Part shown: in pieces, positions 1 through 7,545 of the stretch
Layout of the letters: every line of letters starts with the position of its first letter
Position numbering within the stretch: position 1 is the stretch's first letter
Virus record (IMG/VR): IMGVR_UViG_2693429524_000008
Strand: one strand, 5' to 3'
Length of the DNA stretch: 7,545 bases
Source of the DNA: a virus
Taxonomy: Duplodnaviria; Heunggongvirae; Uroviricota; Caudoviricetes
Notes under the pieces: generated by a model
The model's input: the letters and a program-made list of their open reading frames with translations, nothing else
What the model was told of the DNA's origin: nothing
The model's database searches: none
Program-made: the position numbers and the translations under genes

Positions 1-111
1 CATACTCCTCCGGCAGAAGCAGAAAAAGCTTATTATGCTTCCATCGGAAACGATGATCTGGCAGCCTGAGTTCACAGATAAAACACTCTCCAGGAAACCC
101 GGGGCGGTTCA
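1..111 (+). mobile_element. 3' terminal fragment of an IS3-family insertion sequence (IS629/IS1203-like): transposase OrfB C-terminus (1..69) plus about 25 bp right terminal inverted repeat (87..111); element body lies outside the window to the left
   Basis: Seen: 1..111 is the exact reverse complement of 7435..7545. Frame +1 of 1..69 reads HTPPAEAEKAYYASIGNDDLAA-stop, which fits the conserved C-terminal tail of IS3-family DDE transposases. Read from the tip the end is 5'-TGAACCGCCCCGGGTTTCCTGGAGA, the TG...CA terminus typical of IS3-family inverted repeats. The IS629-like assignment is from memory, not a database hit. Confidence 0.6.
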
Positions 112-530
112 GGTTTTGGCGTGTATTCTGGAACAGGTTTCCCTTTTTTTCTGCATGCTTCTGCCCTGAGTCTCCAGTTTTCCTCATGACGCCGGTTCGT
201 CATTTTCTGCATTGCTGAATAAATTTTTGATTCAGTAATGTCTCTTAGTTGCATTCCTGCGAAATGTTGAAGCCAGAATCCGATCCGGCTTTTGTCATCG
301 TCCAGTGATTTTTTATGTGCTTTCTCTTCAAGCCACCTGACACACGCTTCCTCGAACGTTATATCAGGTATTTCACCAAGTTTGCTGACCCGCCATGCTT
401 CAGCCTTTAGCTTGTCATGGAGTTCTGTCGCCTGCCTTTTGTCCTTTGTTCCAAGAGACTGTTTAAATCTTTTACCGTTCGGCAATGTGAAACTGGCGTA
501 CCATATTTCACCTCTGCGGAAGAGTGACAT
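72..530 (-). pseudogene. int: Phage tyrosine integrase, N-terminal fragment only (integrase-derived part 112..530, about 139 codons; the last 13 codons and stop are read from IS sequence)
   Basis: ORF 72..530 (152 aa) begins [31 protein letters not shown]..., recalled as the N-terminus of DLP12/IntD-like lambdoid integrases (arm-binding and start of core-binding domain). The catalytic domain with the R/H-x-x-R/Y active-site residues is completely absent. Integrase-like sequence stops at the IS junction at 111/112. Position next to xis and orientation are lambdoid-typical. Confidence 0.75.
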
Positions 531-757
531 TTTCTTTCCTCTGTTATGCCATCACCCGCGCTCACCTGGACAGTATGCAGCGGAGACTGAAGAGCCGCAA
601 TGCAGGCTTGTCGTGTTGTGAGGTAAGGAGATTTATTCTTAGTGGGATCTTTGCGTGTTGCCTGAAGACGCCCTGTGCGTATCCAGTTAATGGCAGTCGG
701 TCTGGATATCTTGAGAAAATGACAGGCCTCATCGAGAGTGAGGCTGTATGGCTCCAT
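407..757 (-). CDS. xis: Excisionase-like HTH DNA-binding protein (Xis/AlpA family), 116 aa
   Basis: Within ORF 407..841; start chosen at the internal ATG 755..757 ([31 protein letters not shown]...), which has a GAGGTG Shine-Dalgarno about 8 nt upstream and overlaps the stop of the upstream gene as TAATG. The HTH segment resembles excisionase/AlpA-type regulators. Lies immediately upstream of and overlapping int (407..530), as in lambdoid int-xis modules. Confidence 0.55.
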
Positions 758-1062
758 TATTTCACCTCTTGCTGTGACATTGTTGAAAAATGGATACCAG
801 CTCGTTGCTGCCAGACGATCCAACCGAGAGTCATATCCCATGCCATGTATTCGTTATCGCCGTTTTTTGCTCTCCGACGATCTACTAAGTCACCGAAACG
901 CTTTTCCATGAATAATTCATAAGCTTCGCGTTCATCTGGTTCTACTTCCAGAGATAGGAGTGCGATTTCATAAGCACGGCGCTCAATATCGTCTCGCACG
1001 TCAAGGCTGCTGATACGCTCTTTAATTTCTTTAATCAGTTCTTTGTCGGTAAAAGTGGTCAT
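757..1062 (-). CDS. Hypothetical small acidic phage protein, 101 aa
   Basis: ORF MTTFTDKELIKEIKERISSLDVRDDIERRAYEIALLSLEVEPDEREAYELFMEKRF...; its start overlaps the upstream stop as TAATG (1060..1064) and its stop overlaps the xis start as TAATG (755..759), indicating translational coupling in a leftward operon. No recognisable domain. Confidence 0.5.
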   Translation of the reverse strand: MTTFTDKELIKEIKERISSLDVRDDIERRAYEIALLSLEVEPDEREAYELFMEKRFGDLVDRRRAKNGDNEYMAWDMTLGWIVWQQRAGIHFSTMSQQEVK

Positions 1063-1424
1063 TATGCTCCAGCCTCCGGTGCTTTTGGCATTACTGCCCA
1101 GTGAGTGATATTGACGTTTTCAAGGTCCCCAACCTGAAATGTCCACTGCCATTCTCCGGTTTCTTTTTGTCCCCAGGTGTACCAGAGAGAACGCCAACCA
1201 ATTAGCCAGCCTTCTCCGTTAGCATCGAATAACAAAACACTTTCATTTGCTGGTGGCAGTTCAGTTGACACTGGTATTACTTTGTTTTCCTGTGCTGCAC
1301 ATTTAGCTTCAAGCGCATCGAATTTACGCACCAGGTATTCAGCATCTGTTTCATTTACTTTCAGATCTCGCGGTACACATCTCCCACGAAGAAACCCTTC
1401 CATTTCGAAAACATTCATGCGCAT
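1062..1424 (-). CDS. DUF551-domain phage protein, 120 aa (alternative start at ATG 1416..1418, which overlaps the upstream stop as ATGA)
   Basis: C-terminal segment ...ESVLLFDANGEGWLIGWRSLWYTWGQKETGEWQWTFQVGDLENVNITHWAVMPKAPE matches the recalled DUF551 pattern (W-rich, ending in a THW-x-x-P-x-x-P motif) common in lambdoid early-left regions. Confidence 0.6.
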   Translation of the reverse strand: MRMNVFEMEGFLRGRCVPRDLKVNETDAEYLVRKFDALEAKCAAQENKVIPVSTELPPANESVLLFDANGEGWLIGWRSLWYTWGQKETGEWQWTFQVGDLENVNITHWAVMPKAPEAGA

Positions 1425-1951
1425 TTGCGTAACTCCGATAACTCGTTAAAGCGTTCCATAAACATCCCGTAGGCATGGCCCGGTGCCAGTGGAATCACGT
1501 TGAACATCTCTGTTGCCGGGATACCTTCCAGTACAGGCCAGAAAGAGCCATCATCAAGCCCGAGATCGCGGCGTTCGGTTGCCAGCATGATGAGATCGGC
1601 ATATTTCACGGGCGTACTCATAACTGGGGGTAACCCGTATTTCTCACGGATTACGGCGTCTATTTTTTCTTCCATTTGTTTATAGTCAGGAAGAAGGCGT
1701 TTCAGTGGTGCGGGAATGTCCTGGCAATACGCTTCTGTTGCATCATGCATTAACGCTTCAAAAGCAAATTCCTGCGGCACCAACTGGCTGCAAAGAACCG
1801 CATGTTGGGCGACGCTGTAGAAGTGCGAAAGATGACCGGCAAAGCGACAGATATTTGAAAGGGAAACCGCGATATCGTTAATATCGATGTCGTCTTTATT
1901 TATCCTGTCATAATAAAAATGCTTCCCGGAAAAAGTTTTAATAAATGACAT
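1415..1951 (-). CDS. yfdR: HD-domain 5'-deoxynucleotidase, YfdR-like (YfbR family), 178 aa
   Basis: Within ORF 1415..1978; start placed at ATG 1949..1951 (MSFIKTFSGKHFYYD...) because of a GGAGAA Shine-Dalgarno 6 nt upstream. HD-domain metal-binding signature visible (H..H in HLSHFYSVAQH and HD in EALMHDATEAY). Length and N-terminus match my recollection of the CPS-53 prophage protein YfdR. Confidence 0.7.
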   Translation of the reverse strand: MSFIKTFSGKHFYYDRINKDDIDINDIAVSLSNICRFAGHLSHFYSVAQHAVLCSQLVPQEFAFEALMHDATEAYCQDIPAPLKRLLPDYKQMEEKIDAVIREKYGLPPVMSTPVKYADLIMLATERRDLGLDDGSFWPVLEGIPATEMFNVIPLAPGHAYGMFMERFNELSELRKCA

Positions 1952-2044
1952 TTTGTTCTCCACGTATATGCGCTGCACCGCGCTGAATTTTGGTTAAAGA
2001 AAACCCTCGCCATCAGGCGATTATTGAGTTAATTACGTTTCTAT

Positions 2045-2066
2045 AAATGCCCCCGCAGGGGCATTT
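2045..2066. other. GC-rich hairpin (9-bp stem AAATGCCCC / GGGGCATTT, 4-nt loop) in the yfdQ-like to yfdR-like intergenic spacer
   Basis: Perfect inverted repeat seen directly; no U-tract follows on either strand, so it is not a canonical intrinsic terminator. Confidence 0.4.
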
Positions 2067-2078
2067 GCAGTAATGAAA

Positions 2079-2903
2079 TCAGGCGGTGAAAGTACCAATA
2101 AAGGTTTCTACTTTGCTGTCTTTGAATTTTTCAACAAGCAGATTACGAAATTCGTTAGCCATTTCTTCCTGTACTGCTTCCAGCTGAATAATGCGCAGAA
2201 CCAGTACAGGGCGATCACCAGTGATAATGCTGAGGCGTAATTTAAACGGACGTTCTTTCAGGCCTTCAAACGGAACGCATTTAAACTCAAATGCTACTGG
2301 CATAATGTCTTTAGTTTTCGCTTCGACAGACTCCATCAGAGAGCGTTTGCCGCTGAAGTCATTGTCTTCAAAATCAGCGGTCTGGTTTGCTTCAATCGTG
2401 ATTTTACGGACCGCCGCAGCCGCTTTTGTTGCCTGAATGGCGTCACCATTAGCATCAAAGCCCACAAGGTAGTCGGCCCAGTCTTCAATCCATTCTGCCA
2501 GTGACTTCTGGGAGTTACGCTCGCCGTTAACAGACAACAGGGCAGAGAACGGTGCTGTCTTTTTCAGTTTGAGAGTGGCGGTGTTATCTGCGTGACCTGG
2601 TTCATCAATAGTACCCAGGTTAAGCACACTGACGGCTCGCATATTATCAGCATCGATAAAGCAGCGGGTGCTTTCATCTGCAAGATCTTTAGAATAACGG
2701 GTAAAGTCATCGATGCTGGCAGTGGAAAGCGCACCACGGAAACGGAAGCGATTTAAATTAAATTTTTCCAGATCATGAATGCGGAAATTCTCAGGCAATG
2801 CCACAGCATCGGCACCAATCTTACTGATAATTTCATTAACACCCTGAGCAGAAATAAGGGCATGGATTTGATTAATTTCGGTTGCGTCTAAGTTCTGAGA
2901 CAT
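2079..2903 (-). CDS. yfdQ: YfdQ-like DUF2303 family prophage protein, 274 aa
   Basis: Long clean ORF with a GAGGA Shine-Dalgarno 6 nt upstream of ATG 2901..2903. Sequence ([33 protein letters not shown]...) and length agree with my recollection of CPS-53 YfdQ; synteny between the YfdP-like and YfdR-like genes supports this. Confidence 0.65.
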
Positions 2904-2968
2904 AATAAGTCCTCACTATATAAAGATATTCAGTGATGAGATAAATAATCAGTTAATTAAGAACGATA

Positions 2969-3331
2969 TTAATGACCTGCTGCGCGGAGTTTTCCGTCAG
3001 GCTCACCGGCAAGAGTCAGTAATTGTCCCTGGTCTTCCTGCAGAATAGTCAGGCGACCACCGCGATTGACATACATCGGTGTTTCGGTGGTGTCTTCTTC
3101 GGAAATTTTCCCGCGGTTAGTCGGGCGAACATATGAGAGTTTGTGTTTGATTTTCACACGGTTCTCATCAAATGGTTCGATTTCCAGGTTGAGCGAGACC
3201 TTACCTTTGGTTTTCGTGTTCATCACACCGGAAGCGACTTCACTGAGAACTGCGCCGATTTTGGTTTCAAATACGCCGCCGTCCAGCTCCCCGATAAATG
3301 CCTGCACATCAGTACTGCGTTCGCTAGCCAT
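2969..3331 (-). CDS. yfdP: YfdP-like small prophage protein, 120 aa (the longer ORF to 3517 is probably upstream read-through)
   Basis: Start placed at ATG 3329..3331 (MASERSTDVQAFIGELDGG...) because AGGAG lies 7 nt upstream; the 62 codons above it are Cys/Arg/His-rich and not protein-like. Gene order P then Q then R on the minus strand matches the yfdP-yfdQ-yfdR order recalled for E. coli K-12 CPS-53. Confidence 0.5.
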   Translation of the reverse strand: MASERSTDVQAFIGELDGGVFETKIGAVLSEVASGVMNTKTKGKVSLNLEIEPFDENRVKIKHKLSYVRPTNRGKISEEDTTETPMYVNRGGRLTILQEDQGQLLTLAGEPDGKLRAAGH

Positions 3332-3379
3332 TTTGCTGCTCCTCATCATATCGACCCTGCAAGGTCGGTTAGTTTCTCC

Positions 3380-3468
3380 ACAAAACAGAGAAGAACACCT
3401 GCGGTGGCAGCCGCCCGGATGGATTGGGTTATGAGCCCGTCGTCCGGTGATGCTCTTCTCTGTTTTGT
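3380..3468. repeat. Long-range inverted repeat: 15-bp perfect arms (3380..3394 and 3454..3468) separated by 59 nt, in the untranslated leader upstream of the yfdP-like gene
   Basis: 3381..3394 CAAAACAGAGAAGA is the exact reverse complement of 3454..3467, with one further A/T pair at 3380/3468. Confidence 0.5.
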
Positions 3469-3946
3469 AAAAAGAGCGGTACCAGCCGGAAGCAAGTGTA
3501 CAAACTGGTACCGCCAAAGCAGTGGCTGTTGTGGTGACCGGTGCTGATCTCCGGCTTGCGGTTATTTCAGACTCTCACGGGCGTTTAATTGCCCCGCCGA
3601 ACAGCTCTTTTCCGCAATAGCTGCAATGTCTTTCGCGCATCAGTCTGCGCATTCACCACAACGCTGAGAGCACTTAGCCAGTTACGGCACCACACTTTGT
3701 CGCGGTTCCATAAATGCCCTCATCGTTGCACCCTGGTCTCTTCCCAGGCGTCAAACCGAATCGCCACGCTGGTTAGGCGTCTTATCAGCATCATCATTGA
3801 CTTGCACATTCCGGCTACCTGGTTTGTTTGCTCGAGCAAGGAGTGGATTGTCCCCTTTAACGTCACCAGACCGCTAACGACGCATGTGCCATACGCCGTG
3901 TTACAACCAAATTTTGTTTTAATCTTGCCTGTGTTATGTTTCTTTT

Positions 3947-3980
3947 AGATACATTGTGTATCTCATGGATACATTGTCAA
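3947..3980 (-). promoter_or_regulatory. Candidate leftward early promoter (pL-like) with overlapping operator: minus-strand -35 TTGACA (3975..3980), 16-nt spacer, -10 CACAAT (3953..3958); perfect 17-bp palindrome AGATACA-TTG-TGTATCT (3947..3963) plus a second GATACATTG half-site copy (3968..3976)
   Basis: Consensus -35 hexamer and palindrome seen directly; the -10 is weak (lacks the first T). Position immediately downstream of the repressor terminator and upstream of the leftward gene block fits an oL/pL arrangement. Confidence 0.4.
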
Positions 3981-3983
3981 GTA

Positions 3984-4006
3984 TAAAAAAACCTGCCGAA
4001 GCAGGT
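3984..4006 (-). terminator. Rho-independent terminator for the repressor gene (minus-strand RNA: ACCUGC-UUCG-GCAGGU followed by a U-tract)
   Basis: 6-bp perfect stem (3991..3996 / 4001..4006) with a UUCG tetraloop, followed on the minus strand by a run of six to seven T (3984..3990), beginning 13 nt after the repressor stop codon (4020..4022). Confidence 0.7.
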
Positions 4007-4019
4007 TCATAAATATTGA

Positions 4020-4694
4020 TTAGGCCTTTATTGTGTATCTTCTTGGTTTTCCCGAGAAAATCACTGTACCAATTATAGAGCAATTACCGTTAATCTTAAT
4101 GTAAGGCTCAGGCCAGTTTGGGTTTAATGCTTTGAGATAACGCTGTGTTCCATCTTCTATCAATCGCTTGAAGGTGGTTTCGCCTGTATCGTGCATCAAT
4201 GCAATAACGTCGTCACCGTGGCAGGCAGGGACTTCGGGATCAACAAAAATCATGTCTCCAGGGCGGTACTCATCAATCATTGAATCACCAATCACCCGCA
4301 AGATATAAGTCATTTCGCCACAGGGTACAGGGCAGGGATACGTTTCTGCTGTGCTCAAATCAACCTCAGAATAGCCAACTTCTTTCCATGCTCCGGCCTG
4401 TACCCATGATATGACAGGGACTAACGTTATTTGTTTGTTAGTGATTGAAACATCAGGTTTTTTTGTGATGTTCGTTGTCTGGTGTTCTTGATCAAGCCAT
4501 CCGACAGGCAGGTCGAAACATTTTTCGATGTGCCGTGCCATGCTGTCACCGATATTTTTAGTAGCGCCATCCCCCATAAACCTGCTGGTCTGGGTTGGCT
4601 CGCGATCAATCATGGTGGCAAAGGATGAATTTCCGCCAACACCATCTCTCAGTTTTCTGGCGTTAGACCGCCGGATGTCATGGATTGTTTTCAT
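4020..4694 (-). CDS. CI-like prophage repressor: N-terminal HTH domain plus C-terminal S24 (LexA/UmuD-like) autopeptidase domain, 224 aa
   Basis: C-terminal half carries the S24 signature: putative Ala-Gly cleavage site (VQAGAW), Ser nucleophile in VIGDSM and Lys in TFKRL. Divergently oriented to a Cro-like gene across an operator-bearing spacer. Confidence 0.8.
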   Translation of the reverse strand: MKTIHDIRRSNARKLRDGVGGNSSFATMIDREPTQTSRFMGDGATKNIGDSMARHIEKCFDLPVGWLDQEHQTTNITKKPDVSITNKQITLVPVISWVQAGAWKEVGYSEVDLSTAETYPCPVPCGEMTYILRVIGDSMIDEYRPGDMIFVDPEVPACHGDDVIALMHDTGETTFKRLIEDGTQRYLKALNPNWPEPYIKINGNCSIIGTVIFSGKPRRYTIKA

Positions 4695-4710
4695 AACGAA
4701 ATTAAAACCT

Positions 4711-4780
4711 TTGTACCGATAAGGTACAAGTATCTTGAGGGTTCATTTCAATCATGTAATATGTATACCGTAGGTACATA
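4711..4780. promoter_or_regulatory. Immunity-region operator/promoter cluster: perfect 19-bp palindrome TTGTACC-GATAA-GGTACAA (4711..4729), imperfect palindrome TGTATACC-GTA-GGTACATA (4762..4780), and a rightward promoter -35 TTGAGG (4735..4740) / -10 TAATAT (4757..4762)
   Basis: Palindromes and hexamers read directly from the 90-bp spacer between the divergent repressor (start 4694) and cro-like (start 4785) genes; the second palindrome overlaps the -10 and predicted transcription start. Confidence 0.5.
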
Positions 4781-4784
4781 TTGT

Positions 4785-4985
4785 ATGAAAGCGTACTGGG
4801 ACTCTTTAACCAAAGAACAGCAGGGCGAGTTGGCCGGAAAAGTTGGCTCAACACCTGGCTACTTACGGCTGGTTTTCAATGGTTATAAAAAAGCCAGTTT
4901 TGTGCTGGCTAAAAAACTTGAGCAATGCACGTCAGGTGCAATTACGAAATCTGACTTAAGACCGGATATCTATCCGAAAGATTAA
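4785..4985 (+). CDS. Cro-like HTH regulator (YdaS/DUF1019-type), 66 aa
   Basis: Within ORF 4680..4985; start placed at ATG 4785 (MKAYWDSLTKEQQGELAGKVGSTPGYLRLVFNGYKKASFVLAKKLEQCTSGAITKSDLRPDIYPKD) because the upstream part of the ORF overlaps the promoter/operators. An HTH followed by the DLRPDI motif is characteristic of YdaS-type Cro proteins. Confidence 0.6.
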   Translation: MKAYWDSLTKEQQGELAGKVGSTPGYLRLVFNGYKKASFVLAKKLEQCTSGAITKSDLRPDIYPKD

Positions 4986-5016
4986 CAGAACACCTTCAAT
5001 TTTTAACCACAGAACG

Positions 5017-5580
5017 ATGAGGCTAACCGTGGGTAAGCATCACTGGAAAGTAGAAAAACAGCCTGAGTGGTACGTGAAAGCTGTCAGAAAAACTATCGCA
5101 GCGTTGCCGGGTGGTTACGCTGAAGCAGCTGACTGGCTGGATGTAACAGAGAACGCATTATTTAACCGCCTTCGTGCCTATGGCGATCAGATTTTCCCGC
5201 TGGGATGGGCAATGGTTTTACAGCGCGCGGCTGGCACTCACTACATTGCGGATGCTGTCGCACAGTCTGCTGGTGGGGTGTTCGTATCGCTTCCTGAAAT
5301 TGAGGAAGTAGAGAACGCCGATATAAACCAGCGCCTGCTGGAAGTCATTGAACAGATCGGCAGTTATTCAAAACAGATTCGTTCAGCAATTGAAGACGGT
5401 GTAGTGGAACCGAATGAGAAGACAGCAATTAACGACGAGCTGTACCTCTCAATTTCGAAGCTGCAGGAGCATGCAGCACTGGTCTACAAAATTTTTTGCA
5501 TTTCAGAAAGTAATGACGCCCGCGAGTGTGCAGCTCCGGGCGCCGTGGCGTGTCGTGACTGTGGAGAAACTAACGCATGA
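5017..5580 (+). CDS. CII-like phage regulatory protein (CP76-type), 187 aa; possible alternative GTG start at 5029 with a GAGG Shine-Dalgarno
   Basis: Position directly after cro; sequence features (WYVKAV..., [37 protein letters not shown]...) match my recollection of the enterobacterial phage CII/CP76 family. Its stop overlaps the next ATG as ATGA (5577..5580). Confidence 0.55.
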
Positions 5581-5915
5581 ACAGTTTAACAACACACTAC
5601 CGTCGCTCGCAACTGATTGCGCTTCCTGTACCGGGTGGAAAAGCGAAGGTGGAGTATTGCTATGCAGTAAATGTACCAGGTGACAGGGAAATTGTAACCC
5701 ACAGCTTTGCAGAGTGGGCTGTGGGTGATTTCAACCGGCAGAAGGAGACAGTCCTTTGCGACAAGTTAACCGCTGGTTCAAAGATCACTACGGAGTGCCC
5801 GTCAGAGTCATTCGTTGGGAGCCGGAAACACAACGGGTTATCTACCTCCGCGAAGGCTATGAGCATGAGTGCTTCAGCCCGCTCGAACAGTTTCGTCGTA
5901 AATTCAGGGAAGTAG
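5577..5915 (+). CDS. Hypothetical ORF, 112 aa; only the N-terminal half looks protein-like, and coding signal moves to another frame from about 5730 (possible frameshifted gene)
   Basis: ATG overlaps the CII-like stop (ATGA). The C-terminal 50 residues are Ser/Ala-rich and low-complexity, while an overlapping frame is clearly protein-like over 5729..5935. Confidence 0.3.
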
Positions 5916-5935
5916 AGGTCGGTCATGAGCACTAA
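5756..5935 (+). CDS. Small hypothetical protein, 59 codons, TTG start (absent from the ATG-only ORF track); alternatively the C-terminal part of a frameshifted gene that begins at 5577
   Basis: Protein-like translation [59 protein letters not shown]; strong Shine-Dalgarno AAGGAG (5742..5747) 8 nt upstream of TTG 5756; the stop (5933..5935) overlaps the next gene's start. Confidence 0.3.
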
Positions 5936-6263
5936 ATTAACCGGCTATGTATGGGATGGTTGCGCTGCATCAGGCATGAAATTATCCAGCGTGGCAATTA
6001 TGGCCCGCCTGGCTGATTTCAGTAATGACGAAGGTGTGTGCTGGCCATCAATTGAAACCATTGCCCGTCAGATTGGCGCGGGGATGAGTACCGTCAGAAC
6101 GGCTATCGCACGGCTGGAAGCAGAAGGCTGGTTAACGCGTAAGGCGCGTCGCCAGGGTAACCGCAATGCGTCGAATGTTTATCAGCTTAACGTTGCGAAG
6201 CTTCAGGCAGCGGCATTTTCTCAACTGTCAGATTCTGACCCGTCAAAATTTCTTACCTGCTGA
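5925..6263 (+). CDS. Winged-helix (HTH_36-like) replication-initiator-type N-terminal domain protein, 112 aa; possibly the 5' remnant of a longer O-like replication gene
   Basis: AGAGG Shine-Dalgarno 6 nt upstream of ATG 5925. Motif ...DEGVCWPSIETIARQIGAGMSTVRTAIARLEAEGWLTRKARRQGNRNASNVYQLN is typical of the HTH domain at the N-terminus of phage replication-initiation proteins. Followed by about 290 bp without a convincing ORF. Confidence 0.55.
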   Translation: MSTKLTGYVWDGCAASGMKLSSVAIMARLADFSNDEGVCWPSIETIARQIGAGMSTVRTAIARLEAEGWLTRKARRQGNRNASNVYQLNVAKLQAAAFSQLSDSDPSKFLTC

Positions 6264-6555
6264 CAAGTGGGTAACGCCACGCATGATGACGAGAACTACC
6301 GGAGTAAGCGAAGCCAGGTGCCAGTTAATACTGACTCAGTTAGTTCTGGCGGGTCTGGCGAAGGATAACGGCGGGTACGGGAATAAATTCAGACGCTGCC
6401 AGTAATGGCGGTTTCCTGCTGTGAAAATGGGCGGCTGGTGGGTGTTGGTAGCACCTGCCAGCCATTCGCTCATGCTTACTGGTCACAAGCGAACCACGGC
6501 CCACTGCTTTAGCGCAAAAGCAGAGTGAGCCTACCAGAGTTACGCTTACTGATCC

Positions 6556-7437
6556 ATGAAAAATACTGTAAAAATAAACAGTATTGATTTAATCAACGCT
6601 GATTGCCTGCATTTTATTCAGTCCCTGCCTGATGATTCCATTGACCTGATTGTTACCGATCCGCCTTACTTCAAGGTGAAACCTAACGGTTGGGACAATC
6701 AGTGGAAAGGGGACGAAGATTACCTTAAGTGGCTGGACCACTGTCTGGCCCAGTTCTGGCGGGTGTTAAAACCTGCCGGAAGCCTTTACCTGTTCTGTGG
6801 GCATCGCCTGGCATCTGATATTGAGATCATGATGCGTGAACGTTTCAACGTGCTTAACCATATCATCTGGGCGAAGCCGTCCGGACGTTGGAATGGGTGT
6901 AATAAAGAAAGTCTGCGCGCATATTTTCCTGCCACAGAGCGCGTTCTGTTTGCTGAACATTACCAGGGGCCATATCGCGGCAAAAGTGACGGCTATGCAG
7001 CAAAAGAAAGGGAACTCAAACAGCACATAATGGCACCGCTGATATCGTATTTCAGGGATGCTCGTGCCGAACTGGGTATAACGGCAAAACAAATTGCCGA
7101 AGCCACAGGTAAGAAAAATATGGTTTCCCACTGGTTTGGTGCCAGTCAGTGGCAGTTGCCGAATGAGGCTGACTATCGGAAGTTACAGGCACTGTTTTCC
7201 CGTATAGCGGCAGAGAAGTTTCAGGAACAACAACTGGAACAACCACACCACCAGCTGGTGGCATCTTATGATTCACTGAATCGCAAATATTCTGAATTGC
7301 TGGATGAGTTTAAATCTCTCCGGCGCTATTTCTCCGTATCAGTCTCCGTGCCTTATACCGATGTCTGGATGCATAAACCCGTTCAGTTCTACCCGGGTAA
7401 ACATCCGTGTGAGAAACCGGCGGATATGCTCAGGTGA
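6556..7437 (+). pseudogene. N6-adenine DNA methyltransferase (beta-class, phage Dam-like), 3'-truncated at the IS junction (methyltransferase-derived part 6556..7434)
   Basis: Catalytic motif IV, IVTDPPYF, near the N-terminus; the ORF ends ...YPGKHPCEKPADMLR-stop, six residues after the HP-x-x-KP motif that normally precedes the C-terminal AdoMet-binding motif (DPF-x-GSGTT type), which is missing. The TGA stop (7435..7437) is the first three bases of the IS terminal repeat. Confidence 0.75.
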
Positions 7438-7545
7438 ACCGCCCCGGGTTTCCTGGAGAGTGTTTTATCTGTGAACTCAGGCTGCCAGATCATCGTTTCC
7501 GATGGAAGCATAATAAGCTTTTTCTGCTTCTGCCGGAGGAGTATG
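7435..7545 (-). mobile_element. 3' terminal fragment of a second IS3-family (IS629/IS1203-like) copy in inverted orientation: right terminal inverted repeat starting TGAACC at 7435, transposase C-terminus on the minus strand (7477..7545)
   Basis: Exact reverse complement of 1..111; same reasoning as for the left-hand fragment. Confidence 0.6.

Follow-up and report, generated by a model that had tools for sequence, protein, structure and literature searches.

A draft Escherichia coli contig very probably carrying a defective prophage early region between two inverted IS1203/IS629 copies

INTRODUCTION

IS629/IS1203 elements, members of the IS3 family, are found in multiple copies in E. coli O157:H7 as well as in further E. 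coli and in Shigella. Complete IS1203-family copies carry orfA and orfB with a −1 frameshift, an rve DDE domain, TG...CA ends, and 3-bp target duplications. In O157:H7, IS629 insertion in prophage genes at sites varying between strains has been documented (PMC7430833). In the composite transposons Tn5 (IS50) and Tn10 (IS10), two inverted copies of one IS flank a unique segment. A similar geometry arises during assembly: in de Bruijn graphs, a contig bounded by a repeat, such as the plastid small single-copy region between IRa and IRb, has both ends linked to the same side of one collapsed node. Cryptic lambdoid prophages of E. coli with e14/CPS-53-type gene names share the order int, xis-like gene, yfdT, yfdR, yfdQ, yfdP, ymfK, ymfT, and ymfL; we take the ymf and yfd names to go back to e14 and CPS-53 of K-12.

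Here, we analyzed a 7,545-nt viral sequence record (the window) that begins and ends with the same sequence in inverted orientation. We conclude that the window is a contig from a draft E. coli genome and very likely holds the early region of a defective prophage between two inverted IS1203/IS629 copies, with ends set by the assembler.

RESULTS

Both ends of the window match the right end of an IS1203-family element

The initial annotation described a perfect 111-bp inverted repeat, read as two IS3-family right ends in inverted orientation. String comparison and an inverted-repeat search of the window confirmed that positions 1 to 111 and 7435 to 7545 are exact reverse complements (100% over 111 nt). 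The match breaks beyond positions 111 and 7435, where the inner bases are GGTTTT on the left versus CCTGAG on the right (read outward). Such a match greatly exceeds what chance would give (4^-111), and the runner-up inverted pair in the window spans 25 nt at 84%. The terminal features are as follows.

1..111, plus strand: right end of the left-hand IS1203/IS629 copy (identity with L007:802-2111, bases 1200-1310, at 111/111 positions)
1-69, plus strand: last 22 orfB codons and stop (from translation), followed by the noncoding end with the IRR up to 111
7435..7545, minus strand: right end of the right IS1203/IS629 copy, with the IRR terminus TGAACCGCCCCGGG... from 7435 (exact reverse complement; blastn)

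Both arms translate to HTPPAEAEKAYYASIGNDDLAA-stop, and a complete reference copy of the element encodes an IS1203-family transposase that ends in this sequence. The arm terminus is ...GGTTCA, or TGAACC... when read from the end; the IRR thus runs as TGAACCGCCCCGGGTTTCCTGGAGAG... from 7435 and closes as ...GGTTCA at 111, the TG...CA arrangement of the IS3 family. The transposase-like C-terminal tail and TG...CA terminus that had been proposed are therefore upheld by translation and by comparison with the reference copy, and the proposed pair of inverted right ends is supported by the 111/111 match to the IRR end of a 1310-bp IS1203-family element.

That element, the copy at L007:802-2111, shares its last 111 nt (bases 1200-1310) with both arms and is annotated as "IS3-like element IS1203 family transposase"; the name used here comes from the NCBI PGAP annotation of identical copies, and we take the element to be of the IS629 type. 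The window itself holds only the last 22 orfB codons, so the following properties are those of the identical-ended reference copy. Its transposase scored 317.6 bits on NF033516, the IS3-family transposase model (cutoff, 160), with an rve domain present, and the copy is annotated with a programmed −1 frameshift joining orfA and orfB. Its terminal repeats are imperfect (IRL and IRR share the same base at 29 of their first 40 positions). All three complete reference copies are flanked by 3-bp target duplications (GTG, GAC, and CTG). Matches of at least 99% identity to the IS end were found in 4,573 E. coli records, with a median of 3 and a maximum of 50 matching places per carrier genome.

The segment between the IS ends is the early region of a defective lambdoid prophage

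The 7,323 bp between the IS ends are prophage sequence. The early and immunity genes of defective lambdoid ymf/yfd prophages are present here in their usual order, supported by Pfam matches. Positions 112 to 6249 share 99.8% identity over 6,138 nt with prophages that, in complete genomes, are located next to tRNA-Thr and proA. Scanning the window for tRNAs and Rfam families gave no matches. The features between the two interrupted genes are listed below; early-left genes were assigned from ORFs, Pfam, and the RefSeq names of collinear genes, and immunity genes from Pfam (PF00717, PF15943, PF06892, and PF13973) and RefSeq names.

407..3331, minus strand: prophage early-left genes, comprising the next six entries
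407-841, minus strand: xis-like HTH_17 gene, longest ORF
757-1062, minus strand: yfdT
1062-1424, minus strand: DUF551 phage protein
1415-1951, minus strand: yfdR, 5'-deoxynucleotidase
2079-2903, minus strand: yfdQ/DUF2303
2969-3331, minus strand: yfdP
4020..5935, both strands: whole immunity region, comprising the next four entries
4020-4694, minus strand: ymfK, cI-like LexA/S24 repressor
4785-4985, plus strand: ymfT, cro-like
5029-5580, plus strand: ymfL, cII-like
5756-5935, plus strand: DUF4222
5925..6263, plus strand: 5' remnant of an HTH (HTH_36/DnaD_N-like) replication gene, with a deletion joint at ~6248-6250

This joint is an older internal deletion that fuses the replication-gene remnant to the region upstream of a DNA methylase gene: positions 112 to 6249 match L008, which carries an intact int, and positions 6248 to 7434 match L002:14726-15912. 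L009 and the sister contig described below both share this joint.

Each IS end interrupts a prophage gene

Comparison with uninterrupted copies placed the two insertion points within int on the left and the methylase gene on the right.

112..530, minus strand: truncated prophage tyrosine-integrase gene int' (N-terminal 140 codons), running collinearly with intact int in L008 as far as GACGCT/GGTTTT
112..114, no strand: GGT, predicted inner 3-bp target-site duplication of the left IS (from the uninterrupted target in L008 and the duplications at 3/3 reference copies)
6556..7434, plus strand: truncated N6-adenine DNA methyltransferase gene, codons 1-293 of 350 (PF01555; insertion point GCTCAGG/CAAATA from the sister contig)
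7432..7434, no strand: AGG, predicted inner 3-bp target-site duplication of the right IS (from the uninterrupted target in the sister contig and the reference-copy duplications)

On the left, a fused ORF (72-530) reads through int' into 12 IS-encoded residues and a stop. PF00589 covers residues 169 to 340 of the intact integrase, wholly past the break; because the entire catalytic domain is lost, the prophage remnant lacks self-excision by its own integrase. A 222-aa ORF for the int C-terminal part was considered as a marker of the disruption and rejected, as it occurs on 186 contigs, including complete genomes. On the right, the stop codon of the methylase (TGA, 7435-7437) is contributed by the first IS bases. 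The truncated protein keeps DPPY (residue 35) and loses the FMGSG AdoMet motif (residue 310), and its PF01555 match ends at profile position 172 of 221, compared to 220 of 221 in the intact sister gene.

As for the IS3 family in general, each copy would have been acquired through copy-out/paste-in transposition, duplicating 3 bp of target (predicted GGT and AGG). Simple insertion into int would then predict a further contig reading ...GTTGCAACGGACGCTGGT/TGAACCGCCCCGGAAA (int 3' half, then tRNA-Thr and proA), whose outer junction would read ...GACGCTGGT-IRL (int 3' half) with the IS left end TGAACCGCCCCGGAAATCC...; simple insertion into the methylase gene would predict an opposite-strand contig reading ...TTTCCGGGGCGGTTCA/AGGCAAATAATCAATGCC (methylase 3' end, then the holin gene), with the outer junction IRL-AGG-CAAATAATC... 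(methylase 3' end).

A close sister strain shares the left insertion and lacks the right one

The sister contig CYAS01000098.1 (L003) carries the same int::IS junction and differs from the window by 2 mismatches (SNPs) in 7434 nt. Its methylase gene is intact (350 aa) and runs on to holin and lysozyme (lysis) genes, with no right-hand IS. Given the intact methylase gene and only 2 SNPs in 7434 nt, the right IS is a separate presence/absence difference in a resident prophage. The int insertion, common to the sister strain, therefore probably came first, and the methylase insertion was probably a separate event. An independent Logan assembly of run ERR178206 contains a contig 100% identical to positions 2619 to 7434 that ends at the right junction with no IS bases. 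This stop at 7434 hints at a second continuation in the read set, such that the right insertion may be polymorphic in the culture.

We searched for both junctions elsewhere. With 171-nt queries against 5,426 complete E. coli genomes, no place reached at least 80% coverage of either query. GTDB species representatives and JGI metagenomes were scanned for the exact sequence of each junction, and all four scans returned 0 matches. The predicted IRL::AGG::methylase C-terminal fusion (95 aa) was absent from a collection of 5.8 billion proteins and from an exact-match index. This absence is uninformative, since the assembly gene list omits edge-partial genes and the sole in-frame start would give a 40-aa ORF; we rejected it as a sign of deletion on the same grounds.

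Two candidate proteins were also set aside. P0013, a 56-aa methylase fragment starting 2 residues past the insertion site, was rejected as a mark of the outer-junction contig. The contigs encoding it derive from unrelated samples, lack the IS, and begin 1 to 3 nt past the site, and many other fragment lengths of this gene are known. In our judgment, P0013 reflects a selection effect, the gene being one that recurs across prophages. P0137 was rejected as an IS fusion, being a frameshift variant by sequence.

The length of the terminal repeat is set by the assembler

The window is the entire contig CYFD01000103.1 of the E. coli draft GCA_001284405.1 (full-length match). The outer edges of the two arms (positions 1 and 7545) are thus assembly boundaries and not biological ones, while the inner edges are true IS termini. 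At the int::IS junction, the sister assembly has 124 IS bases at its edge versus 111 here, which indicates that the 111-nt length is set by the assembler. No odd k fits 111 and 124 together as a k or k−1 overlap. We therefore take the run-in length to be assembler-dependent and sample-specific.

A multicopy IS would collapse to one node of the assembly graph, and a contig that halts a fixed, k-dependent distance inside the IS at both ends acquires a perfect 111-nt inverted repeat. However, one linear contig that meets the same IS end twice means that the genome holds two IRR ends, even with a collapsed node; for right ends to face inward on both sides, there must be two inverted IS copies, or at the minimum two inverted right ends. 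The initial annotation had cautioned that the identical ends might be contig-edge overlaps into one collapsed repeat and so would not prove that two copies directly flank the segment. The first part of that caution holds, in that the window is a whole draft contig and 111 is assembler-set; the opposition it drew does not, as an edge overlap and two flanking copies are not alternatives. Each flanking copy is visible for 111 nt and is presumably full length (1310 nt).

DISCUSSION

Four other accounts of the window were weighed. The contig might be an assembly artefact, chimeric or mis-terminated, with one or no real IS adjacency. Equal-length repeat run-ins at both ends are indeed assembler-made, and the IS is multicopy in carrier genomes. 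Nevertheless, the independently assembled sister genome shows the same left junction and stays collinear over 7.4 kb, the Logan assembly reproduces the interior and the right-junction break, the interior order agrees with complete genomes, and the repeat stops precisely at a genuine IS terminus on both sides; we regard an artefact as extremely improbable. Less remote, though still quite unlikely, is that either junction is the scar of an IS-adjacent deletion or of IS-IS recombination, or that one flanking IS is partial. Outer-junction contigs were not found, and neither was a protein in which the methylase C-terminus is fused to IS-derived sequence, although that protein search is uninformative. 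Against a scar, the sister contig has no IS in ~3 kb downstream of the site, so that a deletion model needs a distant insertion plus a deletion ending exactly at the IS terminus, where two-step insertion needs one event on the right.

The composite-transposon reading offered in the initial annotation, in which two inverted IS copies and a 7.3-kb segment have moved or could move as a unit, fared worse. Its geometry fits, with two inverted copies of one IS around a unique segment: two IRR ends are present, with 111 nt of each copy in the contig. The segment, however, keeps its native prophage gene order from int to methylase, and its outer ends would both be IRL. Neither junction turned up at a second locus (0 of 5,426 complete E. 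coli genomes; 0 in JGI metagenomes and GTDB representatives). Because the close sister without the right IS continues unbroken into the methylase and lysis genes, the unit arose in situ, one insertion after the other, and we consider movement as a unit extremely improbable. A different question is whether homologous recombination between the IS copies has already inverted the 7.3-kb segment relative to the ancestral order or produced mixed orientations. The segment of 7.3 kb separates two identical inverted repeats, each at least 111 nt and presumably 1310 nt long, and two such 1.3-kb copies could support RecA-dependent flipping of the segment, as an incidental property and not a designed switch. 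Nothing argues directly against inversion, and short reads cannot show it since both orientations yield identical short-read contigs; on the other hand, positive evidence for it is nil. We consider it unlikely, and it is compatible with sequential insertion, not a true alternative to it. A programmed switch of the Hin/Gin/Pin or Fim type does not describe the locus: the segment encodes no serine or tyrosine invertase, its sole recombinase gene is the truncated int without a catalytic domain, and the inverted repeat is IS sequence. It is likewise very improbable that the IS pair turns the immunity and early region (ymfK, ymfT, and ymfL with the yfd genes) into a cassette able to flip back and forth or to transpose, whose orientation or location varies in the population and alters repressor-module expression.

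Under the preferred reading of two sequential insertions, the locus adds two new sites, both in a single E. coli lineage, to those where this highly active IS inserts. The right insertion, as a strain-level presence/absence difference, could serve as a typing marker. Both insertions further cripple an already defective prophage, leaving an integrase without a catalytic domain and a methylase without its AdoMet motif. Like any pair of this kind, the inverted IS copies could on rare occasions recombine and invert the segment between them. The underlying biology is already known, and contig ends of this kind are ordinary. For genome scans, when a contig-sized window carries a perfect repeat, inverted or direct, precisely at its two ends, this marks a multicopy IS that a short-read assembler has collapsed, and the length of such a repeat reports the assembler, not the biology.

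Set against known systems, the flanking elements show no difference in kind from IS629/IS1203, since the visible 111 bases at each end are identical; what is particular here is the pair of sites (int codon 140 and methylase codon 293), which are without counterpart in 5,426 complete E. coli genomes. Compared to cryptic lambdoid ymf/yfd prophages, this copy has an internal deletion (replication gene to Q) and two IS insertions. Unlike Tn5 and Tn10, the bracketed unit gives no sign of having moved, its cargo is a random prophage slice between two disrupted genes, and its outer ends would be IRL. With the repeat-bounded contigs of de Bruijn-graph assemblies, the window shares exact inverted-repeat termini, a k-set repeat length, and an orientation unresolvable by short reads; in contrast to the plastid IRa/IRb pair, a two-copy structural repeat, the repeat here is a mobile element with many genomic copies.

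The contig ends are two copies of one IS right end

The two arms, positions 1 to 111 and 7435 to 7545, were exact reverse complements by both an inverted-pair scan and direct comparison, as the initial annotation had stated. Complementarity breaks off exactly at 111/7435, where the adjoining bases are GGTTTT (left) and CCTGAG (right, outward). A chance origin of this 111-nt match is excluded, since the next-best inverted pair in the window reaches at most 25 nt at 84% identity. The transposase-like tail attributed to the repeat was recovered on translation of either arm (HTPPAEAEKAYYASIGNDDLAA-stop).

Sequence 1-111 occurs in 4,082 of the 5,426 complete E. coli genomes searched (median of 3 places per carrying genome; maximum of 50), and the genome matches fall under features named 'IS3-like element IS1203 family transposase'. 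As a reference, we used one complete copy of 1,310 bp (L007:802-2111), the final 111 bases of which match the window arm exactly. A programmed frameshift is annotated in its CDS; its transposase contains an rve DDE domain and reaches 317.6 bits against NCBIfam NF033516 'IS3 family transposase' (cutoff, 160). The terminal repeats of the reference are imperfect (IRL TGAACCGCCCCGGAAATCC..., IRR TGAACCGCCCCGGGTTTCC...; 29 of the first 40 positions agree), and 3-bp direct duplications (GTG, GAC, and CTG) were present at all three complete copies inspected. Each arm is thus the right (IRR) end of this IS and faces inward, which places the flanking copies in inverted orientation. We take IS1203 to be an isoform of IS629, and the exact match to the reference end agrees with the earlier proposal of an IS629/IS1203-like IS3-family right end, inverted, on both sides.

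An exact-protein look-up, with sequence identity checked, identified the window as contig CYFD01000103.1 in its entirety (7,545 bp), from draft assembly GCA_001284405.1, whose deposited proteins are labeled Escherichia coli. On its outer side, each arm therefore stops at the end of the contig. In a sister draft, GCA_001283645.1, contig CYAS01000098.1 (the sister contig) has the same IS-int junction but carries 124 IS bases at its end, identical to the reference IS. An equal run-in at both ends, with another length in the sister, is the mark of a graph assembler meeting a collapsed multicopy repeat. The caution in the initial annotation that the arms might be k-mer overlaps into one collapsed IS thus accounts for the length of 111, but two flanking copies are still required, though these could be partial. 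The inner arm edges fall on the true IS terminus and so are biological, and a linear contig that runs into the same IS end twice calls for two IRR ends in the genome, however the repeat was handled in assembly.

In the Logan assembly of run ERR178206, contig ERR178206_69 is 100% identical to 2619-7434; its end falls precisely on the right junction, and it includes no IS bases. This backs both the interior sequence and a break in the graph there. Logan assembly uses k = 31. At this k, the lack of IS bases would mean that the reads hold two continuations of the 31-mer that ends at 7434; the fork may reflect a right insertion missing in some cells of the culture or a second identical stretch elsewhere.

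Prophage content between the arms

Positions 112-6249 share 99.8% identity with prophages of complete genomes that are located beside a tRNA-Thr gene and proA. The gene order annotated in these relatives is as follows, and the assignments in the prophage segment are backed by Pfam.

int, integrase
HTH gene (xis-like)
yfdT
phage protein
yfdR
yfdQ
yfdP
ymfK (LexA/S24 cI-like repressor)
ymfT
ymfL
DUF4222
HTH replication protein

At ~6248-6250, the replication gene, of which the 5' 108 codons are retained, is fused to sequence upstream of the late-region DNA methyltransferase, with loss of the rest of that gene, yfdN, rusA, a KilA-N gene, a DUF968 gene, and Q. This joint is common to strain Z1323CEC0019 and the sister contig and is therefore older than both IS insertions.

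Two intergenic regions were also noted. In the ~690-nt gap between yfdP and ymfK (3332-4019), neither the deposited annotation nor the closest RefSeq genomes have a gene call for any ORF, and Rfam gave no match at gathering thresholds. This gap contains an imperfect 25-nt inverted repeat (3380-3404/3444-3468; 84%), a tandem pair of 20-nt units with GATACATTGT (3934-3973), and a terminator-like hairpin, CCTGCCGAAGCAGG, at ~3993-4006. The divergent ymfK/ymfT intergenic region (4695-4784) carries GTACC-N-GGTAC-type palindromes (e.g., TTGTACCGATAAGGTACAAG) that look like operators for the cI-like repressor.

Prophage genes are truncated at both IS junctions

The left target is uninterrupted in a locus with intact int (GACGCT|GGTTTT). 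Of int, 140 codons remain, followed by 12 IS-encoded residues; the entire Phage_integrase catalytic domain, which spans residues 169-340 in the intact protein, falls past the break. The right target is uninterrupted in the sister contig (GCTCAGG|CAAATA). Here the N6-adenine DNA methyltransferase (methylase) keeps 293 of 350 codons, its stop being a TGA at the IS start; DPPY (residue 35) is kept, FMGSG (residue 310) is lost, and the Pfam match stops at profile position 172 of 221, compared to 220 of 221 in the intact gene. Given the missing domains, both products are expected to be inactive.

Partial integrases from Shigella flexneri (P0142 and others in its cluster; 140 aa, on contigs of ~489 nt) end in ...EYTPKP, which corresponds to the last residue of the int-derived part (112-530) of the window ORF; further members stop at 129-132 aa. 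In S. flexneri, a related int allele may carry an interruption at this site or close to it, by descent or through an insertion hot spot. Separately, several database proteins (P0003, P0004, P0006, and P0009) have unrelated N termini (HTH replication protein, RusA-like, and others) fused to the same methylase C-terminal block, starting around ...KHPCEKPADMLRQIINASS. Either repeated deletions with an end point in this stretch of the gene or chimeric assembly among prophage paralogues may explain them.

The IS-bounded segment was built in place

Only 2 of 7,434 positions separate the sister contig from the window, and the int::IS junction is common to both. The sister methylase is intact, and holin, lysozyme, and other lysis genes come immediately after it. 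This makes the right-hand IS a distinct presence/absence difference, with later insertion favored and precise excision in the sister less likely. The right-hand event took place within a prophage already in place, and the IS-segment-IS unit was built in situ and was not delivered whole. Target-site duplications of GGT (left) and AGG (right) are predicted; an IS-adjacent deletion at either side in place of simple insertion is improbable. A protein search for the predicted IRL::methylase C-terminal fusion returned no match, a negative that is uninformative because the gene list omits edge-running genes and the only in-frame start gives a 40-aa ORF.

The suggestion of a composite-transposon-like unit did not hold, as the sister keeps the cargo in place without the right IS. 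The left and right junctions were found in none of the 5,426 complete E. coli genomes, and both were absent from GTDB species representatives and JGI metagenomes. No dedicated invertase gene was present among the window ORFs and Pfam matches. We therefore rejected both a moved composite transposon, given assembly in place and junctions found nowhere else, and a programmed inversion switch, given the lack of an invertase. As a generic possibility, RecA recombination between inverted 1.3-kb repeats 7.3 kb apart could flip the segment; both orientations yield identical short-read contigs.

Relation to known IS629 biology

Overall, the reading in the initial annotation, caveat included, was judged correct, and the observation is real. 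In E. coli O157:H7, IS629/IS1203 outnumbers every other IS. Its sites differ between strains, and insertions into prophage genes, stx2 among them, are known (PMC7430833). In a draft assembly, a prophage fragment with an IS629/IS1203 copy on each side is routine; what was found here combines already-known biology with the effect of an assembly boundary.

Follow-up and report, generated by a model that had tools for sequence, protein, structure and literature searches.

The window analysed here is the whole of a 7,545-bp contig (CYFD01000103.1) from the Escherichia coli draft assembly GCA_001284405.1, and it carries prophage genes lying between the ends of two inverted copies of an insertion sequence (IS). 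Its features are listed below, with the gene names of the early-left operon taken from the annotation of the prophage locus of E. coli A0 34/86 (L001).

1–111, plus strand: right end (IRR side) of an IS3-family element of the IS629/IS1203 group, with the last 22 transposase codons and the stop codon (67–69); the contig begins inside the IS.
72–530, minus strand: chimeric int' ORF of 152 aa, consisting of int codons 1–139, the split codon 140, 12 IS-encoded codons and a stop.
112–530, minus strand: 5' 419 nt of an SfV/SfIV-type (P22-like) tyrosine integrase gene, covering the N-terminal region upstream of PF00589 and none of that domain.
407–757, minus strand: xis (excisionase, 116 aa), intact; scores 35.1 bits (cut-off 27; E = 1.6e-8) with PF12728 (HTH_17) and has the same protein sequence in L001.
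757–3331, minus strand: early-left operon, with the ORFs of the next five lines.
757–1062, minus strand: yfdT.
1062–1424, minus strand: gene for a DUF551 protein, the stop of which overlaps the yfdT start at 1062 in the manner of the TAATG-type overlap of yfdT and xis.
1415–1951, minus strand: yfdR, 5'-deoxynucleotidase.
2079–2903, minus strand: yfdQ, with G78S relative to L001.
2969–3331, minus strand: yfdP.
4020–4694, minus strand: cI-like LexA/S24 repressor (PF00717, E = 1.5e-26), ymfK in L001.
4785–4985, plus strand: cro-like YdaS/HTH protein (PF15943 below its cut-off), ymfT in L001.
5029–5580, plus strand: cII-like CP76 protein (PF06892, E = 5e-14), ymfL in L001.
5925–6263, plus strand: O-like replication initiator shortened to 112 aa from 313 aa, with a deletion joint at 6249/6250 within iteron-like repeats.
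6556–7437, plus strand: DNA N6/N4 methyltransferase, retaining residues 1–293 of 350; the IS terminus opens with TGA, which serves as its stop codon.
7435–7545, minus strand: second copy, in inverted orientation, of the right (IRR) IS end at 1–111, with which it forms a 111-nt perfect inverted repeat; the contig ends inside the IS.

At the left end of the window, integrase-like sequence gives way abruptly to IS sequence. The boundary can be placed at exactly 111/112, because bases 1–111 are 100% complementary to bases 7435–7545 and are also the last 111 nt of 1310/1311-bp elements at three other loci (L003, L022 and L023), which RefSeq annotates as IS3-family/IS1203 transposase with a programmed frameshift. 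Specifically, the end of the transposase CDS at position 4069 of L003 corresponds to base 69 of the window. Across the junction, the int strand has the sequence CCA AAA CC / T GAA CCG CCC CGG GTT TCC TGG AGA GTG TTT TAT CTG TGA; it can also be written as ...CCAAAACC joined directly to TGAACCGCC..., with the IS terminus (...GGTTCA) ending at base 111. The insertion site lies between int nt 419 and 420 (L001 coordinates 4000/4001), and the split codon 140 still encodes Pro, followed by 12 codons of translated inverted repeat and then by TGA. An earlier preliminary description of this DNA, made from its letters, had the integrase-like sequence stopping exactly at the IS end, which the perfect inverted copies and the identical ends of annotated elements bear out. 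Its count of some 139 integrase codons followed by 13 IS codons was essentially right in coordinates and numbers, and is corrected here to 140 int and 12 IS residues.

The IS belongs to the IS629/IS1203 group by its terminal inverted repeat (TGAACCGCCCCGG...) and, as seen in the matched elements, by a length of ~1310 bp and by orfA and orfB joined through a programmed frameshift. Each copy in the window extends over 111 nt, which are identical between the L003 and L022 elements even though these are 95.7% identical overall, so an isoform cannot be assigned. The two 111-nt IS ends are inverted and face inward with their IRR sides, bracketing a segment of 7.3 kb, and this segment could therefore invert by homologous recombination between the copies. 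We also considered a composite transposon built from the two inverted copies, and rejected it: a sister assembly possesses the copy in int only, which fits sequential, independent insertions.

The breakpoint within the protein was located by the alignment that the preliminary description had called for. Residues 1–140 of the 152-aa ORF are 100% identical to residues 1–140 of the 387-aa integrase of E. coli A0 34/86 (BLASTP, E = 7e-105), and the identity ends at residue 140. In a Pfam search, PF00589 occupies residues 184–355 of the full-length L001 integrase (E = 3.5e-48) and has no match in the 152-aa product. The catalytic residues, R (~215), HxxR (314–317) and Y (349), fall within residues 211–349, all past the break, and the full-length cluster representatives P0001 and P0002 carry PF00589. 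The retained part is thus homologous to tyrosine recombinases and the C-terminal catalytic domain is absent from the ORF, which, judged from the sequence, is a fragment of a PF00589 family member and not a functional member. The absence of the catalytic domain noted in the preliminary description accordingly holds for the ORF and the window; as a statement about the genome it does not, since the window is a draft contig that ends in an IS. Nor does the word "decapitated" fit, as the N-terminus is kept and the C-terminal end is lost. Regarding the start codon, RefSeq places that of the L001 integrase at a TTG at codon 16, giving 372 aa (window 485–530; L001 4374–4419), and the ATG at window position 530 gives the 387-aa form, a length shared with many homologues from Gibbsiella, Salmonella and Citrobacter.

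The int–xis module of L001 shows 99.5–99.7% DNA identity to those of SfIV and SfV, which are functional, serotype-converting phages of Shigella flexneri, 98.7% to that of SfII and about 80% to those of the P22-like phages ST64T and L; between L001 and the window, 10 SNPs and not one indel were counted in 6,138 nt (window 112–6249). At this near-identity, the integrase can be assigned by sequence to the well-characterised, thrW-targeting SfV/SfIV (P22-like) type. The SfV, SfIV and SfII phages integrate at tRNA-Thr (thrW), downstream of proA (PMC3306764). In the intact E. coli relatives L001 and L002, a full-length int lies directly beside tRNA-Thr and proA; no tRNA was found in the window, where the contig terminates within the IS. 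The label "IntD-like" given to the integrase in the preliminary description is correct as a broad description, yet looser than the data allow, because the SfV/SfIV integrase is a near-identical relative. We take IntD of DLP12 to belong to the same lambdoid tyrosine integrase family, with a similar N-terminus (MSLFRR.EIWYAS...) and ~387 aa.

Gene order and the overlap of xis and int are shared with the module of SfV, SfIV and SfII. Unlike these phages, the window holds only int codons 1–140, without gtr/oac serotype-conversion genes and without a tRNA, and the rest of its element is an e14/CPS-53-like mosaic (ymfK/T/L, yfdP–T) rather than an SfV backbone. Elsewhere, three S. flexneri contigs of about 3.1 kb (L009–L011) carry a closely related int allele, P0003, beside an Acyl_transf_3 gene that may represent the O-antigen acetyltransferase cassette of a serotype-converting phage. 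At loci L012 and L021, gtrA/gtrB/gtr genes adjoin IS-broken copies of SfV-type int.

The prophage genes neighbouring int are preserved. The xis gene overlaps the start of int by 124 nt and the stop of yfdT by 1 nt (TAATG, 755–759). It encodes a small HTH_17 protein directly upstream of int and overlapping it, the arrangement of an excisionase gene, and its homologue is annotated as excisionase in SfV, SfIV and SfII. Xis, YfdT, the DUF551 protein, YfdR, YfdP, the cI-like repressor and the cro-like protein are all identical to their L001 counterparts, and the immunity region spans 4020–5580. The L001-identical proteins, the PF12728 match, the TAATG overlap and the 124-nt overlap of xis and int together substantiate the earlier view that xis and the operon upstream of it are intact and tightly packed. 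A promoter scan found no sigma-70-like promoter in window positions 1–1100, which is consistent with transcription from further upstream; terminator-like matches are uninformative. Two repeats lie near the repressor gene, namely an imperfect 25-nt inverted repeat (84% complementary, 39-nt spacer) at 3380–3468, which is non-coding and lies between yfdP and the repressor gene, and a pair of 20-nt direct repeats at 3934–3973, just downstream of the repressor gene. Both may be chance matches.

The disruption of int by the IS is confirmed. We propose that an IS629/IS1203-group element transposed into codon 140 of an SfV/SfIV-type int, and that the result is a pseudogene fragment, composed of the 5' 419 nt of int and the right inverted repeat of the IS, within a cryptic prophage remnant; we hold this explanation with high confidence. 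The product, if made at all, would lack R, HxxR and Y and, because the whole catalytic domain is lost, would neither cut nor rejoin DNA. With Int catalysis lost, and with Xis itself being non-catalytic, the element is inferred to be unable to excise by means of its own genes, although a co-resident SfV/P22-type phage could supply Int in trans. The likeliest arrangement in the genome would be that of a simple insertion, in the order proA, tRNA-Thr, int 3', IS, int 5' and xis. Whatever the arrangement, the O-like origin iterons are joined by a deletion to DNA just upstream of the late-region methylase, and in this strain the methylase is truncated by a second IS copy, leaving the immunity region (cI/cro/cII) and the early-left operon with xis as the intact survivors.

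How much of this arrangement can be read from the window depends on the status of the contig. Short-read assemblers break inside IS copies, and both ends of this contig stop 111 nt inside one. Given breaks in the IS at both ends, the lack of the 3' half of int in the window says nothing about the genome. Whether that half is deleted or lies just across the 1.3-kb IS, int is inactivated either way. The methodological lesson is that deletion of a gene cannot be concluded when it stops at an IS where a short-read contig ends.

A simple IS insertion would place int codons 140–387, attL and tRNA-Thr directly across the 1.3-kb IS, with a 3-bp target duplication (GGT). This is a refinement of the main explanation and not a rival to it, and we incline towards it at slightly better than even chances. 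The break coincides with the exact IS terminus; collinearity with intact relatives extends over 6.1 kb of the remaining prophage, and in the sister assembly it continues into the lysis genes; and int 3' remnants beside thrW are very persistent in E. coli. IEE, moreover, promotes either excision of IS3-family elements or deletion of their flanks (PMC9397093), and its simple-excision activity agrees with a simple insertion, which would in principle be reversible, with int restored by precise excision of the IS. Against this stands that the predicted arrangement lies beyond the window, and that a construct with the predicted reciprocal junction (...GCAACGGACGCTGGT joined directly to TGAACCGCC...) gave no exact full-length match in complete E. 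coli genomes. For the junction present in the window itself, an exact scan of a one-genome-per-species collection returned 0 matches, megablast with a 171-nt junction probe yielded no record covering at least 80% of the probe among 5,426 complete E. coli genomes, and a search of complete E. coli genomes with the whole window found none with this configuration.

Alternatively, an IS-mediated deletion, an inversion or recombination between IS copies could have removed or relocated the int 3' half together with attL, making the 7.3-kb segment an orphan island between inverted IS copies. We regard this as possible, at somewhat below even chances. Inverted IS copies face inward with their IRR ends at both limits of the contig, a geometry that permits inversion, and IEE also makes deletions of IS flanks (PMC9397093). 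Closely similar sites in other genomes have in fact lost the prophage side. The reciprocal-junction probe found two complete genomes, tcmA_3 and PSS-15 (L022 and L023), with the layout proA, tRNA-Thr, an int 3' pseudogene (741 nt as annotated) and an IS629-like element in the same orientation as predicted, and the last 111 nt of this IS are identical to window 1–111. Beyond the IS, which sits 3 bp from the site in the window, lies unrelated non-prophage DNA, with prpD in one genome and IS2 in the other. Similarly, L017 has an IS600 junction at a distance of 1–2 bp, with ecp/ykgJ genes next to it. The tcmA_3 and PSS-15 genomes show that prophage sequence beside this int site does get lost through IS-mediated rearrangement. 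Such a rearrangement fits less well with the sister assembly, which shows only the int::IS junction in an otherwise collinear prophage, so that two sequential simple insertions are the better fit.

The tcmA_3 and PSS-15 loci were also considered as the reciprocal half of the insertion seen in the window, and rejected. Their junction lies at L001 3997/3998 (9114/9115 in L022 and L023), whereas that of the window lies at L001 4001; this leaves a 3-bp gap where a 3-bp duplication would be expected, and the loci are therefore separate events. Two further candidates for the missing half came from protein searches. P0003 (269 aa, S. flexneri), found with the C-terminal 247-aa protein, is not an orphan fragment: it represents another allele, continuous across the breakpoint, and owes its incomplete length solely to the end of its contig. 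P0151 is a 222-aa C-terminal int fragment (MLDKAP...) recorded in 365 blocks of the collection index, the loci listed being those on the longest contigs. In several of these loci a 152-aa gene call stands upstream of P0151, but it stems from a -1 frameshift allele and equals the window ORF in length by coincidence.

The frameshift alleles affect an A7G3A3 tract of int at about codon 130, and were seen at L013, L016, L018, L019 and L020, around positions 5890–5900. A G has been lost in four of these loci and an A in the fifth, which splits int into ORFs of 152 and 222 aa; in the window the tract (138–150) is intact. In the zero frame an A_AAA_AAA heptamer occurs within the tract, and if ribosomes slipped by -1 there on the G-deleted allele, a full-length Int with G130R would result, but this is pure speculation, and homopolymer mutation or sequencing error is the simpler reading.

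That the int/IS join is an assembly artefact, a chimeric contig end produced by repeat collapse with int intact in the genome, is highly improbable. Both contig ends do lie in a repeat, where draft assemblies break. However, the join falls precisely at the IS terminal nucleotide, and De Bruijn contigs enter repeats only on read-supported paths. Additionally, the identical chimeric protein is present in three E. coli draft assemblies (CTT79621.1, CTZ59708.1 and CTZ59826.1, named "prophage integrase [Escherichia coli]"), whose terminal IS lengths differ (111 and 124 nt); since these are independent assemblies, the junction is not a one-off assembly error. The weakest reading, that the 152-aa product is a complete, naturally short protein such as a stand-alone arm-binding regulator, could appeal to an ATG start, an open frame and the retention of the N-terminal region upstream of the catalytic domain, but is already effectively refuted by the 100% identity of 140 residues to a 387-aa enzyme, by the origin of the last 12 residues as translated IS inverted repeat and by the recording of the exact sequence on three contigs only, all from E. 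coli draft assemblies.

The interruption of int is not the sole lesion of the prophage. Collinearity with L001 ends at 6249, inside repeats of the form TCTGAC(C/G)C(G/A)TCAAAAT within the O-like gene, and the sequence to the right of the 6249/6250 joint maps just upstream of the methylase in L003. In relatives, the interval between the corresponding points is occupied by the remainder of O together with yfdN, rusA and the Q antiterminator (after O in L001, before the methylase in L003). The equivalent O-like gene in E. coli Z1323CEC0019 (L004) is tagged by PGAP as "incomplete, missing C-terminus". The joint is shared by the sister assembly (L005, GCA_001283645.1). It is also found in Z1323CEC0019, whose prophage has a different integrase and another chromosomal site, near yjjG; with integrase and site both different, the joint travels within a mosaic module.

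The methylase matches the 350-aa L004 protein at 292 of its 293 residues. It keeps DPPY at residue 35 and has lost the FMGSGST AdoMet motif at about 310–316, and PF01555 matches it at profile positions 1–172 of 221 only. The methylase::IS junction also occurs in the Logan assembly of ERR178206. In the sister assembly, the same int::IS junction is accompanied by an intact methylase followed by lysis genes, which indicates that the insertion into int came first and that the insertion into the methylase is more recent. The preliminary description attributed the immobilisation of the prophage to its integrase; int is indeed interrupted, but it is not int alone, as the deletion from O to upstream of the methylase and the second IS cripple the element too. 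Several independent defects thus make the element a cryptic remnant.

Damage to this integrase is widespread. Among 5,426 complete E. coli genomes, 2,714 contain SfV-type int in whole or in part, and only 1,044 keep 80% of the gene or more. Most carriers have 137–159-nt 3' stubs beside thrW, and O157:H7 strains have an 80% fragment of int. Broken copies of the SfV-type integrase are commoner than intact ones. Among the P0151 loci listed, int carries many independent lesions. IS629-like elements join it at nt 445 and at nt 479 and IS600 does so at about nt 418, a DDE_Tnp_1 transposase gene is found at nt 360, and a further break lies at nt 202.

Comparable cases have been described. IS629 was found in the excisionase gene of an Stx2c prophage, and IS elements are biased towards prophage regions (PMC5359411); cryptic prophages occur at the proA locus (PMC4924310). 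The element in the window resembles IS629/IS1203-disrupted STEC/Shigella prophages, such as the defective pool of O157 Sakai and the cryptic gtr prophages at proA, in having an IS3-family element in the recombination module, further deletions and a retained immunity region. It differs from them in its insertion site, int nt 419/420, which is absent from the complete E. coli genomes searched, and in that the window shows no virulence cargo. The erosion of prophage recombination modules by IS elements is already known as a phenomenon, and the gene family is known as well. The locus thus represents one more case of IS erosion at thrW/proA, which matters little beyond annotation.

Three IS3-family junctions, from two different types of IS, nevertheless fall within 7 bp, in int codons 139–141: that of the IS629/IS1203-like element in the window (L001 4000/4001), that of the IS629-like element in tcmA_3 and PSS-15 (3997/3998) and that of IS600 in L017 (about 4002/4003; about 5921 in L017). 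We consider it unlikely that these codons are a preferred target of IS3-family elements, because two of the three junctions came from searches anchored on this very site, a strong ascertainment bias. In a weaker variant of the hot-spot reading, the retained N-terminal fragment of Int may interfere with incoming SfV-like phages. A real target preference would add modestly to the understanding of how IS elements fix prophages in place; were the site truly a hot spot, IS targeting guided by sequence or structure would systematically trap thrW prophages in the chromosome.

Follow-up and report, generated by a model that had tools for sequence, protein, structure and literature searches.

Five genes of the cryptic prophage CPS-53 (KplE1) in Escherichia coli K-12, b2359–b2363, are the closest described counterparts of the locus studied here and have the same order and product lengths (120, 274, 178, 120 and 101 AA). 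The K-12 YfdR protein was described as a YfbR structural homologue with 5′-nucleotidase activity; it binds DnaA domain I via Phe46, competes moderately with DiaA and DnaB, and has a weak 5′-dNMP phosphatase activity with low affinity for nucleotides (PMC4776307). Multicopy yfdQ and yfdR together with yfdS or yfdT inhibit initiation both in vivo and in extracts, yfdP being dispensable; YfdQ, YfdS and YfdT do not bind YfdR or DnaA strongly, and no YfdQ-YfdR interaction was seen in pull-down assays (PMC4776307). Deletion of yfdQRST leaves initiation unchanged, and the authors themselves consider an artefact possible in the case of the multicopy effect. Deletion of yfdQ increases sensitivity to MMS and H2O2, and deletion of yfdS increases sensitivity to H2O2 (PMC4776307). 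YfdP and YfdQ were described as proteins without function in a 2025 survey (PMC12315714), in line with what the initial annotation of this DNA had said of them.

Related genes are found in phage SfV (orf28–orf32), as well as in SfIV, mEp460, Ayreon and Stx2c phages, where they lie between cI/pL and xis-int. E. coli YfbR (PDB 2paq) has the HD fold and the H...HD...D metal-site signature in common with YfdR, but the two are not orthologues: the nucleotide affinity of YfdR is lower, and DnaA binding is a feature of (K-12) YfdR. Early phage proteins that, like YfdR, alter oriC initiation when overproduced include lambda P, which binds DnaA/DnaB, and Mu MuC, which binds the beta-clamp and shows that a small phage protein can carry clamp-binding motifs close to the consensus. 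Both are unrelated to YfdR and YfdP in sequence and fold; the target of YfdR is DnaA domain I, and the link of YfdP to the clamp discussed below is a resemblance of motif. A further member of the YfdQ family is gp10 (DUF2303) of Burkholderia phage JC1, encoded in a replication/repair module near RecT and YqaJ genes. Unlike anything known for the enteric YfdQ proteins, gp10 was identified in virions purified on CsCl, using mass spectrometry, and its authors suggested an association with DNA, like that of T4 gp2.

Identity and organization of the locus

The analysed stretch of viral DNA, 7,545 nt in full and called the window below, contains three co-oriented genes whose lengths, as given in the initial annotation, agree exactly with the ORF list and the sequence, and each of which has a good ribosome-binding site (Table 1). 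The Shine-Dalgarno sequences read from the DNA are GAGGAG for yfdP and GTGAGGA for yfdQ, both 7 nt 5′ of the ATG, and GGAGAA, 5 nt 5′ of the ATG, for yfdR, for which an alternative GTG start at 1978 would give a 187-AA product. The three proteins are 99.2, 98.2 and 97.8% identical to K-12 YfdP, YfdQ and YfdR, and 100, 98.2 and 99.4% identical to the products of SfV orf32, orf31 and orf30. With identities of 98–100%, the earlier naming of the products as YfdP-, YfdQ- and YfdR-like can be sharpened: judged by sequence, the window genes are orthologues of K-12 yfdP, yfdQ and yfdR, beyond mere likeness. The dN/dS values relative to K-12 are 0.06–0.10, and dN/dS values of 0.06–0.12 are indicative of purifying selection. 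Among 5426 complete E. coli genomes, 2456 (45%) contain at least 80% of the 1917-bp block.

Table 1. Features of the early-left region of the window
Feature	Position	Strand	Remarks
yfdP orthologue	2969-3331	minus	120 AA; ORF and RBS
yfdQ orthologue, DUF2303	2079-2903	minus	274 AA
yfdR orthologue, HD-domain phosphohydrolase	1415-1951	minus	178 AA counted from ATG
yfdS orthologue, DUF551	1062-1424	minus	120 AA; 10-nt overlap with yfdR end
yfdT orthologue	757-1062	minus	101 AA; 96% identical to K-12, 100% to SfV orf28
xis, excisionase with HTH_17	407-757	minus	Pfam PF12728, E 1.6e-08; colinear with SfV xis
int, N-terminal part of tyrosine integrase	112-530	minus	cut at 111/112 by IS3-family element end
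pL-like promoter	3953-3980	minus	TTGACA-16-CACAAT; consensus match only; position as in SfV immunity region
Intrinsic terminator-like hairpin	3989-4008	minus	8-bp stem and T-run; directly 3′ of cI stop codon
cI-like repressor	4020-4694	minus	S24 (LexA/UmuD-type) autocleavage domain; Pfam Peptidase_S24, E 1.5e-26
Two hairpins in 127-nt yfdQ-yfdR spacer	2007-2062	minus	GCCCCTGCGGGGGC at 2049-2062; TCGCCTGATGGCGA and T-rich at 2007-2020

As shown in Table 1, the block is followed by yfdS, whose product is 95.8% identical to the K-12 protein and 100% identical to that of SfV orf29, and by yfdT and xis. The yfdT gene overlaps both of its neighbours, at its start with the yfdS stop codon (ATGA) and at its end with the start of xis (TAATG). 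The spacer hairpins divide yfdPQ from these overlapping yfdR-yfdS-yfdT-xis genes; the 2020-2007 hairpin was picked up by a terminator-like scan, and phage Ayreon has an annotated terminator inside the matching block. An Rfam match to STnc100 at 1908-2087 (21 bits vs. a gathering score of 47, E 0.29) was rejected as chance.

The position between a pL-like promoter and xis/int, noted in the initial annotation, is borne out by the gene order and by colinearity with SfV. Support for the promoter itself is positional, coming from colinearity with the annotated phage SfV; the number of promoter-like matches across the whole region was not above chance. TGTATC/GATACA operator-like repeats (3934-3975) overlap the pL-like promoter. 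SfV has an annotated terminator at the place equivalent to the hairpin behind the cI-like gene, and that gene is annotated as ymfK/LexA family in related genomes. At the other end, the IS element is recognised by a 111-nt terminal inverted repeat, which matches an annotated IS3-family transposase locus.

No Rec-type domain, as expected of a lambdoid module of annealing protein, exonuclease, RecBCD inhibitor and SSB, was found between pL and xis by Pfam and PHROG searches, and there are five Chi sites in 7.5 kb vs. 0.24 expected, which fits the class of phages with no Rec module and high Chi (PMC12315714). The window prophage is of the SfV/CPS-53 type, lambdoid, Chi-rich and without a Rec module, with an operon arranged as yfdP-yfdQ / yfdR-yfdS-yfdT-xis. 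The view of the block as an accessory module in an otherwise lambdoid prophage holds as regards the lambdoid setting, but not as regards its oddity, the block being standard in SfV, SfIV, mEp460, ST64B and Stx2c phages. It is real yet already known, a very common early-gene block of lambda-like phages, of whose three products YfdR alone has an activity that has been studied.

Compared with CPS-53, protein identity is 96–99% and DNA identity 96.4% over window positions 704-3350. K-12 has lost the immunity region, joining the equivalents of about 3350 and about 6158, whereas the window keeps the cI-like gene and the pL-like promoter; as a result, K-12 yfdP adjoins yfdO and is under the host regulator SrsR (PMC9181523). 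SfV shares 98% DNA identity over the 1917-bp block and differs by a roughly 400-bp patch (3517-3922) between pL and yfdP. SfV is a complete, plaque-forming phage, whereas the window represents a remnant that IS elements have interrupted. Since both int and a methylase gene are interrupted and the prophage is defective, the block genes may do nothing in the window, which itself adds nothing beyond K-12 and SfV.

YfdR and host initiation

The translated yfdR sequence contains the HD signature H50, H69-D70 and D119, which together with the RefSeq name upholds the initial assignment as an HD-domain 5′-deoxynucleotidase. YfdR is identical to K-12 YfdR (b2361, '5′-deoxynucleotidase') in 174 of 178 residues and has the same genomic position, matches PHROG 318 (E 2.7e-110) and aligns to the HD protein Atu1052 (PDB 2gz4, E 3e-14). 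A status as YfbR equivalog was rejected, both scores being sub-threshold (25.2 bits, just below the 25.9 cut-off, for Pfam YfbR-like PF12917; 20.5 bits vs. a cut-off of 122 for NCBIfam NF003009), so that YfdR is related to YfbR only. The initial annotation referred to a report that K-12 YfdR binds DnaA and inhibits initiation when overexpressed. That report does describe DnaA binding (Noguchi & Katayama 2016, PMC4776307), but inhibition needs yfdQ and yfdR plus yfdS or yfdT.

Conservation of the yfdP-yfdQ pair

Viral contigs were scanned with a five-clade alignment, which gave 83 testable diverse loci; scanning with an enteric alignment recovered near-identical loci only, and single distant proteins gave too few loci. 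YfdP was found directly upstream of YfdQ in all 83 testable loci (17 clusters at 70% identity), and likewise in five of five distant phages (Pseudomonas PG1, Thalassomonas BA3, Vibrio 36E38.1, Xanthomonas CP2 and Psychrobacter Psymv2). In the window the two genes are on the same strand, with 65 nt between the yfdP end and the yfdQ start. Phage database records show the same genus distribution for YfdQ (184 records) and YfdP (180).

YfdR accompanies the pair in 77/77 close enteric loci and in 33/83 diverse loci (7/17 clusters), in the latter about 1 kb downstream of yfdPQ, and is absent from ArgO145, CP2, 36E38.1, PG1, BA3 and Psymv2. Conversely, YfdR homologues are widespread in phages without YfdP/YfdQ (333 records, differing in host distribution). 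The three-gene linkage on which the initial annotation had staked its reading is therefore conserved, complete for yfdP-yfdQ and partial for yfdR. We show that yfdP-yfdQ is an obligate pair and an evolutionary unit, and that yfdR is a frequent facultative neighbour, a distinction that is new here. As YfdR is missing beside the pair in some 60% of the diverse loci, helping YfdR cannot be the primary role of the pair.

Besides temperate phages, the pair is also present in phages without an annotated integrase, usually beside SSB and recombination genes. Its neighbours are Gam-RecT-exonuclease-SSB in ArgO145, Erf-exonuclease-endonuclease-SSB in CP2, a YqaJ-exonuclease fusion, an epsilon-like exonuclease and SSB in Vibrio 36E38.1, and RecT and YqaJ in JC1; a DNA polymerase is annotated in neither CP2 nor 36E38.1. 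Such evidence from gene neighbours is indirect, since unrelated genes are combined as mosaics in early-left operons. Candidate natural YfdP-YfdQ fusions (P0011, P0070 and P0160), with a YfdP N-terminus joined to a YfdQ C-terminus, were rejected, each being a singleton produced by in-frame deletion from the E. coli genes. Profile-profile comparison revealed no relationship between YfdP and YfdQ.

Properties of the YfdQ and YfdP proteins

YfdQ matches Pfam PF10065 (DUF2303) over residues 7-272 of 274 (E 2.5e-92, 309.4 bits vs. a cut-off of 26.6) and PHROG 210 (E 7e-119). The family comprises 1787 clusters at 50% identity, with a length of about 265–285 AA in nearly all of the best 150 matches and no multi-domain proteins among the top 150 representatives. 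Ten polar residues (E46, R56, T61, Y70, H104, Q132, E140, D141, R166 and R223), all present in the window YfdQ, are each shared by 90% or more of the 151 sequences compared, whose median identity is 39%. Weak Pfam matches of distant family members were mutually inconsistent and were rejected. The protein is mildly acidic (pI about 5.1, net charge -10), a charge neither DNA-mimic-like nor basic, hence uninformative and no argument for DNA binding.

Structure prediction of the DUF2303 protein, proposed in the initial annotation as a check, was done and produced no informative fold match: the YfdQ model had nothing at E ≤ 0.001 in a Foldseek search of PDB releases to 2026-04-08, 9o7m not being among them, and fold searches gave no functional match for YfdP or YfdQ. 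An experimentally solved homologue structure does exist, PDB 9o7m ('YfdQ Protein', CP2-type, E 8e-44). It was deposited as a 36-chain model, suggesting that this homologue forms a large homo-oligomer; a literature search found no relevant publication on it.

YfdP matches PHROG 204 (E 1.2e-49), and its cluster representative (99% identical) has the precomputed Pfam label PF27127. In the AF2 model (pLDDT 80.6) it is a small alpha+beta protein, with a helix at the N-terminus followed by three long beta-strands and a flexible C-terminal tail of low confidence (pLDDT about 50), which carries QGQLL at residues 101-105. At this place homologues have QGQLF, QHDLF, QKDLF, QDDLF, NKDLF, TAQLF or TDQMF, i.e., xx[Q/D][L/M]F, with [L/M]F kept in 13/14 clusters, Gln at position 1 in about half of the clusters and Leu at position 2 in none. 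As the beta-clamp-binding consensus is Q-L-x-L-F (PMC4549789), this conserved motif in a tail predicted to be disordered appears to resemble a clamp-binding motif, a resemblance that is new here and that we regard as a lead only.

Possible functions of the locus

Gene identity, operon layout and linkage are established by the above results, and DnaA binding and the multicopy phenotype by the literature. What we infer is when the genes are expressed, how they serve the phage life cycle and all that is said below on what YfdP and YfdQ do. The locus is probably a two-unit early-left block of an SfV/CPS-53-type prophage, in which yfdP-yfdQ forms an accessory DNA-transaction complex and yfdR with yfdS/yfdT damps host initiation. 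The first unit would act on replicating or recombining phage DNA, a role suggested by the gene neighbourhood and the K-12 phenotypes, and may use the YfdP tail to dock on a protein of the host replisome. In the second, derepression of the operon would allow YfdR, YfdQ and YfdS/T to damp host oriC initiation, favouring phage replication.

We consider it rather unlikely that YfdP is a clamp adaptor, its tail binding the host beta sliding clamp (DnaN) and tethering the large YfdQ homo-oligomer to clamps on DNA undergoing replication or recombination, so that phages relying on host Pol III would capture or block the host replisome alongside the action of YfdR on DnaA. If this were true, yfdPQ (about 1800 protein clusters) would represent a widespread and hitherto unrecognised class of phage factors that hijack the replisome. 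As it stands, yfdP-yfdQ ranks among the most frequent phage gene pairs lacking an assigned function (PHROGs 204 and 210, 1787 YfdQ clusters), with a known binder of the replication initiator as its operon neighbour. Its function is now more testable, the pair being obligate, independent of YfdR, associated with SSB and recombination genes, and endowed with a motif in the YfdP tail.

Improbable, in our judgement, is an unrecognised recombination system, with YfdP/YfdQ performing strand annealing or end processing in place of the Rec module missing from this phage class. The two genes do occupy the place of that module, from pL to xis, in a prophage with no recognisable Rec gene; the K-12 yfdQ deletion is MMS-sensitive (PMC4776307), and YfdQ appears to oligomerise, like annealing proteins, and often has SSB adjoining.

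A similarly low probability is given to a module that serves counter-defence or host takeover without relation to replication, or to a prophage system excluding other phages. Early-left operons are rich in such genes, a large oligomer could serve as a sponge or decoy, and production of K-12 YfdQ altered plaque production by a resident phage (bioRxiv 10.1101/413146). Against exclusion, none of the five proteins matched PADLOC-DB defence models at E ≤ 0.01, and the presence of the pair in pL-driven early operons and in phages without an annotated integrase argues against a defence expressed in the lysogen. As regards anti-defence, known families were unmatched in Pfam and PHROG, and a generic anti-defence gene would not be expected to keep company with SSB and recombination genes as steadily, from lineage to lineage, as the pair does.

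Very unlikely is retention of the genes for the benefit of the bacterial host, as domesticated cryptic-prophage genes for stress tolerance. The H2O2 sensitivity of the K-12 yfdQ and yfdS deletions and the MMS sensitivity of the former (PMC4776307) are consistent with it, as is the block's presence in nearly half of complete E. coli genomes. The yfdO/yfdP spacer is, moreover, the strongest genomic target of SrsR, and stationary-phase yfdPQ mRNA is affected (PMC9181523); yet the K-12 arrangement is an immunity-region deletion, which places the SrsR sites at a K-12-specific junction. The same genes are carried by active phages (SfV, SfIV, Ayreon and Stx2c phages) and by phages without an annotated integrase, and in the window an intact repressor gene and the pL-like promoter still precede them, so that they should be silent in a lysogen.

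Just as doubtful is a single nucleotide-pool pathway in which dNMPs are dephosphorylated by YfdR, with YfdP/YfdQ as regulators or partner enzymes of YfdR: the intact HD catalytic residues of YfdR, the YfdR-type genes downstream of yfdPQ in 33/83 loci, a dNMP kinase near the pair in 17, and invariant YfdQ residues compatible with an active or ligand-binding site (E46, R56, H104, Q132, D141, R166 and R223) are set against the occurrence of the pair without a YfdR homologue in most lineages, the wide distribution of YfdR homologues in phages without the pair, the low nucleotide affinity of YfdR and the negative YfdQ-YfdR pull-down (PMC4776307).

As for the presence of JC1 gp10 in purified virions, a megadalton oligomer of this protein could simply co-purify with them.

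Identity of the block and layout of the prophage

The yfdP-yfdQ-yfdR block (1415-3331, minus strand) comprises already known genes and is a standard lambdoid module. The three products have 120, 274 and 178 AA, exactly the sizes given in the initial annotation, and the strong ribosome-binding sites noticed there are present and correctly spaced (GAGGAG for yfdP, GTGAGGA for yfdQ, GGAGAA for yfdR). The likeness to YfdP, YfdQ and YfdR turned out to be near-identity, at 99.2, 98.2 and 97.8% to the respective E. coli K-12 proteins and at 100, 98.2 and 99.4% to orf32, orf31 and orf30 of Shigella phage SfV. The 1917-bp block shows 97-98% identity to SfV, SfIV, Ayreon and Stx2c-converting phages, and at least 80% of it was found in 2456 of 5426 complete E. 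coli genomes. As dN/dS versus K-12 is 0.06-0.12 across all five genes from yfdP to yfdT, the proteins are under purifying selection. The block is a real observation whose first interpretation was essentially right; what is new here is the comparative evidence on the very widespread yfdP-yfdQ pair and on YfdR.

The 7545 bases represent a lambdoid prophage remnant. The terminal repeat matches one terminus of what is annotated as an IS3-family transposase locus, an element that cuts both int (at 111/112) and the DNA methylase gene (ORF 6556-7437); the window probably ends at these repeats because the assembly broke there. A patch of about 400 bp (3517-3922), which separates the pL-like promoter from the yfdP leader, has no match in SfV or E. 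coli FDAARGOS_1277, although the sequences on either side of the patch match both at 95-98%. We found no convincing ORF in the patch; at its place SfV carries the 297-nt orf33 and an extra terminator.

Features of the prophage window and of related phages (window coordinates unless a phage is named)
Feature	Position	Strand	Remark
Perfect 111-nt inverted repeat	1-111 and 7435-7545		same IS3-family end, opposite orientations
int	112-530	-	first part only
xis	407-757	-	
yfdT-like	757-1062	-	
yfdS-like	1062-1424	-	
yfdR-like	1415-1951	-	
yfdQ-like	2079-2903	-	
yfdP-like	2969-3331	-	
Leader		-	~620 bases, between promoter-like site and yfdP
Promoter-like TTGACA-16-CACAAT	3980-3953	-	overlapped by TGTATC/GATACA operator-like repeats
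Terminator of cI-like gene	4008-3989	-	
cI-like repressor	4020-4694	-	S24 autocleavage domain
cro-, cII-, replication-type genes, DNA methylase		+	
Chi	1249-1256	+	
Chi	5269-5276	+	
Chi	6434-6441	+	
Chi	7248-7255	-	
Chi	7254-7261	+	
STnc100 match, SfV (L001)	8052-8267	-	39.5 bits
STnc100 match, ST64B (L088)	4156-4274	+	35.1 bits
STnc100 match, window	1908-2087	-	21 bits
isrK/C4 antisense RNA region, SfV (L001)	10904-11092		
isrK/C4 antisense RNA region, ST64B (L088)	1546-1734		
isrK/C4 antisense RNA region, ArgO145 (L087)	2913-3100		
p0025, Vibrio phage 36E38.1 (L084)	1162-2892		577 AA

yfdP and yfdQ form an obligate pair

With a YfdQ alignment from five distant phages we gathered 84 diverse viral loci, which group into 17 clusters at 70% identity. 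In 83 of these loci, the gene immediately preceding yfdQ on its strand encodes a YfdP homologue; the remaining locus is truncated by a contig end, leaving 83 testable. The two genes are 6-156 nt apart, in most cases 42-55 nt. This order was also seen in Pseudomonas PG1, Thalassomonas BA3, Vibrio 36E38.1, Xanthomonas CP2 and Psychrobacter Psymv2, whose YfdQ proteins are 31-46% identical to that of the window. In the phage database YfdQ occurs in 184 records and YfdP in 180, with the same host-genus distribution. YfdQ makes up a large, uniform family of 1787 clusters at 50% identity; of the 150 best matches, nearly all measure about 265-285 AA and none is multi-domain. Three E. coli proteins (P0011, P0070, P0160), in which the YfdP N-terminus is joined to the C-terminal part of YfdQ, were considered as natural domain fusions and rejected: they are single-copy in-frame deletion fusions, signs of decay in some prophages.

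YfdR is a facultative neighbor of the pair

The three-gene linkage is kept in related prophages, YfdR following the pair in all 77 testable close enteric loci and in ST64B as well. Only 33 of the 83 diverse loci contain YfdR; it was undetectable in ArgO145, PG1, BA3 and Psymv2 and, searched genome-wide, in CP2 and 36E38.1. YfdR homologues occur in 333 phage records, with hosts quite different from those of the pair. In the window, yfdQ and yfdR lie 127 nt apart, with two hairpins in the spacer, whereas each gene from yfdR through yfdS and yfdT to xis overlaps the next. The block is thus made up of the obligate yfdP-yfdQ pair and an HD gene that is facultative and moves independently. Past yfdR, the operon has a mosaic composition: across 80 close loci, yfdS was present in 48 and yfdT in 34.

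The K-12 cryptic prophage CPS-53 (L089) runs parallel to window 704-3350 and then passes straight into the equivalent of window 6158-6249 (L089 7496-7587). The immunity and early-right region has therefore been lost entirely from CPS-53, and so yfdP adjoins yfdO there; the host regulator SrsR binds at K-12 yfdO/yfdP (PMC9181523).

In Rfam searches, matches to the sRNA family STnc100 below the gathering score of 47 were obtained for SfV and ST64B, in both cases in the leader upstream of yfdP, and the STnc100-like element may represent a leader RNA conserved in the yfdP operon. The window match, in the yfdQ-yfdR spacer, is probably due to chance. isrK and C4 antisense RNA genes scored above their gathering scores in the early regions of SfV, ST64B and ArgO145; neither was found in the window.

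Structures of YfdQ and YfdP

A PDB sequence search retrieved 9o7m ('YfdQ Protein', 274 AA, 36 chains, E 8e-44), the sequence of which is of a CP2-type Xanthomonas phage and 98.9% identical to MET23-P3. The 36-chain deposited model suggests that YfdQ forms a large homo-oligomer. Our literature search found no paper on 9o7m, and the Foldseek PDB copy, with releases up to April 2026, does not include it. Structure prediction of the DUF2303 protein, proposed in the initial annotation, gave an AlphaFold model (pLDDT 74.8) of two beta-alpha-beta-beta-beta units, with a low-confidence yet conserved loop at 171-198. The polar residues conserved family-wide (E46, R56, T61, Y70, H104, Q132, E140, D141, R166, R223) are compatible with an active or binding site. 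Mass spectrometry of CsCl-purified virions of Burkholderia phage JC1 identified the DUF2303 protein gp10 from 5 unique peptides, and the JC1 authors suggest binding of gp10 to the packaged DNA (PMC9144972); an oligomer in the megadalton range could also just co-purify with virions.

The YfdP model (pLDDT 80.6) consists of one long helix and three long strands, plus a tail of low confidence in which the sole conserved element is a short peptide. The window protein has QGQLL; most enteric homologues have QGQLF or QGNLF, and QHDLF, QKDLF, QDDLF, NKDLF, TAQLF or TDQMF occur elsewhere. Of 14 clusters, 13 retain the [L/M]F; members of the Vibrio clade have QFNLT or QYDLT. The peptide resembles the weak beta-clamp-binding consensus Q-L-x-L-F, which is typically located in flexible termini (PMC4549789), with phage Mu MuC as a recent precedent (PMC12867686). 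Agreement with the consensus is partial: no cluster has Leu at position 2, and only about half have Gln at position 1. A clamp-binding role for the tail is a lead of low probability; the peptide could equally be a contact with YfdQ.

Genomic neighborhood and possible functions

The K-12 report cited in the initial annotation, of DnaA binding by YfdR and inhibition of initiation on overexpression, does exist (Noguchi and Katayama 2016, PMC4776307). There, yfdQ-yfdR-yfdS-yfdT was a multicopy suppressor of hda-185, purified YfdR bound DnaA, with DnaA Phe46 important for binding, and YfdR competed moderately with DiaA and DnaB. Deletion of the genes left initiation unchanged, and the authors allow for an overproduction artefact; yfdQ deletion mutants were more sensitive to MMS and H2O2. 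As the initial annotation had it, YfdQ and YfdP types are given no known function (PMC12315714).

The gene order is Gam, RecT, exonuclease, SSB, YfdP, YfdQ in ArgO145; YfdP, YfdQ, a 511-AA protein, Erf, exonuclease, endonuclease, SSB in CP2; and a YqaJ exonuclease-domain protein, an epsilon-like exonuclease, YfdP, YfdQ, SSB in 36E38.1. In JC1 the DUF2303 gene of the pair lies near RecT and YqaJ, and Pseudomonas-type temperate phages have repressor, PrtN-like activator, dNMP kinase, YfdP, YfdQ, HD gene, C5 methylase and integrase. CP2 and 36E38.1 lack an annotated DNA polymerase, and 36E38.1 an annotated integrase. These neighborhoods across lineages indicate that the pair is an early lytic-cycle function travelling with DNA-transaction genes; it is not lysogenic-conversion cargo.

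The best-supported mechanism is an early-left block of two units. In one, YfdR with YfdQ and YfdS/T would damp host initiation through DnaA, an effect shown only by overproduction of K-12 proteins (PMC4776307). In the other, the obligate YfdP-YfdQ pair would act on replicating or recombining DNA, as we infer from its neighborhood, the DNA-damage phenotypes and the oligomeric state. A hidden recombination system made up of the pair is possible, but specific evidence stands against it: adjacency to a complete Rec module in ArgO145 has been used to argue that these types are unlikely recombination proteins (PMC12315714). Host-beneficial stress genes, a possible reading of the yfdQ deletion phenotypes, and an anti-defence or exclusion function likewise face specific evidence against them, the pair lying in early operons and also in phages without an annotated integrase. 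A single nucleotide-pool pathway of all three genes is possible, with dNMP kinase and HD genes beside the pair in Pseudomonas-type phages; against it, YfdR binds nucleotides less tightly than YfbR does (PMC4776307) and is patchy where the pair is not.

Two genes upstream of yfdP, 36E38.1 p0025 combines a YqaJ-type exonuclease domain at its N-terminus (E 2.6e-11) with a long C-terminal part without annotation, and may represent an exonuclease fused to an annealing protein.

The window prophage has no Rec-type gene and carries five Chi sites (GCTGGTGG) in 7.5 kb versus 0.24 expected, a number reached in 0 of 200 shuffles; it therefore falls into the 'no Rec module, high Chi' class, whose members use host RecBCD.

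Follow-up and report, generated by a model that had tools for sequence, protein, structure and literature searches.

The early-left leader of an N-less lambdoid prophage is a chain of conserved RNA modules that ends in tandem terminator-like hairpins

In a lambdoid prophage of Escherichia coli of the SfV/mEp460/cdtI type, the DNA between the pL-like promoter and yfdP is the leader of the early-left operon, and this leader consists of conserved RNA modules in series, the last of which are tandem terminator-like hairpins before yfdP. The module nearest to the promoter, here called X, is, as judged from conservation and base-pair covariation among related sequences, a real structured RNA and the representative of a family that is new to Rfam. 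The window, i.e., the whole stretch of 7,545 nucleotides that was analysed, is the immunity and early region of the prophage. Its minus-strand genes are, from left to right, an integrase fragment, an excisionase-like gene, yfdT, yfdS, yfdR, yfdQ and yfdP (annotated also in relatives), and then comes the leader. Rightward of the leader follow the promoter with its operator palindromes, the terminator of the repressor gene and the gene for a LexA-like repressor (4020-4694), after which the plus strand carries cro-like, cII-like and O-like genes. The pL-like promoter that the initial annotation had placed ahead of the leader is recovered in a promoter scan (Table 1); it lies directly after the terminator of the repressor gene and is overlapped by two operator palindromes of the TGTATC-N6-GATACA type (3957-3974 and 3936-3953). 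Transcription from this promoter should start near 3946, and since the ATG of yfdP occupies 3331-3329, position 3332 is the first base of the leader.

When the leader is compared with phage genomes by BLAST, its segments differ in the relatives that they match, which makes it a mosaic. The segment 3912-3656 has matches of about 80% in P1, P7, D6 and phages of the phiV10/TL-2011b type, the segment 3675-3527 matches Klebsiella phages (IME207 at 96.6%), and the segment 3517-3333 matches SfIV, ST64B, LLS and phiNP. In a comparison of 30 close relatives, conservation of about 99% is seen for X, T1, the long hairpin and the closing helices, and the promoter/operator region and the interior 3658-3538 are swapped wholesale. 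As a pattern of sequence conservation and exchange, this is what functional modules, not decay, would leave behind. The whole leader also folds better than its shuffles, with z = -5.3 for the minus strand and a weaker z = -3.8 for the plus strand. The initial annotation had read the leader as structured, and the inverted repeat on which it remarked is real, but both X (3899-3656) and the terminator at 3515-3467 had escaped it.

Table 1. Positions of the promoter, the leader modules and the start region of yfdP in the window
Feature	Position	Strand	Description
pL-like promoter	3953..3980	minus	sigma-70-like; TTGACA 3980-3975, 16-nt spacer, CACAAT 3958-3953; promoter scan
X core	3731..3899	minus	pseudoknotted RNA of about 170 nt; about 240 nt with stalk (3899-3656)
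X helix H1	3898-3891 with 3885-3878	minus	loop GGCAC
X helix H2		minus	CUGG/CCAG enclosing a variable insert
X near-invariant 19-mer	3819-3801	minus	GGUAGCCGGAAUGUGCAAG
X helix H5	inside 3780-3766	minus	ACGC/GCGU
X pseudoknot	GGUU in 3758-3750	minus	H5 loop AACC with GGUU
X helix H6	3748-3732	minus	CCUGG-GAAGAGA-CCAGG
Stalk helix	3656..3731	minus	closes variable insert on the 3' side of X; also in the minimum-free-energy fold
Stalk pairings	3730-3725 with 3662-3657; 3721-3713 with 3674-3666	minus	UGCAAC with GUUGUG; GAGGGCAUU with AGUGCUCUC
Four-way-junction domain	3528..3662	minus	135 nt, closed by GUUGUGGUGA (3662-3653) and UCACCACAAC (3537-3528)
T1, predicted intrinsic terminator	3467..3515	minus	13-bp stem GGCGGUACCAGUU...GGCUGGUACCGCU, then CUUUUUAC
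Module C, long hairpin	3380..3468	minus	5' strand begins in T1 U-tract, 3' strand ends CUGUUUUGUGG
yfdP start region	3329..3367	minus	hairpin CGACCUUGCAGGGUCG 3367-3352, Shine-Dalgarno GAGGAG 3344-3339, ATG 3331-3329

The structure of X was drawn by hand and then confronted with sequences from elsewhere. A scan of viral contigs for the exact 19-mer pattern GGTAGCCGGAATGTGCAAG gave more than 120 loci, which were reduced to 49 representatives. In 42 distinct sequences 97.3% of the cells are paired according to the drawn structure, as compared with 22-42% when the partners are slid, and 11 pairs change on both sides, where it should be noted that the aligned sequences are related and that these counts are not independent events. 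The covariation score was reached by none of 500 shuffles. In H1 a G-C pair is replaced by A-U; H2 occurs as CCGG/CCGG, CUGG/CCAG and CCAC/GUGG, H5 as ACGA/UCGU, ACGC/GCGU, GGGA/UCCC and UUGA/UCAA, and H6 as CCUGG/CCAGG, CCUCG/CGAGG and GCCGG/CCGGC. In the pseudoknot a loop CACC with GGUG has changed to AACC with GGUU, and this change recurs in a separate lineage. Furthermore, X contains U-G and G-U pairs (42/42 and 23/42) that are valid on the minus strand only. The copy in the window scores 145.6 bits with a covariance model, R1 (E = 1e-39, a rough value from a home-made model). That the leader carries a functional RNA structure, as had been proposed, is thus borne out by a structure that is both conserved and covarying.

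Members of the family were also recruited independently, with H1 and a junction anchor in one genome per species. About half of the 56 matches to this pattern are due to chance and lie outside Enterobacterales, and the covariance model kept 23 of them. These 23 all belong to Enterobacterales, except for one 1.7-kb contig labelled as a Bacillota MAG. The 19-mer is intact in 22 of the 23 and, since these were found with a different anchor, its invariance is not an artefact of the first search. Rfam 15 has no match to the leader at E ≤ 1 with permissive filters, nor at E ≤ 1 to X and stalk in five other loci; its only match in the window at this threshold is a weak one to STnc100, outside the leader. 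The small prophage RNAs Pas, AgvB, AsxR and STnc100 were considered as identities for X and rejected, as they belong to the late region or have an Rfam model that fails to match. In the part of the literature covered by our searches there is no description of X, and a full-text search with the 19-mer returned only an unrelated mention.

Could the leader instead be the remnant of a gene? On the minus strand from 3946 to 3333 the longest ORF that starts with ATG has 29 codons (3809..3720), in agreement with the initial annotation, and the next ones have 25 and 13. ORFs of 36-49 amino acids that start with GTG or TTG are present but lack conservation. The plus-strand ORF at 3589..3948 starts with TTG and encodes 119 amino acids; it had been judged not to be protein-like, and it has indeed no Pfam match, and RefSeq/PGAP annotates nothing there in near-identical genomes. 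It is true that short ORFs exist, that hypothetical proteins are annotated here in some phage records, and that the four-way-junction domain, which is bounded by inverted arms of 10 bp, moves from phage to phage. Nevertheless, a decayed gene, a small protein (from the 29-codon or the plus-strand ORF) or a DNA repeat such as a MITE is hardly credible as an explanation. Relatives have indels within the 29-codon ORF that are not multiples of three, the lengths of the X core are distributed as 12/20/26 modulo 3, and there are compensatory base-pair changes and strand-specific G-U pairs. The suggestion of a decayed gene, which had been offered together with the prospect that related prophages might have an intact protein gene here, is therefore rejected: in no relative is this position taken by a protein gene, and what the relatives have in abundance is the covarying structure. 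A conserved leader peptide from the AUG after H6 was discarded as well, since relatives differ in their reading frames and do not keep the AUG. A test for open frames across X was uninformative, because 150 GC-rich nucleotides are often open by chance.

Nor is there a gene for an N-like protein. None of the ORFs in the window matches an antitermination protein in PHROGs or Pfam, as had been anticipated, and in the annotation of mEp460, a complete relative, the only regulator of this kind is a Q-like late regulator. The absence of N is a property that this phage has in common with SfV, ST64B, cdtI, mEp460, LLS and several Stx2c phages, and the authors of the LLS study, who found that N is missing in this phage group, suspected a put-like RNA mechanism (PMC12315714).

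Of 5,426 complete E. coli genomes, 1,834 (about a third) contain X, and so do 588 plasmid records. Among the matches listed, the annotation over X consists of one hypothetical protein and one CRISPR array, and otherwise of nothing. E. coli K-12 lacks X, also in its e14 and CPS-53 prophages. The carriers are lambdoid prophages with at least four repressor clusters, P1-like phages and Uetakevirus, and since their proteomes are unrelated, any binding partner of X would have to be encoded by the host. The genomic contexts fall into three classes. In class I the order is cro-like gene, repressor, promoter, X and early-left genes, and this order is found with at least four unrelated repressor clusters and several downstream gene sets. 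Class II comprises the loci of Uetakevirus (phiV10 type), which lie between the genes for terminase and portal; here a promoter with operators precedes X, and after X come tRNA-Arg, T1, a hairpin, T2 (a second terminator) and cargo. In class III, i.e., in P1-like phages, tRNA-Ile, X, a 14-codon upstream ORF and ban follow each other within the C1-controlled ban operon. Common to the three classes is that X precedes cargo, in sense orientation, and belongs to a unit under repressor control, from which it follows that it would be made immediately on infection or induction. In nearly all loci other than those of P1 it is situated 6-100 nt downstream of a repressor-controlled promoter, and in many related loci a promoter of the pL-like type is found about 52 nt upstream of it.

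At the other end of the leader, T1 has the anatomy of an intrinsic (Rho-independent) terminator according to its predicted fold, with a hairpin of -21.2 kcal/mol (z = -4.7); it is absent from a simple terminator scan because its 15-nt loop exceeds 8 nt. A hairpin with U-tract and covarying stem recurs in ST64B and in loci of the lambdoid and phiV10 types. From locus to locus the U-tract and the base of the stem stay fixed, and the middle of the stem covaries as ACCAG/CUGGU, GAUGG/CUAUC, GGCAG/CUGACC and UAUCC/GGAUA; ST64B has GUCGGCGUC/GACGCCGAC instead. T1 is thus under selection, since hairpin and U-tract persist while the sequence of the stem changes. After T1 comes module C, which contains the 15-bp inverted repeat of the initial annotation: its perfect arms (3380-3394 and 3454-3468) are indeed 59 nt apart, and they extend to 25 nt at 84% complementarity. 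By simple arithmetic, about 2e-4 perfect 15-mer inverted repeats are expected by chance in 615 nt. As RNA, module C forms a 23-bp stem of -49.3 kcal/mol, as compared with -24.3 ± 3.2 for shuffles (z = -7.8), with a conserved internal loop, UCAUAACCCAAUC. It is kept, with changes in the stem, in ST64B, LLS, phiNP, Kp4866-6, L022 and L089. The repeat is only the last module of the chain, and its U-run lies just before the ribosome-binding site of yfdP. Module C is likely to be a second terminator, because its 5' strand starts in the U-tract of T1 and its 3' strand ends CUGUUUUGUGG; from these predicted structures we infer that T1 and module C would terminate transcription in vivo. In phiV10-type loci T1 is followed by another hairpin and then by a strong terminator, GCCCGGUUCGCCGGGC with seven U, which ends 3-5 nt ahead of variable cargo genes' Shine-Dalgarno sequence, so that nothing but this sequence separates terminator and cargo.

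The arrangement of these modules can be tentatively read as an RNA-only early unit, in which tandem terminators gate the operon from yfdP to int and are passed with the help of an RNA-borne signal that acts on host machinery; we give this reading somewhat less than an even chance. When the repressor leaves pL, the polymerase would transcribe X, the four-way-junction domain, and T1 with the long hairpin in this order. T1 and module C, about 50 nt before the start codon of yfdP, would then control entry into yfdP-yfdQ-yfdR...xis-int. As there is neither an N-like protein nor a promoter behind the gate (the promoter scan finds no promoter-like site on the minus strand between T1 and yfdP), passage must rely on a signal in the leader RNA. 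Such a signal would act on conserved host machinery by RNA-mediated antitermination, in a manner analogous but not homologous to put of HK022. X is the leading candidate for the read-through signal, and it would be X rather than the stalk that is the effector.

The put element is a structured RNA in the pL leader of an N-less lambdoid phage that has terminators after it and needs no phage protein (PMC9378689 and the annotation of HK639). Like the leaders of HK022 and HK639, the present one is structured, N-less and followed by predicted terminators. The earlier proposal of a put-like antitermination RNA therefore stands as an analogy but falls as a homology: a covariance model, R2, built on HK022 putL, HK022 putR and HK639 putL has no match in the leader, and the X model R1 has none in HK022 or HK639, the put sites included. 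R2 recovers putL with 88 bits and putR with 73 bits, and its best match in the window has 8 bits (E = 1.5) and lies inside a coding region. A resemblance between H1 and stem I of put, where ACGGCG...CAUGCGUCG is common to the window and HK022 putL, was dismissed, as it is not kept across the X family and has the support of neither model. By these model comparisons X is not a put RNA. It is also 170-240 nt long with a pseudoknot, whereas put has about 70 nt and two stem-loops; it is single in each phage, whereas put has copies downstream of both pL and pR; and, unlike put, it occurs in P1-like and Uetakevirus phages. put acts in cis on RNA polymerase and is blocked by mutations in the zinc-binding domain of the beta' subunit.

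A different way in which X could govern T1 would be as the ligand-sensing aptamer of a riboswitch that controls termination. The pseudoknotted core with its near-invariant junction nucleotides would suit this role, and an 11-nt stretch (3611-3601) is able to pair with the 3' half of T1 and its U-tract. However, X and T1 are separated by more than 200 nt, which include a whole domain or a tRNA, no Rfam riboswitch matches, and the two occur independently of each other: stalk, domain, T1 and module C are present in ST64B, LLS and phiNP although X is missing there, and P1 has X but no T1. A riboswitch is accordingly very improbable. The same separability counts also against antitermination by X.

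Between X and T1 lies first the stalk, which pairs 9/9 in most of 78 family members and has the compensatory variants AAGAGC/GCUCUU and GAGCGC/GCGCUC, always with NNN-GUUGUGG next. Its 3' strand resembles boxA/boxC. UGCUCUC (3672-3666) is followed by a hairpin, GCGCA-GACUGA-UGCGC, that is replaced by a cassette or a tRNA in relatives. From the resemblance to boxA/boxC one may conceive that the strand UGCUCUC...GUUGUGG is an rRNA-leader-like boxA/boxC that recruits NusB, NusE, NusA and NusG, X being unrelated, and that it would keep Rho off the long untranslated leader and help the enclosed RNA to fold. Hairpin, UGCUCUY and a GU-rich strand that pairs with a trailer round a structured RNA or a tRNA (GUUGUGGUGA/UCACCACAAC) come in the same order as boxB, boxA and boxC, and mirror the rRNA leader and trailer as these are described in PMC10250234. 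The match to boxA is better in some relatives (UGCUCUUU in ZCKP8 and UGCUCUUAC in IME207, both upstream of tRNA genes), and the mEp phage collection as a whole has been described as Nus-dependent (PMC11893012). But the boxA-like strand covaries with its upstream partner, as UGCUCU/AGAGCA versus UGCGCU/AGCGCA, and is therefore selected as a helix. Furthermore, unlike the boxA of rRNA leaders, it is base-paired and its consensus is not kept across the X family: for the consensus UGCUCUUUAACAA the window has GUGCUCUCAGCGUU, its copy GCUCUCAGCGUU fits poorly, and other members have UGCGCUU. Antitermination of the rRNA type counters Rho-dependent termination much better than intrinsic terminators, and it would be weaker on such terminators as T1. 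Recruitment of Nus factors by the stalk is for these reasons unlikely. As in lambda nutL, the leader lies between pL and the first early-left gene and contains a boxA-like string and hairpins, but here the string is part of a covarying helix, there is no N-like gene, and no boxB-type hairpin is tied to a phage protein.

The GU-rich strand of the stalk has an alternative, downstream partner, i.e., GUUGUGGUGA pairs with UCACCACAAC, and these 10-bp perfect arms close the four-way-junction domain, which folds with -46 kcal/mol (z = -2.5). The domain has one closing helix and two interior haplotypes, and close relatives have swapped the interior as a cassette. No tRNA or tmRNA is called in the window by ARAGORN, and the tRNA model of Rfam has no match in the domain; in phiV10-type relatives, tRNA-Arg(UCU) occupies exactly its slot. 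A copy that is 96.6% identical lies upstream of tRNA genes in the lytic Klebsiella phage IME207.

The neighbourhood of tRNAs leads to the closest alternative, which is possible though less likely than antitermination: X and the domain in the tRNA slot would be stable RNAs, which are cut out by way of the stalk helices to act on a host factor in trans, and the terminators would merely leak. X would then be a decoy or inhibitor early in infection, and T1 with module C would end an RNA gene cassette. Several observations are in line with this. X adjoins true tRNAs in P1 and phiV10-type phages (47 of 124 loci), and in the lytic Klebsiella phages ZCKP8 and IME207 stalk and domain, without X, lead clusters of tRNA genes. 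T1 co-occurs with stalk and domain and not with X. In e14, which has the same immunity region and promoter, the leader is short and lacks both cassette and T1, from which it follows that the terminator travels with the RNA cassette and not with the operon. Finally, X-tRNA-T1-T2 is a self-contained unit where phiV10-type cargo has its own promoter after the terminators, as some of it has. The last two observations also count directly against antitermination. Excised stable RNAs are, on the other hand, difficult to reconcile with the many cargo genes, and the whole yfdP-int operon, that have two terminators ahead of them and lack a promoter of their own, and with the fact that X is almost always transcribed first.

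In favour of RNA-mediated antitermination we count, from the sequence comparisons, the non-coding conservation, the structured nature of X and its need of a host-encoded partner, the promoter-proximal position of X, the selection on T1, the genes behind terminators without promoter and the absence of N. However, the window has a single X, as has the complete genome of mEp460, in both cases in the pL leader; a further copy was sought in the pR operon and the remainder of mEp460, and none is there. The essential right operon must therefore manage without X, which is a further argument against antitermination.

That phages of three unrelated types have X implies that its host partner is conserved, and it may reflect a new way in which phage RNA acts on transcription or RNA metabolism. 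X could conceivably, although this is less than probable, represent a new class of phage RNAs, which need no phage protein in order to bind a conserved host machine, either as an RNA-only processive antiterminator or as an early decoy. If so, it would be a second type of RNA-only antiterminator, structurally unrelated to the first, or a decoy against a host factor or defence, and the class would be common to lambdoid, P1-like and phiV10-like phages and have gone unannotated in about a third of the complete E. coli genomes. A large, covarying and pseudoknotted RNA family of 170-240 nt exists in E. coli and P1-type plasmids without an Rfam family, and the leader offers concrete elements that can be mutated (X, stalk, T1 and module C) in studies of early-left expression in N-less phages.

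Two more distant parallels may be drawn. In the late leader of lambda, the 6S RNA ends at tR' unless Q acts. The present leader is likewise untranslated and ends at an intrinsic terminator, as predicted, ahead of operon genes, but it has no Q-type protein or qut site, it is much longer, and it consists of RNA modules that are conserved independently. The tRNA cluster of T4 also encodes two further stable RNAs, RNA C and RNA D. By description only, these resemble X as structured RNAs that are not tRNAs and are co-transcribed with phage tRNAs, with the difference that the unit described here heads an early operon that codes for proteins.

When the lytic Klebsiella phage IME207 is compared with the E. 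coli prophage in the window, the four-way-junction domain and one strand of the stalk, i.e., the helix that closes the 3' side of the pseudoknotted RNA X, are found to be 96.6% identical. An identity of this degree implies that a 150-nt RNA module was transferred recently between very different phages. In the leader of the Klebsiella prophage Kp4866-6, a divergent X (116 bits with the X covariance model) lies between two stalk units, the second of which has an insert containing two near-perfect tRNA T-arm hairpins (GGUUCGAUUCC). The sequence of the X gene is also matched by at least one natural host spacer, since the CRISPR array adjoining queE in E. coli 2012C-4502 has a 32-nt spacer with 100% identity to a part of X.

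Positions of the features in the window and in the comparison loci
Feature	Window	Comparison locus
Perfect inverted repeat, 111 nt, flanking the entire 7.3-kb prophage fragment	1-111 and 7435-7545	
Integrase ORF	72-530	
Methylase ORF	6556-7437	
O-like replication gene	5925-6263	
Spacer-matching stretch of X (X core positions 17-48)	3852-3883	2012C-4502 (L197) 701-732, spacer
Shared stalk-strand/domain segment	3675-3527	IME207 (L191) 2501-2648
X between two stalk units		Kp4866-6 (L195) 800-1700
Two-hairpin element, about 65 nt		E. coli K-12 e14 (L131) 6086-6259; leaders of L193 and L196; L089, upstream of X
Palindrome at the promoter preceding X		Uetakevirus (L005) 2380-2420 and similar Uetakevirus loci
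14-codon ORF		P1 (L004) about 2760-2810
STnc100, weak match	1908-2087 (-)	
int-alpA RNA, match		Tyrion (L006) 3598-3662

Downstream of a pL-type promoter in e14, ST64B, phiNP and some X-bearing loci there is a further conserved leader element, ACAGGCAGGACGCCCACGAAGUAGCCGCCCGG...CCGGGAUGAUUCG, which has two hairpins. It gave no match to the put covariance model, which was built from HK022 putL, HK022 putR and HK639 putL.

In the phiV10-type phages (Uetakevirus), the promoter preceding X overlaps the palindrome TTACC-N5-GGTAA, which is found again over a second promoter that precedes some of the cargo genes. In these loci, the second terminator is followed by a hot spot that holds at least four unrelated cargo genes. 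In phage Tyrion, a match to the Rfam int-alpA RNA (44 bits, above the gathering score of 35.8) is located 3' of the cargo gene and within the same cassette.

In phage P1, a 14-codon ORF lies between X and ban, and its stop codon overlaps the ban start (UAAUG), which suggests that the two are translationally coupled.

The integrase and methylase ORFs of the window each extend into the 111-nt terminal repeat, and they share an identical C-terminal peptide of 12 residues. The prophage seems to have been truncated by an insertion-sequence end that is present twice, in inverted orientation. Its right arm is degraded, since the O-like replication gene is shortened to 112 amino acids, compared with 313 in the near-identical strain A0 34/86. 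In the gap between yfdQ and yfdR there is a weak match to the Rfam family STnc100 (21 bits against a gathering score of 47), and phage Ayreon has an annotated terminator at the corresponding position.

Follow-up and report, generated by a model that had tools for sequence, protein, structure and literature searches.

The window analyzed in this study, a stretch of 7.5 kb (7,545 nt), belongs to a lambdoid prophage of the e14/SfV/cdtI type and covers its immunity and early region. Positions 3300-5100 share 96-99% identity with phages Ayreon, 2H10, cdtI, SfV, SfIV, and many Stx2c phages. The immunity region matches 3097 of the 5426 complete E. coli genomes searched, i.e., more than half of them, K-12 included. 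Relatives used for the conservation test were 80 IMG/VR loci with 99-100% identical repressors, SfV, Ayreon, the K-12 e14 element, the Hafnia phage yong2 (repressor 81% identical), and the Edwardsiella phage EPP-1 (repressor 74% identical). Up to 86 related sequences were compared, 83 of them for the left operators.

An open reading frame for a cI-type repressor of 224 aa (YmfK/SfV cI) occupies 4020-4694 on the minus strand, with its stop codon at 4020-4022. The protein combines a DNA-binding domain at its N terminus with a LexA-like, self-cleaving domain at its C terminus. Residues 93-212 match Pfam Peptidase_S24 (E = 1.5e-26), and the N-terminal 75 residues match the phage-repressor DNA-binding domain of PDB entry 5d50, named "Repressor" (E = 4.7e-4). 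The motifs for self-cleavage, Ala-Gly at residues 100-101 and the serine of GDSM, are present. The repressor is identical to e14 YmfK of K-12 at 223 of 224 residues, is 99% identical to SfV cI, and aligns with 434 cI over residues 11-212 (tblastn).

To the right of the repressor lies a cro-like open reading frame of 66 aa (4785-4985, plus strand; PGAP name ymfT), followed by the CII/CP76-family gene ymfL. The Pfam matches of YmfT, to YdaS and HTH_3, were both under the family cut-offs. To the left are homologs of yfdP, yfdQ (DUF2303), and yfdR. The first gene of this leftward operon is the yfdP-family open reading frame at 2969-3331 (minus strand; PGAP name yfdP), which begins ~615 nt past the predicted transcription start. 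No gene is annotated between yfdP and ymfK among the 15 RefSeq genomes listed.

Several other features were observed in the window. Its ends (1-109 and 7437-7545) carry the same sequence in inverted orientation, the terminus of an IS1203/IS629 element of the IS3 family, and they truncate an integrase open reading frame (72-530, minus strand) and a DNA methylase open reading frame (6556-7437, plus strand). The window is therefore either a prophage piece bounded by two inverted IS copies or a contig that broke in repeats. The sequence TACTGTAAAAATAAACAGTA at 6564-6583, which falls among the opening codons of the methylase open reading frame (start ATG, 6556), fits the 20-nt LexA (SOS) box consensus with three mismatches; none was expected from shuffled sequences. 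A minus-strand hairpin at ~5512-5542 lies antisense to ymfL, the CII-like gene, at its 3′ end; in K-12, Term-seq shows a very strong 3′ end at the corresponding position, 1203751(-). This hairpin recalls the oop RNA of lambda, which is antisense to cII; a scan of 5400-5800 gave no consensus promoter. A perfect, terminator-like palindrome, AAATGCCCCCGCAGGGGCATTT, lies between yfdQ and yfdR at 2045-2066. A sub-threshold Rfam match to the sRNA STnc100 was found at 1908-2087 on the minus strand (21 bits versus a gathering score of 47).

Predicted terminator and promoter behind the repressor gene

A t_imm-like intrinsic terminator is predicted for the repressor transcript at 3985-4008 (minus strand; stem-loop 4008 to 3989). 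Its stem (4007-4001 paired with 3996-3990) has a core of 7 bp, AACCUGC/GCAGGUU, plus one G-U pair; the UUCG loop (4000-3997) is closed by a C-G pair and the U-run (3991-3985) counts seven residues. The predicted folding energy is -11.9 kcal/mol (z = -4.4), and none of 200 shuffled sequences folds as well. The original prediction of a minus-strand UUCG hairpin with a U-tract behind the repressor stop holds, except that the stem is 7-8 bp long rather than 6. The element consists of a GC-rich hairpin and a direct U-run on the strand of the upstream gene, and its structure is kept despite changes of sequence. EPP-1 has at the same place an unrelated stem (GACCCGC-AATG-CGGGTC) followed by T8, the heteroimmune Salmonella phage ST64B has its own hairpin and T-run behind the repressor stop, and variants within the family preserve pairing (a C to T change gives G-U; an A to G change in yong2 gives U-G). 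A "putative rho-independent terminator" is annotated after cI at the homologous position of the SfV record (U82619.2), and both a terminator and a promoter are annotated at homologous positions in Ayreon (MF807953). Among the entries listed in the Term-seq tables for K-12 (PMC7815308), none falls at 12022xx, the homologous ymfK terminator; it is possible that ymfK is weakly expressed.

The consensus -35 hexamer that had been proposed for the minus strand was found by sequence scan at 3975-3980 (TTGACA, read 3980 to 3975), only 4 nt past the U-run of the terminator. A -10 hexamer, CACAAT (3953-3958, read 3958 to 3953), follows after 16 bp, within the 16-18 bp that separate sigma-70 hexamers, and the pair matches the consensus at 10 of 12 positions. 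This predicted promoter, pL, is on the strand of the cI-type repressor gene, immediately 3′ of that gene, and would direct transcription away from it. The geometry places the predicted start at a run of A residues, 3944-3946, which is 7-9 nt past the -10 hexamer and corresponds by coordinate mapping to about position 1202185 in K-12. The possibility that the T-run of the terminator doubles as an UP element for pL was considered and dropped.

Three sites of this quality were detected in 1.9 kb, and 3.0 were expected by chance. The promoter match by itself therefore proves nothing, and its support comes from conservation. The -35 hexamer TTGACA is invariant in all 83 relatives with a readable region. 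The -10 hexamer is CATAAT in 81 of the 83 sequences, and CACAAT in the window is a rare allele. It is a weaker allele than CATAAT, and this IS-truncated copy of the prophage may thus carry a promoter-down change at -10.

Predicted operators on both sides of the repressor gene

The 17-bp palindrome AGATACA-TTG-TGTATCT at 3947-3963 is perfect and overlaps the -10 region, as the original prediction stated. Perfect dyads with 7-nt arms and spacers of 0-12 are common in the window (14 versus 6.2 ± 3.0 in shuffled sequences), so the palindrome by itself is within chance. A second pattern, TGTAYC-N5-GRTACA, had five matches with up to two mismatches, all of which flank the repressor gene; none was found elsewhere in the window. 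The number expected was 0.71, and none of 200 shuffles reached five. This pattern was derived from the window before it was tested here, so independent support for it must come from relatives. In an unbiased scan of perfect 6-nt dyads with spacers of 0-12, the 6-5-6 TGTATC dyad ranked joint first for recurrence.

Two of the five sites lie over pL. OL2 (TGTATC-TCATG-GATACA, 3957-3973) is a perfect 6-5-6 site that fills the spacer between the -35 and -10 hexamers, with its center near -20. OL1 (TGTTTC-TTTTA-GATACA, 3937-3953) has one mismatch and is centered on the predicted start. Together they form a tandem direct repeat with a spacing of 20 bp. The half-site copy that had been noticed next to the palindrome, GATACA at 3968-3973, was identified as the right half of OL2. 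The two predicted operators over the promoter share the consensus of the right operators.

The remaining three sites are on the OR side. The site nearest the repressor gene (TGTACC-GATAA-GGTACA, 4712-4728) is perfect, and the site nearest cro (TGTATA-CCGTA-GGTACA, 4762-4778) has one mismatch. The middle site (AGTATC-TTGAG-GGTTCA, 4729-4745) has two mismatches, abuts the first site, and overlaps the likely -35 of pR; its weak form is also kept in yong2 and EPP-1. The best OR site is the one nearest the repressor; its center is 17 bp from that of the weak middle site, and the third site is 33 bp beyond the middle one. The layout of OR is unlike that of lambda: the spacing is irregular and two of the sites abut, so the cooperative geometry may also differ. 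It was also observed that the repressor ATG is ~7 nt past a TTTAAT hexamer; by analogy with lambda, the repressor maintenance transcript may be leaderless.

The palindrome spans the boundary of the two sites: one spacer base and the right half-site of OL1, then the 3 bp between the sites, then the left half-site of OL2 and one spacer base. Its arms, GATACA and TGTATC, are the OR half-site, in contrast to the suggestion that it differs from the cI/cro operators; in half-sites the dyad is related to those operators, and both arms are explained as halves of two adjacent OR-type 6-5-6 sites. Since the palindrome is the junction of two ordinary repressor sites, the second DNA-binding protein proposed for the leftward operon becomes unnecessary. 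It could still be argued that the palindrome is a single operator of such a protein, which would make the left operon independent of the cI/Cro switch: the dyad is perfect in the window, it overlaps the -10 and the start site, and 64 of 83 relatives keep its 6-bp arms without a mismatch. The palindrome in its full 7-3-7 form is perfect in 35 of the 83 sequences, carries a single mismatch in 30 and two mismatches in 18, and is hence imperfect in 48 relatives, including SfV and K-12 e14. The outer halves, to which a single operator would give no role, are conserved: 3937-3942 of OL1 and 3968-3973 of OL2 vary as little as the inner halves. The unbiased dyad scan found no conserved second copy of the 6-3-6 form in the window; a candidate at OR (GGTACA-TAT-TGTATG at 4773, two mismatches) was rejected as it is not kept in yong2 or EPP-1. 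No candidate for an extra regulator was identified. A separate operator is therefore considered very unlikely, and two OR-type sites are the preferred reading of the palindrome.

An exact 11-nt repeat, ATTGTGTATCT, was observed at 3953-3963 and at 4030-4040, the latter in the last codons of the repressor gene. A third OL site built on the second copy (AAAACC-AAGAA-GATACA) was tried and rejected, with three mismatches in one half. This copy is in conserved codons 77 bp from OL2 and is probably a coincidence of R-Y-T codons.

Over the five sites, variable columns were found at 12 of 60 half-site positions versus 19 of 25 spacer positions (Fisher p = 2.6e-6), and much of the half-site variation is at the Y/R position. 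The order common to the relatives is the terminator, TTGACA, A, a 17-bp site, YAA, and a second 17-bp site, and the three OR sites are kept as well. All five sites and TTGACA-16-CATAAT are preserved in yong2, together with the terminator, and in EPP-1, where the terminator has its different stem. A pL-like leftward promoter with an operator behind a terminator, as had been predicted, corresponds to the t_imm/OL/pL layout of lambda, and this layout is kept in every relative examined. In ST64B, sites of the form TTGC-N7-GCAA are present at both OL and OR, and TGTAYC sites are absent. In each of these two immunity types the OL motif is the OR motif, as expected if one repressor serves both sides.

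These comparisons also bear on whether the hexamers and dyads are fortuitous, functionless matches in AT-rich intergenic DNA. Both the promoter count and the abundance of perfect 7-nt dyads in the window are what such an explanation would predict. However, even phages of other genera retain the promoter hexamers, their spacing, and all the half-sites, although the neighboring spacers and flanks have diverged, and a heteroimmune phage shows the matching layout. A chance origin is accordingly scarcely credible.

The predicted leader RNA downstream of pL

Transcription from pL would produce a leader of ~615 nt, from 3946 to the start of yfdP at 3331. No credible open reading frame was found in this leader, none is annotated in RefSeq, and no reading frame with a Pfam match was detected in 3332-3946. 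The leader is strongly structured (z = -4.1). An inverted repeat and its predicted fold mark a terminator-like hairpin at 3469-3515 on the minus strand (hairpin 3515 to 3476; U-run 3475 to 3469), with a perfect stem of 10 bp, a 19-nt loop, and a UCUUUUU tail. At the corresponding position in K-12, 1201195(-), the Term-seq tables (PMC7815308) list an RNA 3′ end.

Directly after this terminator is a long conserved hairpin (3380-3468, minus strand, read 3468 to 3380) with a stem of ~25 bp. Its apex, CGGGCUCAUAACCC (3439 to 3426), shares all 14 nt with the anticodon stem-loop of the E. coli initiator tRNA metZ. ARAGORN calls no tRNA in the window, and the long hairpin was rejected as a tRNA gene. 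The composite of terminator and long hairpin recurs in ST64B, 118970_sal3, and Flotzy with different terminator stems. It is kept upstream of yfdP-type genes in heteroimmune phages that lack an N protein, and the long stem shows seven compensatory pairs. In Klebsiella and Pantoea phages, the apex core is also found in late regions, where it adjoins tRNA genes. Besides the window, the loci recorded for these observations are L087 (~1460-1597), L088 (~1180-1316), L086 (1510-1575), L089, L090, and L091. Rfam was searched with the entire window and, under relaxed thresholds, with 3340-3530; this gave chance hairpin matches and no family for the leader or the control region. The composite is the only part of the locus that looks unusual. 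As a tentative and rather doubtful suggestion, it could be a cis-acting RNA module for early-left read-through, acting by processing, by N-less antitermination, or by tRNA mimicry.

The segment between pL and the leader terminator (3540-3930) was observed to be a swappable module (compared with L002, L083, and L001). It is free of open reading frames in the window and in Ayreon, and in SfV and K-12 e14 it is replaced by the gene orf33/ymfJ with its own terminator. In the pL leader of yong2 (L084), ARAGORN detects a tRNA-like gene (Gly, anticodon CCC) at 2067-2140; it directly follows the long hairpin of that phage and precedes the yfdP-type gene.

The structure of the leader, its lack of coding capacity, and the fact that uninduced K-12 cells have an in vivo 3′ end at the homolog of its terminator could all be accommodated by a real promoter whose main product is a ~480-nt non-coding RNA, or a short transcript expressed in lysogens, ending at 3469, and which is not the promoter of the early-left operon. 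Against this, two operators over the promoter imply an off state in lysogens. A gene follows the same promoter in SfV and e14 (orf33/ymfJ), and in EPP-1 a gene lies ~45 nt downstream. Furthermore, the promoter scan of 3200-3950 gave no other promoter for yfdP-yfdQ-yfdR. We consider such a non-coding or lysogenic transcript an unlikely main product and pL as the early-left promoter the better explanation.

Proposed mode of control and comparison with known systems

Taken from the sequence, this region very probably serves as the left-hand control region in a lambdoid prophage of the e14/SfV type, arranged as t_imm-OL-pL, with the prophage's own repressor as the likeliest binder. The elements themselves, their statistics, their conservation, and the agreement of OL and OR motifs in two immunity types are seen in the sequences, whereas the start site, binding, cooperativity, and termination efficiency are inferred from lambda, 434, and P22. 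In a lysogen the terminator would end the repressor transcript; because it stands behind the repressor stop, constant transcription of the repressor gene should not enter the early-left genes. The sigma-70 promoter pL would fire leftward from about 3946. Since the OL sites are of the same kind as the three OR sites, YmfK/cI most likely binds OL. Its dimers, probably cooperatively, would sit on OL2, in the -35/-10 spacer, and on OL1, across +1, and exclude RNA polymerase; the OL centers are 20 bp apart, about two helical turns, so cooperative binding would be possible. Later in the lytic cycle, YmfT, the Cro-like protein, probably acts at these sites as well. Upon DNA damage, SOS-induced self-cleavage of the S24 domain would empty the operators and switch pL on. 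The freed promoter would then transcribe the structured leader, yfdP-yfdQ-yfdR, and onward towards xis and int. Counted against this reading are the leader terminator, ~430 nt past the start in a phage group for which no N homolog is reported (PMC3851460), the finding of two OL sites versus three in lambda, the irregular OR spacing, the rare and weaker -10 allele, and the lack of an entry for the ymfK terminator among those listed in the K-12 Term-seq tables.

Much of this arrangement is already known, as the region is nearly identical to K-12 e14 and SfV, and the terminator is annotated in the SfV record and both terminator and promoter in the Ayreon record. The OL operators are unmarked in those records, yet they follow directly from the OR sites. 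Among the papers searched, those that mention ymfK, SfV, or the repressors of Stx phages give no operator definition for this type of immunity, and none reports binding of YmfK/SfV cI to OL or repression of pL. For the e14/SfV/cdtI/Stx2c immunity type, the present analysis provides an operator model in which TGTAYC-N5-GRTACA occurs at two OL and three OR sites. It also removes the suggested extra regulator of the left operon. The same immunity region is present in K-12 itself and in Shiga-toxin 2c phages, and the model could help to predict immunity groups and to design induction reporters for these prophages. The control region is conventional, and its importance beyond annotation is small.

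In lambda, the t_imm terminator is followed by pL with repeated 17-bp OL dyads of the OR family, which are bound by a repressor with HTH and S24 domains; a small Cro protein is encoded on the other side. The window has the same order of elements and the same logic as lambda, 434, and P22, i.e., a terminator, pL, OR-type dyads, an S24 repressor, and a Cro-like protein. In contrast to lambda, its OL comprises two sites rather than three, both downstream of the -35 and none upstream, and its half-site is TGTAYC. The window has no rexAB between the repressor gene and the terminator, which is why the U-run of the terminator ends 4 nt from the -35. It also lacks an N gene and a recognizable nut site downstream of pL, features that are not essential for a pL/OL region, and has instead the long leader with a terminator and a long hairpin. 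The phages SfII, SfV, and SfIV are likewise without cII, cIII, and N (PMC3851460).

A close counterpart is the ymfK-ymfJ intergenic region of K-12 e14 (~1202170-1202258). Its terminator and -35 are identical to those of the window, it contains both OL sites, and e14 and the window share 98% identity across OR. The e14 promoter differs in its -10, CATAAT, and has ymfJ downstream where the window has an ORF-less stretch. The palindrome is imperfect in e14 because GGTACA replaces GATACA. SfV and Ayreon share 96-98% identity with the window here. In SfV, a "putative operator region" is annotated at OR, and the additional orf33 module is present between pL and the yfdP-type gene. In ST64B, the -35 is TTGACT and the repressor is of a different type; nevertheless, this phage shares with the window the succession of repressor stop, terminator, -35, two dyads, and a long leader with a terminator and conserved hairpin, followed by yfdP and yfdQ homologs.

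Follow-up and report, generated by a model that had tools for sequence, protein, structure and literature searches.

Predicted operators and promoters of an SfV/e14-type lysis/lysogeny switch in a prophage remnant

The spacer between the divergent repressor and cro genes of the window (by which we mean the whole 7,545-nt stretch of viral DNA analysed here) very probably constitutes the right operator/promoter region of a lambda-like switch between lysis and lysogeny, of the SfV/e14 immunity type and served by one family of 17-bp operators. Judged from the sequence, its palindromes are predicted binding sites, the operators of an ordinary lambda-like prophage switch. An earlier note on this DNA had described a compact divergent repressor/cro switch, and this description held: the flanking genes encode an S24-domain protein and a protein with a Cro-type helix-turn-helix, and the rightward promoter is conserved. 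The same note had also proposed two distinct operators (N5 versus N3 spacing), implying two different binding proteins. This proposal was not supported, as both spacer sites and two further sites at the leftward promoter share the pattern TGTA-N9-TACA.

Layout of the spacer and its promoters

Direct reading of the sequence placed the cro ATG at 4785 and the start codon of the repressor, on the minus strand, at 4692-4694, leaving a spacer of 90 bp (4695-4784; Table 1). The spacer coordinates given earlier were thereby borne out. The perfect 19-bp palindrome reported for the spacer is also present, with TTGTACCGATAAGGTACAA at 4711-4729 forming a perfect 7-N5-7 repeat. For the second palindrome, a better and conserved axis was found 1 bp to the left of the one first proposed (centre 4770), which yields TGTATA-CCGTA-GGTACA, the same 6-N5-6 arrangement as in the first palindrome. 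The operator form common to both is TGTAYC-N5-GRTACA, 17 bp long, with the core TGTA-N9-TACA.

Table 1. Features of the two regulatory regions and the genes between and beside them, in window coordinates
Feature	Position	Strand	Description
Putative OL2	3937..3953	.	TGTTTC-TTTTA-GATACA; one core mismatch; about -7 to +10 of the leftward promoter
Leftward early promoter (PL analogue)	3953..3980	-	TTGACA (3980..3975), 16 nt, CACAAT (3958..3953); scan score 10/12
Putative OL1	3957..3973	.	TGTATC-TCATG-GATACA; exact core match; between -35 and -10 of the leftward early promoter
Intrinsic terminator after the repressor gene	3989..4008	-	8 pairs, then a T-run (terminator scan)
CI-type repressor gene, YmfK/CohE type	4020..4694	-	224 aa; probable N-terminal DNA-binding domain, and S24 autopeptidase domain
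Repressor promoter -10 (PRM analogue)	4701..4706	-	TTTAAT; 6 nt from the ATG; nnnAAT kept in relatives
Putative distal operator	4712..4728	.	TGTACC-GATAA-GGTACA; core of the perfect 19-bp palindrome; -18 to -34 of the repressor promoter
Possible third, degenerate operator (middle site)	4729..4745	.	AGTATC-TTGAG-GGTTCA; 10/12 half-site positions; overlaps the PR -35
PR, rightward promoter	4735..4762	+	-35 TTGAGG (4735-4740), 16-nt spacer, -10 TAATAT (4757-4762)
Putative proximal operator	4762..4778	.	TGTATA-CCGTA-GGTACA; about -7 to +10 of PR
Cro-like gene, YmfT/CroE type	4785..4985	+	66 aa; probable YdaS-type helix-turn-helix

All parts of the rightward promoter proposed in the earlier note were found, and they are conserved in relatives. 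PR matches 8 of 12 consensus positions and was not called by our promoter scan because this falls below the threshold of 9. In the 20-sequence comparison described below, the pattern TTGnnG-N16-yAnnAT was kept, with TTG in 19/20 and A2 and T6 of the -10 hexamer in 20/20, and the spacing between the sites that flank it was fixed in all relatives. The predicted start lies near 4769. The last T of the -10 hexamer is also the first base of the proximal operator, whose centre and right half hold the cro ribosome-binding site as well (GTAGG in the window and GGAGG in most relatives).

On the other side of the spacer, nnnAAT stands 6 nt ahead of the repressor ATG in the 20 sequences (7 nt in one relative). 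No Shine-Dalgarno sequence was found in the 6 nt before the ATG, which are variable among the 20 relatives. With the -10 element only 6 nt from the ATG, the repressor mRNA is predicted to be leaderless. The ymfK mRNA of the K-12 prophage e14 is one of only five E. coli mRNAs with a leader of <10 nt as determined by dRNA-seq (PMC4681348, Fig. 2E), and the K-12 sequence is identical across the stretch from the repressor-promoter -10 to the ATG. The -35 element, TTGTAC on the minus strand (4729..4724), lies 17 bases upstream of the -10. It consists of the right arm of the distal operator plus A4729, and so coincides with the perfect palindrome's right arm. The predicted start of PR and the start of the repressor promoter are ~75 bp apart, in back-to-back orientation.

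A second cluster of sites was found at the leftward early promoter. Putative OL1 is located just past the 3' end of the repressor gene, and OL2 adjoins it. The placement of OL2 at the leftward promoter is the same as that of the proximal operator at PR, each site starting on the final T of the respective -10 hexamer. The -10 itself reads CACAAT in the window, compared with CATAAT in the 19 other compared sequences and in 79 of the 80 viral contigs introduced below. The intrinsic terminator after the repressor gene is also annotated in phages SfV and Ayreon. Further to the left of this promoter, in a poorly coding stretch, we observed a 25-nt inverted repeat (3380-3404/3444-3468) whose arms are 84% complementary and separated by 39 nt.

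Exact copies of TGTA-N9-TACA number three in the 7545-bp window, compared with 0.09 expected, and none of 200 shuffled sequences reached three. A scan of the window showed that all three are confined to the two regulatory regions, and a fourth copy, which departs from the core at one position, stands beside OL1 (3937-3953). As the operator pattern was picked after the data had been seen, conservation serves as the independent test. Loose half-sites (TGTAYC) occurred 16 times in the window against ~7.8 expected, six of them inside the two regulatory regions, which together span 141 bp. Unpaired half-sites (TGTAYC or GRTACA) were also seen within the repressor coding sequence, at 4034, 4065, 4185, 4324 and 4399, with no 6-N5-6 pair among them.

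No LexA box (CTGT-N8-ACAG, allowing up to 1 mismatch) was detected in the spacer, while the rest of the window held 6 such matches versus 2.9 expected. The only exact LexA-box-like match in the window is CTGTAAAAATAAACAG (CTGT-N8-ACAG) at 6566-6581, a short way into the methylase gene, and may be either an SOS box or a chance occurrence.

Conservation of the sites and competing readings

To obtain relatives, one genome per species was scanned, which gave 17 usable sequences with repressor identities of 74-100%, representing 14 genera of Enterobacterales and one contig labelled Martelella alba. Together with phages SfV and Ayreon and the window itself, these formed a comparison set of n=20. A separate population set comprised 80 viral contigs whose repressor is ≥99% identical to that of the window; the scan returned no lower identity, and we use the 80 contigs for a population footprint and not to test co-variation of repressor and operator.

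In the comparison set, the half-site positions of the distal site carried 1.7 to 2 bits and its central 5 bp only 0.2 to 0.6 bits. OL1 gave a similar profile, with 1.7 to 2 bits at the half-sites except for position 5 (C or T), which carried 1 bit; over both sites, the central five positions ranged from 0.2 to 0.8 bits. At the proximal site, TGTA and GGTACA were invariant in 20/20, and most relatives have nnGGA in the centre, a consequence of GGAGG, the cro ribosome-binding site, being located there. The start-to-start distance between the distal and proximal sites was 50 bp in all 20 sequences. T4711, which flanks the distal site within the perfect palindrome, was not conserved among relatives, indicating that the operator unit is 17 bp and not 19 bp. 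In OL2, GRTACA was kept in 19/20 (the remaining sequence reads GAGTACA), and the left half was variable and weak. Across the 20 sequences, the conserved blocks of the spacer could all be assigned, namely to the -10 of PRM, the operators, the -35 and -10 of PR, and the cro ribosome-binding site.

The population set gave a footprint of the same kind. Among the 80 contigs, 5 of 10 central positions were polymorphic compared with 2 of 24 half-site positions (Fisher p = 0.014); one of the two variable half-site positions was changed in a single contig, and the other was the degenerate position 5. The distal-site polymorphisms, at 4719 and 4722, are both central. The common polymorphisms of the proximal site fall at 4766, 4768, 4769 and 4771, sparing the cores. 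The window itself carries rare variants in the right operator region, G4739 and T4771, each present in 3 of 81 sequences. The right half of OL1 reads GATACA in the window, whereas it reads GGTACA in all 19 other compared sequences and in nearly all contigs. These rare window variants (CACAAT, GATACA, G4739 and T4771) could reflect decay in a defective remnant.

The middle site is a possible third operator. It may play an OR2-like role, with its centre near -43 relative to the repressor promoter and near -32 relative to PR, and lambda OR2 sits at a roughly similar distance from its promoters. GGTTCA, A4729, G4730 and C4734 were invariant in the 20 relatives, and among the distant ones position 4 of the left half varied (A, G or T). 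No gap separates the site from the distal operator, and their centres are 17 bp (~1.6 helical turns) apart, a geometry that is awkward for cooperative binding. A serious competitor, to which we assign somewhat less than an even chance, is that only two real operators exist at OR, that the distal one serves pure negative autoregulation of a repressor promoter without positive control, and that GGTTCA is something else, e.g. a promoter-context element. The variation at position 4, compared with the invariant TGTA of the accepted sites, agrees with this reading, as does the missing gap, and the TTG inside the middle site is already accounted for by the PR -35. However, a promoter spacer has no known need of a GGTTCA that is invariant in 20/20 relatives, and the position of the site near that of lambda OR2 also argues for a third operator. 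In addition, the -35 of the repressor promoter (TTGTAC) is weak and might need help.

A different reading, which we consider very unlikely, takes the two palindromes as sites of different kinds (7-N5-7 and 8-N3-8), bound by different proteins (repressor versus Cro or CII) with different dimer geometry. The imperfect palindrome described in the earlier note does exist: the second site of the window can be written as TGTATACC-GTA-GGTACATA (4762-4780), with 6/8 pairs on the N3 axis, and its left half departs from the other sites at positions 5 and 6. The N3 axis, however, was not conserved. In TGTACACAGGAGGTACATA, the commonest sequence of the proximal site among relatives, it retained 4/8 pairs, compared with 5/6 on the N5 axis, and the TGTA/TACA pair of the N5 axis was present in 20/20. 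The extra C-G pairs of the N3 reading (4768 and 4769) fall on positions that are commonly polymorphic in phages with the same repressor. Moreover, the 6-N5-6 form recurs at the leftward promoter, and no unexplained conserved motif is left in the spacer to house a second type of site.

We rejected as scarcely credible the suggestion that the perfect palindrome acts at the RNA level, as a minus-strand hairpin or intrinsic terminator, instead of as a protein-binding site. The terminator scan did report a 7-pair stem (4729..4711, minus strand) with AGGTTTTAAT after it. However, the mapped leaderless repressor start is downstream of this hairpin, which is thus absent from the repressor transcript. 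The fold is unremarkable compared with shuffles (-9.7 kcal/mol, z -1.5), relatives lack the T-run, the sequence of the arms is conserved without compensatory changes, the only two changes (TGTATC and AGTACC) are one-sided, and the same palindrome sequence recurs on promoter elements elsewhere in the window.

Regulatory proteins and gene context

The assignment of the repressor to the S24 type in the earlier note was confirmed. Its match to Pfam Peptidase_S24 (PF00717) has an E-value of 1.5e-26 (92.8 bits against a cut-off of 23.3), and it also matched PHROG_4, transcriptional repressor (7.5e-49), and structures of the lambda cI C-terminal domain (E 1.8e-9). In the HMMER alignment with lambda cI, VQAGAW/VQAGMF, GDSM/GNSM and TFKRL/TFKKL put the Ala-Gly cleavage site and the Ser and Lys of the catalytic dyad in register. 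No Pfam helix-turn-helix family was matched by the N-terminus at E ≤ 0.01. Residues 1-76 gave a weak match to the structure of the Rep repressor (5d50, E 0.0018) and matches to PHROG repressor families at 1e-11 to 1e-13.

The small gene had been called Cro-like, and this call is supported by a match to PHROG_35, transcriptional repressor (3e-15), and by a homologue annotated as cro in SfV. Its score against Pfam YdaS_toxin (PF15943) was 25.1 bits, below the cut-off of 30, and no NCBIfam match was obtained. The protein weakly matched structures of the CP-933P Cro (8co2 and 8c7k, E 0.01), and its RefSeq homologue is named 'YdaS family helix-turn-helix protein'. In E. coli SCPM-O-B-8794, the cro frame extends to 235 aa, with an apparent deletion fusing it to a downstream gene; in the K-12 strain MGY it has the normal 66 aa. 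Within cro, AAAAAAGCCAGTTTTGTGCTGGCTAAAAAA (4888-4916) forms a hairpin between A and T runs, which the scan scored as terminator-like on the antisense strand (4910..4892). If real, this terminator would stop leftward transcripts from beyond cro, e.g. those of a CII-activated promoter.

The next gene encodes a CII-like protein, with matches to the YmfL family of NCBIfam (1.5e-49), the PHROG CII-like activator family (9e-70) and Pfam CP76 (5.5e-14). The resulting order of repressor, Cro-like and CII-like genes is the lambdoid order. SfV-type phages have been stated to lack CII in the SfIV genome paper (PMC3851460); in contrast, three profile libraries grouped this protein with CII-like regulators. 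The start of the CII-like gene (5017-5580) is most likely GTG 5029, which follows GAGG as in relatives (VG..W.VEKQP), and not ATG 5017. We also considered a direct repeat, ACAGAAC-N15-ACAGAAC, situated between cro and the CII-like gene, as a CII-type site, and discarded it, as only the second copy (ACCACAGAA) is conserved in relatives. This copy, just upstream of the CII-like gene, is conserved across genera.

The two ends of the window (1-111 and 7435-7545) form a perfect 111-nt inverted repeat, which is 100% identical to a terminal stretch of an annotated IS3-family insertion sequence in E. coli CP070103 (2630-2740). The inverted IS copies truncate an integrase gene (72-530, minus strand) and a DNA methylase gene (6556-7437, plus strand). 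As genes are cut off by the two inverted copies, we regard the window as a 7.3-kb remnant of a prophage early region bracketed by IS elements.

Relation to known switches and proposed wiring

From these sequence comparisons, the module is an ordinary and already known SfV/e14-type lambdoid immunity region. The region was found in 1324 of 5426 complete E. coli genomes (~a quarter). The earlier note had proposed comparing the half-sites with those of known lambdoid immunity groups; they matched the SfV/e14 group and were unrelated to lambda. Its suggestion of a specificity outside the textbook types was therefore correct in that this is not the specificity of lambda, 434 or P22, but the specificity is not new, being that already described for SfV and e14.

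SfV (GenBank U82619.2) shares 95.5% nucleotide identity with the window over the repressor gene, spacer and cro, with the same half-sites, spacing and promoters. Its record marks 26377-26445 as a 'putative operator region', which corresponds to window positions 4711-4779, from the first through the second palindrome. The few substitutions between the two are nearly all in the central 5 bp of operators. Relative to SfV, the window has the weaker-looking leftward -10 (CACAAT versus CATAAT) and GATACA instead of GGTACA in OL1, and it carries different genes rightward of the CII-like one. The immunity region is also common to SfIV, cdtI, 2H10, Ayreon, some ECOR13-derived phages and the Stx2c-converting series, at 95.4 to 98.9% identity. 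In alignments with SfV, Ayreon and K-12, the differences all fell outside the TGTA/TACA cores.

In E. coli K-12, the e14 genes ymfK (cohE), ymfT (croE) and ymfL form the equivalent module, and the repressor is identical to that of the window at 223 of 224 residues and Cro at 65 of 66. The e14 spacer differs from that of the window at 5 positions, all outside the operator cores. The prophage context is different, as the early region in the window is a 7.3-kb remnant between inverted IS3-family copies. In relatives, the element adjoins tRNA-Thr/proA. The e14 prophage is SOS-inducible. Binding sites of the e14 repressor and Cro were reportedly predicted by comparison with SfV (Mehta et al. 2004, BMC Microbiol 4:4). 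The searchable SfV/e14 literature, of which our coverage was incomplete, yielded no direct binding data (EMSA, footprint or ChIP) for the repressor or Cro. The e14 repressor is listed as an 'SOS-sensitive repressor' (PMC8249747, Table 2).

A more distant resemblance was seen to the Rac/CP-933P modules (RacR or PaaR2, YdaS, YdaT), which have the same order of a repressor, a divergent Cro-like protein with a YdaS-type helix-turn-helix, and a CII-like regulator. The similarity of the window's Cro to these proteins is weak (E 0.01 to the structures and below the Pfam cut-off). The Rac/CP-933P repressors are not known to carry an S24 domain, and the sites reported for these modules, e.g. TTGATT-N6-AATCAA for YdaT, are unrelated to the operators of the window. 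The Rac repressor mRNA is leaderless (PMC4681348), and experiments on these modules have addressed the roles of the Cro-like and CII-like proteins (PMC11879457).

The window resembles lambda in having 17-bp operators with two-fold symmetry, a repressor with an S24 domain of the self-cleaving type, an operator on the repressor's own promoter and a second operator cluster at the leftward promoter. Like lambda, it has divergent, back-to-back promoters (~75 bp apart here) overlapped by operators, together with a leaderless repressor mRNA, as judged from the conserved elements and the mapped start of the K-12 homologue (PMC4681348). The half-site sequence is unrelated to that of lambda, the Cro protein probably has a YdaS-type helix-turn-helix, the CII-like protein belongs to the YmfL/CP76 family, and no N-like gene was recognised in the window. 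The arrangement of sites also differs. Lambda has a tripartite OR of three adjacent operators with 6-7 bp gaps, whereas the window does not have this arrangement: its two strong sites are 50 bp apart, with at most one degenerate site that abuts one of them.

By analogy with lambda, the switch most likely works as follows. A dimer of the S24 repressor would bind the 17-bp TGTAYC-N5-GRTACA sites, and the small Cro-type protein most probably binds the same operators. The recognition helices of the repressor and Cro look dissimilar, so the sharing of sites is purely an argument from analogy. Repressor bound to the proximal site would shut off cro and the early right operon, because this site covers the predicted PR start and the cro ribosome-binding site. 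With the two further operators on the leftward early promoter, ~800 bp away, joining in the control, repressor on the proximal site and on OL1/OL2 would block both early promoters. A protein at the distal site would lower repressor synthesis, as at lambda OR3; this could be Cro during the lytic cycle or, in a lysogen, surplus repressor. The middle site may take the role of OR2. RecA-stimulated self-cleavage of the repressor would relieve repression.

Two features do not fit a direct transfer from lambda. The operator that best matches the consensus lies on the repressor's own promoter and not on PR, which would be the opposite of the lambda affinity order if consensus match predicted affinity; likewise, the two strong sites are not adjacent as they are in lambda. 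It is conceivable, though in our view unlikely, that the wiring differs meaningfully from that of lambda, with the sole perfectly symmetric, best-consensus operator on the leaderless repressor promoter, a fixed distance of 50 bp and an invariantly 'defective' OR2-like site. If this were true and affinity followed consensus, the repressor would chiefly throttle its own synthesis, and PR would be silenced by a weaker site assisted by looping to the distal site (~5 helical turns) or to the left operators (~800 bp). Such wiring would represent a different solution to the bistable-switch problem, one present in E. coli K-12.

The operator region has been annotated in GenBank for years, and the present analysis carries little weight as a discovery. 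Its contribution is to define the operator by comparative footprinting as a unit of 17 bp, TGTAYC-N5-GRTACA, to place four, possibly five, copies of this predicted operator on three promoters, and to show that the strongest site supplies, with one of its arms, the -35 of the leaderless repressor promoter. The module is carried by Stx2c- and Cdt-converting phages, and it would control the SOS induction of toxin-converting phages and of e14.

Follow-up and report, generated by a model that had tools for sequence, protein, structure and literature searches.

A conserved out-of-frame overlap between ymfM and a DUF4222 gene in the early-right region of an e14-like prophage

Between the CII-like gene and the replication gene of a lambdoid prophage, the coding signal appears to move from one reading frame to another. 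An ATG-initiated open reading frame (ORF) resembles a protein in its first half and is rich in Ser and Ala in its second, where a different frame gives the more convincing translation. A preliminary description of this DNA left two explanations standing: a TTG-initiated gene of 59 codons, or a single gene with a 1-nt indel near 5730–5755 that would make it a pseudogene, a sequencing error or a gene needing a frameshift for expression. The locus raises the question of how many genes it holds and what keeps them in this arrangement. On comparative evidence, 5577–5935 would hold two protein-coding genes from the early-right region of the prophage, which overlap out of frame by 160 nt, with no indel or frameshift, so that the frames overlap rather than switch. 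We give this reading a probability of about 0.85.

The window, meaning the whole 7,545-nt stretch of viral DNA that was analysed, is identified by genome and phage sequence matches as the immunity and replication region of an e14/SfII/SfIV-like lambdoid prophage. The segment 5400–6100 is matched at a coverage of at least 80% in ~1900 complete Escherichia coli genomes, most of them at 95–99% identity, and the Shigella phages SfIV and SfII match the window region at 98.6–98.9%. All features described here lie on the plus strand. Upstream is ymfL (5017–5580), which encodes a CII/CP76-like regulator (Pfam Phage_CP76, E = 5.5e-14; NCBIfam YmfL equivalog, 167 bits) and carries this name in existing annotations. 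Its TGA stop codon (5578–5580) shares the sequence ATGA with the start codon of ymfM. Downstream lies the 5' part of a replication-initiator gene (5925–6263), whose product is HTH_36/DnaD_N-like (Pfam HTH_36, E = 7e-12). This gene has been cut down by a deletion in the window; an intact 313-aa version is found in L001, and the same truncation occurs in NZ_CP148401, where the gene is annotated as partial. An Rfam scan of the window returned no RNA family, and promoter and terminator scans found no plus-strand promoter-like or terminator-like site within 5577–5935.

The ATG-initiated ORF is ymfM, and its preliminary coordinates hold: it comprises 112 codons and a TAG stop at 5577–5915, as given by the ORF list and by the annotation of E. 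coli K-12 MG1655, and it matches phrog_1170 over its full length (1–112 of 112). A Shine-Dalgarno-like GGAG, read from the sequence, lies at 5563–5566, 10 nt 5' of the ATG. The ORF is the same as b1148 of MG1655, annotated as 'cell division inhibitor YmfM' at the equivalent position directly 3' of ymfL, and 112-aa proteins 95–97% identical to YmfM of the window have more than 1000 database members. Across homologues the long ORF keeps a length of 112–117 aa and is open from end to end.

The conservation of YmfM is concentrated in an N-terminal module of ~58 aa (5577–5750), the part of the ORF that is free of gene overlap, which was delimited by tblastn, stand-alone genes and polymorphism. By tblastn the module is 59–65% identical in Klebsiella and Citrobacter phages and 38–44% identical in Providencia, Pantoea and Hafnia phages. 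It also occurs as a stand-alone gene of 59–65 aa directly 3' of the CII-like gene in Providencia/Morganella, Hafnia and Xenorhabdus, and stands alone in the phiNP/Erwinia/Izhakiella/Scandinavium group as well; this short form corresponds to phrog_20047 (63 aa). Among 52 E. coli-type haplotypes, most polymorphisms in 5577–5755 are at third codon positions in the ATG frame, with 18 synonymous and 7 nonsynonymous changes. AlphaFold2 (AF2) models the module with a pLDDT of ~65–76. By its homologues and substitution pattern, the first half of ymfM is a real coding region. The model of the whole of YmfM (pLDDT 55) was too poor for a fold search, a sequence search of solved structures gave no match for YmfM or the DUF4222 protein, and NCBIfam holds no model matching either. 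A phmmer search of the N-terminal half against 1.84 billion representatives also picked up large repeat proteins (Listeria-Bacteroides repeat, DUF7507), the matches being spread over many weak stretches; this was judged to be repeat-summing noise.

The second frame opens at 5729, behind a TGA at 5726–5728, and continues to a TAA at 5933–5935, in agreement with the preliminary description, and its sole canonical start codon is the TTG at 5756. The resulting gene of 59 codons (5756–5935) overlaps the start of the replication gene (ATG at 5925) by its last 11 nt. An AAGGAG Shine-Dalgarno sequence, read from the sequence, lies at 5742–5747, 8 nt 5' of the TTG. The proposal of a TTG-initiated gene behind a strong AAGGAG is borne out by its family: the 59-aa peptide scores 68 bits against Pfam PF13973 (gathering cut-off 27; E = 5e-19), with residues 2–54 aligned to positions 3–53 of the 53-position profile, and PGAP annotates this exact ORF as WP_001250272.1 at the identical position in an E. 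coli genome that is 100% identical over 5400–6100.

A protein search found 139 stand-alone homologues. Among the 120 that were listed, lengths range from 43 to 102 aa and all but one have a PF13973 match and no other domain. The family corresponds to phrog_1343 (59 aa). The TTG at 5756 and its AAGGAG are invariant in 85/85 E. coli/Shigella-type loci, and the homologues from Klebsiella, Raoultella, Citrobacter, Pantoea, mEp390 and LLS have an ATG aligned with the TTG. The conserved start is TTG, ATG or GTG, and nearly all lineages have a purine-rich Shine-Dalgarno sequence before it. AF2 predicts a confident small beta-barrel with a helix (pLDDT 83.7). With a whole-domain profile score above the gathering threshold, and as a small stand-alone protein of Enterobacterales phages and prophages, the product of the TTG ORF is placed in the family, and by these comparisons the ORF is a real DUF4222 gene. 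An RNA hairpin masking its start was considered and rejected; the 6-bp stem (GAAGGA/UCCUUU) has no significant fold (z = −1.4) and its sequence is not conserved in Klebsiella.

The two genes share 160 nt (5756–5915), over which the YmfM tail (residues ~60–112) occupies the +1 frame relative to DUF4222; this overlap was characterised by polymorphism, stop counts and AF2. Each frame has its own set of homologues, its own PHROG family and a frame-specific substitution pattern, as is expected of overprinted genes. Among the same 52 haplotypes, 14 of the 15 polymorphisms in 5756–5912 are synonymous in DUF4222 and nonsynonymous in the ymfM tail. The apparent change of coding signal accordingly goes beyond chance, given the full-length DUF4222 match and substitutions that follow the ATG frame in the first half (18:7) and the DUF4222 frame in the second (14/15). 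Between E. coli and Klebsiella, identity is 90% for DUF4222 and 46% for the ymfM tail. Divergence at 4-fold degenerate sites is 0.59–0.69 in DUF4222 vs. 0.47–0.53 in the N-terminal half and the replication gene. Since the 4-fold sites of DUF4222 diverge as fast as those of the neighbouring coding sequences, the tail adds no measurable constraint. From these patterns, amino-acid selection in the overlap is seen to act on the DUF4222 frame.

It is possible, though rather unlikely, that the tail is a functional part of YmfM, such as a disordered Ser/Ala/Thr-rich extension for division inhibition or stability, and that its frame is open for the sake of the protein. The long form keeps its 112–117 aa across diverged lineages, its frame is stop-free beyond chance, and expression of the 112-codon ORF causes filamentation (bioRxiv 10.1101/2020.11.19.390815). 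However, the tail accepts nonsynonymous change freely, and places no extra constraint on the synonymous sites of DUF4222. It is also predicted to be disordered (AF2 pLDDT below 40 for residues 68–112), and its last 53 residues include 12 Ser and 5 Ala by direct count. Tail-less forms of ~60 aa are common at the same genomic position. Where the tail seems conserved it mirrors DUF4222 residues, as when Trp-Glu of DUF4222 is read as Gly-Ser in the tail frame. The preliminary view that the ATG ORF is protein-like in its first half alone therefore stands in part: the tail is Ser/Ala-rich and its amino acids are unconstrained, but the 112-codon ORF is kept open beyond chance.

The evidence for this openness comes from 194 loci, which gave 113 unique DUF4222 core sequences, the tail frame being scored over a 46-codon core. 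Where an N-half ORF runs into DUF4222, the +1 frame is stop-free in 56/56 unique sequences, and in none of the sampled lineages does an N-half ORF terminate inside DUF4222 after running in. Under a null in which synonymous codons were randomised with the DUF4222 protein held fixed, using codon usage estimated from flanking phage ORFs, the probability of an open frame is 0.09–0.29 per sequence; for the type found in the window it is 0.148, with 1.47 stops expected. When the run-in sequences were reduced to representatives at <80% nucleotide identity, 11/11 were open against 16 stops expected, with pairwise third-position identities of 0.24–0.55. The product of the open-frame probabilities over these 11 lineages is 9e-10, or ~1e-4 if about five of them are independent, which is our own estimate from the third-position identities; independence among the lineages is incomplete. 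The control set, DUF4222 genes that no ORF enters, is open in 5/19 cases and contains 33 stops against 40 expected (Fisher p = 9e-5). Open +1 frames also occur in some DUF4222 genes that lack a recognisable upstream N-half ORF (SfV/Stx type, YeP1 and Hafnia), which indicates that part of the openness may be intrinsic or may come from other ORFs running in.

Codon choice follows the same pattern. At the stop-prone codon pairs (Leu/Val-Asn and two Val-Ile/Val) only CTC, CTT, GTC and GTT are used across lineages, while CTG and GTG, which these phages use most often for Leu and Val, are absent. Within E. coli alone, 10 of the 95 possible DUF4222-synonymous changes would create a stop, and none of the 14 such synonymous changes seen does so (P ~0.2), a comparison that is underpowered. 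Taken across lineages, the stop counts show that selection keeps the ymfM frame stop-free throughout the overlap. The locus thus offers a clean example of an unusual constraint, in which an overlapping frame is conserved in its openness alone and its amino acids are unconstrained. Openness of this kind suggests that selection acts on translation and not on the protein itself.

The same counts bear on a simpler proposal, that only the N-terminal module of ~58 aa and DUF4222 matter and that the 53-codon extension is neutral read-through which lacks a stop by chance. This fits with the unconstrained amino acids of the tail, with an open-frame probability of ~0.15 for a single sequence, which is not tiny, and with the omission of the long ORF by PGAP. 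We consider it improbable. All 11 diverged run-in lineages are open, the controls carry stops at the expected rate, an N-half ORF ending inside DUF4222 was not seen in any lineage, and the safe synonymous codons interchange with one another without ever yielding a stop.

What the open frame reaches is the start of the next gene. The TAG of ymfM (5913–5915) is fused to the GAGG Shine-Dalgarno sequence of the replication gene (5915–5918), as read from the sequence. The stop of the ymfM-like gene lies near the ATG of the next gene in 24/26 lineages where that gene was placed, being 9 nt before it in 16 lineages, 3 nt before it in two, and overlapping it by 8–11 nt in six. DUF4222 ends slightly further 3', within the replication gene, and a short N-half gene that stands alone likewise finishes on the start codon of its downstream neighbour. 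Judged by these positions, the constant feature is termination beside a downstream initiation site.

A model for the early-right operon of the prophage can be proposed in which the gene order is cro/ymfT, ymfL, ymfM, DUF4222 and the replication gene. Translation of ymfM would start at the ATG at 5577, tied to the ymfL stop through ATGA, and would yield a small conserved module of ~58 codons followed by an unconserved and probably disordered tail of ~53 codons. DUF4222 would be translated independently from the internal TTG at 5756 behind its own AAGGAG. Ribosomes that began at ymfM would run on across this gene and terminate at the TAG at 5913–5915, 9 nt before the ATG of the replication gene, and ymfM translation would thereby stay coupled to that of the replication gene. 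It is tentatively suggested from this geometry that such coupling may be the purpose of the open frame. A search of the literature library found no ribosome-profiling work that mentions ymfM, and no proteomic data on the two products.

Turning from coupling of two separate genes to their possible fusion, a programmed −1 ribosomal frameshift could join the N-terminal module to DUF4222 in a single product of ~118 aa. The DUF4222 frame is indeed −1 relative to ymfM, and the internal AAGGAG could in principle stimulate frameshifting. Stimulation by an internal Shine-Dalgarno sequence is established for dnaX and prfB. Fusions of this kind do occur, rarely, among database proteins. There are five of them (P0030, P0053, P0060, P0065 and P0090), no two sharing a junction; four sit on a single contig, and the sources are mostly read-archive assemblies. 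They were treated as sporadic mutations or assembly errors and not as true homologues. They were also the only proteins found that join both halves in one frame. No X_XXY_YYZ heptamer is present in the permitted window in 13 lineages, and in some lineages the DUF4222 frame opens just one codon before the start codon. Initiation signals of its own, a start codon and a Shine-Dalgarno sequence, are conserved for DUF4222, and the two parts each occur independently. A frameshift, which the preliminary description had thought might be needed for expression, is thus very improbable. The comparative data refute a single gene broken by a 1-nt indel near 5730–5755, whether as a pseudogene or a sequencing error. 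Taken by itself, the raw sequence does suggest an indel, with its change of frame in the middle of the ORF; but the identical two-frame layout is present with no indels in 85/85 related loci, the region occurs at ≥95% identity in ~1900 E. coli genomes, the layout recurs in Klebsiella, Raoultella, Citrobacter and Pantoea at 54–80% nucleotide identity, and protein searches found no conserved single-frame homologue.

Existing annotations divide over which of the two genes to record. The curated record of K-12 MG1655 has the 339-nt ymfM and nothing in the other frame. Conversely, PGAP leaves ymfM out and names the TTG ORF "DUF4222 domain-containing protein", both in the genome identical to the window over 5400–6100 and in other K-12 assemblies and a chicken isolate. 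Among phage records, the long ORF is given in mEp390, LLS and SKA5 (as "YmfM"), DUF4222 is given in Pantoea AH07 and Serratia BZS1, and one record has only an antisense ORF. In PHROGs the two frames belong to different families (phrog_1170 of 112 aa and phrog_20047 for ymfM, phrog_1343 for DUF4222). Each gene is already known and the conserved overlap appears to be undescribed. By the comparative evidence, both genes should be annotated.

The overlap has practical consequences for annotation and also for the identity of SfiC. ymfM has been reported as the SOS-inducible division inhibitor SfiC, based on expression of the cloned ymfM ORF from pBAD24 and on ymfM deletions (bioRxiv 10.1101/2020.11.19.390815). 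In that work the expressed 112-codon K-12 ORF causes filamentation and inhibits FtsZ-ring formation. Clones from an earlier screen covered the ymfL–ymfN region. The nested DUF4222 ORF is unmentioned in the ymfM/SfiC papers and in those on the earlier screen clones. A full-text search for DUF4222 returned no paper whose title or abstract concerns this locus, and among the top-ranked results for ymfM, most of which use the term in an unrelated sense, the overlap is not the subject of any.

The cloned 339-nt ORF includes both initiation signals of DUF4222, its Shine-Dalgarno sequence and its TTG, along with 53 of its 59 codons, and the published ymfM deletions take out most of DUF4222 too. As both clones and deletions affect the two genes together, either polypeptide could be responsible for filamentation and the Z-ring effect. 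It is conceivable, but doubtful, that the nested DUF4222 protein accounts for all or part of the SfiC phenotype, the long ymfM frame persisting chiefly as a means, through translation, of bringing ribosomes to the start of the replication gene. Two single-base changes would separate the products: in silico, C5762T turns Gln3 of DUF4222 into a stop and is silent in ymfM (Asp, GAC to GAT), and T5767A turns Leu64 of ymfM into a stop and is silent in DUF4222 (Val, GTT to GTA). This makes the attribution of SfiC directly testable.

The arrangement can be compared with several known systems. The closest is ymfM (b1148) of e14, a cryptic prophage of E. coli K-12, which is the same ORF in the same place after ymfL at 95–97% identity. 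Published work on e14 ymfM treats the 339-nt ORF as one product, whereas here its second half is an unconstrained frame lying over DUF4222. The DUF4222 gene of the window is in turn like other members of PF13973 in its full-length match, its stand-alone size of ~60 aa and its overlap with the start of the replication gene. Overprinted gene pairs are known from phages, among them Rz/Rz1 of lambda and the overlapping genes of phiX174, and in the usual pattern one frame is conserved and structured while the younger partner is compositionally biased and disordered. The likeness to these pairs is that two proteins are encoded by one stretch of DNA in different frames, with the same contrast between the two. 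The difference is that ymfM overlaps by its tail alone, avoids stops with no constraint on its amino acids, and has its end tied to the start of a third gene. Stop-start translational coupling is likewise familiar in phage operons, at junctions of the ATGA or TAATG type. The ATGA of ymfL/ymfM is of this form, the short N-half genes terminate on a start codon and the long ymfM does so on a Shine-Dalgarno sequence; however, the ymfM ORF crosses a whole intervening gene in another frame to reach its putative partner. Considered against these precedents, the locus adds a new case to a known type: two catalogued genes that overlap out of frame, the overlap being conserved.

The prophages of Morganella and Providencia (loci L019-L021 and L114-L122 of the comparison set) carry the two coding units in series, with a gene for the ymfM N-terminal half followed by the DUF4222 gene. 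The units meet at an ATGA junction, in which the TGA of the N-half overlaps the ATG of DUF4222, and the +1 frame of DUF4222, which ymfM occupies in the window, contains two to three stops. These loci serve as a natural control, displaying how the locus appears without the overlap.

The strand opposite DUF4222 (TTG ORF 5756-5935) also contains an ORF, spanning 90 codons on the minus strand at 5660-5932 in the window and lying at 1635-1922, also on the minus strand, in the related locus L004. For Klebsiella phage ST101-KPC2phi6.3, the GenBank entry lists this antisense ORF and omits both plus-strand genes. This is probably a mis-annotation, as the pattern of conservation lies on the plus strand.

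A small hairpin is predicted at 5741-5757 in which the Shine-Dalgarno region of DUF4222, GAAGGA, is paired with UCCUUU, an arm that takes in both Ts of the TTG start codon. Such a fold could make DUF4222 initiation dependent on ribosomes translating ymfM. The predicted fold at 5741-5757 is not significant (z = -1.4) and its sequence is not conserved. Elsewhere, the yfdP-ymfK intergenic area holds a 25-nt imperfect inverted repeat (3380-3404 and 3444-3468; 84% complementary) with a 39-nt spacer.

The ends of the window, 1-111 and 7435-7545, form a perfect 111-nt inverted repeat with 100% identity to the 3' end of IS629/IS1203, of the IS3 family. Because both ends match this element, the prophage segment is placed between two inverted IS629 copies. 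The integrase gene, cut by one copy, survives as a 152-aa N-terminal remnant on the minus strand (72-530); the second copy interrupts the DNA methyltransferase gene (6556-7437). The replication-initiator gene, which starts at 5925, is shortened to 112 aa, compared to 313 aa in the related locus L001. Within the stretch ~6249-6556, a deletion fuses it to the region upstream of the methyltransferase gene, and matches to the window in most related prophages stop at 6249. E. coli NZ_CP148401 has the identical deletion junction, and PGAP labels its replication-initiator gene as partial. The prophage in the window looks replication-defective.

A possibly comparable arrangement is found in phage SfV (L108, 1052-1888) and a Stx2a phage (L111, 1184-2017), where ORFs of ~278 aa are annotated as 'immunity region', Rha or antirepressor. 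In these SfV and Stx-converting phage ORFs, 72-116 codons precede the first recognised domain, Ash, and this N-terminal extension is the +1 frame over a DUF4222 ORF left unannotated. Either their start codons have been placed too far upstream, or these phages follow the same overlap principle as ymfM and DUF4222.

Follow-up and report, generated by a model that had tools for sequence, protein, structure and literature searches.

The DNA analysed in this work, a window of 7,545 nucleotides, contains between positions 5925 and 6555 an open reading frame with a helix-turn-helix domain, a second short peptide in another frame and a spacer that leads to a DNA methylase gene. A preliminary description read this stretch as a degraded O-like replication initiator gene followed by what is left of its origin. 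The question raised by the locus is whether a single gene decayed here together with its origin, or whether parts of different genes were brought side by side. As discussed below, the region 5925-6555 is very probably the scar that a deletion left in a decayed prophage, lambdoid and of the CPS-53/e14/SfIV type, and its spacer the native, conserved and RNA-bearing upstream region of the methylase gene.

The gene that borders the spacer on the right (6556..7434, + strand) is predicted to encode a beta-class N6-adenine DNA methylase of the M.EcoGII/M.EcoGI family (PF01555, E 1.6e-19), and its product is 81% identical to the methylase of phage 1720a-02, which has been described as very similar to M.EcoGII (PMC5778455). 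The gene and its relatives share with the named enzymes the beta-class motif order (DPPY ... FxGxG), a length of about 350 aa and a prophage location ahead of lysis or stx genes, and the relatives carry the motifs TDPPYF and FFMGSGS. Unlike the named enzymes, the copy in the window is truncated by IS1203, whose end at 7434 cuts the methylase after codon 293 of the 350 present in relatives, and because of this cut it lacks the C-terminal motif. We classify it, from its sequence, as an M.EcoGII-family beta-class adenine methyltransferase, for which non-specific methylation is predicted. A search of viral contigs for related loci, with one methylase as the query, retrieved near-identical copies only. 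In intact phages, the module that comes after the Q antiterminator consists, in this order, of a small winged-helix ORF, a spacer of approximately 150 nt, an M.EcoGII-type DNA methylase and the lysis genes, and to the right of position 6248 the window is 99% identical to this late-region module. Far from being debris, the 150-nt spacer is the ordinary upstream region of an M.EcoGII-family methylase gene, and it is conserved from E. coli to Vibrio.

The preliminary description had called the spacer a repeat-bearing noncoding stretch, and its noncoding character stands: no convincing ORF was found in 6406-6555, where short ORFs are broken in relatives by indels that are not multiples of three, and the small ORFs at 6405-6512 and 6421-6528, as well as those at 6336-6473 and 6340-6504 on the minus strand, were rejected on account of 1-nt indels within the conserved block in relatives. 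What did not stand is its interpretation as the remnant of an origin. According to the covariance model, to covariation and to the strand tests, the spacer carries a conserved structured RNA element (6421..6540, minus strand favoured) of about 120 nt, modelled as a three-way junction plus a hairpin. In plus-strand coordinates, helix P1 pairs 6428-6432 with 6499-6503 (7 bp on the minus strand), P2 pairs 6433-6444 with 6452-6463, P3 pairs 6465-6474 with 6484-6493 and P4 pairs 6504-6510 with 6517-6523, and an alternative helix (6498-6503 with 6526-6531) competes with P1, there being some covariation support for each of the two. The covariance model found the element adjoining the methylase in 74 loci from Enterobacterales, Morganellaceae, Vibrio and Gilliamella. 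In the plus-strand alignment, compensatory changes affect 26 of 34 pairs and sum to 150 cells vs 40.6 ± 5.1 in shuffles, and in a minus-strand MAFFT alignment they affect 14 of 29 pairs. The first plus-strand consensus obtained with RNAalifold displayed AUGGGC/GCUCAU as a possible alternative pairing. A pseudoknot between the L2 loop and J3/1 (UUGGU/ACCAA) was rejected because, by eye, it is not maintained in relatives, and a mutual-information scan returned no convincing additional pairs. When positions 6380-6600 were compared with Rfam 15, including a run of these 221 nt under relaxed thresholds, the best match had an E value of 3.4 and 12.4 bits vs a gathering score of 44.2; no tRNA or tmRNA was found, and a full-text literature search for the sequence of the element retrieved nothing relevant.

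The helices P1-P4 were initially assigned to the plus strand, an assignment that was revised, with the helices kept, since the A.C and G.U counts and the z-scores favoured the minus strand. In the plus-strand alignment these helices hold 226 A.C cells vs 61 G.U cells, and they are 81.9% paired on the plus strand vs about 88.7% on the minus strand, a value that reached 94.2% of cells in the independent minus-strand alignment. In 65 of 72 sequences the minus strand had the better minimum free energy, the RNAalifold energy was -73.0 on the minus vs -62.8 on the plus strand, and the mean z-scores were -4.28 and -2.86, respectively. In helix P3 of Vibrio, three A.C mismatches in 10 bp on the plus strand become G.U pairs on the minus strand, and in the most divergent members (Vibrio and Gilliamella) the plus-strand z-scores lie only between about -0.2 and -1.1. 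This better folding of the minus strand suggests that the RNA is antisense to the methylase leader. The opposite reading, in which the structure belongs to the plus strand and serves the methylase mRNA as a 5' leader that could bind a protein or a ligand for translational control, as in the Com-dependent control of Mu mom, seems unlikely in the light of these figures, yet several observations agree with it. The element is located within the 5' UTR, where late transcription passes, and the methylase has no obvious Shine-Dalgarno sequence; plus-strand structure also exceeds its controls, and the versions of the window and of phiP27 fold slightly better on the plus strand. In addition, helix P2 contains more plus-strand G.U (about 46 cells) than A.C, so that the strand signal is mixed helix by helix. 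Finally, the relatives from Vibrio and Shewanella share with the Mu com-mom system a Com-like zinc-ribbon ORF immediately upstream of the methylase (PF10122 at 33.3 bits for L281; phrog_6417), and in these genomes the gene of this translational regulator stands between the element and the methylase. In contrast to Mu, the window and its enterobacterial relatives have no com-like ORF, and the methylase is unrelated to Mom. On the side of the antisense RNA favoured here, a weak minus-strand promoter-like site, TTAAAT-16-TACAGT, was read by eye; it was not called by the promoter scan, and no canonical terminator is present on the minus strand.

Another explanation is that the spacer was conserved merely by recent horizontal transfer along with the methylase, and that its structure has no function. 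Many E. coli copies are in fact 99% identical, and related sequences can beat shuffle controls without having any structure, which is a caveat of the method. Nevertheless, we regard this explanation as very improbable, since the element is kept at 60-75% nucleotide identity across families and orders, with most indels located in loops in the alignments of relatives, and since each of the four helices shows double compensatory changes, with one of the pairs represented by three Watson-Crick types (CG 26, UA 16, AU 13). Moreover, slid-partner controls, in which relatedness is kept, gave at most 36 cells vs the 150 observed.

On the left side of the locus, the HTH-domain ORF stopping at 6263 after 112 codons was found as previously described: it starts with an ATG at 5925 and its residues 23-70 match the HTH_36 winged-helix domain in Pfam (E 7e-12). 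Its first 108 codons (5925..6249, + strand), which include the winged-helix DNA-binding domain, correspond to an O-like replication initiator and are 99% identical to residues 1-108 of SfIV gp41, a protein of 313 aa, and to the 5' end of the homologue of E. coli MEI008. Along its full length, SfIV gp41 matches phrog_391, 'replication initiation O-like', with an E value of 1.6e-135. Residues 109-313 of gp41, its C-terminal two thirds, are absent in the window, and the alignment did not recover there the gp41 sequence past residue 108 (SDASKSDPSK...). As revealed by alignment of the translated window ORF with gp41, positions 6250..6263 (+ strand) encode an out-of-frame tail, FLTC followed by a stop, which was added to the stump by fusion. 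An identical ORF in strain Z1323CEC0019 is labelled by PGAP as a pseudogene 'missing C-terminus', and a standalone 112-aa HTH protein was not found in homologous phages, the intact relatives having 313 aa. Neither the stump nor full-length gp41 matched Phage_rep_O at E<=0.1, HTH_36 being the best match, and the initiator is considered here a putative functional analogue of O, though outside the Pfam lambda O family proper. SfIV gp41 shares with the lambda O-type initiators an N-terminal winged helix, a low-complexity linker encoded by repeats (putative iterons) and a C-terminal domain. It differs from them in that Pfam assigns HTH_36 and not Phage_rep_O, and in that no P, DnaC or DnaB-type gene is found downstream in relatives; the window, in turn, retains just the first 108 codons and one iteron.

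The second peptide, MMTRTTGV...RRCQ (6283-6405), is indeed present in a different frame from the initiator stump, and its winged-helix-like character is consistent with weak, sub-threshold matches of its full-length homologues to TrmB, MarR_2 and DprA_WH, but it belongs to a separate gene. This small winged-helix ORF matches phrog_331 (E 7e-26) and is represented in the window by its last 51 codons plus the stop (6250..6405, + strand), 99% identical to orf55 of cdtI (75 aa; L002 3931-4158). In intact phages the ORF has 64-75 aa and precedes the methylase; the copy of the window is devoid of the start and of the first ~24 codons. Over its stop codon a hairpin can be read from the sequence (CTGCCA-GTAA-TGGCGG and then TTTCC, 6396..6416, + strand). 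Relatives have at the same place CCTTCAGCAATGAAGG or CCTCGCTTCGGCGGGG, each followed by TTTTT, which are terminator-like; the window copy is weak and was not called by the terminator scan.

The initiator and the small ORF meet at a 2-bp 'AT' that is common to both parents (6248..6249), a deletion junction defined by the ends of the BLAST and megablast matches and by base-level alignment. In BLASTN and megablast searches, the left-parent matches end at 6249 and correspond to an SfIV-type 'replication/primosomal protein', and the right-parent matches begin at 6248 and correspond to the 'hypothetical protein' and 'DNA methylase' of cdtI, mEp460 and Stx2c phages. Both parts are found in E. coli MEI008, where window 1432-6249 equals L290 6633-11450 and window 6420-7431 equals L290 16950-17961; as the two matches lie apart in that sequence, about 5.3 kb are absent from the window. 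Since homology splits at 6248/6249 between two modules, the frameshift hypothesis was rejected, and comparison with intact relatives shows one illegitimate deletion of ~5.3 kb, with 2 bp of microhomology, to be the event that joined the halves. No molecule that combines this small-ORF allele with this initiator, as the exact ancestor would, was found, MEI008 being the nearest, and therefore the size of the deletion is an estimate from a close relative. The junction is identical in 1 of 5426 complete E. coli genomes, and the truncated initiator protein occurs on at least 24 draft contigs with this junction, there beside intact methylase and lysis genes. The deletion took the C-terminal two thirds of the initiator with nearly all of its internal 15-bp iteron array, PerC-like, LexA-like, RusA, KilA-N and DUF968/HNH genes, the antiterminator Q together with its late promoter, a moron, and the first ~24 codons of the small winged-helix ORF, the 3' end of which was thereby joined to the initiator stump (108 codons plus FLTC). 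That a single O-like gene was broken by frameshift or decay, with its second half in another frame and its origin iterons surviving as the spacer repeats, is hardly credible, because, in spite of the truncated ORF, the winged-helix-like peptide that follows in another frame and the direct repeat that does exist, no homologue aligns across both frames (BLASTN, megablast, PHROG), the halves match different genes in different phages (a phrog_391 initiator on the left and a phrog_331 late-region ORF on the right), the right half is the module that follows Q in intact phages, the gp41 residues after 108 are missing, the true iterons differ in sequence and lie within the gene of the initiator, and the 11-bp repeat is unconserved and no more than expected by chance. 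Thus, the notion of a degraded O-like gene holds as regards the truncation of the initiator and fails as regards its cause, and in annotation the stump should be treated as a deletion-truncated initiator, not as a frameshifted gene.

Comparison with intact relatives, which the preliminary description had suggested as a way of locating the origin, led to a putative 15-bp iteron array inside the initiator gene itself. In the SfIV gp41 gene, TRF identified 4.3 copies of TCTGACCCGTCAAAA with a period of 15 (score 86-100; L001 4435-4498), and a repeat search detected 5-6 copies of the 15-bp unit, both tandem and dispersed, over L001 4414-4575. We consider this array, located in the linker of the initiator gene of intact relatives, as the true iterons and as putative binding sites of the initiator. 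The array begins at the deletion breakpoint, and the sole surviving copy of the putative origin iterons in the window is GTCAGATTCTGACCCGTCAAAAT (6227..6249, + strand), which corresponds to L001 4428-4450. As for the 11-bp one-mismatch repeat that had been taken as the remains of an iteron-type origin, both copies exist: the first, GCTTACTGGTC (6474..6484, + strand), occupies the variable apical loop of helix P3, the sequence of which differs among relatives, and the second, GCTTACTGATC (6544..6554, + strand), lies directly upstream of the methylase ATG. However, when the 150-nt spacer is dinucleotide-shuffled, 6% of the shuffles contain a pair of 11-mers with at most one mismatch, and for the whole 631-nt region, which itself holds two such pairs, the figure is about 76%; a repeat search of 5900-6600 yielded five comparable two-copy families. 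In phiP27, Hafnia, Providencia and other relatives the two copies do not persist as a repeat. Iterons are expected in at least three direct copies with a regular spacing in helical phase, conserved and in or near the initiator gene; the 11-bp repeat comprises two copies 70 bp apart, is not conserved, and belongs to a spacer whose place in intact phages is in the late region, behind Q and about 5 kb away from the initiator. On these grounds of copy number, conservation and position, and because it does not exceed chance, it was rejected as iterons; it is incidental.

The state of the prophage as a whole agrees with the earlier description of a replication- and excision-defective element. The window is a whole draft contig, both ends of which are IS copies in inverted orientation: positions 1..116 belong to one end of an IS1203/IS629-type element, by which the integrase gene is cut short (99% match to the IS1203 3' end in L003, 15024-15138), and positions 7435..7545 are an inverted copy of the same end that truncates the methylase (100% reversed match to L003 15024-15134), so IS1203 interrupts int and methylase alike. 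With its origin, most of its initiator and Q lost, the prophage is incapable of replication or late transcription, in addition to the interruption of int.

A further feature lies at the start of the methylase gene, where the LexA-box-like palindrome TACTGTAAAAATAAACAGTA (6564..6583) extends over codons 3-9. It matches TACTG(TA)5CAGTA at 17 of 20 positions, which none of 200 shuffles did; the motif CTGT-N8-ACAG occurs at the corresponding place in 37 of 80 species loci, and synonymous variation is suppressed in methylase codons 2-10 (0.29 vs 0.81). This site is a strong candidate LexA operator, conserved in position. The LexA box could in part reflect the codon bias of start regions. M.EcoGII-type methylases have been reported to be silent in lysogens and deleterious if constitutively expressed, in a study that describes no upstream RNA element or LexA site for M.EcoGII (PMC5778455). 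Judging from the RNA structure, the LexA-like site and the upstream terminator-like hairpin, the element is probably part of a multilayer lock on the methylase, by which a potentially toxic enzyme would be kept off in lysogens and its expression timed when the prophage is induced. Going beyond this, we put forward as a tentative proposal, possible but far from established, that an undescribed family of antisense RNAs of ~120 nt, ranging from Enterobacterales to Vibrionaceae, forms with the LexA operator an SOS-coupled lock on a genome-wide methylase, released at prophage induction.

Silencing of toxic or SOS-linked genes by cis-antisense RNAs is known from SymR/symE, IstR-1/tisB, Sok/hok and P22 sar/ant. 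By analogy, the element described here has in common with them a structured RNA that is apparently opposite the 5' leader of a gene harmful if uncontrolled, and a LexA box in the same locus. It differs from them in being larger and more elaborate, a predicted transcript with a three-way junction in ~120 nt, and in that its LexA box lies inside the target ORF, overlapping the putative antisense promoter, and not in the promoter of the target; no sequence or Rfam relationship with these RNAs was found. StxS, AgvB and AsxR of Stx-phage late regions are encoded in broadly the same part of the phage genome as the element, downstream of Q and PR'. Of these, StxS is the PR'-tR' transcript (PMC7547250), and AgvB and AsxR are RNAs of 51-60 nt located 3' of moron genes (PMC4104026); identity of the element with any of them was rejected on position and size (~120 nt, before the methylase).

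The element is a candidate for a new RNA family in Rfam. M.EcoGII-type enzymes are widely used as chromatin-footprinting tools and are common in lambdoid and Stx phages, and a conserved structured RNA together with a LexA site at the 5' end of the methylase offers a concrete, testable mechanism for their control. In several Stx phages, such as phiP27 and 1720a-02, the module sits just upstream of stx, and therefore anything that acts on transcripts there could bear on toxin expression.

The window does contain a degraded replication-initiator gene, but the cause is commonplace: a deletion has left its scar in a prophage remnant riddled with IS copies. As the preliminary description had it, a 112-aa ORF with an HTH domain occupies 5925-6263, a second peptide at 6283-6405 lies in a different frame, and 6406-6555 holds no credible ORF; the domain matches the HTH_36 winged helix (E 7e-12). 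Its reading of the two pieces as a frameshifted O-like gene was wrong. In searches with window 5800-6700, no single protein covering both frames was found, and the matches divide sharply at 6248/6249 between two unrelated genes. To the left, the sequence shares 99% identity with the 5' end of a gene for a 313-aa "replication/primosomal protein", which is gp41 in SfIV and recurs in many E. coli prophages; the complete gp41 aligns along its entire length with phrog_391, "replication initiation O-like" (E 1.6e-135). To the right, it is 99% identical to the "hypothetical protein" and "DNA methylase" segment of cdtI, mEp460, Ayreon and Stx2c phages. The right-hand ORF (cdtI orf55, 75 aa) corresponds to phrog_331, of unknown function, with weak winged-helix matches, and the second peptide is the last 40 residues of its homologue. 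The junction reads CCGTCAAAAT followed directly by TTCTTACC, where SfIV runs on as ...AAAATCTGACG and cdtI has ...CTTCATTTCTTACC, so the parents share only the bases "AT".

In intact phages, the initiator is followed by PerC-like, LexA-like, RusA, KilA-N, DUF968/HNH and Q genes, then by a moron on the other strand, a small winged-helix ORF, a spacer of ~150 nt, the methylase, holin, lysozyme and Rz. Alignment with the E. coli MEI008 locus (L290) places window 1432-6249 on 6633-11450 and window 6420-7431 on 16950-17961; therefore, about 5.3 kb is missing from the window. Of 5426 complete E. coli genomes, one has the identical junction, and there PGAP annotates the ORF as a pseudogene that lacks its C-terminus. 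The junction is also present on at least 24 draft contigs, which carry lysis genes, a truncated terminase and a full-length methylase, indicating that the deletion predates the IS insertion into the methylase. The window is itself an entire draft contig (CYFD01000103.1, GCA_001284405.1) ending in collapsed IS copies, with mutually inverted copies of one IS1203/IS629-type end at 1-116 and 7435-7545, one truncating the integrase gene and the other the DNA methylase gene. The two IS ends flank the early region of a lambdoid prophage resembling CPS-53, e14 and SfIV. It comprises yfdP/Q/R-like genes, a LexA-family repressor, a YdaS-type Cro, a CII-like gene and a DUF4222 ORF, followed by the ORF at 5925-6263. 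With the origin, Q, most of the initiator and parts of the integrase and methylase lost, the description of the prophage as replication- and excision-defective was justified.

Some further features of this early region were observed. At 5577-5935, overlapping ORFs in different frames each match a family: the whole of the ORF at 5577-5915 matches phrog_1170 and its first 63 aa match phrog_20047, and the ORF at 5756-5935 matches Pfam DUF4222 (E 5e-19). Annotators differ in their choice here (SfIV gp40 versus PGAP), and the pair could reflect mis-annotation, overlapping genes or a frameshift. No convincing ORF was found at 3332-4019 (~690 nt, from the yfdP-like gene to the repressor gene), where SfIV has two annotated hypothetical ORFs. 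A weak, sub-threshold Rfam match to the STnc100 sRNA (21 bits, gathering score 47, E 0.29) lies at 1908-2087 on the minus strand, in the area of the yfdR-like gene's start and the intergenic region that precedes it.

The two 11-mers proposed as iteron remains are present (6474-6484 and 6544-6554), but they are unremarkable against shuffles: dinucleotide shuffling of the 150-nt spacer gave a comparable pair 6% of the time, and that of the whole 631-nt stretch (5925-6555) about three quarters of the time. In addition, 5900-6600 contains five similar two-copy repeat families. The iteron reading of these 11-mers was wrong as well. In lambda, ori is located within the O gene, and SfIV gp41 likewise has its repeat array inside the initiator gene. 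Just past codon ~101, its DNA holds a tandem array of TCTGACCCGTCAAAA with period 15 and 4.3 copies, encoding a low-complexity linker (SDSDPSKSDASKSDPSKFDASKS...), and dispersed further copies reach position 4575 of the SfIV locus. By analogy, the initiator probably binds these repeats. The breakpoint sits after the first array copy, at 6227-6249, the one copy left in the window; the truncated ORF thus keeps the DNA-binding domain, the origin and C-terminal domain being gone.

The main finding concerns the "noncoding stretch", which is a widely conserved, covarying RNA element (6421-6540) absent from the RNA family libraries searched here. The distance between the small ORF and the methylase is 138-153 nt in every intact relative, and the spacer can still be recognised where another ORF takes the small one's place or none is present (Citrobacter phiNP, Flotzy, Klebsiella, Providencia, Morganella, Hafnia). 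For many relatives, the left edge of the element, 6420 or 6399, is precisely where homology to the window sets in. One-nucleotide indels among relatives within the conserved block rule out a coding sequence. Homologues were gathered by a DNA-pattern search of viral contigs, and further loci were sought with a methylase profile in one genome per species. The covariance model built from these loci comprises four helices: P1 closes a three-way junction whose other arms are P2 and P3, and P4 comes after it. With this model, the element is found beside the methylase at 74 loci, Vibrio and Gilliamella included. Compensatory changes affect 26 of the 34 pairs in the model's alignment and amount to 150 cells, whereas shuffles gave 40.6±5.1 and slid controls no more than 36; one P3 pair is seen as CG, UA and AU. 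The element is very likely a structured RNA. It had no Rfam, tRNA or tmRNA match, and a full-text search for its sequence returned nothing relevant; StxS and AgvB/AsxR were considered and rejected, being different RNAs at positions other than the methylase leader. Among the viral contigs, L155 has two copies of the P2 signature ~3 kb apart (383-421 and 3369-3407, minus strand), and in L108 (2134-2285) the element runs straight into the C-terminal portion of the methylase, apparently through an internal deletion.

The minus strand is favoured as the RNA strand. The four helices contain 226 A.C/C.A cells and 61 G.U/U.G cells, which puts pairing at 81.9% on the plus and ~88.7% on the minus strand. 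The minus strand has the lower MFE in 65 of 72 sequences, the better RNAalifold energy (-73.0 vs -62.8) and the lower mean composition-corrected z-score (-4.28 vs -2.86); in Vibrio and Gilliamella, the members that diverge most, plus-strand folding is close to random (z about -0.2 to -1.1). An independent minus-strand MAFFT alignment pairs 94.2% of cells (P3 96.9%, P2 92.7%), with G.U pairs lengthening P1 to 7 bp (98.4% paired). An alternative helix, GGCUCA/UGGGCC, encloses P4 and covaries (GC to AU in seven sequences) while competing with P1, so two conformations are possible. The most probable role would be that of an antisense RNA over the methylase leader and start region. The main rival is a plus-strand leader element: P2 taken alone favours the plus strand, and the window's own copy folds slightly better on it. 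No clear promoter or terminator for the element was found.

The antisense reading concerns a beta-class PF01555 methylase, 81% identical to that of phage 1720a-02; the latter is listed among the close homologues of the non-specific adenine methylase M.EcoGII in a study that reports M.EcoGII to be silent in lysogens and deleterious under constitutive expression (PMC5778455). Before the element, relatives have a hairpin and T-run. Over methylase codons 3-9 lies a LexA-box-like palindrome, TACTGTAAAAATAAACAGTA (6564-6583), matching 17 of 20 consensus positions, a match equalled in 0 of 200 shuffles. Of 80 species loci, 37 have CTGT-N8-ACAG in this place, and in 12 Vibrio-type loci it occurs ~170-200 nt upstream; the box stays where it is from genus to genus, including where the encoded residues vary. 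Codons 2-10 show strongly reduced synonymous variation, about one third of the level further in (0.29 vs 0.81). Vibrio and Shewanella relatives have an ORF resembling the Mu Com zinc ribbon between element and methylase. In Mu, Com is the translational activator of mom. Such small ORFs stand directly upstream of the methylase, after the element or a leader, in L271-L273, L281, L283 and L285 (PF10122, 33.3 bits for L281; phrog_6417, "translational regulator"). A different conserved leader, which may be a second structured one, lies ~60-200 nt upstream of the methylase in Vibrio, Aliivibrio and Psychromonas (L274, L276-L280, L282, L284, L286-L288). A CTGT-N8-ACAG box stands before this leader, which reads AUGCCUUGAGUACCUGAGACCCA...UGGAGAGGAAGCA, a GC-rich hairpin, then UUCAAGGCUCU; L272 and L273 have the leader's 5' part in tandem with the window-type element. 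We hypothesize that the methylase is restrained by several layers, the RNA element among them. The unexpected outcome is a covarying RNA element with an adjacent putative SOS-type operator before a biotechnologically important methylase family.

Follow-up and report, generated by a model that had tools for sequence, protein, structure and literature searches.

How much of a methyltransferase is left when the reading frame of its gene closes on the first bases of an insertion sequence, and how such a gene comes to be cut there, are the questions raised by an open reading frame (ORF) at positions 6556–7437 (+ strand) of the DNA analysed here, a stretch of 7545 nt that we call the window and that makes up the entire contig CYFD01000103.1 of the E. 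coli draft assembly GCA_001284405.1. The ORF, 293 amino acids long in the program-made ORF list, has been deposited as CTZ59929.1 with the product name 'DNA methylase'. It is very probably the 5′ 879 nt, cut by IS629, of the gene for a beta-class methyltransferase of the M.EcoGII family, lying in a decayed lambdoid prophage and encoding an inactive product. How the sequence is built, which IS end is present and to which family the gene belongs are matters of direct observation here. The finding itself is an ordinary IS-generated pseudogene of a methyltransferase family that is already known, and the pseudogene is of little importance by itself; methyltransferases of the M.EcoGII type have been characterised and are on sale as a reagent.

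The gene fragment, delimited by the ORF list, Pfam matches and alignments, comprises codons 1–293 of 350 of a beta-class adenine methyltransferase gene and occupies positions 6556–7434 (+). The ORF matches Pfam PF01555 (N6_N4_Mtase) with 71.1 bits (curated cut-off, 26.7), covering profile positions 1–172 of 221, and the intact homologue reaches 145.9 bits over positions 1–220 of the same profile. Motif IV, DPPY, is found in the translation at residues 35–38 (6658–6669, +) and aligns with the DPPY of solved beta-class methyltransferases, with whose DPPY-containing half residues 9–115 align. A putative helix-turn-helix (HTH) lies inside the target-recognition domain (TRD) at residues 167–193 (7054–7134, +); the Pfam HTH_3 match there is weak and below the cut-off (E = 0.043), and it agrees, as does the HTH-containing insertion proposed in the preliminary description, with the TRD in the published AlphaFold2 model of M.EcoGII (PMC11551740). 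Further along, HPCEKP (residues 283–288; 7402–7419, +) aligns with HPTQKP of PDB entries 9c3u and 8urk and is the conserved HPxxKP element, located ahead of motif I. Between HPCEKP and the TGA stop there are five residues (ADMLR), one fewer than had first been counted, and the ORF ends at R293 with motif I, FxGxG, absent.

In the intact homologue, on the other hand, motif I is present as F310-M-G-S-G314. Intact residues 282–335 match the HPTQKP...DPFMGSGTT region of solved beta-class methyltransferases, and residues 282–347 align with the HPxxKP...DPFxGSGTT half of 9c3u/8urk, M.RsrI, M.MboIIA, CcrM and DpnA. The order of motif IV, TRD and motif I thus places the enzyme in the beta class, and the window ORF, which is without FxGxG, is therefore a gene fragment of that family rather than a complete member. 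The solved enzymes (M.RsrI, 1eg2/1nw5; M.MboIIA, 1g60; CcrM, 6pbd; and 9c3u/8urk) have the same N6_N4_Mtase fold and motif order, but they are distant: the alignment falls into two separate blocks, with E-values between 1e-24 and 1e-13, and the TRD is some 90 residues longer here.

The extent of the loss becomes clear by comparison with the intact gene, for which the reference is WP_000799656.1 of E. coli CE10, a protein of 350 amino acids that continues as ...ADMLR|QIINASSRPGDLVADFFMGSGSTIKAAMALGRRALGVELESERFNQTVKEINELVGK and whose annotated product reads ...HPCEKPADMLRQIINASSRPGDLVADFFMGSGSTIKAAMALGRRALGVELESERFNQTVKEINELVGK. The window ORF is identical to CE10 residues 1–293 at 292 of the 293 positions, and at the nucleotide level there are 4 differences in 879 nt, with no frameshift, no internal stop and no other lesion. 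What is missing is the C-terminal 57 residues (QIINASSRPGDLVADFFMGSGST...), which include motif I. When positions 6400–7545 were compared by megablast with 5426 complete E. coli genomes, more than 1100 genomes gave a match ending exactly at 7434, and in these genomes the gene runs 57 codons beyond that point. Altogether the gene is present in 1250 of the 5426 genomes, in 1143 of them with at least 80% of its length, and the protein cluster at 90% identity has 4060 members, most of the 15 listed being 350 amino acids long. By these figures 293 is not a natural length class, homologues having 349–350 amino acids, and no family of homologues of the shorter length without FxGxG was found. The preliminary description had regarded the ORF as a DPPY-containing beta-class methyltransferase cut just after HP-x-x-KP and deprived of its C-terminal AdoMet motif, and in all of this it is borne out: intact homologues have DPPY first and FxGxG last, those of 349–350 amino acids possess FxGxG, and the homology ends five residues past HPCEKP.

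The intact gene is at home in phages. It occupies a position between Q and the holin gene in phages cdtI and Ayreon and in the CE10 prophage, and there are annotated terminators between Q and the methyltransferase gene in these phages; the position after Q and the terminators thus identify it as a late gene. Putative DNA methylases of 350 amino acids, 98–100% identical and likewise placed between Q and holin, are encoded by cdtI (orf56), Ayreon, mEp460 and SfV (orf48). These genes are intact and belong to inducible or plaque-forming phages, whereas the window copy is IS-cut and belongs to a defective remnant. Relatives with 81–85% identity occur in phiP27, in 1720a-02 and in many Stx phages.

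The literature led us to M.EcoGII as a relative by way of PMC4659465, PMC7544214 and PMC5778455, and the relationship was then tested by alignment. The intact allele is identical to M.EcoGII (EGT69837.1) at 281 of 349 residues (81%) and 90% similar, end to end, the M.EcoGII sequence having been machine-read from the supplement of PMC11551740, so that it may hold a few reading errors. M.EcoGI and M.EcoGII are non-specific N6-adenine DNA/RNA methyltransferases from prophages of E. coli O104:H4 (Murray et al. 2018, PMC5778455). M.EcoGII, of 349 amino acids, is arranged as DPPY-TRD-FxGxG; the lysogen does not express it, and its constitutive expression is harmful (PMC5778455). In its AlphaFold2 model the Rossmann domain is made up of residues 1–134 and 260–349, and the TRD is a four-helix bundle of residues 160–237 with an HTH (PMC11551740). 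An anti-restriction role for such methyltransferases is an assumption in the literature (PMC5778455).

The likeness extends beyond identity. The intact allele has 350 residues against 349, both genes are prophage-borne, and the order of elements is DPPY, TRD with HTH, HPCEKP and FFMGSGST; in related prophages the place of the gene is between Q and the lysis cassette. In the window the early region of the prophage is present, but Q is deleted and the lysis genes would lie past the IS and the contig edge. The window copy differs in that it ends at residue 293, without FxGxG, and in that the gene is without its Q and late-promoter context. The intact allele is probably non-specific as well. M.EcoGIX was also considered as the related enzyme and rejected, the literature placing it on a plasmid. 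The gene had first been described as Dam-like, which does not hold, as its intact form is orthologous to the non-specific M.EcoGII, with 81% identity; the appropriate annotation of the ORF is thus not a Dam-like methylase but a pseudogene of the M.EcoGII type, disrupted by an IS.

IS629, a member of the IS3 family that carries orfA and orfB with a programmed frameshift and that PGAP labels 'IS1203 family', routinely knocks out E. coli prophage genes. In the window, the DNA homology with the intact gene ends exactly at 7434 and base 7435 is base 1 of the IS629 right inverted repeat (IRR). At this boundary AGG|CAA of the intact gene is replaced by AGG|TGAACCGCCCCGGG in the window, which places the IS629 site between methyltransferase codons 293 and 294. 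Positions 7435–7545 are identical at 111 of 111 nt to the IS629 of phage VT1-Sakai (AP000400), a copy annotated at 1310 bp, in which the depositors' 'inverted repeat from right end of IS629' (25 bp) starts at the base aligned with 7435. These 111 nt are the right end of an inverted IS629 copy (7435–7545, −) with its 25-bp IRR at 7435–7459, and they form a perfect inverted repeat with the right end of another copy in forward orientation (1–111, +), whose 25-bp IRR is at 87–111; both ends run into a contig edge, and the IRL side of each copy falls outside the window. The stop codon of the ORF, TGA at 7435–7437 (+), consists of bases 1–3 of the IRR, in agreement with the earlier suggestion that the IS terminus supplies it. 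As both IS629 ends read TGAACC... inward, one in three insertions of the element would be expected to have this TGA in frame. The integrase gene at the left junction is in another frame relative to the TGA and stays open for 15 codons of the IS.

The insertion is thus like that of IS629 in VT1-Sakai in its terminal 111 nt, and the disruption of a prophage gene is typical of the element. On the other hand, an insertion at methyltransferase codon 293/294 occurs in 0 of the 5426 complete E. coli genomes. The exact junction of methyltransferase gene and IS629 gave 0 matches in complete E. coli genomes, GTDB representative genomes and JGI metagenomes, and a pattern search of IMG/VR returned no variant junctions. 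The 293-residue protein is confined to two samples, the source assembly and a single Logan assembly. Starting within the IS629 right ends, a small ORF reads outward across both junctions (7389–7511, −, and 35–169, +) and is probably spurious.

What the insertion does to the enzyme can be described as a short series of steps. A copy of IS629 would enter after codon 293, the TGA at its end would close the frame, and the product would be left without the end of the HPxxKP-linked helix, without motif I and without the remaining C-terminal Rossmann strands. The lost part amounts to 57 of the approximately 90 residues of the C-terminal Rossmann half, including F310-x-G-x-G314. Motif I of amino-methyltransferases binds AdoMet; with motif I missing, no AdoMet binding would be expected, and the product would thus be catalytically dead. 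The loss of activity of the 293-residue product is a strong prediction from its sequence, and in methylome data no methylation motif would be expected to arise from this ORF.

The insertion is not the only damage in the region. A lambdoid prophage, a relative of CPS-53, is represented between the IS ends by its early region, with int′, an excisionase-like gene, yfdR, yfdQ, yfdP, a LexA-like repressor gene, ymfT, ymfL and part of an O-like gene. This 7.3-kb segment is bordered by at least two IS629 copies, each with its IRR facing inward. The resulting look of a composite transposon is a contig-edge effect of a collapsed IS629 repeat, and in the Logan assembly of ERR178206 the contig stops exactly at 7434, consistent with a repeat boundary. 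On the left, the cut integrase gene (72–530, −; ORF list and alignment) retains approximately 125–139 N-terminal codons, its prophage part being 112–530, and is extended by 15 IS codons. Positions 112–740 align with the 5′ part of the integrase gene of FDAARGOS_1277 and the homology stops at 112; the integrase::IS629 junction at 111/112 is absent from the 5426 complete E. coli genomes. With its integrase cut by the left IS629, the prophage remnant thus cannot excise. The prophage of the same type in FDAARGOS_1277 has another IS3-family copy (locus L002, 4630–5939) with an identical 111-nt IS629 end, located at the equivalent of window position ~737–740 in the excisionase/HTH region, and a 3–4 bp overlap there is consistent with target duplication.

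An older event is recorded at 6248–6249, a deletion joint recognised from the ends of homology, where the fragment of the O-like gene (HTH_36) is fused to DNA approximately 300 nt downstream of Q. The left homology (L002) extends to 6249 and the right homology (L001) from 6248 onward, the two sharing 2 nt, AT. Read from this sequence, the joint is an illegitimate deletion that removed the replication, nin and Q genes. E. coli Z1323CEC0019 has the identical joint followed by an intact methyltransferase gene and then lysis genes, and the deletion thus came first and IS629 second. In lambdoid phages the late promoter is located just downstream of Q. As Q and this adjoining DNA had been lost, the methyltransferase gene was already without its normal expression signal before IS629 arrived, and no promoter or terminator match above the shuffled background was found in 5900–7545.

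How IS629 came to lie at codon 293 has two competing explanations. The first, to which we give slightly less than an even chance, is a simple insertion, in which the gene is interrupted and its 3′ 174 nt, the AGG duplicate and the lysis and structural genes follow directly past a 1.3-kb IS. This is the usual mode of IS629, which generates a 3-bp duplication such as GAT at the VT1-Sakai copy, and the four differences in 879 nt, in a gene otherwise barely decayed, suggest a recent event. A simple insertion predicts the reciprocal junction ...GGGGCGGTTCA-AGG-CAAATAATC, so that the 3′ remainder CAAATAATCAATGCCAGTAGTCG would adjoin an IS end reading ...GGGGCGGTTCAAGG. However, the IS629-IRL::AGG::CAAATAATC junction is present in none of the GTDB representatives, JGI metagenomes and complete E. 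coli genomes; these collections, and the protein clusters as well, hold no instance of the missing 3′ end adjoining an IS copy. A DNA pattern, a synthetic 93-nt chimeric query and a chimeric protein query gave no match covering both halves of the reciprocal junction, the protein query returning many IS629-readthrough ORFs and many C-terminal fragments of the methyltransferase, none of which spans both. Nor does any protein span the junction in a collection of 5.8 billion clusters that contains the 293-residue protein, although this counts weakly against the insertion, as the ORF may be uncalled.

Five contigs starting at most 2 nt from the junction (P0013) were considered as the other side of the insertion and rejected, since none has IS sequence; they had been looked up by exact protein sequence, and a common start codon at that point is thus given by construction.

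Opposed to a simple insertion is recombination between IS copies, which would have deleted or inverted the DNA beyond the junction and left a 7.3-kb remnant between inverted IS629 copies. The two inverted IS ends, together with the cutting of both flanking genes, fit either two simple insertions or such a rearranged remnant. Whether it was interrupted or cut off, the gene is inactivated either way.

A further reading, which we consider very improbable, is that the 293-residue fragment keeps a non-catalytic role, either in DNA binding through its TRD and HTH or in dominant-negative pairing with intact paralogues. The fragment does keep the N-terminal Rossmann half and the whole of the TRD (160–237 in the M.EcoGII model), and beta-class methyltransferases have been argued to be obligate dimers (PMC7544214), which would offer a route to such pairing. 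However, its Rossmann fold is split, with 57 residues of the model's 260–349 missing, and the fragment is likely misfolded. Furthermore, Q and the adjoining downstream DNA are deleted with no above-background promoter match upstream of the gene, and the allele's restriction to two samples also speaks against a retained function. Least credible of all is an assembly artefact, in which assembly wrongly attached the contig to a repeat and the strain itself has an uninterrupted gene (CAAATAATC instead of TGAACCGCC after 7434): this is a short-read draft contig with collapsed repeat at both ends, but its 111 nt of IS629 begin sharply at the exact end of the element, where a chimeric join is not expected, and the separate Logan assembly (ERR178206) also stops at 7434, where a repeat boundary should break contigs.

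Also among the matches of the chimeric protein search were at least ten short fusion proteins, all different, in which the N-terminus of an early prophage gene product is joined in frame to the C-terminus of the methyltransferase, the left partners being the O-like gene (at two positions), YmfT, RusA and others. Eight of the fusion proteins were fetched and led to eleven loci (L013–L017, L019, L020–L022, L023 and L024) with eight distinct junctions. In the comparison of these junctions, six of the eight fall inside the palindrome TACCCGGGTA, 10 nt long, at nt 835–844 of the gene, which corresponds to 7390–7399 of the window, where the palindrome is intact; it is thus a recurrent deletion endpoint in relatives. 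Five junctions cross over at the TA(A) of GGGTAAAC and the sixth lies 5 nt to the left, and the sites in the left partners resemble CCGGRTAA, an imperfect microhomology. Of the two further junctions, 20–60 nt downstream, one is at nt 864 and the other, at nt 901, re-uses the RusA site of another deletion. Methyltransferase alleles and lysis cassettes differ between the loci, and the deletions thus look like independent events. The list of fusion matches favours short proteins, so the clustering of endpoints in this region is partly a matter of ascertainment; this does not account for one site being used repeatedly, to the nucleotide.

The IS629 site is 36 nt downstream of TACCCGGGTA, and this closeness may be coincidental. 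A bolder proposal, which we regard as doubtful, is that the 3′ part of M.EcoGII-family genes (~7390–7440) is a rearrangement hot spot, with loss of a toxic, non-specific methyltransferase being favoured once prophage regulation decays, in which case the IS629 insertion would be one of many independent inactivations of the gene. Such a hot spot could begin with a site-specific lesion, whether template switching, breakage at CCCGGG/CCNGG or a resection limited by a hairpin on the downstream side of the palindromic double Chi at 7248–7261, and the initiating lesion could then be followed by microhomology-mediated joining. The recurrent endpoint may be worth a systematic survey, as it bears on how bacteria disarm a toxic phage enzyme.

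A second palindrome, CCACCAGCTGGTGG, perfect over 14 nt, lies at 7248–7261 within the methyltransferase coding sequence, approximately 135 nt upstream of TACCCGGGTA, where it encodes HHQLV. It holds the Chi octamer GCTGGTGG on both strands, the two copies overlapping, and the peptide PHHQLV is also found in M.EcoGII.
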